A stretch of 64,000 nucleotides of DNA from an uncultured delta proteobacterium (GTDB lineage: Bacteria; Desulfobacterota; Desulfobacteria; Desulfobacterales; UBA2156): contig CAVTQK010000009.1 of the NCBI GenBank assembly GCA_963736855.1, forward strand, positions 512,001-576,000, in the 5' to 3' direction. The translations under genes and the position numbers were made by a program. The notes below the pieces were generated by a model, which did not search any database, was not told the origin of the DNA, and saw only the letters and a list, made by a program, of their open reading frames with translations. Numbering within the stretch: position 1 is the stretch's first letter; every line of letters starts with the position of its first letter. This document shows, in pieces, positions 1 to 64,000 of the stretch.

Positions 1-94
1 CCAGAGCGCCCTCGCCGATGTGTTGATCGGCAGCACCGCCCGATGGGTGGTCCGGAACTCACCGATTCCGGTTTTGGTTGTCCGTTTGCCCTAA
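1..94 (+). CDS. Universal stress protein (UspA family), 3' end only
   Basis: Frame from nt 2 reads QSALADVLIGSTARWVVRNSPIPVLVVRLP*, the typical USP C-terminal GSxa..vv..s.cPVLVV motif. Confidence 0.8.
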   Translation, partial: QSALADVLIGSTARWVVRNSPIPVLVVRLP

Positions 95-146
95 TAGCCG
101 CGCCTCGGATAGCCACCTGTAAAAAGCCACCCGAACCGTTGGATTA

Positions 147-875
147 GTGCGGATGAAACCATTTACCATCATCTGGGATTTTGACGGGACCCTGCTCCCC
201 TCCGATCCCTATGACAGCGAACACACCTTGTTGCTGTACAATATCCATGCTTCCGATGATAGGCTCTCCCTGGCCAAACGGATCGTCGGCCTAACCATCA
301 TCTTTTTAGACAGAAAAAAATGGATGGGCCCGGCATTCAAGAGATATTATGCCTGGGTGCTTTCAGGAACCCGTATGAATCGGCTCGATGGGGTCTCTGA
401 GATGCTGGCCCAAAAAATTTCCGCATCCGACCGGGCCTCTCTTCTGAATTTATATCACCGTGGGCATACCCAGATGATCATCAGCTGCGGAACCCTCGAT
501 CTGATCGAGAGGATCCTGGAGATTGCCGGCATCAAAAGCTGTTTTAAACGTATCGAAGGAAATCGGTTCCTTTCAGCCAACGATCGAATAATCGGAATCC
601 AAAATCGCATCATTCATCCGACCGATAAACTGAAACCGCTCAAAGGACAAGACCTCGACGCCGATCGGGTCATTGCCATCGGGGACGGGTACACGGATCT
701 TCCCCTCCTGGATTGGGCCCACTTTCCGGTCTTGATGGACCGATCTCAAACCAAAAGCCGATTGCCCGCCGAGCGATGTTATTCTAAGATCGCATCGATT
801 TCAGACCTTGTCGAATGGATCGAACACCTATCCTCTGAAAACGGACCCGCAATATGCCGGCAAAGAAGAAAATGA
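147..875 (+). CDS. HAD-IB family hydrolase (phosphoserine phosphatase-like)
   Basis: Motif I WDFDGTL, motif II IISCG, motif IV IGDGYTDLPLL. Confidence 0.8.
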   Translation: MRMKPFTIIWDFDGTLLPSDPYDSEHTLLLYNIHASDDRLSLAKRIVGLTIIFLDRKKWMGPAFKRYYAWVLSGTRMNRLDGVSEMLAQKISASDRASLLNLYHRGHTQMIISCGTLDLIERILEIAGIKSCFKRIEGNRFLSANDRIIGIQNRIIHPTDKLKPLKGQDLDADRVIAIGDGYTDLPLLDWAHFPVLMDRSQTKSRLPAERCYSKIASISDLVEWIEHLSSENGPAICRQRRK

Positions 876-1876
876 AACGGAAAAATCTGATCGTGTTCGA
901 CATGGACGGCGTGCTTATCGACGTCTCCCTGTCGTACCGGGACACCGTGCGTCAGACAGCCCGGCTCTTTTTCAAAGGGGCCCGAGGGTGGGAAGATCTT
1001 CCGGACCCGCTTTTTTCACTTTTGGATCTGGCCCGGGTCAAACAAAGCGGCGGGTTGAACAACGACTGGGATCTGTCATTTACCATAATCAGCCTGATTT
1101 ATTCCCTTGTCAAAGGCCCTAAGGCCCCGACGGCAGCCGAGCCCTGGCAGTATTACCGCGCCGGCATTTCCCGTTGCGATGTTTCCGAACTGGCGTGCTT
1201 TTTAAAGAGCGAATCGCAACCGCTAACCCGGCTTTCGGAAAAAATCGGAAGACCGATCCATGAATTCATATCCGCCTGCTATGCCGGCGATGTGGGAACC
1301 GGAAATATCATCAAACAGATTTTTCAGGAAATTTACCTTGGATCCGAACTCTTCCAGGCAACCTATGGGATCTTTCCTTCTGCTTACTTTGAAAAAGGGT
1401 TGATCGATAAGGAAAGGCTCCTCATCGATCCGTCGATTTTGGAACATCTCTTTCTTCGTCATATCCTGGCCATCGCCACCGGCCGCCCTAAAATAGAGGC
1501 GGACTACCCCTTGGACCGCTTTCAGATTCGACGCTATTTTTCGGCGGTATACACCCTGGATGATTGCCTGCGGGAAGAAAAGAAACGGTTTGAAGCCGGA
1601 AAGGAGCGCATCGATTTGGGCAAACCCAACCCTTACATGCTGGATGCCCTGAAGGCCGCTTTCCAGGAGGAAGCTTCAGGCTTTTATTATATCGGGGATA
1701 TGCCCGACGACATGATGACCGCCGCCCACTCCGATGCCCCTTTCCTGGGAATTGGAATCCTGCTTTCTTCCGAGGACAGAAAGGAGCTTGCCGAAGCGCT
1801 GCGCAAAGCCGGTGCGGCGGCAATCATCGATGACTTTGAGTCCCTGTTGACCCTCGTGAATACAGAGAAGCGCTGA
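872..1876 (+). CDS. HAD-IA family hydrolase (TIGR01548-like)
   Basis: FDMDGVLIDV, LNNDWD, ATGRP, KPNP, YIGDMPDD; ATG at 872 overlaps the upstream TGA (ATGA). Confidence 0.8.
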   Translation: MKRKNLIVFDMDGVLIDVSLSYRDTVRQTARLFFKGARGWEDLPDPLFSLLDLARVKQSGGLNNDWDLSFTIISLIYSLVKGPKAPTAAEPWQYYRAGISRCDVSELACFLKSESQPLTRLSEKIGRPIHEFISACYAGDVGTGNIIKQIFQEIYLGSELFQATYGIFPSAYFEKGLIDKERLLIDPSILEHLFLRHILAIATGRPKIEADYPLDRFQIRRYFSAVYTLDDCLREEKKRFEAGKERIDLGKPNPYMLDALKAAFQEEASGFYYIGDMPDDMMTAAHSDAPFLGIGILLSSEDRKELAEALRKAGAAAIIDDFESLLTLVNTEKR

Positions 1877-1906
1877 GCCGTTGTCCGGAATCTTTTCCCC
1901 CCGGCT

Positions 1907-4330
1907 TCAGACCCGGATCTTTTCCCGTTGGGGATCATAAAGAATCCGGTTCAGATGGCAGGTGGCCGGGTAGACCTTCCGGTAGGATTCGATTTCCCAA
2001 CCTTGGCCGGAGACGGCTTTTTCTGCCGGAACATATCCATAGGCGATCGTCTTTTCAATGGTATGGCCGTATCCGGCGCTGCTCGTCACTCCGATCACCT
2101 CGCCTTTTCGAATAATCGGGGCGCTTCCCTGGATCATGACCGGATCCTTTTCATCAAGGGTAAAGCTGCACAGTCGCCATGGGGCTCCATCCTTTCGAAT
2201 CCTGGCCAACGCGACTTTTCCCATGAAATCTTCTTTATCAAGGAACACGCAGGTATCGAGGCCGGCATCATAAGGGGTGTATTCGGGCGTGAGTTCAGAC
2301 CCCCAGTCCGCATTTCCTTTTTCAAGTCTCATCGAGTTGATGGCCCGATAACCGGCATTTCCGATTGAAAAATCCTGTCCAGCCTCCCAGAGAGTTTCAT
2401 AAACATGTCCGGCAAAATCCACAGGAATGTAAAGCTCGTATCCCAGTTCTCCCACATAGGTGATCCGGAATGCCGTCACCGGCGCATGACCGACGGCTAT
2501 CGGCTTGCAGGCCCCGAATCGAAAGTCCTTGATTGCTGAGGTCGTCTTTTGTAATCCTCTGGAGCAGTTCCCTCGATTTCGGCCCAACGACGTTGATGAC
2601 CCCAAAAGCCGATGTGACCTCATGGAATACGACCGAGCCGTCGGTCGGCAGGTGCTTCCTGATCCACCATCCGACGCGAAGTCCGAAGGCGGTTCCCACC
2701 ACCAGCAGGAACCTCTCAGTTTCCAAACGAGCGACGGTAAGGTCACACTCGATCCCTCCACGATCGTTACACATGGGGGTGTAGATCACCGAGCCGACCG
2801 GTCGATCGATCCGATTCGTGCATAGGCGGTTCAAAGACTCCAGCGCTTTTGGGCCTGTCATCTCGAATTTGCAGAAGGATGACTGATCGATGAGGACCAC
2901 TTTTTCCCGGGCCCGGCGATGTTCATCAGCAACGCATACAAACCACCCGGGAACTTCAAAGGTGGGCCGGTCCTTGTACTCGGCCCCTGGGGGGCAAACC
3001 AGTTCGGCCGTTCCCATCCGTATTTGGCGCCGAATACCCCCCTTTTTGCCTTTAAAAGGTTATAAAGGGGGCTCCGCCGGACTCCCCGGGCCGAATCATG
3101 TTCTTCATGGGGCCAGTGGATCGTGTAATGCTTTCCGTAAAGCTCGGCGGTTCTTTCAACCTGATAAGACCTGCTCTTATGATGGGGGCCGAAGCGACGG
3201 ATATCGAGGGGCCACAGATCGAGACTCGGTTCCCCATGGATAATCCATTCGGCCATCATTTGTCCGGCACCCCCTCCTGCAGCAATCCCGAATGCATTGA
3301 AACCGACGGCCACAAAGAGATTGTCAAGTTCGGGCGCCGGCCCCATGATGGCGTTGCCGTCCGGGGTGAACCCTTCCGGACCGTTGATCAGCTTGATGAT
3401 CCCCGCACTTTTCAGGCATGGGGTTCGGCGAAGGGCCGGTTCGGAAAGGATCTGAAAATGATCGAAATCCGGCTCCAGGAGCCTTCCCGAAAAGTCATTG
3501 GATACGCCATCCACCGACCAGGGGATTCCGTTTCTCTCGTAACCGCCCATGACAAGCCCGCCGACTTCCTCTTTATAGTAGATCAGGTTGTCCTTGTCCC
3601 GGATGGTCGGTAAATTCTTCGGCATGCCTGGGATCTTTTCGCTGACCAGAAACTGATGTTGAAACGGAACCACCGGTGTATTGACCCCCAGCATCCTTCC
3701 AACCTGGTATCCCCACATGCCCGTGCAGTTGACGACGGTTTCACATTCGATCTTTCCTGTTTGGGTTAAAACCGCTTGGATTCGCTTTCCCTGTATGTCA
3801 AAGCCGGTGACCAGGGTGTCCGTGGAGATCTTTGCCCCCCGATCCCGTGCTCCCCTCGCCAGCGCCTGGGTAATGCCGGAAGGATCGGCCTGCCCGTCCG
3901 TGGGCATGAAAGCCGCCCCGATGATCCCTTCAAGGGAGAGGATGGGGCAAAGATCGTAAGCTTCTTTGGGGGTAAGAATGTGCATTTCAAGTCCGAAGCT
4001 GCGGGCGGTGGTGGCGCCCTTTTTCAGTTCGTACATGCGATCCCGGGTGGAGGCCAGGTGCAGGCAACCGGTTTTTTTCCACCCGGTGGACAGTCCGGTT
4101 TCCGCCTCAAGAGTCTCATATAAGCTGACGCTCATCTGCAGCATCCGGGTGATGTTGCGTTCACTGCGGAGTTGGCCCACCAAACCGGCCGCATGCCATG
4201 TGGACCCGCTGGTCAACTGATTCTTTTCCAGAAGCACGATATCCTTTATGCCGAGTCGGGTCAGGTGATAGGCCGTGCTGCATCCGATGATGCCGCCGCC
4301 AATGATCACAACCCGGGCGCTTTGCCGCAT
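1907..4330 (-). CDS. FAD-dependent dimethylglycine/sarcosine dehydrogenase-like GcvT-family protein (split by 2 frameshifts, probably assembly errors)
   Basis: VVIIGGGIIG Rossmann motif, GSTWHAAG (covalent-FAD His), GWERPNWF, then GcvT folate-binding part (ECDLTVARL; RITYVGELGYELY; SMRLEKG) in ORFs 2397-3017 and 1907-2761. Confidence 0.85.
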
Positions 4331-4353
4331 TGTCTCACTCTCCTTTGTTCGGA

Positions 4354-6066
4354 TCAAACTTCGGCCGTCAATCCTTTCCGACTGCCTCCCGTTTTTATGG
4401 ATACGATTTTCAGCAATCCCAGTACAACCAATACGATTAAAATAATGCACGTACACATTGCGTTGGCGCTGGCGGTCCAGCCGTCATTATCCAGCATGAT
4501 GATTTCAATGGCCGCCAGATGGACCGTTGCCGACACCAGGAAGATGACCGCGCTGATGGTGGTCATGGATCTCATGAAAAAATAGAGGAAGGTTTGAAAG
4601 AATGCGACCCGGGAAAGGGGAAAGATGATTCTAAAAAAAGTGCGCAGCGTATCCCCGCCGAGACTGATGGAAGCCTCCTCGATGGATGGATCGATATTTC
4701 TCAGAGTCGAAATACCCGATAAAATTCCCAGGGTGAAATTGCAGATGATATTGTTGATGACCACGATCCAGGGTGTTCCATAAAAAAAATAGTAGGACTT
4801 ATTGAACGCCAGGACATACCCCAGCCCCATGACCAGACCGGGAATCGCCGCGGGCATGACGGAGAGCAGATAAATAAACTGCTTGAATAACGGTTTGCGC
4901 GTTTCCATAACATAAGCGGCCACCAGCGTAATAAGAGCACCGACGATGCCGACTACCAAAGAAACCCAGACGCTGGTCCAGAGGGCCGAATACCCGGCGA
5001 TGGACGGAAAATGATAATGCTTGAAAGTCAGAGACCAGTCATAAGGCCAGACCTTAACAACAGAACCCACAATAACAACAATGAAAATAAGGATGATGGC
5101 AAATGAGATCAGACTGCAAAATGTAGTAAAGCTGATCTTTTTCAAGAGCCTGGAGGGAGGAATCACCGGTTTGGCAGCACCGCTGATCATGGAAAAGGTT
5201 TTTCTTGAAATGTAATAATTGAACAAAAAGGCCATGAGGGAGGGCACCAGCAGGATGATGCTGATGGTAGCCCCCAGGTCGAACCGGTACAGATTGGTGA
5301 CCTGGGCGTAAATTTCGGTGGCCAGAACATTATAATCACCCCCGATGACCACCGGATTCCCGAAGTCCGTGATCGTCAAGTTAAACGTCAATGCGGCGGC
5401 ACTGAGTATGCCGTACTTGGCGGAAGGCAGCGTGATACGGGTGAACACCTTGAATGGGGTCGCCCCCAGACTTTCCGCGGCCTCGTCGAGCCGAATGTCC
5501 ACCGCGGAAAGGGTCGTGTACAAAATCACATAGGCATGGGGGAGGCAATAAAGAACCTCGGAAATGATGATGCCGATGGGACCATAGATGCTCCATTCTG
5601 TTCGAATCAGATGCGCCGTGATCAAACCGTTGCGTCCGAAGAGATAAATCAGCGCCAGTGCCTGGGTGATGGAAGGGGCTACCAGCGGCATCATGATGAT
5701 GTTGCGAAAAAACCCCTTTCCAGCGATCGTGGTGCGCGTCATGGCATAAGCAAAAAAGAAGATGATGACGGTGACGATGATCATCGTGACAATGGACACA
5801 TAAAGACTGTGCCAGAGCGCTCTCACCGTGTAGGCGGTGGTGAAATATCTTTGGAAATTGGCAAGGGTGAAATTGGCGACGGCAAACTCGCCCCCTTTAA
5901 AAAAGCTCAGTTTGAGAATGGCAAACAGGGGAAAGAGCATGAAAAAGAAGAGGAGCAAGGCAATGAACAAGGTCACGGCCGGTAGCACAAACCGGTCGAC
6001 TTCCATTCGAAGCGGTGAAACCGTGTATCTTTCTCTGACGTCGCTTGCGCTGGAATTGAAAGGCAT
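4354..6066 (-). CDS. ABC transporter permease, Fe3+/2-aminoethylphosphonate (PhnU2-like) family, two TM modules
   Basis: Two EAA loops (DEAAESLGA, EEASISLGG); ALIYLFGRNG and TDFGNPVVIGGDYNVLATEIY resemble putative 2-AEP permeases. Confidence 0.85.
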   Translation of the reverse strand: MPFNSSASDVRERYTVSPLRMEVDRFVLPAVTLFIALLLFFFMLFPLFAILKLSFFKGGEFAVANFTLANFQRYFTTAYTVRALWHSLYVSIVTMIIVTVIIFFFAYAMTRTTIAGKGFFRNIIMMPLVAPSITQALALIYLFGRNGLITAHLIRTEWSIYGPIGIIISEVLYCLPHAYVILYTTLSAVDIRLDEAAESLGATPFKVFTRITLPSAKYGILSAAALTFNLTITDFGNPVVIGGDYNVLATEIYAQVTNLYRFDLGATISIILLVPSLMAFLFNYYISRKTFSMISGAAKPVIPPSRLLKKISFTTFCSLISFAIILIFIVVIVGSVVKVWPYDWSLTFKHYHFPSIAGYSALWTSVWVSLVVGIVGALITLVAAYVMETRKPLFKQFIYLLSVMPAAIPGLVMGLGYVLAFNKSYYFFYGTPWIVVINNIICNFTLGILSGISTLRNIDPSIEEASISLGGDTLRTFFRIIFPLSRVAFFQTFLYFFMRSMTTISAVIFLVSATVHLAAIEIIMLDNDGWTASANAMCTCIILIVLVVLGLLKIVSIKTGGSRKGLTAEV

Positions 6067-6102
6067 GTCCGTTCTTTCCCTGGATAGGGAATTGGGTGGC
6101 TT

Positions 6103-7191
6103 TTAGATCAGCTTTCTGAAAAGTTCCTTATAGACATGAAAGGCCTCCGGAGGAAAGTAGAGCCTGATTTTGTCCCCCCGTTTCAGGTTGCGTTTTTCAA
6201 ACTCCTTTTCAGAGATATCCACCAGCATCTCTTCGTCCTCCAGCATGAAGGCGATTCGCACTACAGCCCCAAGAAAGTTGATGACCTCCACTATCGTTTC
6301 GACAATGTTTGAGGAAACCAAATCATCTACGGGGCTTTCAGGAAAGAGGACTTCGATGTTTTCGGGACGAATGGCAAGGTGCACCGTCTCGCTGTCCATA
6401 GCTTCGAGGCCGGTAATCTGGAATGTCCGGAGACCGAATCGCACTTGGTTATTTTCTTTTTTCCCGGCAATGAAATTGGATATCCCCACGAAGCCGGCGA
6501 TAAAACTGCTTTGCGGTTTTTTATAAATTTCCCACGGGGTTCCGATTTGCCTGAATTCGCCATCCCGCATGACCACTACTCGATCCGCCAGAGCCAATGC
6601 TTCCTCCTGATCATGGGTCACGTAGATCAGGGTGATTCCAAGCTCCTCCTGGAGCCGCTTGATGACGGTTCTCAACCGGATACGGATTTTGGCATCCAAA
6701 GCACTTAACGGTTCATCCAACAAGAGAATTTTCGGTTTGATGGCCAGTGCCCTGCCGAGGGCCACCCGTTGCTGCTGCCCGCCGGAAAGCTGGGACGGAT
6801 AATGGCTTTCCCACCCGCGCAAGCCGATAAGACCCAGTATTTCATCGACCCGCGCATCGATCACCTTCTGCGGCACTTTGCGCATTTTTAGCCCGAATGC
6901 GACGTTCTGGCTTACCGTCATGTTGGGAAAAAGGGCGTAGGACTGAAAAACGATGCCGAATTCTCGCTTTTGAGGGATGACGTCGTTGATGACCACGCCA
7001 TCGTAGAGGATCTTTCCGGACGTGATTTCTTCAAACCCGGTGATCATCCTCAGGATCGTCGTTTTCCCGCATCCGCTCGGACCCAGAAAACAGAGGAATT
7101 CTCCAGGTTGGATTTCCAGGTTAACGTTATTGACGGCAATCAGCGAGCCATAGTGTTTGCTCAAATTCTCCAGAATCAGGTTTTTGGACAT
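6103..7191 (-). CDS. ABC transporter ATP-binding protein (PotA/PhnT-like)
   Basis: Walker A GPSGCGKT, LSGGQQQRVA, LLLDEP, C-terminal TOBE-like region. Confidence 0.92.
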   Translation of the reverse strand: MSKNLILENLSKHYGSLIAVNNVNLEIQPGEFLCFLGPSGCGKTTILRMITGFEEITSGKILYDGVVINDVIPQKREFGIVFQSYALFPNMTVSQNVAFGLKMRKVPQKVIDARVDEILGLIGLRGWESHYPSQLSGGQQQRVALGRALAIKPKILLLDEPLSALDAKIRIRLRTVIKRLQEELGITLIYVTHDQEEALALADRVVVMRDGEFRQIGTPWEIYKKPQSSFIAGFVGISNFIAGKKENNQVRFGLRTFQITGLEAMDSETVHLAIRPENIEVLFPESPVDDLVSSNIVETIVEVINFLGAVVRIAFMLEDEEMLVDISEKEFEKRNLKRGDKIRLYFPPEAFHVYKELFRKLI

Positions 7192-7228
7192 CTTCCCGCT
7201 GTGCGCTCCTCAAAAAAGAGTATCCGTC

Positions 7229-7292
7229 TCATACCCTTTTTAAGAAGGGGATGATCGTCTCATCGATCCAACAAAGGATTGATGAGACGATC
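7229..7292. terminator. Tandem intercistronic stem-loops after the substrate-binding gene
   Basis: gatcgtctcatcgatcc-aacaaa-ggattgatgagacgatc (17-bp stem, 1 mismatch, 7253-7292), preceded by tcatacccttt..aaggggatga. Confidence 0.6.
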
Positions 7293-7310
7293 GGTCGATT
7301 GGCTCTTTGA

Positions 7311-8336
7311 TTATTTTACGAAAAGACGCTGCCAGACTTCGAGAATCTTTTCGCGATTCTGCGACTGCCAGGGAAAGTCCATGGGGGCAAGATTGATGGT
7401 GCTAAAGGCCGGCAGATCCGCAGGTCCGGGAATGCCGGGGTAGGTCACACCCAGCTTAAAAGTCGCATAACGTTTCATGGCGCTTTCGCCGATGGCCCAA
7501 TCCAGGAACTTCTTGGCGGCCTTTTCGTTTTTCGCTCCTTTTAACAGCCCGTTGGCTTCCAACTCATACCCGACCCCTTCTTCCGGCAGGACCAAGGAAA
7601 CTGGGAATCCCTGCTTTTTCAGGGAAGCATAAACAAAGGCAAAGGAGCAGCCGATGGCGTATTCTCCGGCAGCCGCCAGTTTGGCCGGCTTGGACCCGCT
7701 CTTGATATACTGCCCCATATTTTTATCCAGCTCTTTCAAGAAATCCCAGGCCTTGTTTTGTTCCACCGGCTTCTTTTTATAGTCGGGATCCATAAGGACC
7801 AAAAGGCTGGCAATCTGCAGGAATCCCGTACCGGAACTGGCGGGATTCGGCATGATCAGCATCCCCTTGTAAACGGGATTGAGCAGAGATTTCCAGCCCT
7901 TTGGCATGGGGAGCTTCTTTTCTTCCATGACTTTGGTATTTACGACTAATGCAGCCTCATAGGTGTCGATGGCCGTCCAGTATCCGTCAGGATCCTTGAA
8001 TTTGGCTGGAATTTTGTCCCACCCCGCAGGTTTGTAAGCCGTAAGCATCCCCTTGGGAACGAATTCGGCCATGTTGGTGACAGCCCATCCCCAAACGCAG
8101 TCGGCCTGGGGGTTGTCCTTTTCCGCCATCATGCGGGCTCCCAGTTCACCGGTCGACAAACGGATGGCCTGAATGTCGAGATCCGGAAGTTCCTTTTTGG
8201 CCAGATCTAGATAATCCACCACCTCTTCATTTTCCAGGGAAGTATACACCACGACCTTGTCTGTTGCCGATGCCGGGACTGCCCCCACGGCGAGGGCAAT
8301 CATGACGCAAAGAATTAAAAAAACGGTTTTTTTCAT
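7311..8336 (-). CDS. ABC substrate-binding protein, putative 2-aminoethylphosphonate (PhnS2/AepX-like) family
   Basis: Signal peptide MKKTVFLIL..; STG..ARMMAEKDNPQADCVWG, MPNPASSGTGF, Y.KSGSKP motifs; AGGAGG RBS. Confidence 0.8.
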   Translation of the reverse strand: MKKTVFLILCVMIALAVGAVPASATDKVVVYTSLENEEVVDYLDLAKKELPDLDIQAIRLSTGELGARMMAEKDNPQADCVWGWAVTNMAEFVPKGMLTAYKPAGWDKIPAKFKDPDGYWTAIDTYEAALVVNTKVMEEKKLPMPKGWKSLLNPVYKGMLIMPNPASSGTGFLQIASLLVLMDPDYKKKPVEQNKAWDFLKELDKNMGQYIKSGSKPAKLAAAGEYAIGCSFAFVYASLKKQGFPVSLVLPEEGVGYELEANGLLKGAKNEKAAKKFLDWAIGESAMKRYATFKLGVTYPGIPGPADLPAFSTINLAPMDFPWQSQNREKILEVWQRLFVK

Positions 8337-8463
8337 GGCACGCCTCCTTTGATGGGTTGAATGGTAATGAAATTCCCCGAACAAATGTAATCCGTTGATG
8401 GATAAGCAAATACCTATCATATCAGCTTTGAAAGTCAACTCCGCTCTTTTTTTTGGAGTTCTT

Positions 8464-9243
8464 TCATTCGGCGATATCCCCCACGCCCGAAAGGATGTAA
8501 AGGGGCTGATAGGGGTACTTTTTAAGATCTTCCCGGGATGTCACCCCGGAAAGGACCAGAACCGTATCGATCTCCGAATGTATACCGGCGATGATGTCGG
8601 TTTCCATGCGATCGCCGACGATGGCTGTTTCTTCTCGACTGCATCCGAGCATTTTTCGGGCATGTCGCATCATGAGGGGATTGGGTTTTCCTAAAAAATA
8701 GGCTTTTTTTCCGGTGGCCAGTTCGATGGGAGCAATGAGAGACCCGGTCCCGGGGACCACGTCCTTTCCCATGGAATCCGTTACATCAGGATTGGTACCA
8801 ATCAACTTGGCGCCTGCCCGCACCAGATTGATGGCCTTTTCGATCTTTTCATAGGAATAAGAATGGGTTTCCCCCACCACCACATAGTCGGGGTTTACCT
8901 CGTTCATGGAAAAGCCTGCATCATAGAGGGCATTGATCAATCCGGCTTCTCCGATGACATAGGCGGAACCGTTCGGTCGTTGGGATGCGAGGAAGCTCGC
9001 CGTCGCCAGTGCGCTGGTGTAAAAGTGAGAGGCGTCCGCCTGTATTCCGAGCCGATCGAGTTTTTCTCTTAATTCGCGGGGGGAACGCTCGCTGCTGTTG
9101 GTCAGGAATAAAAACTTTTTCTCATTTGTTCTGAGCCATTCGATAAAACGATTCACCCCGGGCAGCAGTCGATCTCCGTGGTACAGGACGCCGTCCATGT
9201 CGCAGATAAATCCCTTTTTTGCGCGCAATACCTTTAGCTCCAT
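8464..9243 (-). CDS. nagD: HAD-IIA hydrolase, NagD-like phosphatase
   Basis: CDMDGVLY, FLTNSS, TNPD, GKPNP, VGDRMETDI, LVLSGVT. Confidence 0.85.
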   Translation of the reverse strand: MELKVLRAKKGFICDMDGVLYHGDRLLPGVNRFIEWLRTNEKKFLFLTNSSERSPRELREKLDRLGIQADASHFYTSALATASFLASQRPNGSAYVIGEAGLINALYDAGFSMNEVNPDYVVVGETHSYSYEKIEKAINLVRAGAKLIGTNPDVTDSMGKDVVPGTGSLIAPIELATGKKAYFLGKPNPLMMRHARKMLGCSREETAIVGDRMETDIIAGIHSEIDTVLVLSGVTSREDLKKYPYQPLYILSGVGDIAE

Positions 9244-9530
9244 ATTCGATTCCTCTGGTTGTCTCTTTTCGGCAATAGTTGTCAACCATCATGATATCAT
9301 CATTCTTACCTTTTCAAAGGGTAAGTCTTTACTTCTATGATCCCGGTTACAGTTGAAAAAAGCGCAGTTTTTGGATCAAACAACATAAGGTATATTGCCA
9401 AAAGATTATATTTCTATTATTTTGTCAATATTGAGAAATCCCGGGTGCACACCCATTGGCTTTTTGCTGAAAATCAAAAGCCTTTGAAAAATCAGGTCGA
9501 GACAGGGACCAAAGGCTAAATACTTTCGCC

Positions 9531-10340
9531 ATGTTGCCCTTTGACCAATTTCCCGAAGACGGAAAAAAGCACATCGAATTCGTCCTTACCGATATCGACG
9601 ACACCCTGACGTTTATGGGGCGGCTTCCGTCTGTCGCCCTTGCCGCCATGGAACAACTGCAGCAAAACGGCATACGGGTGATCCCCATCACCGGGCGTCC
9701 GGCCGGGTGGTGCGATCATATGGCTCGCATGTGGCCCATCGACGGCATCGTCGGGTGAAAATGGGGCCTTCTATTTTCAATTATGATCATGAAGATCGAA
9801 GGAAATGCACCGCCGATTCGCGAAAACAGCCGAGCCGATCGGGATGTCGGACAGAAAAAAACTGAATGAAATCGAAAAGGAAGATCTTAAGAAACGTTCC
9901 CGGATGCCGCGTGTCCGCGGATCAGGCGTATCGGGTGGCGGATCTTGCCATCGACTTCTGCGAAGATGTGCCTTGCCTTTCCGATGAAGAAGTAGACCGG
10001 ATCGTTCTGATTTTCAAAGCAGCCGGAGCCCACGGCCAAAATCAGCTCCATTCATGTCAACGGCTGGTTCGGCGATTATGACAAGCGGACCATGACGAAC
10101 ATCCTGTTTGAAGAGGTCTTTCAGAAGGATCTGGAAAAGATTAAAAACCGGGTGCTTTTTTCAGGCGATTCCCCGAATGATGCACCCCTGTTCGCGTATT
10201 TCCCCCATTCCGTGGGAATGGCCAATATCGTCACATTTAAAGAGCGCCTGACAACGCCTCCGGCATGGGTCACATTCAAGGAAGGGGGGTACGGTTTTGC
10301 CGAGATGGTGGGAATACTTTTAGCAAATTCGGTCCATTGA
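9531..10340 (+). CDS. HAD-IIB family hydrolase, broken by several frameshifts (errors or pseudogene)
   Basis: TDIDDTLT, TGRPAGW, (V)GENGAFYF after a shift, DLAIDFCED, KISSIHVNGWFG.YDK, GDSPND spread over several frames. Confidence 0.7.
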
Positions 10341-10694
10341 TCGGCTCGCCACCAAGTGGATCCCCTGTTCCCCCATGAATTCTTCCATCAGAATATGCCC
10401 CATCTTCACAGGCGCCTCCACCCGGATTTGGTGGATAATACGGACGGCTTCCAGGATGCGGTCTTTGGGGATCGGTCCGGTGAGCCTTACCGGGAGCCGG
10501 GGCCACAGGGCGTTTGAAATGGCAATCGTGGTGCTTACGTCCCGGCGCGGATCGATAAATTCCTGCCTGGCGTATTTAGCCCCCCGATCGCATTCGTAAC
10601 CGGATACTTCCCGGATCTCGCTTCCTTCGTGCTCCAACTGCAGAGGGCATCCGATGGGGCACCCGATGCAGGTATAGTGGACGATTTCAGGCAT
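10320..10694 (-). CDS. DUF1667 (CxxCP.GC) domain protein
   Basis: [23 protein letters not shown] pattern; third gene of the GlpA-like trio. Confidence 0.85.
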
Positions 10695-11970
10695 TTTTCC
10701 CCCTGGATCGAACGGGCCGGATGTCGATTCTCAACGTGTCGCCATGAAACCGTTCCAGGAGATCGGGCTTGATTTTGAGCATGATCATCTCTGCAGGAAC
10801 CACGAATTTGAGCTTTTTCTCCAGGATCTCTCCCACTCGAACGATGCAGGGTTTCATCGGCGCCTTACAGCGCAGATAGATGGTATGGGCCCGTTCCGGG
10901 CTGAGGGAATGGGGGACGCAATAGCGCACATTGTCTCCCGGTACCAGCAGGATGTTATCCCGGGGCCGCTGAATCCCCTGTCCCCACTCGCCGGCAAAAC
11001 TCCCGGCCAGGATCGCTTCCCGGGTGACAAAATCGACCAGGTCGTGGACATGCAAGACGTTTCCGCAGGCGAAAACACCCGGCATGCTGGTTTCGAGCGT
11101 GCTGGACACCCGGGGACCTCCGGTCACCACGTCGAGTTGGATCCCCAGGCTCTGGGACAACTCGTTTTCCGGAATCAGGCCGATGGAAAGGAGCAAGGTG
11201 TCACACGGCACGTCCCGGCTCCGGCTCATGTCCGGTAAGAAATCCTGCCCCACCGGAGCCACGGTGACCTTTTCCACCCGATCCCGGCCGTGGATGTACG
11301 CCACGGTGTTTGAAAGATAAAGAGGGATGCCGAAATCCTCAAGGCACTGGACGACATTGCGCGTCAGTCCGTTGGAGAAAGGCATGATCTCGAAAACTCC
11401 TACTACTTCGCATCCCTCCAGGGTGAGTCGTCTGGCCATGATCAGGCCGATATCCCCGGAGCCCAGGATGGCGATGCGCCTTCCGGGCAGGTATCCTTTC
11501 ATGTTGACGAACTTTTGAGCCAGTCCGGCCGTCAGGATGCCGGACGGCCGTGTTCCCGGAATCCGGATGGCTCCACGGGTCCGTTCCCGGCATCCCATGG
11601 CCAAAACCACTGCTTTTGCCTTTACATGGACCATTCCCTTCCCCGGGTTCATGACTCGCACCGTCTTGATTCCGTCCGAATCGACGGCCACTCCGGAGAC
11701 ATAGCTTCCGGAGATCACGTCCACATCCTGGTCGATGACCTTTTCCAAAAAGCGTTGGGCATATTCCGGTCCGGTGAGGTCTTCGCGAAAATAATGGAGC
11801 CCGAAACCGGCGTGAATGCACTGCAAGAGGATTCCGCCGGGCTCGGGTTCCCGATCAAGGATCAAAATACGGCGGGCGCCGGAATCACGGGCTCCCAGGG
11901 CCGCTCCCATCCCGGCAGGTCCGCCGCCCACAATCGCCACATCGTATGCTTTTTTCATCCTTCCGAGCAT
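10687..11970 (-). CDS. NAD(P)/FAD-dependent oxidoreductase (pyridine nucleotide-disulfide family)
   Basis: [53 protein letters not shown]. Confidence 0.9.
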
Positions 11971-13424
11971 GGCGACTCCTCCCTTTTGGTTTCTGCGGAC
12001 GGGGAGTCGTCTCTGGGAATGACGATCCAGGAATCGCCGCCGCGTTTGGTGATCCGTTCAAAGGGTTGCCCGGTGCGAGCGGCCAGGATGTCCATGCAAC
12101 GCGCCGTACAAAAGCCCCCTTGACACCGCCCCATCCCGGCCCGACTCCGGAACTTGATGCCGTCCAGTGTGCGGGCGCCGTGATCGATGGCATGATGAAC
12201 CTCCGCCTCGGTCACCAATTCGCACCGGCACACCACCTTGGCAAACAACGGGTTTTGACGAATGAGGCGCGACTGTTTTTCCGTGGACAACGTGGCAAAT
12301 CGGGGCGGCGCCTGCACAAACGGATCGAAGTCTTTCTTTTCCTCAAGGCGCAGCCCTTCGGCTTTCAAGATTTCCCGTACATACTCGGCAATGGCAGGCG
12401 AGGCGGTCAGGCCGGGAGACTGGATGCCGGCCACGTTGATGAAACCCTTCACCTTGGTCGGACCGATGATGAAGTCGTTAGTGTTGCTGACGGCCCGAAG
12501 CCCGGCAAATTCTGTGATGGTGTCCTTTTCGGTGATGGAGCTACAAAGTCCTTTGATGAAAGAAAAGACCTCCGCCGCACCTTCGTAGGTGGTGGAAAGG
12601 TCCCACCGGTCCGGGGTGTCCCAGGCAGTGGGGCCCACCATGAGGGTTCCGTCATAAGTCGGAATGATCAGTATCCCCTTGGTGTGTTTTTGAGGAACGG
12701 GGAAGATGAGGTGCCGAACGATCCCTTTGAGGCGTTTGTCCAGCATGTACTCTTCACCCTTTCGGGGATGAATGGTGAAATCGTCTATGCCAACCATATG
12801 AGAGATGTGATCGGCAAATATACCGGCACAATTGATGACAAAACGCGATTCGATACGTTCTCGGGGCGTTTGCAGGAGCAATCCGGCCCCGGTGACGTCG
12901 ATGCCCTCTACCGGACTGTCCACCTTCAGCGATACGCCGTTTGCCACCGCATTTTCGATGAGAGAGAAAGCGAACTCATAGGGGTTGATCACCCCGGCGG
13001 AAGGGGCATAAAGAGCGGTGATCAGGTCTTTGGAGAGGTTCGGCTCCTCCCGCATGAGACGATCGCGTTCCCACATCTCAAGCCCGGGAACCCCCTTCCG
13101 ATCGCCCTGCTCTTTTAAATGCAACAGAACCTTGACTTCGGCATCATTTTTGGCCACCACGAGTTCACCAATACGGGAAAATCCGAAGTTCAGCTCCTTA
13201 GAGAGGGTGTCGAAGAGTGCGTTTCCGCGGACCACAAGCCTTCCTTTCAGTGTGTCCGGAGAGCTGTGATGTCCGGCGTGAACGATACCGCTGTTGGTTT
13301 TGCTGGTGCCGAACCCTACTTCAGCATACTTTTCCAATAAAACCACATCGATCCGATATCGGGACAGCTCTCTGGCGATGGCACATCCGGTCACCCCCCC
13401 GCCGATGATGGCAACATCATGCAT
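11955..13424 (-). CDS. FAD-dependent glycerol-3-phosphate dehydrogenase-like oxidoreductase with C-terminal BFD-like [2Fe-2S] domain
   Basis: [51 protein letters not shown]. Confidence 0.85.
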
Positions 13425-13441
13425 CCGATGCCCTTTCTGTC

Positions 13442-14383
13442 TCAATCCGGAAAATAGTATAAATTGCTGGTCACATAAATGACGATCGTAAAAAGGCAGG
13501 CAAGAAGCGGTGTCAGTCCCCATCCTAAAATGATATGACCCAGCATGCGTCGGTTGACCGTTTTAACGCTTCGTATGATCCCGATTCCCAAAACGCCGCC
13601 GACCGTGGCGTGGGAAGTGGAAACCGGAACACCGATCCAGGTGAAGATATGTGTCGTAAGCCCCATGGCCAGGACCACGATTAAGGCTGAAAAGGGTTCC
13701 ACCCTGACCAACCCTCTCCCCACGGTCTCCATAACCGGCCGGCCGAAGGTTAAAATGCCTAGCGCGATGCTCAACCCCCCGAAGAGGGCGGCGTTGAATG
13801 CGGTCAAAGAACCTGCTCCTACAAAAACCGCCGAGACATTGGCCACATTGTTCGCCCCCAGGGAGTAAGCGCCGTAGGCTCCCGAGCAGATCAGGCCGAC
13901 TTTAAGCAGCCGGTCGGATTGAAAGTGGTTCAGATTCATGCGGTTATACACGCGCCCCAGAAGGTGATACAGCAAAACGGCGACCAATGCACTTCCGATG
14001 GGGGTGGCAACCCAGCAGATCACCACTTTGCCCAATCCCGAAAGGTCCAGCCTGTGGCTGACAACGCCGATCCCTATAATGGCCCCGACGACGGCCTGGG
14101 AGGTGGATATCGGTAGCCCGAAGAGGGTCATGAGCGTCACGGTTATCGCAGCCCCCACCGAACATATGGCGGCCTTTTTCAAGCTGAAGGTGGTCAGCCC
14201 CTTCAATGTCTCGATTCCGGCCTGCCCTTCCAGAATGGCGCCGAGCACCACAAAAACGGCTGCGGTTGCCGCCGCCGTATAAAATCGGATCATCCGGGAT
14301 GAAACCGCAGTTCCAAAGGCGTTGGCAGCATCATTGGCCCCTAATGACCACCCTAGAAAAAGACCTCCCAAAAGCGAGAGCAT
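13442..14383 (-). CDS. Inorganic phosphate transporter, PiT family
   Basis: GANDAANAFGT and GANNVAN signatures, PISTSQ/PVSTSH. Confidence 0.92.
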   Translation of the reverse strand: MLSLLGGLFLGWSLGANDAANAFGTAVSSRMIRFYTAAATAAVFVVLGAILEGQAGIETLKGLTTFSLKKAAICSVGAAITVTLMTLFGLPISTSQAVVGAIIGIGVVSHRLDLSGLGKVVICWVATPIGSALVAVLLYHLLGRVYNRMNLNHFQSDRLLKVGLICSGAYGAYSLGANNVANVSAVFVGAGSLTAFNAALFGGLSIALGILTFGRPVMETVGRGLVRVEPFSALIVVLAMGLTTHIFTWIGVPVSTSHATVGGVLGIGIIRSVKTVNRRMLGHIILGWGLTPLLACLFTIVIYVTSNLYYFPD

Positions 14384-15033
14384 TATACCCGTCGTTTCAT
14401 GTTGATGATGTTGATCCGCTTGGAAACCTGGTCCGCCTGATCCGAGATTTCCCCGATCTGGACGATAAGATCTTTGAGTTGCAGCTTCAGGAACGGGTCG
14501 GTTTTGGATTCAAAAAGTTTGGTGATGGTCCGTCGTTCGATGCGGTCGCAATGGCTTTCATGGGTGTCGATAACGTTCACCAAGTCCCGAATACTCTCGT
14601 TTTTCTTGAACAAGGCAACGGCCTGCCTTCGCATCAAACTGCTGCATTCCATGCTCAACTGGACCAGCTCCATGATATCGGGCAGGAGGAAGTTCGGGAT
14701 CTCCAATTTCTGAGTCTGAATGATATAGAGTATCCGCTCGAACAGGCGGGGGACGACGTCAATGGCTTCCAGGAGCCCCATAATATCTCCCCGAGCATCG
14801 GGGATGAGGGCTTTGCTGTACATCATCCCCTTGATTTCTTCCCGAATATCGTCCGCTTTGGATTCGAATTTGTGGGTTCTTTCGATGAAAAAGTCGAAGT
14901 TCTCACAAAACGGATTGTCAATGCAGGAGGTAAAAGCCTTTAAAAAATTTTCCTGGGTGCGCTCAACGTTGTCCAGGTACTCGTAAATGAGCGCTTCAAC
15001 CCGCTGTTCCTTCTTGAATAAGAAGCTGAGCAT
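14383..15033 (-). CDS. DUF47 / PhoU-like Pit accessory protein
   Basis: ESKADDIR..IPDARGDI..ESHCD helical repeats; coupled to pit. Confidence 0.88.
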   Translation of the reverse strand: MLSFLFKKEQRVEALIYEYLDNVERTQENFLKAFTSCIDNPFCENFDFFIERTHKFESKADDIREEIKGMMYSKALIPDARGDIMGLLEAIDVVPRLFERILYIIQTQKLEIPNFLLPDIMELVQLSMECSSLMRRQAVALFKKNESIRDLVNVIDTHESHCDRIERRTITKLFESKTDPFLKLQLKDLIVQIGEISDQADQVSKRINIINMKRRV

Positions 15034-15181
15034 ATCCGCAACTCCGAGTCGTCGTTTATATTAGAGCACAGATAGCTCTTGTATCATAATTTCTTTCCCT
15101 TTCAAAAAAAATCGTAATGTCGGCGGCAGAACAGACGGGACCGTCTCCGCCGCGGGCAACAGCAACGGCATGTCAACAGGA

Positions 15182-16489
15182 TTACCGGATCACAATCCAG
15201 AAAAGGCGGGCCGCGGTGGATCCCGCATTCCACCAGCCATGGGGTGTGGCGCTGGTGAGGGAAATCACGTCTTCCTCACGGCAGGTATGGTCAAACTCCT
15301 CCAACCGAAAGCTGATCTCTCCTGAAAGCACGCACCCCATTTCCTCTCCCTTGCAATCCAGGAAATGCCCGCTGACCGAAGCGTCGGGCGGCATCTCCAC
15401 GAGGTAGGCTTCCCCTTTCCCTTGGAAATCGACCGGTGTCAACCGCCGGATACGAATATTTTCCGCAACGCTTTTCGACTTAACCTCGACGGCCTCGGAA
15501 GCCTGAAAAACGATCCGCTTCCCAATCGACTCCGACTCTCTGAAAAAGGACCGCACATCCACCGCAAGGACATCGGCTATCTTGATGAGGGTGGACAAAG
15601 AAGGATAAATCTGATTGCCTTCCACCTGGGATATGCTGCTGGATGTTACGCCGACGCGCTTGGCCAATTCCGCCTGAGACAGACCCTGGCGTTTCCGCAT
15701 TTCCCTCAGACGCCGCCCGATATCCAGACGCCAGGAAGTTCCCTTTTCCGTGTCGATTCGGACTGCTAATTCTTTTGCCCAATAGATGTATGGCTGGTTC
15801 TGAGCTTCCAGGTCACGCTTCTCGGCCTTCAGGATGGCCAGAGAAGTGACCCCTCTTTTCACGGAAAGCTCGATGGCCACCTGGGCGATGCGATTGATCT
15901 GAGCCCGCAGTCGGGGGGAGTGGGCGTGTTTCTCGAGAATCCAGTAGGCGATTGTGTTCAGCTCATAAAGCCTCGGACACGAGTGGGAATAAAACCGGAT
16001 GACGGCCTCTTCACTTCCCCAAAGCTCCTGCATCCCGGTTAAACTCTCGAAAACCAGACGCACGTCTCCTGAAAACCTGGAGTGAATCCCATAAACGGCC
16101 TCCATCACGGATTCAGCGTTTCCGGGATGTTGAATCCGCTCGATTCGGCAGGTCGGGTGTCGATTCTTCTCTTCATAAAACTTAAGAAAGATATCCGAAC
16201 CGCCTCCTTTTCCGCAGGAAAAACAATCCAGGATCACGAGTCGGTCATAATGGGCCAGTTCCCCCAGCTTCTCGGTGAGGTTTTTGGGAGACCGATCAAA
16301 GGAAATATAGAGGATCGGCTTTTTTTGCGACTCCGACATTCGGATAAAATTGACACAAAACACATCGGCCAGACTCCCCGAGTCGTCGTGCCAGACCACA
16401 TTGTCTCCGATATAAAGGCCATTCAAGAGCCGGTCCAGTTGTTCGACCCCCGACGGCACGCTGATGAAATGAGGCATCGGTTTTTCCAT
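15182..16489 (-). CDS. Transcriptional regulator: RecA/KaiC-like N-terminal domain + XRE HTH + cupin
   Basis: SGVEQLDRLLNGL start; IGRRLREMRKRQGLSQAELAKRVGVTSSSISQVE HTH; GEEMGCVLSG..PHGW cupin. Confidence 0.8.
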   Translation of the reverse strand: MEKPMPHFISVPSGVEQLDRLLNGLYIGDNVVWHDDSGSLADVFCVNFIRMSESQKKPILYISFDRSPKNLTEKLGELAHYDRLVILDCFSCGKGGGSDIFLKFYEEKNRHPTCRIERIQHPGNAESVMEAVYGIHSRFSGDVRLVFESLTGMQELWGSEEAVIRFYSHSCPRLYELNTIAYWILEKHAHSPRLRAQINRIAQVAIELSVKRGVTSLAILKAEKRDLEAQNQPYIYWAKELAVRIDTEKGTSWRLDIGRRLREMRKRQGLSQAELAKRVGVTSSSISQVEGNQIYPSLSTLIKIADVLAVDVRSFFRESESIGKRIVFQASEAVEVKSKSVAENIRIRRLTPVDFQGKGEAYLVEMPPDASVSGHFLDCKGEEMGCVLSGEISFRLEEFDHTCREEDVISLTSATPHGWWNAGSTAARLFWIVIR

Positions 16490-16881
16490 CGTTCACCCCT
16501 GTTTAGGATTGGATACGGTGCAAAGCTTACGATGTCAACCAAAAGCAAAACGATAATGCTCCGCATCCATTGTAACTCATATCCATACTAAAATATTAGG
16601 GGGGTGTCCACTTAACTCAGGTACCCCTTGCCCAGAAAAACGCTTGGAACTCCGTACATGGCTTTTGCCGATCGATTCTTGTCAGAATACCATAGACACT
16701 TTCAGTCCGGCGGTTCGGTATCCATCGATGCGCCGGTTCTTTTATCAGCCGAGTCACAGCCGGATTTTATCTGAGTTCCGGCGCAGGAAATAAATGATTC
16801 GCAAACCTCCGTGAGATGTGGTATTGAGCTTCGAATCGGTGATAAGGATGGTTTCTCGTAACTTAAAGAAAGGAGGACGAA

Positions 16882-18184
16882 ATGAGGAAGAGAGCCCTGA
16901 CAAAAACGTTTTTCATGGTCCTGGTAATCGCGTTTTGCCTTCTTCCCTTTGTGGGACAAGCCCAGGCCGCGGATAAAGTGGGCTGGGTCGGACCCATCTA
17001 CAAGGAACTGGCAGATAGCCTGACCAAGGGATTCAAGGAGTTCTACAAGAATACTCACGGCAAAGAGGTGGATATCACCTTCGTGCATCCCGGCGGCTGG
17101 CCGGTCTGTGTGGACAAGGTGCGGGCGTGGGGAGATAAACCGGATGCCGACATCTTTTTGGGAGCAGGCGCTCCGGCGCATGAGGTACTGAAAAAAGAAG
17201 GGCGAATCGTCCCCTACAAGCCGAAGGAGTTGGGAAAAGATTCCCGCCGAATGGCGTGGCTTTAAAGTTAAAGACACCGACGGATGGTGGACATGCTTTT
17301 CACCCTGGATCGTCACCAACCTTTACAACGAGAAGGTCTTAGAGGCCCTGCGACTGCCCCCCGCCTAAGACGTGGAAGGATCTTTTAAATCCCATATACC
17401 GGGGCAACATCGTCTCAAACCCTCCCATACGCCTCCGGCACCCAGCACGAGGTGGTGGAGATCCTCATTCAGGCTTTCGGAGAAAAGGAAGGGTGGGCCT
17501 ACAACCGATTACTGGCGGCCCAGTTGGCCCGTTTTTCCACCGGGAGCACCGATACGACCCACATCGTGAGTCGCGGCGAGGCCCCCATCGGAATCGCCCA
17601 GCCCCAGATGAATGCCATGGTGGCGCGCAAAGACGGCTATCCTGTCCGAGATCTCCTCCCGGATAAAACCATCCTCGCCCCTGAAGCCGTGGCCCTGCTC
17701 AAGGGTGCACCCAATGAAGCAGCGGGAAAAATCTTTCTGGACTGGCTGTTCAGCATGGACGGACAGAAATATGTGCTGGAAGGGAGGCTACTTCCCGGCA
17801 AGGACCGACATCAACTTCTCTGCCTGGGAAAAGTCGGGGATCGCCATGGCCAAGCACGCCAAGGATGCCCTGGGTGTGGATTCGTTCTGGGATTTGAAGG
17901 TGGATTTGATCTCTTACGATCTCGATCTTGCCACCAAGCGATGGGATGAAGTCAACCGCTATTATGAATACGAGATCTATCGGAAATGGGGCGAACTGAA
18001 AAGCAGCCTCTTTCTGATCGAAGAGGTGGAAGGGGAAGTCGGTTCCGCCAAAGCCAAGAAAATCGACGTGACAAAAGCCGAGGCAAAGATCAAGGATGCC
18101 CGGAAACTCTTCGAAATCGACGGCGATTATGCGGCGGCCCGCCTGGCGGCAACCCAGGCGCGTGCACTCCTTGCCGCCCAATAA
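16882..18184 (+). CDS. ABC substrate-binding protein, Fe3+/polyamine family (several frameshifts)
   Basis: AGGAGG RBS, signal peptide, PDADIFLG, WKDLLNPIY, FLDWLFS.DGQ across ORFs 16882, 17452 and 17612. Confidence 0.75.
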
Positions 18185-18217
18185 GGCTTTCATAATAAAA
18201 GCTGCATTCGGTCCGCG

Positions 18218-18253
18218 TATGAAGTGCGGGCGTGTCTGCGCCCGCACTTCATA
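18218..18253. repeat. Perfect 15-bp inverted repeat (REP-like intercistronic hairpin)
   Basis: tatgaagtgcgggcg-tgtctg-cgcccgcacttcata between the SBP and permease genes. Confidence 0.75.
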
Positions 18254-18275
18254 TCTTTAAACGACAGGACGCGCT

Positions 18276-19952
18276 ATGTCTCGCGGAAATTTTCTGCTGG
18301 CATCACTTCTTTGGCTGGTCATCGCCTTTCTTGTGATTTATCCGTTGTCGATTCTCCTTTTGGAAAGCTTCAAGATCTTCGAAGGCAAGAGCTGGGGTGT
18401 CGGCAATTATCTTGAATTTTTCAGTGATACCTATTATCTTAAAACCTTTGGAAATACGCTGTTTCTCAGCGCCCTGGTGCTGGTGACGAGCACCCTTTTC
18501 GGTATTCCCCTTGCCTACATCCTGGCGCGATACCGGCAGCACGGAAAAACGATCTTTACGGCTCTTATTCTTCTGCCCATCGTCCTTCCCGCCTACGCCG
18601 GCATCTTTGCCTTCATTATCTTTTTCGGTAAATACGGAACGGTCAACCTGCTTTTGATGAATGCCGGGCTGATCGAAAAGCCCATCAACTTCATCTACGG
18701 ATTCCATGGCCTGGTGTTCATCCAGGCCCTGCACATGCTCCCGTTTATCGTTTTGAGTCTTTCGGCAGGATTTACCAATATCGATCCGGCCTTCGAAGAG
18801 GCCGCCGAGGTCGAGGGGGCAAGCGGCTTTAAACGATTCATCACCGTTACGCTCCCCTTATGCACCCCGAGCTACCTGGCAGGCGCCGTGATTGTTTTTC
18901 TATGGCCCTTCACCGACTGGCTGACCCCGCTGATTTTGGGGCAGGTGGACTTTCTCCCTTCTGTCGCATACATCAACATCGCCTATCACTTCACGGACAT
19001 GCATCGCAAATACATGGGGATCGTGGCGGTGGTCGTCTCTTCCATCGTCTGCATCGTCCTCTTCCTGATCGCCCGCTGGTGGGTCGAAAGAAAAAAATAC
19101 ACCGGACTTTCCAAAGGGACCACTTCCGAGGGCAGGGTCATTGAGCCTGGTCTTTTGATTAAATCCGGTTCTTATCTATACATGATCTTCATCGCCGCCC
19201 TGGTCCTCTTGATACCGATCGTTTTGGGGTTGTCCGCCTTTTCGAGGCGCTGGGTCTTCGAGCCGTTTCCGACTTATTGGACCCTGGAAAATTTCAGGGT
19301 CATTCTGCTGGAAACGCCGCTGTTAATCCGGAACTCTTTTGTCTTCAGCATCATCGCGCTGATTTTCGGGGTCCTTTTCGGTCTTCCGGCGGCCTATCTC
19401 ATCGTCCGAACCCGGGTCCCGGGAAAAAACGCCCTCGACTTTATGATCACCCTCATGCTGGCTTTCCCGGGCATGGCCGTCGGCGTGAGTTATCTGCTGG
19501 CCTTCTGGGAGGGGATCCCCCTGGCCACCCATTGGATCATCATGCCCCTGGCGCTCTTTTCCCGCCGCCTTCCTTACTTCCTTCGCATGGCGCATTCCTC
19601 CTACCTTCAGTTGGATGTTTCCCTCGAGGAAGCCTCCGAAGTCTCCGGGGTGGGCAAATTCAGGACCTTTATAAGCATCTCTTTACCGCTGCTCCTCAAG
19701 GGGGTCCTGGTGGGTGTGGTGATGTTTTTCATCATGGCCTTCCAGGAAATCTCCACTGCCATTTTTCTGTACCGGGGAGGATGGGAAACGCTTCCCATCG
19801 GGATTTTTTTGAACTGGCACCGTGGAATGGAATTCGGGATCGCCGCAGCCATGGCGTTTATAATGATCGTCATCACCTTTATCCTGCTTCTCATTATAGC
19901 CAGAATCGGGGGGGGGATGCTCAAGGCAGCCTGGGGTCCGGGAGGAAGTTGA
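18276..19952 (+). CDS. ABC transporter permease, FbpB-like, two TM modules
   Basis: EEAAEVEGA and EEASEVSGV EAA loops, many TM helices. Confidence 0.9.
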   Translation: MSRGNFLLASLLWLVIAFLVIYPLSILLLESFKIFEGKSWGVGNYLEFFSDTYYLKTFGNTLFLSALVLVTSTLFGIPLAYILARYRQHGKTIFTALILLPIVLPAYAGIFAFIIFFGKYGTVNLLLMNAGLIEKPINFIYGFHGLVFIQALHMLPFIVLSLSAGFTNIDPAFEEAAEVEGASGFKRFITVTLPLCTPSYLAGAVIVFLWPFTDWLTPLILGQVDFLPSVAYINIAYHFTDMHRKYMGIVAVVVSSIVCIVLFLIARWWVERKKYTGLSKGTTSEGRVIEPGLLIKSGSYLYMIFIAALVLLIPIVLGLSAFSRRWVFEPFPTYWTLENFRVILLETPLLIRNSFVFSIIALIFGVLFGLPAAYLIVRTRVPGKNALDFMITLMLAFPGMAVGVSYLLAFWEGIPLATHWIIMPLALFSRRLPYFLRMAHSSYLQLDVSLEEASEVSGVGKFRTFISISLPLLLKGVLVGVVMFFIMAFQEISTAIFLYRGGWETLPIGIFLNWHRGMEFGIAAAMAFIMIVITFILLLIIARIGGGMLKAAWGPGGS

Positions 19953-20023
19953 TCTTCTCAAAACTGATCCGCGCAAACAGAGGTTCGGTTCCCCAATCCC
20001 TTTTTTAAAGGAGAATCGGTTCC

Positions 20024-21106
20024 ATGGCTTTTATAGAAATTAAAAACCTTTTCAAACGTTACAAATCCGTTGTGGCGGTGAACCGTATTTGTCTCGAAGT
20101 GAAACAGGGGGAACTGCTGACGCTATTAGGGCCCAGCGGGTGCGGCAAGACGACCATCCTTCGATGCATCGCCGGCCTGGAGAGACCGGAGGAGGGAGAC
20201 ATTATCATCGATGGGAACTCCGTGCTGTTGAACGGATTTGTCCCCCCCTCCAAACGGGGAATCGGCATGGTGTTTCAAAACTATGCGGTCTGGCCCCACA
20301 TGAAAGTGTTCCAAAACGTCAGCTACGGGCTCAAGCTCCAAAAGATTTCTAAAAAGAACATTCTGGAACGAGCGCTAGCGGTGTTGGAACTGGTTGGACT
20401 TTCCGGTCTGGAAAACCGCTACCCCGGACAATTAAGCGGCGGCCAGCAGCAGAGAGTGGCGCTTGCCCGAGCGCTGGTGAGAAATCCCAAGGTGCTTCTT
20501 CTGGATGAACCGTTGAGTAATCTGGATGCCAAATTGAGGGAAAAAATGCGCTTTGAAATCAAAAGCCTGGTGCGGCGGATGGGTATCACAACTGTTTATG
20601 TCACCCATGATCAGGCCGAAGCCATGGTGATCTCCGACCGCATTGCGGTCATTGAATCGGGAAAGATCGTTCAGATCGGTGCGCCGCTTCAAATCTATGA
20701 AACTCCTGCCAACCGCTTTGTCGCCGATTTCATCGGTACGACCAACTTCATATCCGGGGAGATCATCGGGTCGCCCCGGGATCCGGATTCGATTTATCTG
20801 AAAACCGGCTTTTCCGATCAAATGCGCTGCCGGACAAGCACTTCAATCGACACCTCGCCAGGAAGTAAGGTCCATGCCTCCATTCGTCCTGAAGATGTGC
20901 AGGTCTTTTCGGAGTCCCCGGAAATTTCAGAAAATCTTTTCAAAGGCTCCATCGCCCACATGGCTTATCTGGGTAATTTCATGGTTCTCTTCGTCGATTT
21001 GGACGGCACAGAGATTCGGGTTCAGGTATCCCATCACCTCCCGCAGAAGGAAGGAGACACGGTTTTTCTTTACCTGAATCCTGAAAAATGCGTGATCCTG
21101 CCCTGA
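20024..21106 (+). CDS. ABC transporter ATP-binding protein
   Basis: GPSGCGKTT, LSGGQQQRVA, LLLDEPLSNLDAKLR. Confidence 0.92.
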   Translation: MAFIEIKNLFKRYKSVVAVNRICLEVKQGELLTLLGPSGCGKTTILRCIAGLERPEEGDIIIDGNSVLLNGFVPPSKRGIGMVFQNYAVWPHMKVFQNVSYGLKLQKISKKNILERALAVLELVGLSGLENRYPGQLSGGQQQRVALARALVRNPKVLLLDEPLSNLDAKLREKMRFEIKSLVRRMGITTVYVTHDQAEAMVISDRIAVIESGKIVQIGAPLQIYETPANRFVADFIGTTNFISGEIIGSPRDPDSIYLKTGFSDQMRCRTSTSIDTSPGSKVHASIRPEDVQVFSESPEISENLFKGSIAHMAYLGNFMVLFVDLDGTEIRVQVSHHLPQKEGDTVFLYLNPEKCVILP

Positions 21107-21244
21107 TGAGTTCGCCTTTGCAGTAATCGTAAATTGCCGTTCTTTTTTGGATTCGAGTTATACCTTGATTATTTGAGGATTTTTGCTAAAAGATTGTTCG
21201 GTCGGCAATAATGGCATTTACCGGATAAAAGCCCGTTACAAACA

Positions 21245-21691
21245 ATGTATCGCTCAGGAAAAAAATTCATGGAACGCCTTCCCGCAGGGAAGGACATCCT
21301 CAAAAATATCGAGGAGATTTGTGTAAAGCATACCGTTCAGATGGCGGTCTTTTGCATCATCGGAGCGGTTCGTTCGGCAACACTGGGCGTTTTCGATCAG
21401 AAGCAGCAGGTTTACGTCACCCGAAAAGAAGAAAGTCCTTTTGAAATTATCAGCTGCTTGGGGAACATCTCCATACAAGACGGAAACCCGGTTGCCCATG
21501 CCAAGATCATGCTGGCGGATGAAAAGAACCGGGTATTGGGCGGACACCTTTTTTCTGATACGCTTTTATTTTACGGGGAACTGTATCTTGAGGAAATCGA
21601 GGGGTTCCCCTTAGAAAGACAATACGACGAATCCAGCGGCCTTTTCCTGTGGCCGTTCAACAAACTTGATACATCGTTTCGCTCTACCTGA
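21245..21691 (+). CDS. PPC/DUF296 domain protein
   Basis: IGAV..ATLG, EIISCLGNI, HAKI.LAD..GGHL. Confidence 0.8.
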   Translation: MYRSGKKFMERLPAGKDILKNIEEICVKHTVQMAVFCIIGAVRSATLGVFDQKQQVYVTRKEESPFEIISCLGNISIQDGNPVAHAKIMLADEKNRVLGGHLFSDTLLFYGELYLEEIEGFPLERQYDESSGLFLWPFNKLDTSFRST

Positions 21692-21704
21692 CAAAGGAGG
21701 CACC

Positions 21705-22772
21705 ATGCAGCTCATCATCAACAAGACAAAACAACCGAAAACCCATCCGGATGAATCAAAGCTGGGGTTCGGAATCCATTTCACGGACCATATGTTCGTG
21801 ATGGACTACCATCCGGATAAAGGGTGGCATACACCCCGCATCGAACCCTACGGCCCCCTCGCCATGGATCCGGCAACGATGGTGCTGCATTACGGTCAGG
21901 GTATTTTCGAAGGACTCAAAGCCTATCGGACGGACTCCGGAAAGATCCATCTGTTCCGGCCCGGGGAAAATTTCAGACGACTCAATCGTTCGGCACAATT
22001 GCTGTGCATCCCCCTCATCGACGAAGCGTTCGCCTTAAACGCCCTCAAAGAACTCCTGATATTGGAGAAGGATTGGGTACCCAATAAACCGGAAACCTCC
22101 CTTTACATCCGACCCACGATCTATGCCTCGGATCCGTTTTTAGGCGTCCGGGCATCCCACACCTACCGATTTTTTATCATCTTATCTCCGGTAGGCGCCT
22201 ATTATGCCGAAGGATTTAATCCGGTGAAAATTTGGGTCACCGAAGACCATGTGCGTGCCGTCCCCGGGGGTGTCGGTGAGGCCAAGACCATCGGAAACTA
22301 TGCGGCCAGCCTCCTTGCCGGCCATGAAGCTCATCAAGCGGGATATACACAGGTACTGTGGCTCGACGGCATCGAACGAAAATATATCGAAGAGGTGGGC
22401 GCTATGAACATCTTCTTCGTCATTGACGGAAAAGTCGTCACCCCCGCACTTTCCGGAACCATCCTCCCCGGAATTACCCGAGATTCTGTGATTCGTCTGG
22501 CCAAGATGTGGAACGTGCCCGTCGAGGAACGAAAAATCTCCATCGACGAAATCCTTGCAAGCCATGCTTCCGGGGGCCTTGCGGAAATCTTTGGATCCGG
22601 TACGGCGGCGGTCATCTCTCCGGTAGGAGAAATCCGGTACGGTAAAACGGTCATCACCGTCGGTGAAGGCAAAGTCGGCCCTGTGGCCCGTCGACTTTAT
22701 AAGGCATTGACTGATATCCAATACGGACGGGAAGAAGGTCCCAAAGGATGGATCGAACCGGTCATCGGATAA
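21705..22772 (+). CDS. ilvE: Branched-chain amino acid aminotransferase
   Basis: LGFG..FTDHM, LHYGQGIFEGLKAY, AKT.GNY, EEVGAMNIF, LPGITRDS; AGGAGG RBS. Confidence 0.95.
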   Translation: MQLIINKTKQPKTHPDESKLGFGIHFTDHMFVMDYHPDKGWHTPRIEPYGPLAMDPATMVLHYGQGIFEGLKAYRTDSGKIHLFRPGENFRRLNRSAQLLCIPLIDEAFALNALKELLILEKDWVPNKPETSLYIRPTIYASDPFLGVRASHTYRFFIILSPVGAYYAEGFNPVKIWVTEDHVRAVPGGVGEAKTIGNYAASLLAGHEAHQAGYTQVLWLDGIERKYIEEVGAMNIFFVIDGKVVTPALSGTILPGITRDSVIRLAKMWNVPVEERKISIDEILASHASGGLAEIFGSGTAAVISPVGEIRYGKTVITVGEGKVGPVARRLYKALTDIQYGREEGPKGWIEPVIG

Positions 22773-22787
22773 AAGGAACTCCGTAGC

Positions 22788-24185
22788 ATGGCAAGCCCCG
22801 ACGCCCGCCTGTTGTATCTACCGGTTCTGGCTGAAAAGATGCGGGCCGAAGGACTTCCACAGATCGCCATCAATACGTTTTCCCAGTATTACAAACAGGT
22901 AGTCTCCGGTGAAACCGGACTGATCTGCGACACCGAGATACGACCAGTCCACCCGCCCGAAATCAAGGACGCTAAAAACCTCTCCGCTTTTGCCGCATCC
23001 GGAAAAAAGGCTTTTCCCAAGGCAGTTCGAATCGTCTTAAATGGCGGACTGGGGACCAGCATGGGGCTTTCCACCACCAAGTCCCTGCTCTGGGTTAAAA
23101 ACGGCATGTCCTTTCTCGAGATCATTTTTAAACAGGCCGAACAGCAAAACGTCCTCTTGGCCATGATGAACTCCTTCAGCACCGATCGGCAAACCCGGGA
23201 GGCGATCTCGGCGATGCGTACTGCTGTTCGTCCGCTGATTTTTCTCCAGCACCAATTCCCGAAAATCCTTAAAGAAACCCTGGGGCCGGTATCATGGCCG
23301 AAAAATTCGGCCCTGGAATGGAATCCCCCTGGACACGGAGATGTCTATACGGCCCTTTGGGCTTCGGGATCCCTCGATCAACTGTTAAAAAACGGTATCG
23401 AATATGCCTTTATCTCGAATTCAGACAACCTAGGAGCTGTTCTTGATGCATCGCTGCTTGGATATTTCGCGGAAAACGGCTTCCCTTTCATGATGGAGGT
23501 AGCAGAAAGAACGCCTTCGGATATCAAAGGGGGGCATCTTGCCATTCGAAAAAAAGATGGTCAATTCATCCTCAGGGAGGCAGCACAGTGCCCTGAAGAA
23601 GAGTTGACGGCCTTCCAGGACATACAATATTATCGTTATTTCAATACGAACAACATTTGGGTGAACCTTCCATTTTTAAATATATTTCTGCAACAGGCAG
23701 CGGTCTTATCCCTTCCGCTTATCTTGAACGAAAAGACGCTCGATCCCCGGGATGAGACCAGCCCAAAAGTCTTTCAGATTGAAAGCGCCATGGGGGCAGC
23801 GGTTTCTATCTTTAAGGGGGCATCTGCCGTTTTGGTGCAAAAATCCCGTATGGTTCCAGTGAAAAAATGCGGCGATCTTCTCCTTATCCGATCCGATCGT
23901 TACCTCCTTACGGAAGATGCCCGGATTGTGTCCAATCCCGACTGTAAAACGGATAGGATTACGATCGCTCTGGACCCACGATATTACGGAAAAATCGATG
24001 ATTTTGAGTCCCGCTTTAAAATCGGGATCCCTTCCTTATTAGAATGCGAATCCCTCACGATCCGGGGGGATGTGCGATTTGAAGAGAATGTTAAAATTGC
24101 TGGTAGCGTGGTGATTGAAAATCGGAAATCCGTGCAAGCCACCGTAAAAACCGGTTCAGTGGTGAGCCACGATCTGTTTTTTTAA
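22788..24185 (+). CDS. UTP--glucose-1-phosphate uridylyltransferase, eukaryote-type UDPGP family
   Basis: LNGGLGTSMG..KS, WNPPGHGD, SNSDNLGA, KGG, FNTNN, PVKKC.DL. Confidence 0.9.
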   Translation: MASPDARLLYLPVLAEKMRAEGLPQIAINTFSQYYKQVVSGETGLICDTEIRPVHPPEIKDAKNLSAFAASGKKAFPKAVRIVLNGGLGTSMGLSTTKSLLWVKNGMSFLEIIFKQAEQQNVLLAMMNSFSTDRQTREAISAMRTAVRPLIFLQHQFPKILKETLGPVSWPKNSALEWNPPGHGDVYTALWASGSLDQLLKNGIEYAFISNSDNLGAVLDASLLGYFAENGFPFMMEVAERTPSDIKGGHLAIRKKDGQFILREAAQCPEEELTAFQDIQYYRYFNTNNIWVNLPFLNIFLQQAAVLSLPLILNEKTLDPRDETSPKVFQIESAMGAAVSIFKGASAVLVQKSRMVPVKKCGDLLLIRSDRYLLTEDARIVSNPDCKTDRITIALDPRYYGKIDDFESRFKIGIPSLLECESLTIRGDVRFEENVKIAGSVVIENRKSVQATVKTGSVVSHDLFF

Positions 24186-24202
24186 AATCCGCATCTATTC
24201 TT

Positions 24203-24790
24203 CTATCCTTCCCGATATCGTCTGTAATAATACATAACCTTTTCCACATAGGTTTCGGTTTCCTGAAACGGCGGGATGCCGCGATGCCGGTCCACCATCT
24301 CAGCCCCGGCGTTATAAGCCGCAAGAGCCATCATGATGTTTCCTTCGAAACGATCGAGCAGGGACCTGAACAACTGGGTTCCGGCCAGTATGTTTTCCTT
24401 TGGATTGAAGGGATTCTTGAGCTCGAGTCTGCGGCAGTTTTCCGGCATGATCTGCATAAGCCCTTGGGCGCCTTTCCGGGATACCGCCCAGGGATTAAAA
24501 TCCGACTCCACTTTAATGATGGCTTTAACCAACTCCAATTCAACACCATGTTTTTCAGAAGCCTCCCGGATGTACGCATCATAGACAACTACATCCGATT
24601 TTTGAGTATCCGCCCCCCTTTCCCGGATATAAACCGTATACCCGGGTTTAGTGGGCACATTTGTAAAGTGAATCACCCCGTTTTCATCGACAGAGCGGTA
24701 AATGTCGGCCCAAACAGGGGATATGGCGATTCCACCTAAAAAAAGCGAAACCGACCCTAAAAGAATCAGTTTACCTGTTCTTCGATCCAT
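24203..24790 (-). CDS. Lytic transglycosylase (SLT domain, DUF4124 N-terminus)
   Basis: VESDFNPWAVSRKGAQGLMQIMP, ALAAYNAG; G..HFTNVP. Confidence 0.92.
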   Translation of the reverse strand: MDRRTGKLILLGSVSLFLGGIAISPVWADIYRSVDENGVIHFTNVPTKPGYTVYIRERGADTQKSDVVVYDAYIREASEKHGVELELVKAIIKVESDFNPWAVSRKGAQGLMQIMPENCRRLELKNPFNPKENILAGTQLFRSLLDRFEGNIMMALAAYNAGAEMVDRHRGIPPFQETETYVEKVMYYYRRYREG

Positions 24791-25080
24791 TGCAAAAACG
24801 GCGGATACCCTTCAGTAATTGCAAAACTGATGATACAGGGACACTCATAGCTATGCATGTTTTTCACCTTTTCGATCAATTGCTGAACCTTCTTTTGTGT
24901 CGTTTTGGCGATCAGCACCGTCTCCCTGTCGTTTTGTAGTCTGTTTTCCCAATAATAAATCGAATGCATGTTTTCGATGATGTTCACACACGCCGCAAGC
25001 CTTGACTCCACCAACGCTTTGCCTATGGCTTGTGCCTCCTCGGGATTTCCCACTGTAATATATACCCATCTCAATTCCAT
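24766..25080 (-). CDS. cutA: Divalent-cation tolerance protein CutA
   Basis: LVESRLAACVN, SIYYWE, HSYECPCI. Confidence 0.93.
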   Translation of the reverse strand: MELRWVYITVGNPEEAQAIGKALVESRLAACVNIIENMHSIYYWENRLQNDRETVLIAKTTQKKVQQLIEKVKNMHSYECPCIISFAITEGYPPFLQWIEEQVN

Positions 25081-25091
25081 TCACAGGCTCC

Positions 25092-28000
25092 TTACTGAAA
25101 CAACGGCATTTGTATATGCCCGCGCTTTGATTTTATCTTTTTCTTTTGCACCTCATATTGTATCAGATTTTTATGAATATCCAATATAAACGGGGAAAGC
25201 TGTCGTTTGCGGGCCTGACCGAAAAGGGTGCGCTTTTGGGCCCATGTGAGAAAAAGTCCTTCCTTGGCACGGGTGACACCCACATAAAATAACCGTCTTT
25301 CTTCTTCCATGTCACCTGCTTCTGTCTTGGAGCGTTCATGGGGAATCAGATCGTCTTCGCAGCCGGCGATAAAAACAATGGGAAATTCCAGCCCCTTGGC
25401 TGCGTGCAGGGTTAGTAAAGACACCCGCTGGGCGCGTTCATTAAAGATATCTGTATCCCCTGAAAGAGCAACCGCATCCAAAAAACGATCGACATCCGTC
25501 ACATGCTCTTGGGCAAGCCCCAGAAGTTTTCCGTAAGACTCGTCGATATTTTTTCCCGATTCTCTTTTCCATGTGTGTCCATACGCATCGAAAAGAAAAG
25601 TGATTTGTTGGGATACGGTTAAACCTGAAATGTTCTGCCGAATCTCTTGAATTTTCCGATATCCGCTCAAAAAAGGTTCTCTCGGCGTTAAAGGGTTGTC
25701 ATTCAATGATCCTTGCTGAAGTCTATCCAGAGCCTGTTGAACTGAAAAACCATTTTTCAAACACCAGGTTTTGAACCGCAAAAGATCCTTTTTTCCGATT
25801 CGGACACCTGCGAATGAAAACGCCCGATTAAGATCCCCGAAGGTGGCCTGCTTATAGGCCAACTTCAAAAGAGAGCAGATGCCGACAACCGGTTTGGTAA
25901 AAAATGCCTTTTTTCTAACAAACTGATACGGAATGCCGACATTATCTAATGCTTCGGCAATGCGGACTCCCTGTTGTTTTATTCGAAACAGTACAGCAAC
26001 ATCCGAAAAGCCCCGAAGGGCTTCTTCACCTGTCTTGACGGTTTTCCCGGAATCGACGAAAAAGAATCCGGTTCCTCCTACCATCGCTTCAATCGATCTT
26101 GCAATCCCCTCAGCTTCCTGCTTTTCATTCGGATATTCGCTCAGTTCAATCTTCGTCGTTTTTCCCGCTTTAGTAAAACCTTGATCTCTGCGCGGAGTGG
26201 TTGAGCTTTTATAGATGATCTGTTTCGATGCATCCAAGACGGTTTGTGTGCAACGATAATTGGCAACAAGCCGAATCTGTTTTGCTCCGGGATAATCTAA
26301 AACAAATCGATTGAAAAATCTGACATCCGAGCCTCTGAAACCATAGATGGCTTGATTCGGATCTCCAATGGCAAAAAGATCCCTGGAGAAATCCGTCTTC
26401 GGATACAGCATCCGGATCAGACGATATTGGGCATAATTGATGTCCTGGTATTCATCGATGAAAAGATGTGCATATCGTTGTTGATAAAAATGCAAGGTTT
26501 TTTCATCGTTTTCAAAAAGCGACACCACCTTTGAGATCAGATCCTCGTAATCCAAGAGTCGTTGAACTTTAAGGAGCTCTTCATAGGTCCGATAAATAGT
26601 CATGACCGTAAGGGGTTTTCCGTTCGCCTCTGGGTCACAAATCCGATCTTTTGGCAACGTTAATTGCTGTTTTGCCGAAACGATCCGATTCAAAACAGCG
26701 TCAGCGTTGATCCTTCCGATCTTTTCGATAGCCATGCTCATCCGGATGGCATCGGAGACCAGAAGACGGCGGTCGATTTCGTCGATCACCGTTACGGGCT
26801 TGCTCTTTCCGCTGGCCGTTTCTTTAAGTACATCCAGGCAGAAAGCATGAAAAGTCGCTACAAGGGGAGGAGCTGCGCCATTTAGAGAACGTAGGAGCCT
26901 TTCTTTCATCTCAAGCGCCGCTTTATGGGTGAATGTAATGGCCAAAATATTGGCTGCAGGAACCCCATCCGTTTGGATCCGATGAAAGATCCTTTGGGTG
27001 AGTGTATGTGTTTTCCCAGTACCCGGACCCGCAATGACGAGAACCGGCCCGACTGGGCATTGAACCGCCTGCCGTTGATCGTCGTTCAATCCCTCCGGCT
27101 TTTTAGGTGTTAGCTTGTTTTCTTTAATTCGACCCTTTTCCTTGAAAAACAGGTTCAGGGGTTCACTAATCTTTTTTGCCTTGTATTCCTCCTTGTTTGG
27201 TGTCGATTTCTCGGGTTCACTTAAGGCAAACAAGGACCTTTGACCTAAAAGCTTTCGACGCTCATGGTCGGTGAAAATTCGAATCGTTCCGAATTCACCA
27301 TCATATCCTGGCCGAATGAAAATCTCATTGTTTCTGACCCGTCTCAATGCCTCTTTAAAAAGCGGCATGTCGACACCTTCCAACGAGTTCAGGGGAACCT
27401 CATGAAGAATGGTCAACTCTGGACCGTATGTTTTGATCATTTTGTCTTGGGCTGCCGTAACCTTTTTCGAAGCAGGGCCGACTTCGAGTACTTCGGACAA
27501 TATTTCAGAAAGGGGCAAAAGCCTATAAAACGGAATCGCATCATCCGGCCTTTTTCCTTCACCCTGGTCGGCCAGTTCAGAGATTCGATGAAGCACCCCT
27601 AACGTCAGCGGCTTGCCGCATTTAGGGCATAGCCCCTGATGTTTTCGGGTTTCCTCCGGTTTGAGGCGGATTCCACATTTACGATGGCCGTCCAGATGAT
27701 ATTTCCCTTCCTCCGGGAAAAATTCAAAGGTACCTTTGAAAAGACTCCCCTTTTTATCCATAAGGGCAGACCGGATTCCGGAAAATGACAGTTCGGTATC
27801 GAACAGGTTGGCTTCCCGTGCAATTTTCTCCAGTGAATGGGCATCTGAGTTGGAAACCAGATTTAAACCCTTTAGGTTAGAAACACGCCAATTCATCTCC
27901 GGATCTGAAGAAAGACCGGTCTCAAGGGCAAATATATGGGGCGTAAGGTCCTCAAAACATTCTTCAAGGGCATCAAAACCCGACTTGGATCCGAAAATGG

Positions 28001-28511
28001 AAAACCAAGGGGTCCATATGTGGGCTGGTATCAGGAATGCCGTTTCCGAAGTCTCGAGAACGATCTCTAAAAGATCTCTGGCATCCAACCCTATGATCGG
28101 TCTTCCGTCAGACCGGACATTTCCGATCTTTTCCATCCTTTGGTTGAACCTTTCGGCACTTTGCACATCAGGTAAAAAAACTATATTGTGGTTTTTTCGA
28201 ACCTTTCCGTTTTTCTTATAAATATTGCTGATCTCACAGGATAAAATAAATTGAAGGCCATTTTGGCAAGCCGGTGGAACTTGTTGATCTGTCTGCCTTA
28301 AAATGGAGTCTTTGAGTTTAAAAAGTCCATTTTCTAAAGGATTACATTTTTCTTGGATCTCTGAAAACCAGGCAGGATGAGTAAAATCTCCTGTGGCGAT
28401 TACAGAGATCCCTTTTTTTTGAGCAGCAATATGAATATTTTCAAGATCGAGATTCTTTGCTGTTGCCCTGGAATATTTGGAGTGGATATGGAGATCCGCG
28501 ATAACTTTCAT
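25092..28511 (-). CDS. Endonuclease Q-like PHP domain fused to a UvrD/PcrA-family helicase
   Basis: ADLHIHSKYSRAT, AHIWTPW, SNSDAHS, GKYHLDGHRKC..CPKCG; AGPGTGKT, DEYQD, GDPNQAIYGFRG, TLHAAKGLEF, EERRLFYV. Confidence 0.9.
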   Translation of the reverse strand: MKVIADLHIHSKYSRATAKNLDLENIHIAAQKKGISVIATGDFTHPAWFSEIQEKCNPLENGLFKLKDSILRQTDQQVPPACQNGLQFILSCEISNIYKKNGKVRKNHNIVFLPDVQSAERFNQRMEKIGNVRSDGRPIIGLDARDLLEIVLETSETAFLIPAHIWTPWFSIFGSKSGFDALEECFEDLTPHIFALETGLSSDPEMNWRVSNLKGLNLVSNSDAHSLEKIAREANLFDTELSFSGIRSALMDKKGSLFKGTFEFFPEEGKYHLDGHRKCGIRLKPEETRKHQGLCPKCGKPLTLGVLHRISELADQGEGKRPDDAIPFYRLLPLSEILSEVLEVGPASKKVTAAQDKMIKTYGPELTILHEVPLNSLEGVDMPLFKEALRRVRNNEIFIRPGYDGEFGTIRIFTDHERRKLLGQRSLFALSEPEKSTPNKEEYKAKKISEPLNLFFKEKGRIKENKLTPKKPEGLNDDQRQAVQCPVGPVLVIAGPGTGKTHTLTQRIFHRIQTDGVPAANILAITFTHKAALEMKERLLRSLNGAAPPLVATFHAFCLDVLKETASGKSKPVTVIDEIDRRLLVSDAIRMSMAIEKIGRINADAVLNRIVSAKQQLTLPKDRICDPEANGKPLTVMTIYRTYEELLKVQRLLDYEDLISKVVSLFENDEKTLHFYQQRYAHLFIDEYQDINYAQYRLIRMLYPKTDFSRDLFAIGDPNQAIYGFRGSDVRFFNRFVLDYPGAKQIRLVANYRCTQTVLDASKQIIYKSSTTPRRDQGFTKAGKTTKIELSEYPNEKQEAEGIARSIEAMVGGTGFFFVDSGKTVKTGEEALRGFSDVAVLFRIKQQGVRIAEALDNVGIPYQFVRKKAFFTKPVVGICSLLKLAYKQATFGDLNRAFSFAGVRIGKKDLLRFKTWCLKNGFSVQQALDRLQQGSLNDNPLTPREPFLSGYRKIQEIRQNISGLTVSQQITFLFDAYGHTWKRESGKNIDESYGKLLGLAQEHVTDVDRFLDAVALSGDTDIFNERAQRVSLLTLHAAKGLEFPIVFIAGCEDDLIPHERSKTEAGDMEEERRLFYVGVTRAKEGLFLTWAQKRTLFGQARKRQLSPFILDIHKNLIQYEVQKKKIKSKRGHIQMPLFQ

Positions 28512-28962
28512 CTTCGTTCGTTTACATGAAATCGATCTTTTTTTCTAAGATTTTTTTGCCCTGGCCAAAAGACCGTAAAAATATGAGAGATCCTTTCAAG
28601 CAAAGGTGGTTCTTCGTTCAGGCTAAAAGAAATGAAAAACCCCTTGATATCTTTTCTATTTCGGTATATATGCTATCATCATTTTAAACAAATACCATAT
28701 ATAGTGTCTTTTTATTTTTATTCCCTCGGCTTGATGAAGAACCGTTTACATCGTGTAGAAACCCTGTCAATTTCAAGGTGGTTTTTGAACACTTAAAATA
28801 TCGATATTGATAACTGAGAATAAATTTACATGGAATCAACAATTTCATATTGGTTCATTTATCGATAATTAGTTGTTAAATGAATGGGTTGGAATTATAA
28901 TATCTATTTTAACACGGCATTATTAAATTCTTTCTTAAATATAATATAAAAAGGAAAGAGCC
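28512..28962. other. Candidate replication origin / divergent promoter region upstream of dnaN
   Basis: 450-bp strongly AT-rich intergenic region; only degenerate DnaA-box-like 9-mers; AT/NAN-triplet tract just before the dnaN RBS. Confidence 0.4.
28692..28707. promoter_or_regulatory. Putative NrdR box
   Basis: ataccatatatagtgt versus consensus acaCwAtATaTwGtgt. Confidence 0.6.
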
Positions 28963-32510
<3,548 letters not shown>

Positions 32511-32564
32511 TTCATCTTCCGGCAGGATTGTGACACCCCCTTTTTGAAAAGGATATTAAACCCC

Positions 32565-33356
32565 ATGAAGATCCATCAGATACAGGCCAGAGATCTCCCG
32601 GATTTATGGTTCCAGGCCGTTCACGACATACTGGATGTCGGTCGACGATTTCAAATAGATCGGGGATCGTATGCCGGTCAGACTCGTCTGGAATACGACT
32701 ATTTCATTGGTCATGTGAAATATCCCGGGACACAACCCTTGATTCCCGATATTCCACCCTCCTGCGGAATTCCAAATCCAGTGGAACACGATTATATTTA
32801 TGGTGGACCGGGTTATGATCGGGCTTATATTGAATATCTCATGTCTCCCAGGAGAGAACATGGTGAATCGTACACCTATGGAGAACGTTTGACCCGAGTG
32901 CCCATAACCGGAGAAAAATTAGCATGGTGGAAAGACAACCGAACCGAAATCGTCGATAAAAGAAACATCGACGGCAGGATCGTATTTACGGAAGGGAAAT
33001 CTTTATATTTCAACCAAATCGAGTGGGTGATCGACACTTACCGGCGTTTCGGAGAAAGAAACAATCAACTGGTCCTTCAAGTCGCACACCCTTCGGATCA
33101 TACGCTGCTGGATCCTCCCTGTTTAAGACACATCGACACGCGGATTCAGGACGGTACCCTCTATTTCTTTGTGTATTTCCGATCCTGGGACCTGTGGAAC
33201 GGGCTTCCGGCCAATATGGCTGCCATCCAGAACCTCAAGGAATATATGGCCGCGGAAATCGGCGTCAAAGACGGAGAAATAATCATCGAAAGCAAGGGGT
33301 TGCACCTTTACGGCTATGCGGAAGAACTGGCCAGGCTCCGGTGTTTAAGGACTTAA
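32565..33356 (+). CDS. thyA: Thymidylate synthase, ThyA-like (archaeal-type short form)
   Basis: YTYGERL, DPPCL catalytic Cys, FRSWD..GLPAN, GLHLY. Confidence 0.75.
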   Translation: MKIHQIQARDLPDLWFQAVHDILDVGRRFQIDRGSYAGQTRLEYDYFIGHVKYPGTQPLIPDIPPSCGIPNPVEHDYIYGGPGYDRAYIEYLMSPRREHGESYTYGERLTRVPITGEKLAWWKDNRTEIVDKRNIDGRIVFTEGKSLYFNQIEWVIDTYRRFGERNNQLVLQVAHPSDHTLLDPPCLRHIDTRIQDGTLYFFVYFRSWDLWNGLPANMAAIQNLKEYMAAEIGVKDGEIIIESKGLHLYGYAEELARLRCLRT

Positions 33357-33531
33357 TAGCTTCCCGTTTTCAAAACCTACGGTACTCGAAGAAGATCAGC
33401 CAAAGGCAAACAGGTCGATCGATGTGTTTGGAAAGGTGGACGGTGATTATCGATGGTTTGAAGGAATCCAAAGCGGCACCAACATTCGCATCGAACCCAT
33501 CAATACACAGACCGTGTGGTTATGATACCCC

Positions 33532-35407
33532 GTGAAACCTGAAATACACGGGCCATTCGGTGTGGTCCTCATCTCCGCCCCGTGGCCTCTTTACAATCGG
33601 CCGTCCATTCAGATCGGAACCCTTAAGGGTTACCTCAGATCCAGATTTCCGGATCTTTCGATACATGCCAACCATGCATACCTTCAAGTCGCTGAATCCA
33701 GTCGGATATCCGGTTTATCAGGCCATTTCAGAGCGGACATGGTTGGCAGAAGCCGTTTACGCCGCTCTGCTCTTTCCTGAAAAGAAAACCGAGGCTAATT
33801 GCCTTTTCCAACGTCACGCATCGGAAAAAACGGTTTTCAAGAAGATCGATTTTTTCAAACTCGTTGAAGAGGTCGGAACGATCACGGAAAAAATCCTTTC
33901 CGGTATTTCCTTTCAAGAATTTCATCTGGCCGGAATCTCCGTCTGTCTGTGCCAGCTCAGTGCATCTTTGTATTTTGCCCGACACATTAAAAGACAGGCG
34001 CCCAAGATCCGGATCGTCTTGGGGGGCTCATCTCTATCGGGTCTTTGCGGAGCGCCTCTTTTTCGCTTTTTTCCCGAGATCGATTTCCTGGTCCACGGAG
34101 AAGGGGAGTTGCCCCTGAGTCACATCGTAGAACGCCTGATTCAAAGCAGAGAAGGACATCAACCCGTGCCTCCCATCAAGGGGGTATTTCAAAGGGAGAG
34201 GTTAAAACCAACTGAGGAGGTCGTGCTCGATCAAATTCCGAACCTGAGGAGCCTCCCGTCGCCGGACTATGACGACTATTTTGCGCTTCTCAAAGCGCTG
34301 CCCCCACAAAACCGCTTTTTCCCGACACTTCCCATTGAGGCTTCCCGGGGATGCTGGTGGCACCGGAAAACAATCAGTTCCCATAGCCGGCGAAAAGGGT
34401 GTGCGTTTTGCAATTTGAACCTCCAGTGGCGCGGATATCGATGCAAGGACCCAGGCCAGGTCGCAAAGGAGGTGGATCATCTCACTCGAAAGCACCGGGT
34501 CCTTTCTGTGGCTTTGACCGACAACATCATTCCTCCGAGACTCTCCGAGACTCTCTTTGAGGAACTGGCAGCACAGGGAAAGGATTATCACCTCTTTTGC
34601 GAACTCCGTGCTGACACGCCGAAAGATCTTTTAGAGAGGATGCAAAGGGCCGGTGTCAAAGAAGTGCAAATCGGGATCGAAGCACTGAGCACCCCGTTGC
34701 TTAACAGGTTGAACAAGGGAACCACCGCCCTTCAAAACCTGGAGATCATGAAACACTGCGAGGGGTTGGGCATGATCAACATTTCCAACCTGATCCTGTA
34801 TTTTCCTGGAAGCGATGCGGCGGATGTTGAAGAGACGCTCCGACTCTTGGAATTTGCCAAGCCTTTTCGACCGTTGCGCACGATTTCTTTCTGGCTGGGG
34901 AGGGGAAGTCCGGTTTGGGAGGATCCGGCCTCCTTCAGTATTCACGGGGTTTATAATCATCCCGACTACCAGAGATTATTTCCAAAGGCGATGGCAAAAG
35001 AAATCCCCATGATGGTACAGGCCTATCGAGGAGATCGAACTCATCAAAAGCGGTTATGGCGCCCTGTTAAAGAGAGCGTCAAAAAATGGAAAAAAGAGTA
35101 TATGCGCCTTCATGAGGGTTCGGAGAAGGATCCGATACTAAGTTTTTCAGACGGCGGGAAATTCTTGATCATTCGGCAACGTCGACCCGGTGTGTCGCCC
35201 TTGAATCATCGGTTGGAGGGCAGGTCCAGAGAAATTTATCTCTATTGTGATTCCGTGCGCAGCATTCAAGAAATTCTCATGCATTTTGAAGGGCTCTCAA
35301 AGGAAAAGGTGATCCCTTTCTTAGAGTTGATGGTAGAAAAACGATTGATGGCCAATGAAGGTGGCCGGTATCTCAGCCTGGCGATTTCAGAACGGATACG
35401 TCGTTGA
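33532..35407 (+). CDS. B12-binding radical SAM protein, RiPP maturation C-methyltransferase-like (TIGR03975-like); one frameshift near 33700
   Basis: PW..YNRPSIQIGTLK, GEGE, PDYDDYF, SRGCWW..CAFCNLN, QIGIEALS. Confidence 0.8.
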
Positions 35408-35429
35408 TTTTTTTAAAAGCGACAATCTT

Positions 35430-35620
35430 GATGGCTTCGTAAAAAGATTTTGTGAGCGCCATTCAAGTCTTTTCGGAAAAAGAGAGGCAAAAGGGTTGAG
35501 CGTTAAAAATCTCAAGCTGTTTGAGGAACTTATGCCGAGTTCTTGAGATTTAGCAAAACCCTTTGGATCTTCCGAAAAGACTTGCGGCGCGAGAAAAATC
35601 GACCTTTTTACGATTTCATC
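35430..35620. mobile_element. MITE-like element, type A (191 bp), 6-bp target duplication AATCTT
   Basis: Ends GATGGCTTCGTAAAAA / TTTTTACGATTTCATC; aatctt at 35424-29 and 35621-26; inverted near-copy at 50069-50258. Confidence 0.85.
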
Positions 35621-35662
35621 AATCTTGATGTGTGGTGGCCTTTCAAGATCGAACATTGATAT

Positions 35663-35691
35663 TTGACAGAAAGGGATTGCTTATTTATGAT
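35663..35691 (+). promoter_or_regulatory. Sigma70-type promoter of the CsgG-family gene
   Basis: TTGACA-17 bp-TATGAT. Confidence 0.65.
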
Positions 35692-35747
35692 AGAAATCAA
35701 GTTTCAAATAAAAGCTCAGATAGGTCATAAGGGGAATCTAAAGTTGA

Positions 35748-36677
35748 ATGGAGGAATCTATGTTTTCTAAGGTAATGATACGGATACTGGGGATACTGAT
35801 TTGTCTATTGATGGTTTCAACAGGCATCGGATATGCGGCAAAAAAAGGGATGCGCTATTCCATTATGGTGACCAAATTCGAAAACCGTACCGGATGGCAC
35901 GGACAATGGGACCTGGGAGACGCCTGGGGTGCCGTGTTGACGGACAGCCTGAATTCAGCCGGGAATTTCATCGTGTTGGGTGAAAAAGATATGCGGCAGG
36001 AGGCCATGGCCGAGCAGGATCTCTCGGCAAGCGGGAGGACCGCTGGCGGAGGCAAGCAGGTGGTCACGGGGCAGATGACCCCTGCGCAACTTCTCATCAA
36101 AGGGGATATCACCCACTTTGACGAAGGAACCAGCGGTGGGGGCGGCGGAATCGGTTTCGGCGGAATACGCGTCGGGGCCGGAGGCGGCACGTCTGAAATC
36201 AATGCGGTCATGTACATCATCGATTCGAGCACCGGCCAGGTTCTGGCATCGAAAAAATGTTACGGCAAGGTGACGAAAACCGGGCTTTCGGTGGGAATAT
36301 CCAAAGGCGGCTTTTCCGGTGATGTGGGAGGGTTTAAGAAAACCAATGCCGGAAAAGCCATCGAACAGGCCGTCGATGAGGGCGTGTCATTCCTTACCTC
36401 AAAGCTGGAAGATATTCCCTGGACCGGCGACATCGTCATGGTAAAAGGAAAAAAAGCTTACATCAACAGGGGTTCCCGGGAGGGCGTCACCGAGGGGCAG
36501 GCATTCCGGGTGGGAAAGTTATCCACCATCCGGGATCCCAATACCGGCGAGGTCCTGGATCAGGAAGTGGAGGTCTCCGGAAAGATCCAGACGGAGAATG
36601 TCAAAGAAAAGTTGAGCATCTGCAACATTACGGAAGGGACCGTTCAAAAAGGGATGACGGTGATGCTTCCGGAATAA
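35748..36677 (+). CDS. CsgG/HfaB family protein with FlgT-like C-terminal domain
   Basis: Signal peptide, V.KFEN, L...GNF.VLGE, IIDSSTGQV; YINRG..G..F.V..IRDPNTGEVL. Confidence 0.75.
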   Translation: MEESMFSKVMIRILGILICLLMVSTGIGYAAKKGMRYSIMVTKFENRTGWHGQWDLGDAWGAVLTDSLNSAGNFIVLGEKDMRQEAMAEQDLSASGRTAGGGKQVVTGQMTPAQLLIKGDITHFDEGTSGGGGGIGFGGIRVGAGGGTSEINAVMYIIDSSTGQVLASKKCYGKVTKTGLSVGISKGGFSGDVGGFKKTNAGKAIEQAVDEGVSFLTSKLEDIPWTGDIVMVKGKKAYINRGSREGVTEGQAFRVGKLSTIRDPNTGEVLDQEVEVSGKIQTENVKEKLSICNITEGTVQKGMTVMLPE

Positions 36678-36712
36678 ACGCCGGATCCTCCTGGTCCTGT
36701 TGAAGCACCCTA

Positions 36713-37105
36713 TTAGTAGTGGCCCGGAACCCAGTGCCCCTTTCGGTTATAATGGCCCGGCATCCACGCTTTGCCGGGAACTCTGTGGGGACGCCAGTAA
36801 CCGTCCATCCATTTCCCCTTGGGGTCAAGGTAACCCGGCTCCCATACTTTTCCTGGAGGAGGTGGGCCGATCGGTTTCCAATAGCCGGGCACCCATGCTC
36901 CTTCAGGATTATGGTGTCCATCCACCCAGAGGAAGCCTTTCTTTTCCATAGGCCTGCAGAAACCATTGATCCATACCCCGTCTGGAGTGGTGTGAGATGG
37001 CACCCAGACATGCCCCGGATCACATGAATCTGCGAAAACCCCGGGGACATTGAGAAGGACAGCGACAAAGCCCAAAAAAACCATCAACGAAATGCAATTT
37101 TTCAT
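36713..37105 (-). CDS. Secreted YXWGXW (WxxGxW) repeat protein
   Basis: Signal peptide followed by about 8 W-x-P/D-G-H/Y repeats; AGGAGG RBS. Confidence 0.75.
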   Translation of the reverse strand: MKNCISLMVFLGFVAVLLNVPGVFADSCDPGHVWVPSHTTPDGVWINGFCRPMEKKGFLWVDGHHNPEGAWVPGYWKPIGPPPPGKVWEPGYLDPKGKWMDGYWRPHRVPGKAWMPGHYNRKGHWVPGHY

Positions 37106-37229
37106 GGGAATCCTCCTTTTTCATGAAGGGTGACCCTAGAGGTAAGCAAGACCCCGCTAAAGCTTGACAACGATATAATATCCTTGCTCTGATGTCAAAG
37201 ACAGTTCCAATAAAAAAACGGATATCCCC

Positions 37230-38705
37230 TTAAAGTTTAACGGTGATATAATATCCCTGGTCCCCCCGCTGTAACAGAATCACGACAGACGGCTTCTGAC
37301 GGTATTGGACGACGGCTTTTTTGAAATCGACTACATTGCGTACCGGAATCTCATCGATTTGCCGGATGACATCCCCTGGCTTCACCCCGATTTGTGCCAG
37401 CTCGGATCGGGGATCGATCTGAGTGATCACAACCCCTTCGGGGATTCCGGCGTTTCCGGGTGTTTTTTGATGACGATCCGAATTTTTTACCTGGATTCCT
37501 AAAAGGCGTCTTCCCAGGGTTTCCGCAAGCTCCGGCGGGAAGGACCGGGTTGTCAAGTAAAGAACCTTTTCCTGGTTTTTCCTTAATATTCGAAGGGAAA
37601 TGGTGTCCCCCACGGCCACTTGTTTTGCTGCCGCCAGGTAATCCTCGGTTGAAAGGACTTTCTGGTTTCCCACTGAAAGAAGGACATCCCCGTTTTGAAT
37701 GCCGACTTTTTCGGCCGGGCTTCCCGTCTCCACTGCCTTCACCAAAACCCCCCTGGTATTCGAAGACCCCAGGTAACGGGAAATTCGCTCATCGATGTCC
37801 TGAACCACAATTCCGAACCATGAGGAGAGCACCTCCCCGTATCGGATGAGATCCTGGACGATCCTTATCGCCCGATGAATGGGAATCGCAAAACCAATCC
37901 CCTGGGCCTTGGCATAAATGGCTGTATTGATCCCGATCAAATCTCCATGGATATTTAACAGGGGCCCCCCGCTGTTTCCTGGGTTGATGGAGGCGTCTGT
38001 TTGGATGAAATCCAGAAACACCCGCTCTTCGGTTCGGATACTCCGGTGTAAGGCGCTGATGACCCCCGTAGTGACCGTGTGGCTGAATCCGAAGGGATTC
38101 CCAATGGCGATTACCGTCTCGCCGATGAGCAGATCGTCGGAATTTCCCATCTCGACGGAAGGGAGTCTTTCACGGGAATCGACACGCAAGACGGCCAGGT
38201 CGGAATCCGGATCCGAACCGATGATGGTGGCCTTGAATTCCCGCTCGTCCATCAGTGTAACCGATATGGTCCCGGTTCGCTCGATCAAATGGGCATTGGT
38301 AAGAATGAATCCTCGTTTTCCGTCGATGATAACCCCGGAACCCAGGCTGGTACGCTTGTAGCGGCGCTCGAAACCGGGATCGAAAAAGTCCTTGAAAAAG
38401 GAATCGAAAAAAGGGTCCGTGGAAAATCCCGAGAACGGGCTGCGCCGGGATCGGACCTCGTACTCGGAATTGATGTTGACAACGGCCGGAGCCACCCGTT
38501 TGACCGCTCGAACAATGGGGGTCTCCCTTTCCGATGAGGCATTTGCCAGGGGAGAGGCAAAGAAGGCATAATACAGGGACAATGTGATGGAAAATAGAAT
38601 GCGAGAAAAGATCACGCCGGTTTTTCTTTGGTAAAAAGGCTGTTTTTCATCTATAGAATTATTCAAAGGACCGAAAGTTTCCGGTCTTTTGAATACTCTG
38701 ATCAA
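37230..38705 (-). CDS. Do/DegQ family serine endoprotease with two PDZ domains (start uncertain)
   Basis: LGSGVII, TNAH, DLAVL, QTDASINPGNSGGPL. Confidence 0.92.
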   Translation of the reverse strand: MIRVFKRPETFGPLNNSIDEKQPFYQRKTGVIFSRILFSITLSLYYAFFASPLANASSERETPIVRAVKRVAPAVVNINSEYEVRSRRSPFSGFSTDPFFDSFFKDFFDPGFERRYKRTSLGSGVIIDGKRGFILTNAHLIERTGTISVTLMDEREFKATIIGSDPDSDLAVLRVDSRERLPSVEMGNSDDLLIGETVIAIGNPFGFSHTVTTGVISALHRSIRTEERVFLDFIQTDASINPGNSGGPLLNIHGDLIGINTAIYAKAQGIGFAIPIHRAIRIVQDLIRYGEVLSSWFGIVVQDIDERISRYLGSSNTRGVLVKAVETGSPAEKVGIQNGDVLLSVGNQKVLSTEDYLAAAKQVAVGDTISLRILRKNQEKVLYLTTRSFPPELAETLGRRLLGIQVKNSDRHQKTPGNAGIPEGVVITQIDPRSELAQIGVKPGDVIRQIDEIPVRNVVDFKKAVVQYRQKPSVVILLQRGDQGYYITVKL

Positions 38706-38721
38706 CTTAAAACCGGATACT

Positions 38722-41268
38722 ATGGACCAAATAAAAATTCAAGATCTCTTGCCATTTCTGGAACATCCCAGCCGCTACCTGGGAAGCGAGACCAACCGGT
38801 GTCGAAAGGATTTGAGCCATGTCCGACTGCGGATGGCACTGGCTTTCCCCGATTTCTATGAGATCGGCATGTCCCATTTCGGAATACAAATCCTATATCA
38901 CATCCTGAACAAAGACCCTAAGATATTTGCCGAGCGGGTTTTTGCGCCCGGCGAAGATTTAGTCGACCGCCTGAAGGTGGCCGGGTTGCCTCTTGTGACT
39001 CTGGAAACCCAAACCCCGCTGAATCAAATGGATATCGTGGGATTTAGCCTCCTTTATGAGCTGAACTTTACCAATGTGCTTTTCATGCTGGATTTAGGAA
39101 AAATCTCCTTTTTCGCAAAAGAGCGGGGAGATAAGGATCCACTGGTGATTGCCGGAGGGCCTTGTATGTGTAACCCGGAGCCCGTGGCGGAGGTGTTTGA
39201 TGCCATCGTCATCGGTGAGGCCGAAGAGGTGATCCGTAAAATGTCCCGGGCATGGCTCGATTGGAATGCAGAAGGAGACAGGCGACGGAAAACCATTTTA
39301 AAAATGTGGTCCAAAATCGAAGGAGTATATATTCCTTCCTTTTACAAGCCGACATACGACGCAAAAGGGTTTCAGAAACTTGAACTCCGATCCGAAAACG
39401 GCTCGACATCGGAAAAAATCGTTCGAAGGGCCGTGGTGTCGAGTTTGACCGAAGTCCCGTTCCCCTTCAATCCCGTCGTTCCTTTTGGAAAGCCCATTCA
39501 TGATCGCCTTCGACTCGAGATCGCCAGGGGGTGCACTCGGGGATGCCGCTTTTGCCAGGCCGGCATCCTCTACCGGCCCGTTCGGGAACGATCTCCGGAC
39601 GACCTCTTGAACATGGCGCAAAACAGCCTGGCAGCCACCGGTTATGATAATATTTCTCTGCTCTCCTTAAGTACCGGAGATTACACAGCGATCGAGTATC
39701 TTATGGAAAAGCTGATGGGCCGTTGTAAGGACCAGAAAGTGGCCATATCGCTTCCTTCCGTTCGGGCGGGCACCTTGACCCCGAAGTTGATGCAGCTCAT
39801 ACAAAAAGTGAGAAAAACCGGTTTTACCATCGCTCCGGAAGCCGGAAGTCAGCGGCTGAGGGATATTGTGAATAAAAACCTTACAGACGCTGAGATTTTC
39901 GAAACGGTTCAAAACGCCTTTGAACTAGGGTGGCAGGTCATCAAGCTGTATTTTATGGTCGGACTACCTTTTGAAATCGATGCGGATATCGAGGCATTGG
40001 TCGATCTCGTTCATAAATTGAACAGTTCTGGAGTACGGAAAAAAGGGAAAGGAAAACTTCATGTGAGCGTGGCGACCTTTATCCCGAAACCGCACACCCC
40101 CTTCCAATGGGCACCCCAGATTCCCCTTGAAGCATCCCGGGAAAAAATCGTCTACTTGAAAAGGGTCCTTAACCGATCCGGTATTCAGTTCAAATGGCAA
40201 AACCCGGAAGTCAGCCTCCTGGAGGGCCTGTGGGCCAGGGGAGATCGGAGGCTTTCCAGCCTCCTGGCTCGTGCCTATCAAAAAGGGTGCCGTTTCGATG
40301 CGTGGACCGATCGTTTTAAATTCGATCAATGGATGGCTTCCATTTCGGAGGTCGGCATCGATTTAGACTTTTTCACGACACGGCCCCGCAGTTTTTCCGA
40401 ACCGCTTCCGTGGGACCCCTTCGATATCGGCGTAACCCGGGATTTCCTCCTGGCAGAATGGAAAAAGGCGGAAAAAGGGGAACCGACAGGCGATTGTCGG
40501 AAGGGCACATGTCAAGGGTGCGGAGTCTGTGACTTCAAGATCATCAAGCCGGAAATTTTTGAGCCCATTGAATCCGGGAACAATCTTTTTCAGGGAGAAA
40601 AAAAGCTTCCGGCTCTCAAGGAAAAAGCTCCGGGTCAACCGTATCGAATCGATTATTCCAAACAGGGCCCGGCAAGATACTTCGGTCACCTGGAAATGGT
40701 GAAACTGATCCTACAGGGGATACGCCGTGCGGGTATCTCCATGATGTATTCCCAGGGATATCACCCCAAACCGAGAATTTCCTTCGGAGATCCCCTGCCG
40801 GTAGGGATGGAGAGCGAAGGAGAGGCATTCGATCTTTGGGTTACAGAAAGCATCTCTCCAAAAGGGCTCATGGATGCGTTGGAAAGGCAAATGCCGGAGG
40901 GTATCGAGATCAAGGGGTGTCAGCCGGTGTCGGCGAAAGCCGGGATCCACGCACCACCGGCTATCCGTTACCGTATTGTTTTCAAAAGGGGTGTTTTTAA
41001 TGAAGGCGCCTTAGAAGCGTTCCAAAACGCCCAGAGGTTCTCCTGGGAACAGCCCGATCGAAAAGGTAGATTGAAAACCTATGAATTAAAGGGTATGGTT
41101 CATCCCATAAAGCGGATTGCATCCAATTCGCTTGAAATTCAAATCGAAAACCGATCCGGAAAAACCTTACGACCCGACACATGGATCCGCGCAGTTTTTG
41201 GACTTTCCGGTGAGGTTTTGAGGGGGGTACGGATCATCAAGCTCTACGATGGGAGCGATGATGTTTAA
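38722..41268 (+). CDS. TIGR03960 B12-binding radical SAM protein fused to TIGR03936/DUF2344 domain
   Basis: PSRYLGSE, FPDFYEIGMS, RGCTRGCRFCQAG; C-terminal HLE..GYHPKP. Confidence 0.9.
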   Translation: MDQIKIQDLLPFLEHPSRYLGSETNRCRKDLSHVRLRMALAFPDFYEIGMSHFGIQILYHILNKDPKIFAERVFAPGEDLVDRLKVAGLPLVTLETQTPLNQMDIVGFSLLYELNFTNVLFMLDLGKISFFAKERGDKDPLVIAGGPCMCNPEPVAEVFDAIVIGEAEEVIRKMSRAWLDWNAEGDRRRKTILKMWSKIEGVYIPSFYKPTYDAKGFQKLELRSENGSTSEKIVRRAVVSSLTEVPFPFNPVVPFGKPIHDRLRLEIARGCTRGCRFCQAGILYRPVRERSPDDLLNMAQNSLAATGYDNISLLSLSTGDYTAIEYLMEKLMGRCKDQKVAISLPSVRAGTLTPKLMQLIQKVRKTGFTIAPEAGSQRLRDIVNKNLTDAEIFETVQNAFELGWQVIKLYFMVGLPFEIDADIEALVDLVHKLNSSGVRKKGKGKLHVSVATFIPKPHTPFQWAPQIPLEASREKIVYLKRVLNRSGIQFKWQNPEVSLLEGLWARGDRRLSSLLARAYQKGCRFDAWTDRFKFDQWMASISEVGIDLDFFTTRPRSFSEPLPWDPFDIGVTRDFLLAEWKKAEKGEPTGDCRKGTCQGCGVCDFKIIKPEIFEPIESGNNLFQGEKKLPALKEKAPGQPYRIDYSKQGPARYFGHLEMVKLILQGIRRAGISMMYSQGYHPKPRISFGDPLPVGMESEGEAFDLWVTESISPKGLMDALERQMPEGIEIKGCQPVSAKAGIHAPPAIRYRIVFKRGVFNEGALEAFQNAQRFSWEQPDRKGRLKTYELKGMVHPIKRIASNSLEIQIENRSGKTLRPDTWIRAVFGLSGEVLRGVRIIKLYDGSDDV

Positions 41269-42784
41269 AAAATTGATCGTCAGCGTGGCCGATTTCGAGA
41301 CCCGGGTTGCACTCATGGAAGACGGCACCATTGCCGAGCTGTTCATTGAGCGCTGCGATGCCGGGGAGATCACGGGGAATGTCTACAAGGGGAAGGTCCA
41401 GCGGGTTCTTCCCGGAATGCAGGCCGCTTTTGTGGATATCGGCATCGACCAGGCCGCCTTTATTTATGTAGATGACGTTCAGGAAGATACTCATGCGGAA
41501 TTTGAGGCCCTCTTTTCTTCCGATGTCGAGGCAGAAGATCCGGTCCATGGGAACCTCGAACCCATAATCCAAAGGAGCATGCATATCGAAGATCTGTTGA
41601 ACGAAGGTCAGGAGATCATGGTCCAAGTAGCCAAATCTCCCCTGGGAACCAAAGGGGCGCGGGTGACTTCCCGGATTTCCCTCCCCGGGCGGTTTCTGGT
41701 TCTCATGCCGAATGCCTCCCATATCGGAATTTCCAGACGCATCGAGGAAGAAGTTGAACGCACCCGGTTAAAAAATGTTATGGAATCGCTCCGCAATGAT
41801 GACTGCGGGTACATCGTCCGGACCGCTGCAGAGGGCGCAGATGCGGAAAAACTGGCGAACGAAATAGTTTTTTTAAAAAAGCTCTGGGAGAATATCCAAA
41901 AAAAATTCAAAACGTCCTCCACCCCCTTCATGCTCCATCAGGAATTAAACGTCATTCTTCGGGCGGTGCGGGATCTCATGACCCACGAGGTGGAACGAGT
42001 GGTGGTGGATGACCGGCAGGCTTATCAGTCTGTCCTGTCGTTTCTGGAAATGTCGATGCCCGGATTAATCGGCGCCGTGGAGCTGTACGAAGGAGAAGAA
42101 CCGATTTTCGATGCGTACAATCTGGAGGGCGATATTTCGAGGGCCCTGAAAAGAAAGGTATGGCTAAAATCCGGAGGATACATCGTCATCGAACACACGG
42201 AAGCCCTGGTGGCCATCGACGTCAACACCGGACGCTTTGTGGGGAAGCACAACCCGGAGGAGACCATCTTGAAGACCAACCTGGAGGCGGTCAAGGAGAT
42301 CGCCTATCAAATCCGGCTCCGGGATCTAGGAGGGATCATCATTGTCGATTTTATCGACATGGAAAAAAAATCGCACCAGGAGAAGGTGTTTTTAGCGTTT
42401 CAAGACGCGTTGAAGAAGGACCGAAGCAGGACCCATGTTCTTCCCATATCGGACATGGGGCTGGTACAAATGACCCGGAAACGGACTCGCAAGTCTCTCA
42501 CGCACACCCTGTGCGAGCCGTGCCTGTACTGCGAAGGTGAAGGATATTTGCTTGCCAGATCCTCCATATGCTACACGATTTACCGCGAAATCCTCAAAGG
42601 ATATCGGGATATCCTGGGGAGTCGGCTCATACTCAAAGTCAATAACGATATTGCCGAAATGCTTCATGGACAAGAAAATCGCCTCATCCGATCCCTTGAG
42701 GAGCGGTTGAAAAAAACCGTGGAAATTTATCCGGAGCCCCAATTCCACCTTGAAAAGTTTGATGTTCAGGAAGTCCTGGAGTGA
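41261..42784 (+). CDS. rng: Ribonuclease G (Rne/Rng family)
   Basis: GNVYKGKV..PGMQAAFVDIG, IDVNTG, LRDLGGIIIVDFIDM, C.YC.G.G. Confidence 0.93.
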   Translation: MFKKLIVSVADFETRVALMEDGTIAELFIERCDAGEITGNVYKGKVQRVLPGMQAAFVDIGIDQAAFIYVDDVQEDTHAEFEALFSSDVEAEDPVHGNLEPIIQRSMHIEDLLNEGQEIMVQVAKSPLGTKGARVTSRISLPGRFLVLMPNASHIGISRRIEEEVERTRLKNVMESLRNDDCGYIVRTAAEGADAEKLANEIVFLKKLWENIQKKFKTSSTPFMLHQELNVILRAVRDLMTHEVERVVVDDRQAYQSVLSFLEMSMPGLIGAVELYEGEEPIFDAYNLEGDISRALKRKVWLKSGGYIVIEHTEALVAIDVNTGRFVGKHNPEETILKTNLEAVKEIAYQIRLRDLGGIIIVDFIDMEKKSHQEKVFLAFQDALKKDRSRTHVLPISDMGLVQMTRKRTRKSLTHTLCEPCLYCEGEGYLLARSSICYTIYREILKGYRDILGSRLILKVNNDIAEMLHGQENRLIRSLEERLKKTVEIYPEPQFHLEKFDVQEVLE

Positions 42785-42909
42785 AAACCTTTTTTAACAA
42801 ATTAGGTGAGCAAAGATCGATTTTCTCTTGACGATTTGAAAAAAAAATGATTCATTAACAAATTTTAATCCGTTCAACGGACCTGATACATACGGTAAGG
42901 ACATAAGCC

Positions 42910-43044
42910 ATGAAAAGGACGTACCAACCCAGCAAGATCCGCAGGGCGAGAACTCACGGGTTTCGAAAACGAATGGCCACACGGGCCGGTCGGCTGGTTA
43001 TTAATCGGCGCAGGGCAAAGGGAAGAAAGCGCCTGGCAGTGTAG
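42910..43044 (+). CDS. rpmH: 50S ribosomal protein L34 (missed by the ORF track)
   Basis: [44 protein letters not shown]. Confidence 0.97.
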
Positions 43045-43075
43045 CGCCCCTTAAGATCCATCAAAGAAGGCGGCA

Positions 43076-43438
43076 TTGTTGAGGCGAAATACTTTTGTCC
43101 GGGCCGAGATCTTAAAACACCGGGATTTTCTTAGACTCCAGAAAGAGGGAAAAGCCGCAAGAAATCCATATGTTACGGCGATTTTTGCACCCGGAATCCA
43201 GGATGTGACACGCTTGGGGATCACCGCCGGCAAGCACGTGGGAAAAGCCTGGCAGCGCAACCGGATCAAACGCCTGATACGGGAGTTTTTCCGGTTGAAT
43301 CGGCACCTTCTGGGGAGAAATTGGGATATCAACATTATCGTTAAAAAAGAAGCAACCGGTCTGGCTTCCAGCAGGTTGTTTTCCGAATGCAAAACAGTTT
43401 TTCTTAAAGTTTCGGAGCACGCATCAAACGGCTTGTAA
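43076..43438 (+). CDS. rnpA: Ribonuclease P protein component
   Basis: [25 protein letters not shown]; follows rpmH. Confidence 0.93.
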
Positions 43439-43665
43439 AACAAATCCCCCTATGGATTATTAAGGGGTATCAGTGGGTTCTATCGCCCGTGCTGGGTCCT
43501 GCCTGCCGGTTTTACCCTTCCTGCTCGGAATATGCCTACGGAGCGATCAAACGGCACGGTTTTTTTGCCGGATCGATCCTGGCAGTCAAGAGGGTGTTGC
43601 GGTGCCATCCCTGGCACCCGGGTGGCGTTGACCCCGTCCCCGACATACTGGAGACAAAAAGCTAG
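43423..43665 (+). CDS. yidD: Membrane protein insertion efficiency factor YidD (no canonical start codon seen)
   Basis: [42 protein letters not shown]. Confidence 0.88.
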
Positions 43666-43726
43666 GGAGGCGTAACACTCCATCAAGGTGATCTCTCACC
43701 GACGAACCGATAATGAGGTGAACTAA

Positions 43727-45391
43727 ATGGAACAAGGCCGGGTCTTTTTAGCTATTGCCATATCTTTTTTGATTTTTCTGGTATGGAATTTTTTCTTTGT
43801 CGAAAATAAATCGCCCCAGCCGAAACCGGAACAGGCAGCAACAAAGATAGCGCCCAAGGAAGCCGCCCCCCAAAAGTCCATCGAACCTGCTCCGGCCAAA
43901 CCGCTTTCAAAAAAAGACGTCCAAGCCGCGCCGACGGTGTCGGAACGAACGACGCGCACGCTCCATATTGAAACCCCGCTTTACGCCTTGAGCCTGTCGG
44001 AAGAGAAGGCGGTTGTGAAACAGTTCACGCTGAAGCACTATAGTGAAAGCATCGAAAAAGACTCTCCCCGAAAAATACTCATCTCCGAAGAGAATCCCTT
44101 CGGAACAGTACACATCGGCTTTGATCAAAAGACGGTAGCAGGCTTCGATTCCGCTGTTTTTTCGGCGGATGCACCGATCGATCCGATCTCTGTCACCAAT
44201 GCCGAAAAGACGATCACCTTTTCATGGCAATCCCCTGAGGGTATGGTTGTGGAAAAGCGGTACACATTTTCGCCCACAAACTACCGGATCGGCCTGACAG
44301 TGATTCTAAAAAACGAAAGCGAAGGTGTCTGGAAAGACAATGTAACCCTTTCCCTTTACCGAAAGCTGGAAGAACAAAAAGGAAGAGCAGTCGGTTTTGA
44401 AGGCCCCAGCGCCATGATCAATAAGAGCGTGGAAGAGGTGGAAATCAAAAAAATCAAAGACAAACCGCTTTCTCCGGGAAGCGTGAAATGGTGGGGTATC
44501 GAGGATCGGTATTTCATGTCTGCGGCGGTTCCGCCGGACAACAACGACGGGCAGGTAAAATTTTTTACCAGGGAAAACAGGGTGATAGAAGCTCAATACC
44601 TGCAGCCGACTGTGACAATCGAACCTCACGGGGAGCAACGGTTCGACTACTACCTTTTTCTGGGACCCAAAAGCATGAAAGTCCTCAAGGATGCCGGACA
44701 CGACCTGGACGAAGCCGTCAATTTTGGATTGTTTGATTTCATCGCCAAACCCTGTGTCTGGCTGATGAACCAGATCTACCAAGTCATACCCAATTACGGT
44801 TTTGCCATCATCATCCTGACGCTTATGTCCAAGATCATTCTCTGGCCCCTGGGAAACAAGAGTTACAAATCCATGAGTGATATGAAAAAACTGCAGCCCC
44901 TCATGGCAGAAATTCGGGAAAAGTATAAAAACGATAAAAAGAAGCAACAACAAGAGATCATGAGCTTGTACCGGACTTATAAAATCAATCCGTTGGGTGG
45001 ATGCCTTCCGATGGTTGCACAAATCCCGGTTTTTTTCGCTTTATACCGAATGTTATATGAGGCCATCGAGCTTCGACACGCGCCGTTTTTCGGGTGGATT
45101 ACCGATCTCAGTGCACCGGACCGGTTGTTTCGCTTTGGATTTAACGTGCCATTCATGCAACCCCCCTACGGCATCCCGGTGTTGACCCTTGTTATGGGGG
45201 CCACCATGTTGATTCAGCAGAAGATGTCACCGCCCCCGGGAGATCCGGGGCAGGCGAAAATGATGATGCTCATGCCTGTCGTGTTTACCGTTATTTTTAT
45301 CAATTTTTCCTCCGGGCTCGTTTTATACTGGCTGGTCAACAACCTGCTTTCCATCGGACAGCAGTATTATGTGACTAAAAAAAGGGCCTGA
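43727..45391 (+). CDS. yidC: Membrane protein insertase YidC
   Basis: NYGFAIIILT, NPLGGCLP..QIPVFFALY, WITDLSAPD, GLVLYW. Confidence 0.96.
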   Translation: MEQGRVFLAIAISFLIFLVWNFFFVENKSPQPKPEQAATKIAPKEAAPQKSIEPAPAKPLSKKDVQAAPTVSERTTRTLHIETPLYALSLSEEKAVVKQFTLKHYSESIEKDSPRKILISEENPFGTVHIGFDQKTVAGFDSAVFSADAPIDPISVTNAEKTITFSWQSPEGMVVEKRYTFSPTNYRIGLTVILKNESEGVWKDNVTLSLYRKLEEQKGRAVGFEGPSAMINKSVEEVEIKKIKDKPLSPGSVKWWGIEDRYFMSAAVPPDNNDGQVKFFTRENRVIEAQYLQPTVTIEPHGEQRFDYYLFLGPKSMKVLKDAGHDLDEAVNFGLFDFIAKPCVWLMNQIYQVIPNYGFAIIILTLMSKIILWPLGNKSYKSMSDMKKLQPLMAEIREKYKNDKKKQQQEIMSLYRTYKINPLGGCLPMVAQIPVFFALYRMLYEAIELRHAPFFGWITDLSAPDRLFRFGFNVPFMQPPYGIPVLTLVMGATMLIQQKMSPPPGDPGQAKMMMLMPVVFTVIFINFSSGLVLYWLVNNLLSIGQQYYVTKKRA

Positions 45392-45404
45392 CGACGGAGG
45401 CTGT

Positions 45405-46175
45405 ATGTCTCAAGTTCTTGAATTCGAGGGGAAAAATATCGATCAGGCCGTTGAAAAGGCCTGCGATTCGGTCAAAATCCCAAAAGGAAAGCTTAAATAT
45501 GATGTCCTTTCTTACGGCTCTTCGGGAATTTTCGGTTTGGTGGGATCGAAAAAGGCGCGCATCCGTGTGATCCTCCAACAGCCTTTGGAAACCGTAGCGG
45601 CGAAGAAGGATCAAAAGACGCTGGAACCCAGGGAGCGTTTGGAAATGGAAACACCCCCGCCGGAAAACACAGATCCCGGATCGGGTCATCAGGAAGACCT
45701 TGCTCTTAACGAACTTGCTGCTTGGGGTGAAGAGGCCCTGAAACGCATAGTGAACAGTATCACCCCGGATACTCAGATTGACGTCGCATCGGATTCGGAA
45801 GAAATCCTTTACAATGTTCGGGGTGGGAACAGTGCCCTTTTGATTGGAAAGCGTGGGCAAACCCTTGAAGCCATCCAGCATTTGGTGGAAAAAATTATCC
45901 ATCGAAAAACCGAGAAACAGGCTCGTGTCCGCGTGGATGTCGAAGGCTATCAGCAAAACCGGCGAATCAACCTCGAGCGACTGGCTGAAAAGGTAGCCGA
46001 GAAGGTCAAAAAAACGGGAAAACCGGTAGCGTTGGGAGACATGAACGCATCGGATAGAAGAATCATCCATCTGACCTTGAAAAATGACCAGGAGATTCGT
46101 ACACAAAGCAAGGGCGGCGGTGCCCTGAAGAAACTGTTCATCATCCCCAGAAAAAAACAGTCTCCGAAAACCTAA
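45405..46175 (+). CDS. jag: Jag/EloR (KhpB) RNA-binding protein
   Basis: Jag_N GIFGL, KH LIGKRGQTLEAIQ, R3H DRRIIH. Confidence 0.93.
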   Translation: MSQVLEFEGKNIDQAVEKACDSVKIPKGKLKYDVLSYGSSGIFGLVGSKKARIRVILQQPLETVAAKKDQKTLEPRERLEMETPPPENTDPGSGHQEDLALNELAAWGEEALKRIVNSITPDTQIDVASDSEEILYNVRGGNSALLIGKRGQTLEAIQHLVEKIIHRKTEKQARVRVDVEGYQQNRRINLERLAEKVAEKVKKTGKPVALGDMNASDRRIIHLTLKNDQEIRTQSKGGGALKKLFIIPRKKQSPKT

Positions 46176-46188
46176 TCAGGACGCGGAC

Positions 46189-47568
46189 ATGGGCTATGAC
46201 ACCATTGCCGCCATTGCAACGCCGATTGGTAGCGGCGGAATCGGGATCATCCGGATATCGGGGAAAGAGGCCTTGGGCATCACCCAAGCCATATTTCGGT
46301 CCTCCTGCCGGAAAAGACTTGATGCTTATCCGTCTCACCGCTTTTTCCATGGATGGATCCGGGACCCAAAATCGGGTATTGTCCTGGATGAAGTGCTGAT
46401 GGTATATATGCAGGCACCGCGCTCCTACACCCGGGAGGACGTGGCGGAGATCCACACCCACAGCGGCCCGGCTGCGCTTCGATCCACCCTAGATCTCGTG
46501 CTGAGTCACGGTGCACGGCTGGCGGATCCTGGGGAATTCACCAAGCGGGCCTTTCTGAACGGGCGCATCGACCTCAGTCAAGCGGAAGCCGTCATCGACA
46601 TCGTCAACGCAAAGACCCTGGCTTCCCTTGAGATTGCCGCGGCTCAGATCCATGGCGGGCTCCGTAAACAGATAGAAACCTGCCGATTCGCTCTTTGGGA
46701 ACTTCAAACCGAACTTTCCGCCGCCATCGATTTCCCGGAAGAGATGGAGACGCTGTTCAAAGCGGAAACGGCGGCGGACAGACTTAAAGGGCAGATTCTT
46801 TCACCATTACAAGAGCTTATTAAACAGTATGACCAGGGCCGGATTCTTCGTGAGGGAATCCGGGTGGTGGTGGCCGGGTTTCCAAACGTGGGTAAATCGA
46901 GCTTGATGAACTGCCTCCTTCATCGCGAGCGGGCTATTGTATCCCCATACCCGGGGACGACCCGGGATTTTCTTGAAGAGCCCCTGGATCTATACGGTCT
47001 TCAGGCGATGATCGTGGATACTGCCGGCCTCCAGGAAACCGATGATCCGGTGGGACGGATCGGTATCGAAAAGACTCATGAAAAAATCCGAGAAGCCGAC
47101 CTCTTGCTTTTCATGGTGGATGTTACACAGCCGGTTTTCATTCAAAAGGAAACGATACCGGTCTTTGAAAAGCCGACAATCTTGGTTGTCAACAAGGTGG
47201 ACCAGGTGAATTCAGACCGATTCCCCGAAATCCCGAAAGAATGGAAATGTTTTCCTGTCGTTCGAATCTCTGCTTTGACCCAGTACGGGGTGGATGCTCT
47301 GAAGGAGAAGATATTCGAAAGAATTACCCAGGGAAAGGGATTACGGCAGGAAAATCCCATCGTCCCTAACATGAGGCAAAAATCATTGCTGGACCGGGCG
47401 CTAAAAGCGACAGAAGCAGCTTTGGAAGGGATTTCTTCCGAGCGTTCACCGGAGCTTGTCAGCATGGACGTAGATGAGGCCCTGGATGCTCTGAACGAGA
47501 TCCTGGGGGAAACGATTCGGCCGGATATCCTGGATGCCATTTTCAGCCGATTTTGCATCGGAAAATGA
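46189..47568 (+). CDS. mnmE: tRNA modification GTPase MnmE
   Basis: DTIAAIAT, GFPNVGKSSL, DTAG, NKVD, FSRFCIGK. Confidence 0.96.
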   Translation: MGYDTIAAIATPIGSGGIGIIRISGKEALGITQAIFRSSCRKRLDAYPSHRFFHGWIRDPKSGIVLDEVLMVYMQAPRSYTREDVAEIHTHSGPAALRSTLDLVLSHGARLADPGEFTKRAFLNGRIDLSQAEAVIDIVNAKTLASLEIAAAQIHGGLRKQIETCRFALWELQTELSAAIDFPEEMETLFKAETAADRLKGQILSPLQELIKQYDQGRILREGIRVVVAGFPNVGKSSLMNCLLHRERAIVSPYPGTTRDFLEEPLDLYGLQAMIVDTAGLQETDDPVGRIGIEKTHEKIREADLLLFMVDVTQPVFIQKETIPVFEKPTILVVNKVDQVNSDRFPEIPKEWKCFPVVRISALTQYGVDALKEKIFERITQGKGLRQENPIVPNMRQKSLLDRALKATEAALEGISSERSPELVSMDVDEALDALNEILGETIRPDILDAIFSRFCIGK

Positions 47569-47670
47569 CAAAGATGCGTCATGAGCTGAAGCCAACCCGG
47601 GTGCTCACGGCGACCTTTAAGAAAAGTGCGGTGTGGAATTGCAGTAAAAGTTTGCGAAACCGTCAATGAT

Positions 47671-47823
47671 GACGAAATCGTAAAAACTCAAAATTAGGAT
47701 GGCAAAGTAAAAAGCTTCAGATGCAAGGCGCGCAAATCCTGAGGAATGAGGCGTACATATGGGTACGCCGCAATGACGAAGGATGCAGTGCAACGCAGCA
47801 GATGGACTTTTTACGAAGTCATC
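47671..47823. mobile_element. MITE-like element, type B (153 bp), 6-bp target duplication AATGAT
   Basis: Ends GACGAAATCGTAAAAA / TTTTTACGAAGTCATC; aatgat on both sides; near-identical to 49910-50062. Confidence 0.85.
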
Positions 47824-47828
47824 AATGA

Positions 47829-47844
47829 TGTTTCACGTGAAACA
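47829..47844. other. parS: parS centromere site
   Basis: Perfect palindrome TGTTTCACGTGAAACA just downstream of mnmE. Confidence 0.92.
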
Positions 47845-47916
47845 ATCGTGAAGGATGCTTAGGCATTGCGGCGTCTCCTTCAAGCTTGAGGAGCCGCCGG
47901 ATGGGAGACAGATCGA

Positions 47917-48589
47917 ATGAATTTTGATTTTTCACCTTTTTTTAAGAAGTATGAGGCCTTGCTGGTCGTTGTGGATGCCACTTTCGATCGTATCAAAAAG
48001 GAATATCCGAACGCGGTGACCTGCACTCTTAAATGTGCCGATTGTTGCCACGCGGTTTTCGACGTGCCTCTGGTAGAAGCGCTGTATCTGAACAAACAGT
48101 TCAACCTGCGGTTTCAGGGAAAAGAACGGGAGCAGATCCTGGAAAAAGCGAACCGGGCGGATCGCAAGGCATTTCAGATCAAAAAAAAGGCCGTCATGGA
48201 CCGAGAGGCAGGCAAAACGGAAACGGAAATTCTGGTAGAGATGGCTGCCGAAAGGCATCCGTTGTCCCCTTTTGAACAAGGAGGACACTTGTGACCTGTA
48301 TGATTTTCGGCCCACGACCTGTCGCCTGTACGGGCTTCCCACGGCCATTGGCGGAGTGAGTCATACATGCGGCCGCTCCGGCTTCTATGAGGGGAAGATC
48401 TATCCCACAATAAATATGGATGTGATTCACCGAAAGCTGTTCGAACTGTCGGAAGAAATCGCCCGGGCGATCCGAACCCGATACCCTAAACTCCACGAGA
48501 TGTTGGTTCCCCTTTCCATGGCCCTGTTGACCGATTATAATGAGGAATATCTCGGGGTTCCTGCTATAGCGCCTGAGGAGAAAGCATAA
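47917..48589 (+). CDS. YkgJ-family cysteine-cluster protein (one frameshift near 48257)
   Basis: CTLKCADCC ... (RIR)CPLL..CDLYDFRPTTCRLYG. Confidence 0.85.
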
Positions 48590-48600
48590 GGAAAAGAAGG

Positions 48601-48945
48601 ATGACCCAAGAATCAGAGGATGAGGAAAGAAGAAAACGGGCCATTTTTGAAGGTATGTCGGAAAAACGCCGTCGACATATCCTTAAAAAGGGGTATGAGA
48701 AGTGGGATCCTTTTTTAGAGCCCAAGGATCCCATCGAGATTCGAAAAGACCGAACCCAAAGGACCACCATCACGCTCGTCAGGGAATTTTTGCAGACGAA
48801 ATCCTCTGAGGAATACTCCAATGCATATGGACAGGGTGTCCTGGAAATAGCCCTTGGAATTGTCAACGGAGATGAACGGTTTAAGGGCATGTTCGAATTT
48901 TCCTGCTGGTATCGGGACCTTCTGGAAAAAGAGGGTCTTTACTAG
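48601..48945 (+). CDS. Hypothetical protein
   Basis: Clean 114-aa ORF with RBS, in operon context. Confidence 0.7.
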   Translation: MTQESEDEERRKRAIFEGMSEKRRRHILKKGYEKWDPFLEPKDPIEIRKDRTQRTTITLVREFLQTKSSEEYSNAYGQGVLEIALGIVNGDERFKGMFEFSCWYRDLLEKEGLY

Positions 48946-48949
48946 CGAC

Positions 48950-49801
48950 GTGAAAAGGACGAACGACGATCCGACAGAGGTGCACGGGCTTGCGAAGCAG
49001 CGGATATGGGATCTTATCTCGCATTCCCCAAAACGATTGACACAGGCCTACCTGGAAAGAAGGCTGAAATCTCGTGACCGTATAGAGAGCAGGGTCGTCC
49101 GAAGCGCCGTGCGGGAACTCGTCGCCCAAGGCAGGATTCAATATAGCTATCGACTGGGGTGTTCTTTCCTGGAGCAATCCATCCAAGGGGTCTTGCGCGT
49201 TTCCGAGCATCTCGTTTTAAAACCTCCTCAAATCTCTTATTTCCCCGGACCCTATGAGGTCGTGGTTGCTCTTGCGCCGGGAAGCGCCTTTGGTTTGGGG
49301 GACCATGCCTCGACCCGATTGGCTCTCAAGGGTATTGAAATGGCAATACGGTTCAATCCTGGACTGCAATGGCGTCAAGGGGCGCACATGTTGGACATCG
49401 GAACCGGCAGCGGAGTCTTAATGATTGCCGCCGTGCTGCTGGGTCTGGAAGGCGCCATCGGTACCGACACGGATTCCTCTTCCAGATACGAGGCGAGGGA
49501 GAACGCCAGAATTAACAGCGTGGAGGACAGGGTCGAAGTGACGGACAAACCGGTAGCGGCCCAAACCGGACCCTTCGCACTAGTGGCGGCCAACCTCCGC
49601 TTCCCGACGCTTAGGTCACTGGCCGCTCGAATGCAATCCCTGACGGATCTTGGCGGAGCGGTGGTCATCTCCGGGATCCGGGAATGGGAGTTGGAAGATC
49701 TCGTGAACATCTATCATTGCGCCTCCTTTTCTACGATTTGGAGGGGATGCGATCAGGGATGGTGGGGAGCGCTGTTTGCCAATAGAACGGGAGCAAAATG
49801 A
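48950..49801 (+). CDS. PrmA-like SAM-dependent methyltransferase with N-terminal extension
   Basis: PGSAFGLGDHAST, LDIGTGSGVL, VAANL, ISGI. Confidence 0.8.
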   Translation: MKRTNDDPTEVHGLAKQRIWDLISHSPKRLTQAYLERRLKSRDRIESRVVRSAVRELVAQGRIQYSYRLGCSFLEQSIQGVLRVSEHLVLKPPQISYFPGPYEVVVALAPGSAFGLGDHASTRLALKGIEMAIRFNPGLQWRQGAHMLDIGTGSGVLMIAAVLLGLEGAIGTDTDSSSRYEARENARINSVEDRVEVTDKPVAAQTGPFALVAANLRFPTLRSLAARMQSLTDLGGAVVISGIREWELEDLVNIYHCASFSTIWRGCDQGWWGALFANRTGAK

Positions 49802-49909
49802 GGGGATTCGGGTATCTGAGGGCGCGTTTTCATAAGTCGCTTTATGATCGGAAGTTGCTGTTGGGGGAAGCCTTGCTCAAGGCCCGTATCATCACGCTCA
49901 GCCAATTGA

Positions 49910-50062
49910 GACGAAATCGTAAAAACTCAAAATTAGGATGGCAAAGTAAAAAGCTTCAGATGCAAGGCGCGCAAATCCTGAGGAATGAGACGTACATGTG
50001 GGTACGCCGCAATGACGAAGTATGCAGTGCAACACAGCAGATGGACTTTTTACGAAGCCATC
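49910..50062. mobile_element. MITE-like element, type B (153 bp)
   Basis: Copy of 47671-47823; flanked by aattga / aattgt. Confidence 0.85.
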
Positions 50063-50068
50063 AATTGT

Positions 50069-50258
50069 GATGAAATCGTAAAAAGGCTGATTTTTCTCGC
50101 GCCGCAAGTCTTTTCGGAAGATCCAAAGGGTTTCGCTAAATCTCAAGAACTCGGCACAAGTGCCTCAAACAGCTTGAGATATTTAACGCTCAACCCCTTG
50201 CCTCTCTTTTTCCGAAAAGACTTAAATGGCGCTCACAAAACCTTGTTACGAAGCCATC
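50069..50258. mobile_element. MITE-like element, type A (190 bp), inverted relative to the 35430 copy
   Basis: GATGAAATCGTAAAAA ... GTTACGAAGCCATC; flanked by aattgt / aattgt. Confidence 0.85.
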
Positions 50259-50492
50259 AATTGTAAAAGGCGCTCGAAATGCAGGGCTTACCGGAAAAAA
50301 GCTCGGTGAAGTCCTCGTCCAGGAAGGGAACGCTACCGAAAAGGATATCATGAGGACCATCGAAACACACTTCGGGATCCGTATGACTTCCCTTTCATGG
50401 AACATTTATGATCCAAGCCTTGTTTCAGAACAGGAGGCGCATCATGACATTTCAAGCGGAGATAACGAGCCTTTTGAGGGGGAAGAAAGCCG

Positions 50493-50585
50493 TGGCGGAG
50501 AGACCGGGATTCGAACCCGGGATACCCCTTTCGGAATATACTCGCTTAGCAGGCGAGCGCCTTCGACCAACTCGGCCATCTCTCC
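50493..50585 (-). tRNA. tRNA-Ser(GCT)
   Basis: GGAGAGATGGCCGAGTTGG..CTCGC-CT GCT AA-GCGAG, long variable arm, GTTCGAATC, CCA end. Confidence 0.96.
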
Positions 50586-50642
50586 GGAAAACCCGTACTT
50601 CGTGAGACGGAGGGCGGAATATAAGAATAAAAGTAGGTGCCC

Positions 50643-50728
50643 TGGCGGAGGGAGTAGGATTCGAACCCACGGAGCTTTCGCTCAACGGTTTTCAAGACCG
50701 TCGCCTTAAACCACTCGGCCATCCCTCC
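50643..50728 (-). tRNA. tRNA-Ser(TGA)
   Basis: GGAGGGATGGCCGAGTGG..ACGGT-CT TGA AA-ACCGT, variable arm, GTTCGAATC, CCA end. Confidence 0.96.
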
Positions 50729-50899
50729 TGAAACCATCAGAAACAAATTCCTATCATAGAAACCGTTTCGGGTCAACAGGTTTTTCGAGTCGATGAATCG
50801 GAACAGGGATAACCCGAAAAGGTCTCATGCATGTTGACAATGCCCTAAACTCATGATTTAAAGGTAAGAAAAAATGGGGCAGGACCCAGGAGATTCCTC

Positions 50900-51376
50900 A
50901 TGAAGCAGAAATATCAGATTGTAAAGAAAGCTGATAAAAATAAGATGATTATCCAGGAGTATGCCGAACTGGATAAAGAAGCGAATTCGCTTTTATGCGA
51001 AGAAACCTATGATATGAAACGGGTGGCAGCCGCAGGGAAGACCGGACGCCAGGCCTTAATGGATATCTTGAGGACCCGAAATTTCTATCCTAACGGTATC
51101 TATACGGAAAAAATTGCCGAGACGGTTATGCAACTACTGTCCTCGACCGATAAGGAAATGGCTGAAATCACCTTCGATGACATGGAATTGATCTCGCAGG
51201 ATCGGAGGAAAGAATGGGGCTTGGTGGAGGAGGGTGTTGAGGAGGAAACCCCGGAACTTGATGAACTCCTAGAAGAAGAAATCGAAGAAGATTACGATAA
51301 AGAGGTGCTTAACGGCTACCAGCCTTCGGTTCAAGTGGCCGATGAGGATTCGCTGGAAACCGATGAAGAATCATAA
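50900..51376 (+). CDS. Hypothetical protein with highly acidic C-terminal tail
   Basis: AGGAG RBS, 158-aa ORF, E/D-rich last third. Confidence 0.75.
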   Translation: MKQKYQIVKKADKNKMIIQEYAELDKEANSLLCEETYDMKRVAAAGKTGRQALMDILRTRNFYPNGIYTEKIAETVMQLLSSTDKEMAEITFDDMELISQDRRKEWGLVEEGVEEETPELDELLEEEIEEDYDKEVLNGYQPSVQVADEDSLETDEES

Positions 51377-51482
51377 GTCGTCCTTGACATTAAAAAGGGC
51401 TTTAATACAAAGCTTCGTGATTAGTTCCACATCCTTTGAAATAAGCTATATTTTATTGCTCTGGAATAAGGGAAAGCGAATT

Positions 51483-52500
51483 TTGTCGGTAAAGCCTTTA
51501 TCAAACTCCATCAAGCAGGCACTGATTGATCGATTTAGTCGACGAATGAATTATTTCCGTATCTCCATCACCGATCGCTGTAATCTCAGGTGTTTTTACT
51601 GCGTTCCAGAAGGTTTTTTCCCCAAATTACCCCACCATGAAATACTATGCTTACGAGGAGATGTTACGTTTGGTCAAGATTGGGGTTCGCTTAGGAGTTT
51701 CAAAAGTGCGTGTAACCGGCGGCGAGCCCCTGGTCAGAAAGGGTGTCTACGGCTTTCTGGAAGCGCTAGGACAGACAGCCGGACTGTCCGATGTCTCTTT
51801 GACCACCAATGGTGTATTATTGTCTCACCAGATCCACCGGATCCAAAAGGCCGGGATTCGACGCATCAACATCAGTCTGGACACGTCGAATCGCGAAAAA
51901 TATCGAAGAATTACGGGGGTTGATCGTTTCGACGCCGTGTGGGAGGGAATTCGATCGGCGCATGAATCAGGATTTCACCCAATCAAAATCAACGTGGTGG
52001 TTATTCGAGGCGTCAACGATGACGAATTGATGGATCTCGCACGCTTGTCCATTGATCATCCTTATTTCATTCGATTTATCGAGTATATGCCCATGGGTGT
52101 TCATTGCACGAATATGAATCAGCAAATGCTTGCACCGGAAATTTTGACAAAGATTGAAACTGTCGGTGCCTTGGAGCCTATTTTCAGAACTAAAAATGAC
52201 GGACCCGCGGAACGTTACCGGTTCAATGGAGCGGCTGGCGAGATCGGGTTGATCCGGCCCATCAGTCATCATTTCTGCCAGGATTGTAACCGGTTGCGTC
52301 TTACCGCCAGCGGGCAGCTCCGTGTTTGCTTGTTATCCAAAATCCAAGTGGACCTGAAAGGACCCATGAGAGACGGCGCTACGGATGCCGAACTGGCCCA
52401 AATGATGAAAGAGGCGGTCCTGCGGAAGCCGCAGGATCACGGATTAAGCTTAAGGAAAGTATCTGCCGTTTTAGACCCGATGTCTGCCATCGGCGGCTGA
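51483..52500 (+). CDS. moaA: GTP 3',8-cyclase MoaA (one frameshift near 51645; start approximate)
   Basis: RISITDRCNLRCFYC, TGGEPL, FCQDCNRLRLT..C, C-terminal IGG. Confidence 0.92.
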
Positions 52501-52647
52501 GCCACCGGGAATTTTAAACGGAAACAGAAACGGAAACAAGGGATACGGTTTCCTGGGAAAGGGACAGGTTCATCGCCTAAAAGCGGATTCGTTTTAGCGG
52601 ATTAACCTGCCGCTAACATTAACAACAGCAAGGAGGGAGGAGGATTT

Positions 52648-55600
52648 ATGAACGTTTCACGCCGAGAGTTCATGCAGATTACCGGTGCCACGGCAGCGGG
52701 TCTTGCGGTGAGCGGCCTGGGGTTTGATCTTTCGCCGGTTCAATCCCACGCTCAGATGCTAAAGACCAAGTATGCCAAAGAGACCATCACGATCTGCCCC
52801 TACTGCGGGGTGGGATGCGGGGCCATCGTGCATACCGCCAAAAGTGGGGCCGGCCGTGTCATCAACATCGAAGGGGATCCGGACCATGTCATCAGCCGGG
52901 GATCCCTGTGCTCGAAGGGCTCTTCTCTGAAGCAGCTGGTGGAAAACGAAAACCGATTGCTGGAACCCATGTACCGGGCTCCGAATTCAAAGGAATGGAA
53001 ACCGGTGTCATGGGACTGGGCCATTGAAGAGATTGCCAAACGCGTCAAGGCCACACGGGACGCCACTTTTGAGGCTAAAAACGACAAGGGGCAGACGGTC
53101 AACCGCACCACAGCCATCGCCTCGGTGGGCAGCGCCGCTTTGGACAATGAAGAGTGCTGGATCTACCAGGCCCTGCTGCGAGCTCTCGGGCTGGTATATA
53201 TCGAACACCAGGCCCGTATCTGACACAGCGCCACGGTTGCGGCTCTGGCAGAGTCGTTCGGACGCGGCGCCATGACCAACCACTGGATTGATCTGAAAAA
53301 CGCGGACTTCATTCTCATCATGGGAAGCAACGCCGCGGAAAACCACCCCATCTCTTTCAGATGGATCACCGAGGCCCAGAAAAACGGCGCCACCCTCATC
53401 AATGTGGATCCACGTTTACCCGCACCTCCTCCAAGGCGGATATTTACGCTTCTTTGCGTTCCGGGACGGACATCGCCTTTTTGGGCGGGATGATCAAGTA
53501 CATCCTGGACAATAAACTGTATTTTGAAGAATATATGCTCGATTATACCAACGCTTCTTTTATTGTAAACGATGCTTTTGGATTTTCCGACGGCCTCTTT
53601 GCCGGTTATGACGATAAAAAGCGCAGTTACGACAAAAGCAAGTGGGCTTTTGCTATGGACGAAAAGGGTGTTCCCAAGCGTGACCCCAGCCTGAAAAATC
53701 CCCTATGTGTAATCAATCTGCTTAAAAAGCACTACGATCGCTATACGCTCAAGAAAGTATCAGAGGTCACCGGGACCCCGGAAGCCGATCTTTTGAAGGT
53801 TTACAAAGCTTACAGCGCCACCGGCAAAACCTGACAAGGCCGCCACTATCATGTACGCCATGGGATGGACCCAGCATACGGTGGGCGTCCAGAACATCCG
53901 CGCCATGTGCATCATTCAACTGCTGCTGGGCAACATGGGCATCGCGGGCGGCGGTGTGAATGCCCTGCGGGGTGAATCCAATGTGCAGGGCTCCACGGAT
54001 CAAGGCTTGTTGTTCCACATCCTGCCCGGCTATCTGCCCACGCCGGCGGCCTCCATCGACTCCCTGACGGTTTACAAAGAGAAAAACACGCCCAAGAGCA
54101 ACGATCCGCGTTCGGCCAACTGGTGGCAGAACCGGCCCAAGTACATCACCAGCCTGCTCAAGTCCTTTTTCGGAGACAAGGCTACGGCAGAAAACGATTT
54201 CGGCTACAACTGGCTGCCAAAGGTCGACGACGGAAAGCCCTATTCCTGGCTGGATATCTTCGATGCCATGTACAACGGGAAGATCAAGGGGTTTTTTGCC
54301 TGGGGCCAGAACCCGGCCTGCTCGGGCGCCAATTCCAACAAGACCCGCAAGGCCATGGCCAAGCTGGACTGGATGGTGAACGTCAATCTTTTTGACAATG
54401 AAACCGGCTCGTTCTGGAAGGGTCCGGGAATGGATCCATCGGCCATCAAGACCGAGGTATTCATGCTCCCGGCCTGCGTTTCCGTGGAAAAAGAAGGGAT
54501 CTATCAGCAACTCGGGCCGCTGGATGCAGTGGCGCTACGAGGGACCCAAACCCTTAGGCAACAGCCGCCCCGATGGCGACATGATCATGGAACTGGGTCT
54601 CAAGCTCAAGGAACTCTATGCCAAGGGCGGGGGGTTCCCGGATCCGATCCTCAACCTCAAGTGGGACTATTCAACCAATCATAAGTACGATCCCCACAAG
54701 GCGGCCAAGGAGATCAACGGCTACTGGCTCAAAGACAAAACCATCGGCGAGGTCACTTACAAGGCCGGCTCTCTCGTGGCGCCGGGATTTGCCCTGCTCC
54801 AGGCCGACGGCTCCACTTCCTGCGGCAACTGGATCTACTGCGGCAGCTATACGGACAAGGGGAACATGGCGGCCCGGCGGAGCCAGGAAGATGCACCCAA
54901 CAAGATCGGCCTGTATCCCGCCTTTGCCTGGTGCTGGCCGGTGAACCGGCGGATCATCTACAACCGAGCTTCCTGCAATCCAAAAGGACAGCCGTATAAT
55001 GAAAAGCGCTGGGTCGTCAAATGGGATGCTGAAGGAAAAAAATGGGTCGGCGATGTCCCGGATGGACCCTGGCCCCCGCTGCAAAACCCGGACGGCAGCC
55101 AGCGTGAGGACGGTCGTTATCCGTTTATCATGACAAAAGAAGGATTTGCTCAGATTTATGGCCCGGGCCTCAACGACGGGCCTTTCCCGGAACACTATGA
55201 GCCTCTGGAATGCCCGGTGGAGAAAAATGCATTCGGCAAACAGCTCATGAACCCCACGGCCCCGGTGTACGGCACCGATGCGGATGCGCATTTTACCTGC
55301 GACCCGCGCTATCCCTATGTGTGCACTACCTATCGGGTATCCGAGCACTGGCAGACCGGGCTGATGACCCGGCCCCAGCCCTGGCTGCTGGAACTTCAGC
55401 CCCAGATGTTTGTGGAGATCAGCGAGGAGCTGGCTAAACTGAAAGGATTTAAAAACGGTGAACGGATCAAGGTGTCTTCAGCCCGCGGATCGGTGGAGTG
55501 TACGACCATCGTGACCAAGCGCTTTAAACCCTTTAAAATCAGCGGCACGGTGGTCCATGAAGTGGGGATTCCATGGCATTTCGGCTGGCGATGGCCCGAC

Positions 55601-55705
55601 AGCGGCAAAGAGGAAAGTGCGAACCTGCTCACGCCGTCCACCGGTGATCCCAACACCCGGATCCCGGAAACCAAGGCCTTCATGGTCAACGTGGCCAAAA
55701 TCTAA
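52648..55705 (+). CDS. fdhA: Periplasmic Mo/W formate dehydrogenase alpha subunit with selenocysteine (UGA 53221-53223); about 3 extra frameshifts
   Basis: Tat SRREF, CPYCGVGC..C, EHQARI-UGA-HSATV, MGWTQH, LRGESNVQGSTD. Confidence 0.93.
53239..53257 (+). promoter_or_regulatory. Bacterial SECIS element of fdhA
   Basis: gcggctct-GGC-agagtcgt hairpin; first loop G lies 24 nt after the UGA. Confidence 0.85.
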
Positions 55706-55719
55706 GGAGGTGATCTGAT

Positions 55720-56439
55720 ATGAGCAAAGCCTTTTTTATCGATACGACATTGTGTACGGCCTGTCGGGCATGCCAGGTGGCCTGCAAACAGTGGCACAAC
55801 CTACCGGCCGAGAAAACAACCAATAAGGGGACCTTCCAAAACCCGGCGGACCTTTCTTTTGATACCTACAAATTGGTCCGCATGCGTGAAGAAGTGATCA
55901 ACAGCAAGCTGCAGTGGCTGTTTTTTCCGGAGCAGTGTCGGCACTGTCTGGAGCCCCCCTGCCGTGATACCGCAGGAGAGCCCACTGCCATCTATACCGA
56001 CAAGGAGACGGGGGCGGTCCTGTACACCGCTAATACCAAGGGGCTCAATGTCAAGGAAATCACCGAGTCATGCCCATATAATATCCCGCGGGCATCCGAG
56101 GAAGGCACCTTGGCCAAGTGCGACATGTGCATCGACCGGGTTCAAAACGGACTTGCCCCGGCCTGTGTAAAGACCTGCCCCTCCGGATCCATGAACTTCG
56201 GTGACCGGGAAGCGATGTTGGAGATGGCCAAGAAGCGATTGAAAGAGGTCCAGGCCAAATTCCCGAAGGCTTCCCTTCTGGATCCCGATGATGTGAGCGT
56301 CATCTATCTGGTGGCCTTTGATCCGAAAATCTATCATGAATTTTCGGTGGCATCCAGACAATCCCCGGGAATTACACGACAGGTGGCGCTGAAAAAGATA
56401 GCGTCGCCCATCACCCGTTTCGTGCGTGCGCTCGGATGA
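55720..56439 (+). CDS. fdhB: Formate dehydrogenase beta (Fe-S) subunit
   Basis: CTACRACQVAC, CRHCLEPPC, KCDMC..PACVKTCP. Confidence 0.92.
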   Translation: MSKAFFIDTTLCTACRACQVACKQWHNLPAEKTTNKGTFQNPADLSFDTYKLVRMREEVINSKLQWLFFPEQCRHCLEPPCRDTAGEPTAIYTDKETGAVLYTANTKGLNVKEITESCPYNIPRASEEGTLAKCDMCIDRVQNGLAPACVKTCPSGSMNFGDREAMLEMAKKRLKEVQAKFPKASLLDPDDVSVIYLVAFDPKIYHEFSVASRQSPGITRQVALKKIASPITRFVRALG

Positions 56440-56461
56440 TCCGATCCGCGCAATGAGTCTG

Positions 56462-56495
56462 AAAAGGGGGAGGCGGATTCCGCCTCCCCCTTTTT
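56462..56495. terminator. Rho-independent terminator after fdhB (bidirectional)
   Basis: aaaagggggaggcgg-att-ccgcctcccccttttt. Confidence 0.85.
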
Positions 56496-56530
56496 GTATC
56501 GACAAGTTATAGAAGGAAGGCTCGCATTTG

Positions 56531-57415
56531 ATGGCAGAATACGTCATAACGGTAAAGCATCTCGAAAATGCGCTGGCATCGGCGAAAGACAGGCTCCCCG
56601 CCTATAGAGTCCTGCTCGATTTTTATGAAAAAATTTTTATGGCTCAGGAGGCATCCAAACAAAAAACCGCACCCGTTCCGCCTTTCATGACTCCCGATGT
56701 CGTTTCGGCAAAGCAAAAAGATGGATTTCCCCTGGTGAATCTCGCCGAGTTTCCCATCGATGTCCCTGCGGCCTCAGAACTCTTCGACAACATTTTAGAG
56801 ATCACCCGGAATACCCCCGGAAGATGGGCCGAATTTACCGAAGCTATCCTGAACCCGTCCAACCTTCACACCGTTCCCCTCAGCCCGCCCATCCTTTTTG
56901 ATAAGTTCTTATGTCGAGACGAAGATTTTTTTGTTCGTTGCGCCAAGCGGTACGGCGTCGATAGCCGGATGCTCGGTTTCGTGGTGTACAACAGCCTGCA
57001 GCCTTCCCTGAGTCTTTCCGCCCAACAGCTGGAGGTCTTCCTGAAAAACAGTCCTGCCTGGGAAAAAGGCTACTGCCCCATTTGCGGCAGTCTACCGGGA
57101 TTGGCTGTACTGGAAAACGATGGGGCGCGGGCTTTGTTCTGCGCGTTCTGTTTTCACAAGTGGCCGACCAAACGGGCGTATTGCCCCTATTGCGGGAACA
57201 CGGATAGCGGAAGCCTTCAATATTTTTATAGTGAGCAGGAAACAGGGTACCGGGTAGATGTATGCGAGGGATGCGGGAAATACATCAAGTCGGTGGACCT
57301 GCGGGAAATAGCCCATCCCATTTACCCACCGTTGGAGATCTTGACCACCCTGCACCTTGACATGAAGGCCCGGGAGGCCGGATATGAAAGCCCGGGTTCC
57401 CTCCTGATGGAATGA
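56531..57415 (+). CDS. fdhE: Formate dehydrogenase accessory protein FdhE
   Basis: CPICGSLP, CAFC..W, CPYCG, CEGCGKYIK, LHLD. Confidence 0.92.
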   Translation: MAEYVITVKHLENALASAKDRLPAYRVLLDFYEKIFMAQEASKQKTAPVPPFMTPDVVSAKQKDGFPLVNLAEFPIDVPAASELFDNILEITRNTPGRWAEFTEAILNPSNLHTVPLSPPILFDKFLCRDEDFFVRCAKRYGVDSRMLGFVVYNSLQPSLSLSAQQLEVFLKNSPAWEKGYCPICGSLPGLAVLENDGARALFCAFCFHKWPTKRAYCPYCGNTDSGSLQYFYSEQETGYRVDVCEGCGKYIKSVDLREIAHPIYPPLEILTTLHLDMKAREAGYESPGSLLME

Positions 57416-57759
57416 CGATTTTACGGAAAACAGGCCAACCTTAAATCTTACCGGAAAATGGGACGTATCCCGATAATACCGCTAATTCTCGAAAAAATGC
57501 GCTGGTTTTTCCAAAGTGTTTCCATATTTATTTTTGTTGTTTTTTTTTTATTCATATGTCATGTGCTCAAAACCGCTCGTTGCTCCTTTGAGCATTAAAC
57601 GAGCGCTGTGCTCGAATTTCCAAGCGATGCGTGTAAACGCATGGAGGAGATGAAAGAGCCGCACGCAAAACTAAAAACGAGCCGATCTCTCTTTTTCTTT
57701 TCAGCCAAAGCCTATTGATCACAACAGCAGTGGGAAGAACCTACATGAAGGAGGTGTCA

Positions 57760-58703
57760 ATGGACAAGGAACAGAGAAAATTTTACGAAAGATTGGAAGG
57801 AAAAGGTGTCTCAAGAAGGGACTTCATGCGTTATTGCACCTTTTTAACCGCTACCATGGGGCTTTCCGCCGCCTATGTACCCAAGGTGGCGGAGGTGTTT
57901 GCGGCGCCCACGCAACGCCCCCCGGTGATCTGGCTTCATTTTGCCGAGTGCACCGGGTGCTCCGAGGCGGTTCTGCGTTCCACTTACCCGTACATCGACG
58001 ATCTGGTGCTGGAGGTCCTCTCTTAGAATACCATGAAACCGTCATGGCGGCAGCGGGACAGCAGGCCGAAGACCAGCTTCATGCCTCGGTCAAGAAGTAC
58101 GAAGGAAAATACATCTGTGTGGTGGAAGGGGCCATCGCCACCAAGTTTAACGGCGGTTATGGTAAGATTTCCGGACGCACCTTTCTGGAGATCGGAAAGG
58201 ACGTCTGCAGCAAAGCTGCCGCGGTGATCTGCATCGGCGCCTGTTCTTCTTTCGGCGGGATTCAGACCGCCAAACCGAATCCGGGCGGATTTAAAGGGGT
58301 CGGAGAAGCCCTGGGCATTAAAACCCTAAACATTCCCGGATGTCCTCCCAATCCGGTCAATTTCGTCGGAACCGTGGTCAATTTCCTTCTTTTAGGGAAA
58401 CTGCCGGCTTTAGACAAGTTAGGCCGGCCACTCTTTGCCTATGGGAAAACCATCCACGATCAATGTCCGAGAAGGTCCCATTTTGAAAACGAGGAATTCG
58501 TCACCGAGTTCGGTTCGCCGGAAGCGGCTATGGGATACTGCCTGTATAAGATGGGCTGTCGGGGACCCGAGACCTTCAATAATTGTCCCATCGCCAAGTT
58601 CAACGAAGGCACCAGCTTCCCCATCGAAGCCGGGCATCCTTGCATCGGGTGCAGCGAGCCCGATTTCTGGGACAAGATGACGCCGTTCTATAAAGAAATG
58701 TAG
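57760..58703 (+). CDS. [NiFe] hydrogenase small subunit, Tat-exported (one frameshift near 58022)
   Basis: SRRDFMRYC, ECTGCSE, IPGCPPNP, IHDQCPRR, CLYKMGCRGP, HPCIGCSEPDFWD. Confidence 0.93.
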
Positions 58704-58759
58704 CATTAGCCGTATTCCGGAAGAAATCCTGATTTTCAAAATGATAAGGAGGAAACCTC

Positions 58760-60412
58760 ATGGGAAATAGAATCACCATTGATCCGATTACCAGAATAGA
58801 AGGCCACCTTCGCATTGAAGTAGAGGTGGCCGGAGGGAAAGTGGTCAACGCCTGGAGCAGCCCTCAGATGTTTCGGGGCATCGAACTGATTCTGCTGGGC
58901 CGGGATCCCCGGGATGCCCATCATTTTGTGCAGCGCTCCTGCGGGGTCTGAACGTTGACCCATGCTCTGTCCTCGGTGAGGGCAGTCGAAGACGCGGTTA
59001 AAGTCAATATTCCCGACAACGTCAGGATTATCCGAAATCTGCTTCATGGTGCCCAGTTCCAACACGACCATATTGTCCACTTTTATCATCTGCATGCCCT
59101 GGACTGGGTGGACATAGTCAGTGCCCTGAAAGCCGACCCTAAAGCCACCGCATCGCTTGCCGATACCGTCAGTAATGCCCCGGTGGGGGGTGCGGCCTAT
59201 TTCAAAACCGTTCAACAAAGATTGAAGACTTTTGTGGACAGCGGCCAGCTGGGGCCCTTCGCCAACGCCTACTGGGGGCATCCCGCATACAAGCTCCCTC
59301 CGGAGGCGAACCTCATGGCCGCAGCTCACTATGTGGAGGCCCTGCGGATCCAGGCAAGGGCTGCACGGATGCATGCCATTTTCGGCGCCAAGAATCCACA
59401 TCTTCAATCCCTGGTGGTGGGGGGTGTCACCTGTGTGGCGGACCTGACCCCGGATCGGATTGCCGAATTTCTCTACATCTGGAAGGAAACCCAAAGCTTC
59501 ATAGAAAATGTATACATCCCGGATCTCCTCGCGGTAGCATCCTTTTACAAAGACTGGGGCGCCATCGGCGGAACCCAAAACTTTATGGCTTGGGGTGATT
59601 TCCCGGAAACGGCCAAGGAGCCGGAGAGCCTGTACATGCCGCGGGGCGTCATTAAAAAGCGGGACCTGGCCGGTGTCGCCATGGCTAAACAAGAAGGGGT
59701 TACCGAGCATGTCAAGCGTTCCTGGTATACAGATGGAGATCCAAAGCATCCCTACAAAGGGGAGACCAAGCCGCTTCAGGAAAATCCGGCCTACAAACCG
59801 GATGATGGCAAATACTCCTGGATGAAGGCTCCCCGGTATGACAATGAAGCCTGCGAAGTGGGACCATTGGCCCGTGTTTTGGTAGCCTATGCCAAGGGGC
59901 ATGCCACTATTAAACCCCTGGTGGATCAGACCTGCCAGAAGCTGGGAATTCCCGTCACGGCCCTCTTCTCCACTTTAGGTCGGACCGCAGCTCGGGCGCT
60001 GGAAACCGTGGCTATCGGCAAGGCCATGGAAGGATGGATCATGAAGTTGGTGGAAAACGTGAAGGGCGGCAACACCAAGACCTACCAGGCCTGGGACTGG
60101 CCCAAGGAAGAAGCCATGGGCGTCGGGCTCAATGATGTTCCCCGGGGATCCCTCGGACACTGGGTTGTCATCGAAAAACAGAAAATTAAAAACTATCAGT
60201 ATGTGGTTCCCTCCACATGGAACTTGGGCCCACGATGCGGCAACAACAAAATGGGTCCCGTGGAAGAGGCGCTTATCGGCACACCAGTGGCCGATCCCAA
60301 GCAGCCCCTGGAGGTATTGAGAACCGTTCACTCTTTCGACCCGTGTATAGCCTGCGGCGTCCACGTTATCGACCCGGATTCCAATCAGGTATACAAAGTC
60401 AAAGCGTTATAA
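58760..60412 (+). CDS. Group-1b-like [NiFe] hydrogenase large subunit, 550 aa if the in-frame UGA at codon 64 (58949-58951) is read as Sec
   Basis: [48 protein letters not shown] plus cleavable tail; ORFs 58760 and 58955 share one frame. Confidence 0.9.
58967..58985 (+). promoter_or_regulatory. Putative SECIS element of the hydrogenase large subunit
   Basis: ctgtcctc-GGT-gagggcag, 8-bp stem with one G-U; first loop G lies 24 nt after the UGA. Confidence 0.78.
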
Positions 60413-60429
60413 AATCGTTTTTTCATCTT

Positions 60430-60468
60430 CTCCGGCCTCCCTGATTTCCAGGGGGGCCGGAGCTTTTT
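60430..60468 (+). terminator. Rho-independent terminator after the hydrogenase large subunit
   Basis: ctccggcctccctg-atttc-caggggggccggag then cttttt. Confidence 0.8.
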
Positions 60469-60493
60469 AGGCTTTTTAACGATAGGCTTTGGT

Positions 60494-60522
60494 TTGACAT
60501 CCGATCCGATGTTGGATATGAA
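60494..60522 (+). promoter_or_regulatory. Possible sigma70 promoter of the MMPL gene
   Basis: TTGACA-17 bp-TATGAA. Confidence 0.45.
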
Positions 60523-60591
60523 ATTCTGACCGAAAACGGAGCCTTTTTCACCCATCCTTTTCCCGGAGTTTCTCACAGGAGCCGTTGACTC

Positions 60592-63500
60592 ATGGCCAGT
60601 CGATATTCTCCGAGTCGGATTTACCAACACAGCGTCGAATCGATCTTGTACCACCCTAAAGCCACCTTGTTAGTGGTGGCGCTTTTCACCCTGTTTTTTG
60701 CCTGGCAAATACCCAACCTGAAAATCCGCACCTCCATTTATGATCTGGTGGTGGAAGACATCCCAGAAAGTGTGACCTACAAGGCTTTTCGAAAACTTTT
60801 CGGATCCGACGAAATCATTCGGATTGTCATCAAGGCAAAAGATATCCTGGATCCGATAACGTTTGAAAAGTTGGGCGGAATCGCTAAGGACTTTTCGAAG
60901 ATCCCCGGGGTACGGCGGATCATCAGCCTCCCGGACATCAAGGCCGCGGTGGAGGCGGGGAGTCCGTGGGATCTCAAACGCTTTGCCGCCGTCCTTTCTC
61001 CTGTCGAGCTTTTTCAGAAAAACCTCATTTCGGCCGACCGCAGCGCCACAGCGATTACCCTGGTGCTTCAAATGGATGCGGACAAAGACGCCGTGATCCG
61101 GACGGTTGAGGAGCATATCGCCGGGGCGCCTAAAGATCTAACCCTGTACCAGATCGGGATGCCAGTGGTCTCAAACGCTTTAACCCGATATACCCAGAGG
61201 GATTTCTACCTGCTTCCCCCGCTTACCCTTGCCGTCATGACCGTAATCCTGTTTTTCTTGTATCCCACCTTCCTGCTCATGCTCATTCCCATTTCTTGTG
61301 TTTTGATCGCGATGGTCCTCACGTTCGGCCTCATGGCCATGATCCAGATCCCCCTATCCATGCTTACCATGATTGTTCCGGTTTTTCTCATCGCCGTCGG
61401 AATGGCGTATTGCGTTTATATCACCTCGGAATTCACCGAGGCGTTAAACAGGCTGCCTTCGCCGGCTGCTGCGGCCCTGGCCACTTTTTCGAGCATGACG
61501 CTTCCCACGATGGTGGCGGTGCTCACCACCGTGGTGGGGATAGCTTCCCTTTTAATCAACCGGATTCAGGCCATTCGGGAGTTTGCCGTATTCGGCTCAG
61601 TCGGGATCATCATCCTCATGATTCTGGCCTTAACGTTTTTGCCCGCAGCCTTTGCCCTGGTGCCGTCCCGAAACGGGAGGCGCCTTGAGAGCACCCGGGC
61701 GGCAAGGGCGGCCCATTGGTTCACGAACAAGATCGCTCATATCAACATCCACCGACAGAGTATTTCTCTTCCTATACTCGGCGGAGTGGCGCTTTTTTGT
61801 ATCATCGGGATCTTCAGGATCCAGGTGGAGACAAACCCGGTGGAGTTTTTCAAAAAGGATGCCCCGGTAAGCCGCCACTTTCACGACATCGCCCGTCACC
61901 TGTCCGGGAGCTTTCCAGTCCATGTAGCTGTTTCTGCCAGGGAAGAAGATGCATTTGAAGACCCGAAGATGCTCAAGGAGATAGAGCGCCTTCAAAAAGA
62001 TCTGGAAAAACTTCAGGGTGTGGATAAAAGCCTCTCTCTGATCGACTACATGAAGCTGGTCAATTACGCCCTCAACCAATTCGATCCCAAATACTACACC
62101 CTTCCGGAACAGGACTTCGAAGTCAGGATGATTTTGAACAATTACAAGGTCATGCTCGGGGAGGACATGCTGTACGGATTCGTGAACAGGGGTTTTTCAA
62201 AAGTCAACCTCATGTTGTTGACGCATCTTTCCAGTTCCAAAGAGTTTCTTGAGATCAAAAAACAGATCTTAGAACACGTGGTGCAACAGTGCCCCAAAGC
62301 GATTTCCGCCGAGGTGACCGGTATCGGCGTGGTCATTTCGGCCAGCAGCGACATCCTGACTACCGGGCAGGTCAAGAGCCTTTCCCTCAGCATGGGCTTG
62401 ATCTTTTCAATGATGTTCATACTGTTTTTATCCTTCAAGGTGGGGTTGATCGCCATTGTCCCGAACCTGTTTCCCATCGTGGTCAACTTCGGGGTCATGG
62501 GATGGCTGGGGATAAAGCTCTCCGCAGCCACGAGTCTGATTGCCAGCATCGCCATCGGCCTGGCGGTGGACGATACCATTCATTACCTGGTCTGTTTCAA
62601 CCGGGAATTCAAGAAATGCCTGAACGATGAAACGGCGCTTCGGGAGACGCTAAAACGGGTGGGGCTTTCCATGGTTTTCACCTCCATCATCATCAGTTCA
62701 GGGTTCTCGGTCCTGATGGCGTCCAATTTCGGGCCGACATCCCTTTTCGGATTCCTTATGGTCGTCACCATGATTTCGGCGCTGGCAGGGGATCTCCTCA
62801 TTCTTCCTTCCCTGATGCTCCACGTGGAACTGGTGACTTTGTGGGATTTGATCCGATTGAAGCTGGGAAAAGATCCCCAGGAAGGGATTCCGTTGTTCAA
62901 GGGTCTTTCCCGATCCCGGATCCATCATATCATTATGGCCGGATCGCTGAAGGCTTTTAACCCGGGAGATGTAATCTGCCGTAAAGGGGATCAAAGCGAT
63001 TTTATGTACACCGTCATTTCGGGGGGGCTGGACGTGATCGAGCCCATGGCGGAGGATCGAAACGGAAGCTACGGCGGAGACCGGGTCATCAGCCATATCC
63101 GCGTAGGAGATGTGGTGGGGGAGATGGGACTGTTCAGAGGAATGCCGCGTTCGGCCACCGTGGTCGCCACTTCGGAAGGAGAATTGCTCCAGATCAACTG
63201 GAAGATGATTCGACGCCTTCAGTTTCTATATCCAGGGACTGCCAATAAATTTTTCCATAATCTCGTGACGATTCTTTGCGACCGGCTGGAACACATCACC
63301 CAGTGCTATGTCGCCGAATGCTTCATCGATGAAGAAAGCGGGGTATTCAATTCCAGAGGGTTTTTTGAGGCCCTTCAGAGACAGCTTCATCTGGCTTTAA
63401 GACATGGGATGTCCTTATCTCTGTGTTTCCTGAAAGTCCGCTTCGACCCGGATGGTTTCGGAAAGGATTCCCAGGTCAAAGATCGGATCCTGCAGCTTGC

Positions 63501-63792
63501 AGGCCGGATCATGTCTCAAATCATTAGAAGAAGCGATGTGGCGGGAAGGATAGATGGACAGACATTCGGCCTGATTCTCATCGGATCTTCGGCAAAGAAT
63601 TCCTTGGAAACCTGCCGGCGGATCCAGGCACGTTTTGAAACCGAAGCCCGGGAGAAAGAAGACTTTCCGGCGGGATTGATCTTCGGAATCTCCGATGGTA
63701 AATTAGACTCCAACACACAGGCTTCGAATCTGATCCAGGAGGCCAAGGAAGCATTGAAAAAGGCCGGCGCCCGGCAGGGTTTTGTGCAATAA
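60592..63792 (+). CDS. MMPL/RND-family transporter fused to cNMP-binding and degenerate GGDEF-like domains
   Basis: Two MMPL repeats (IAIGLAVDDTIH), VVGEMGLF..PRSATV, C-terminal RRSDVAGRIDGQTF. Confidence 0.85.
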   Translation: MASRYSPSRIYQHSVESILYHPKATLLVVALFTLFFAWQIPNLKIRTSIYDLVVEDIPESVTYKAFRKLFGSDEIIRIVIKAKDILDPITFEKLGGIAKDFSKIPGVRRIISLPDIKAAVEAGSPWDLKRFAAVLSPVELFQKNLISADRSATAITLVLQMDADKDAVIRTVEEHIAGAPKDLTLYQIGMPVVSNALTRYTQRDFYLLPPLTLAVMTVILFFLYPTFLLMLIPISCVLIAMVLTFGLMAMIQIPLSMLTMIVPVFLIAVGMAYCVYITSEFTEALNRLPSPAAAALATFSSMTLPTMVAVLTTVVGIASLLINRIQAIREFAVFGSVGIIILMILALTFLPAAFALVPSRNGRRLESTRAARAAHWFTNKIAHINIHRQSISLPILGGVALFCIIGIFRIQVETNPVEFFKKDAPVSRHFHDIARHLSGSFPVHVAVSAREEDAFEDPKMLKEIERLQKDLEKLQGVDKSLSLIDYMKLVNYALNQFDPKYYTLPEQDFEVRMILNNYKVMLGEDMLYGFVNRGFSKVNLMLLTHLSSSKEFLEIKKQILEHVVQQCPKAISAEVTGIGVVISASSDILTTGQVKSLSLSMGLIFSMMFILFLSFKVGLIAIVPNLFPIVVNFGVMGWLGIKLSAATSLIASIAIGLAVDDTIHYLVCFNREFKKCLNDETALRETLKRVGLSMVFTSIIISSGFSVLMASNFGPTSLFGFLMVVTMISALAGDLLILPSLMLHVELVTLWDLIRLKLGKDPQEGIPLFKGLSRSRIHHIIMAGSLKAFNPGDVICRKGDQSDFMYTVISGGLDVIEPMAEDRNGSYGGDRVISHIRVGDVVGEMGLFRGMPRSATVVATSEGELLQINWKMIRRLQFLYPGTANKFFHNLVTILCDRLEHITQCYVAECFIDEESGVFNSRGFFEALQRQLHLALRHGMSLSLCFLKVRFDPDGFGKDSQVKDRILQLAGRIMSQIIRRSDVAGRIDGQTFGLILIGSSAKNSLETCRRIQARFETEAREKEDFPAGLIFGISDGKLDSNTQASNLIQEAKEALKKAGARQGFVQ

Positions 63793-63903
63793 TATGGAAA
63801 AACCGGAGGCGCAGTTAAAGGGGCCTTGCCGGAGGATGAAGCCTATGGTAACGTTCACAACCCGACAGGAAAAACTTTTGAACGTTAAAGAGAGTAGCCA
63901 GTA

Positions 63904-64000
63904 ATGACGAAGCCCCGCATCATGATCCTCGGGATCGGAAACCTTCTCTTTTCAGATGAAGGGTTCGGTGTCCGCGTCCTTCAACGTCTGATGGAAGGTT
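63904..64000 (+). CDS. Hydrogenase maturation protease (HyaD/HybD family), 5' end only
   Basis: MTKPRIMILGIGNLLFSDEGFGVRVL. Confidence 0.9.
   Translation, partial: MTKPRIMILGIGNLLFSDEGFGVRVLQRLMEG

Follow-up and report, generated by a model that had tools for sequence, protein, structure and literature searches.

Work on selenium in hydrogenases has so far concerned selenocysteine (Sec) at one terminal Ni ligand, and, for a bridging selenolate, the sole enzyme studied is an E. coli variant made by engineering, which performs poorly. The canonical [NiFeSe] hydrogenases (Hys of D. vulgaris Hildenborough and of Desulfomicrobium baculatum; 2wpn, 1cc1) are periplasmic enzymes of sulfate reducers, in which Sec opens the C-terminal motif (DPUxxC) and serves as a terminal Ni ligand. 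The hydrogenase described here, encoded in a 64,000-nt stretch of DNA from an uncultured delta proteobacterium (hereafter the window), resembles them in having a single predicted Sec ligand, a predicted periplasmic location and sulfate-reducing relatives, but has Cys at the start of its C-terminal motif. In its motifs, its length, its C-terminal extension and the Tat signal on its small subunit, it resembles instead the standard periplasmic [NiFe] hydrogenases (1h2a, 1frv/2frv, 1frf), which have Cys where the window enzyme would have Sec, at residue 64. We take “Group 1b” to be the label of these periplasmic enzymes of D. vulgaris MF, D. gigas and D. fructosovorans, and use it in that sense.

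Sec in the N-terminal ligand motif has been noted before. According to the accessible portion of a 2026 study (PMC13582414), an N-terminal CXXU motif, its Sec predicted to bridge Ni and Fe, had been described by Baltazar et al. 2011 in two sequences of Group 1 and one of Group 3; these two Group 1 sequences compare with 70 of 90 distinct orthologues carrying a common SECIS here. As far as that portion goes, the study itself deals with Group 4 [NiFeSe] hydrogenases bearing N-terminal CXXU, UXXC or UXXU, the last called previously unrecognized, which share with our gene the N-terminal-motif Sec, a single downstream SECIS, a G in the apical loop and a mosaic of Sec and Cys forms, but are membrane-bound and energy-converting, Groups 1–3 having been excluded. 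Evans et al. 2021 (PMC8020662), in the sections accessible to us, mention “purported examples” of bridging Sec and describe the C79U variant of E. coli Hyd-1, which retained 13% of the native H2-oxidation activity with a lower KM for H2, had an activation enthalpy ~10 kJ/mol higher and was nearly inactive at 10% O2. Judging by the motif numbering in those sections, C79U exchanges the second N-terminal-motif Cys for Sec, at the position that corresponds to residue 64 here, but it is an artificial variant of an O2-tolerant membrane-bound scaffold, in contrast to the natural window enzyme. The first-pass annotation of the locus had proposed a new class; this part of its reading does not stand, given the Group 1 CXXU sequences attributed to Baltazar et al. 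in the accessible text of PMC13582414 and the engineered C79U of PMC8020662. Zhang and Gladyshev 2007 (PMC1976440) mention, for Olavius symbionts, “a new Sec in FrhA” that results in CxxU, a case that we did not count as the same finding, the accessible text giving neither the motif identity nor the hydrogenase group. Open-access papers and preprints yielded no biochemical work on any natural Group 1 hydrogenase with N-terminal Sec and no experimental demonstration of selenium incorporation for any member of the clade, and the literature on worm-symbiont metaproteomics yielded no evidence on this protein.

The hydrogenase genes of the window comprise the following features.

57760..58703, + strand: small (Fe-S) subunit gene with twin-arginine signal SRRDFM, directly upstream of the large-subunit gene; 1-nt deletion in the assembly

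58760..60412, + strand: large (catalytic) subunit gene of a [NiFe] hydrogenase; 550 codons, ATG start, TAA stop, one in-frame TGA

58940..58951, + strand: N-terminal Ni-binding motif C61-G-V-U64; TGC at 58940-58942, TGA (predicted Sec64) at 58949-58951

60338..60364, + strand: C-terminal Ni-binding motif DPCIACGVH, residues 527-535; both ligands Cys

60365..60412, + strand: C-terminal extension of 15 residues past His535, and stop codon; by alignment, the counterpart of the extension in the 1h2a_L precursor

60430..60470, + strand: inverted repeat of high GC content, CTCCGGCC...GGCCGGAG, with a run of T behind it, read directly off the sequence

As the first-pass annotation had stated, there is one in-frame TGA, at 58949-58951, and it falls on the second Cys of the N-terminal RxCGxC motif; sequence and translation agree on this, on a frame that runs past the TGA (QRSCGV-U-TLTH) without indel to DPCIACGVH and TAA, and on a C-terminal motif that is all Cys. 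Among the matches listed for public contigs (Logan) aligned on the stretch, none differs at 58949-58951, which lends weak support to the TGA, the matches listed being part of the whole. None of the public sequencing runs contained half of the sampled words of the stretch. RNA-library contigs of one run (X6) span 58897-58989 with 3–5 differences per 60 nt; these derive from relatives and do not show expression of the window gene itself. The C-terminal extension is presumably the substrate of a maturation endopeptidase, which would cleave it off, and the inverted repeat probably serves the hydrogenase genes as an intrinsic terminator. A maturation protease gene (G000:C9:575922-576359, window position 63922 onward; TIGR00072, 138 bits) lies 3.5 kb downstream of the hydrogenase, past a large RND/cNMP-binding/GGDEF fusion gene, and the other neighbors are moaA, fdhA (with a Sec codon), fdhB and an fdhE-like gene.

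We then compared the large subunit with known hydrogenases. It matches PF00374 with 727.9 bits over positions 1-508, and a profile search found no other PF00374 gene in the source genome (3.9 Mb, 25 contigs, completeness rated at 100%). Its best PDB matches are the large subunits of D. vulgaris Miyazaki F (1h2a_L, 702 bits), D. gigas and D. fructosovorans, with scores ranging from 702 to 682 bits. Against 1h2a_L, the large subunit aligns without a gap from residue 4 to past residue 100, and residues 61, 64, 529 and 532 align with Cys81, Cys84, Cys546 and Cys549, respectively, in line with the earlier placement of Sec at the second N-terminal ligand. We take Cys84 and Cys549 of the D. vulgaris Miyazaki enzyme to be the residues that bridge Ni and Fe. 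Canonical [NiFeSe] enzymes, in contrast, reach only ~320 bits, over residues 175-546, and both NiFeSe models were missed (NF045518, 407.5 against a cut-off of 780; NF033181, 565.5 against 600); the NCBIfam hydrogenase large-subunit models gave 521-580 bits, under their equivalog cut-offs. Scores of ~700 bits to the standard periplasmic [NiFe] enzymes, as against ~320 bits to the canonical [NiFeSe] ones, argue that Sec64 is independent of the Sec of Group 1a, and thus favor the group-1b-type periplasmic enzyme with independently gained Sec that had been put forward for this gene. The small subunit, with about 290 bits to standard periplasmic enzymes (291 bits to that of D. fructosovorans), keeps the Pro ahead of HPC(I/L)GC (sfPieaghpCigC aligned to nwPvqaghpClgC of D. 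fructosovorans). We assume that this Pro marks a [3Fe-4S] medial cluster, and that Cys in its place marks the [4Fe-4S] cluster of canonical [NiFeSe] enzymes.

The window gene very probably encodes a Group 1b-like, Tat-exported periplasmic uptake [NiFe] hydrogenase, in which the UGA of codon 64 is read as Sec at the N-terminal bridging ligand. In this model, SelB and Sec-tRNA(Sec) would read the UGA as selenocysteine, a SECIS hairpin located 15 nt downstream, inside the coding sequence, would guide the insertion, and Sec64 would replace the second Cys of RxCGxC, which forms a Ni-Fe bridge in solved homologues. Placing Sec64 at this position implies an active site with one bridging selenolate and three cysteine ligands. 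Insertion of Sec at this codon, its bridging of the two metals and an influence that it may have on activity or on the response to O2 are what we infer. The poor performance of Hyd-1 C79U means that an advantage of bridging Se is not obvious, and we counted this against the model.

The candidate recoding signal can be compared with that of the fdhA gene in the same window.

58967..58985, + strand: predicted bacterial SECIS hairpin with 8-bp stem and GGT loop, within codons 70-76, 15 nt past the TGA

53221..53257, + strand: fdhA Sec codon and SECIS with GGC loop; TIGR01553 positions 194/196 flank the TGA

The hydrogenase hairpin consists of CTGTCCTC (58967-58974), the loop GGT (58975-58977) and GAGGGCAG (58978-58985), and the first G of its loop stands 24 bases past the TGA. 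In fdhA, the Sec codon occupies 53221-53223, and, counting the U of UGA as 1, the stem lies at 19-26 and the GGC loop at 27-29, a register identical to that of the hydrogenase hairpin. Folding of both elements agrees with the loop G at +24 and the fdhA-like register noted in the first-pass annotation. By single-sequence folding energy, the hydrogenase hairpin was indistinguishable from chance in comparison with shuffled sequences (z = -1.89 with 71 nt folded, -0.21 with 47 nt); the case for it therefore rests on the comparison among orthologues. When the entire window was compared with Rfam under gathering thresholds, two tRNA-Ser genes were the only hits, and there was no match to the SECIS family. 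Separately, a helix around the UGA (GGGUC/GACCC) was considered and dropped, as it is not kept in relatives.

For this comparison, a first set of 60 related genomes provided 29 loci that hold the N-terminal part of an orthologue at an identity of at least 73%, with TGA at codon 64 in 19 loci and TGC or TGT in 10. Species-representative genomes contributed a further 80 loci, every one titled as Desulfobacterales/Desulfobacterota or “delta proteobacterium” and nearly all from MAGs; among the genomes are the Olavius symbionts Delta 1, 3 and 4, Eth-SRB1, Candidatus Desulfaltia, and Desulfosarcina and Desulfonema genomes. Over the 108 loci that cover the region, counted without deduplication, codon 64 is TGA in 86, TGC in 17 and TGT in 5. 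Removing from 110 loci 3 that were N-terminally cut, 6 that were short or C-terminally cut (one of which carried a second TGA, at codon 397) and 11 that were identical left 90 distinct full-length proteins, made up of 66 CXXU, 4 UXXU and 20 CXXC forms, that is, 70 with TGA and 20 with TGC or TGT. Thus, the possibility that no homologue has UGA at this position, which would have spoken against recoding, is not borne out. All 90 proteins have Cys in the C-terminal motif and are otherwise uninterrupted; DPCxxCxxH is present in 101 of 101 loci that reach this motif (107 loci read), and none has U there. The residues past the TGA (T-x-T-H...) are conserved in frame among relatives, indicating that the downstream frame is translated.

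We analyzed the hairpin region in the 70 Sec-type and the 20 Cys-type genes. Five Sec-type genes form 7 of the 8 stem pairs and the others form all 8; the loop is GGT in 67 and GGC in 3. The peptide encoded by the region (A/Y-L-S-S-V-R-A-V) is nearly unchanged in the Cys-type genes despite their lack of a full stem. Synonymous-codon entropy in the Sec-type genes drops to 0.00 at codons 71-74 and 77 and to 0.19 at codons 63 and 75, whereas in the Cys-type genes codons 63 and 71-75 have values of 1.5-2.25 and codon 77 one of 0.31, the gene-wide means being 1.32 and 1.26, respectively. Among 492 eight-codon windows, the four with the lowest entropy in the Sec-type genes start at codons 68-71, and the minima of the Cys-type genes lie elsewhere. 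In one gene (L060), both sides of pair 4 are changed (T.G to G.T), so that pairing is kept at the cost of two amino-acid changes. Equal conservation of the hairpin in Cys-encoding orthologues had been named beforehand as evidence against its role, and is not what we found: 65 of the 70 Sec-type genes have the full stem and none of the 20 Cys-type genes does, and the entropy drop is seen in the Sec-type only. As far as sequence comparison can tell, these results show that the hydrogenase hairpin acts as a SECIS, selected only where the UGA is present, and, judged by the same conservation, the large-subunit gene is a genuine selenoprotein gene.

The assembly shows a frame change in the small-subunit gene, which raises the question of whether the operon is functional in this strain.

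58021..58026, + strand: small-subunit frameshift site, TCT-TAG as against TCT-CTx-GAA in relatives; one base missing after 58023

The frame change at 58023/58024 occurs in the window only, the gene being in one unbroken frame in 27 of 27 relatives in which both halves were matched, and fdhA matches TIGR01553 in four successive frames. Together, the frameshifted small subunit and the dispersed fdhA frames could mean that the operon is decaying, such that the strain would have an intact Sec-type large subunit beside a real small-subunit deletion and three fdhA frameshifts, and no enzyme. We consider this unlikely. Contigs from two public runs, X1 and X2, have one additional C following 58023, which restores the frame; the X2 contig, of a depth of only ~3 and from the same strain or another, shows no other difference from the window over 57744-58173 (430 bases), and the X1 contig is ~97.5% like the window. 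Moreover, four indels within ~4 kb beside an untouched 1.65-kb large-subunit gene fit an indel-prone assembly better than decay, and loss of the operon would affect the only PF00374 gene of the genome. Thus, the small-subunit frameshift is probably an assembly error, and the assembly is probably indel-prone.

Reading of codon 64 as Sec also depends on the decoding machinery. The genome contains selA (617 bits), selB (381 bits), selD (374 bits) and one tRNA-SeC gene with anticodon tca (ARAGORN), which is the only selC-like gene above the Rfam threshold; the selenocysteine machinery is thus complete. The selD gene itself has one TGA, with a hairpin of GGA loop and of spacing similar to those of fdhA and the hydrogenase. 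An alternative is that the UGA is recoded via the SECIS as Cys by a tRNA(ReC)-like selC product, or read through by near-cognate Trp or Cys tRNAs, yielding an all-sulfur enzyme. Such tRNA(ReC)-like tRNAs, which read UGA as Cys with a SECIS, are described in the accessible text of PMC13582414 as enriched in genomes with UXXU hydrogenases. We regard this alternative as very unlikely here, given the single selC-like gene, the presence of selA and selD, and the other Sec codons maintained in fdhA and selD; of ten lower-scoring selC hits, the 4 that were checked are ordinary Trp, Leu and Ser tRNAs.

That the TGA is instead a plain stop, through sequencing error, pseudogene formation or gene splitting, leaving a fragment of 63 residues and perhaps a second, C-terminal protein started downstream, is scarcely credible, even though gene callers yield proteins of 456-478 aa that start past the TGA at a GTG inside the hairpin (3 of the best 120 database hits), since 70 of the 90 distinct orthologues, drawn from independent assemblies, have the same TGA, residues 65-72 with the conserved motif His would be lost and yet are conserved in frame, the fragment would end in RSCGV without a metal ligand, and the hairpin is selected in TGA forms only. 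These truncated entries agree with the expectation, already voiced in the first-pass annotation, that pipelines mishandle such genes. The cutting of genes at the UGA leads protein databases to under-represent N-terminal-Sec hydrogenases. Among the best 120 proteins, 117 are CxxC and full-length Cys forms rank first, a ranking that carries no information on the share of Sec forms.

Under the preferred reading of codon 64 as Sec, we examined how the Sec and Cys forms are distributed on a tree of the large subunits. At least 6 switches between Sec and Cys are seen, which indicates that Sec is dispensable and was counted against our explanation. Sec-type genes have essentially one hairpin sequence, and Cys-type genes have many synonymous alternatives in that region. 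A single common hairpin together with varied Cys-type codons suggests that the Sec form probably arose a single time, with several later reversions to Cys. In addition, R-T-U-G-V-U is found in five loci of the clade (L061, L063-L066) and in L131, from a phylum-wide sample of 401 genomes; the four distinct UXXU rows form one tree group, with a support of 91. The same sample contains a second, distant clade, of ~52-54% identity and closest to the Allochromatium vinosum enzyme 3myr, with CXXU in two genomes and UXXU in two, and a hairpin of 6 bp with a 5-nt loop which lies in the same place and differs in sequence and register. In the open-access literature, “UXXU” together with “hydrogenase” retrieved only the Group 4 study PMC13582414 and two selenoprotein reviews.

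The N-terminal-Sec variant of Group 1, although already noted in silico, is therefore far commoner than the visible literature suggests; what is new is the scale of the Sec form, its several reversions to Cys, and UXXU in two Group 1 clades. More broadly, it is likely that N-terminal Sec predominates over Cys in the standard periplasmic uptake hydrogenase of Desulfobacterales and neighboring Desulfobacterota, having been inherited with one SECIS and lost to Cys at least 6 times, and that unreported Group 1 R-x-U-G-V-U enzymes, with one terminal and one bridging Se, exist in two divergent clades, one Group 1b-like and the other like the Isp-type enzyme of Allochromatium. If so, the predominant Sec forms and the double-Sec forms would provide natural material for testing why some Ni ligands can be Se and others cannot. 

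A predicted natural enzyme with Sec at the bridging position, its SECIS under clear purifying selection, is thus widespread in sulfate-reducing Desulfobacterota; its carriers include symbionts of gutless worms and MAGs of alkane degraders, and in the window genome it is the sole hydrogenase of its family. These genes name concrete natural targets for spectroscopy and electrochemistry, and matched Sec/Cys pairs within one genus are available for comparison. The nearest neighbor of the window gene on the tree is such a same-genus Cys form (L021), whose DNA identity to the window, about 0.85-0.9, falls to 0.58-0.70 over codons 45-95. Two same-genus Sec-type genes peak in likeness to the window over these very codons, at 0.92-0.95, a pattern which suggests that the Cys allele of L021 may have arisen via an imported patch.

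Two in-frame TGAs, rather than the single TGA of the gene in the window, are found in six loci: L061, L063, L064, L065 and L066 of its clade (orthologue codons 61 and 64), and L131, from a phylum-wide sample. All six carry the motif R-T-U-G-V-U, followed downstream by the same hairpin as in the single-TGA orthologues, and the predicted N-terminal ligands, as read from these genes, are Sec at both positions (UXXU). The four full-length UXXU loci form a single group on the tree. Among the papers found, descriptions of UXXU are confined to Group 4 enzymes.

An N-terminal Sec is also present in a second Group 1 clade, represented by four loci from genomes G214, G134, G289 and G371, with an identity of about 52–54% and the Allochromatium vinosum hydrogenase (3myr) as nearest enzyme. 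Their N-terminal motifs are:
L127 and L128: RIUGVU
L129 and L130: RICGVU
The hairpin of this clade (cagctc-cgtga-gagctg) differs in sequence from that of the window gene's clade, yet occupies the same codons.

Within the genus of the window's genome, a Cys-type allele (L021 / L047) shares 84% identity with the window's gene as a whole; over codons 45–95, around the ligand motif and the former SECIS, the figure falls to 58–70%. The stretch looks like a replaced patch, not simple drift.

In one relative (L132, G285), a second TGA at orthologue codon 173 takes the place of the conserved Trp of NAYWGHPAY. Sec is unlikely here; an error or a recent mutation is the probable cause. The selD gene of the window's own genome (L133, G000:C15:107300-108400) is itself a selenoprotein gene, with the motif GAG-U-ASK; about 14 nt 3′ of its UGA lies a hairpin with a 6-bp stem and a GGA loop.

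Frame changes affect two neighboring genes. The small-subunit gene lacks one base at window 58021-58026 compared with all relatives; in public contigs from two runs, an additional C after 58023 restores the frame. In the formate dehydrogenase gene, the match to the TIGR01553 profile is spread over four successive frames, with changes near 53415, 53815 and 54490; these three apparent frameshifts are consistent with an indel-prone assembly. The coordinates of this gene and of a fusion gene, which separates the hydrogenase genes from the maturation protease gene, are:
52606-55705: fdhA, Sec codon at 53221-53223
60592-63792: 1066-residue fusion protein with RND/HAE3-type transporter, cyclic-nucleotide-binding and GGDEF diguanylate cyclase domains
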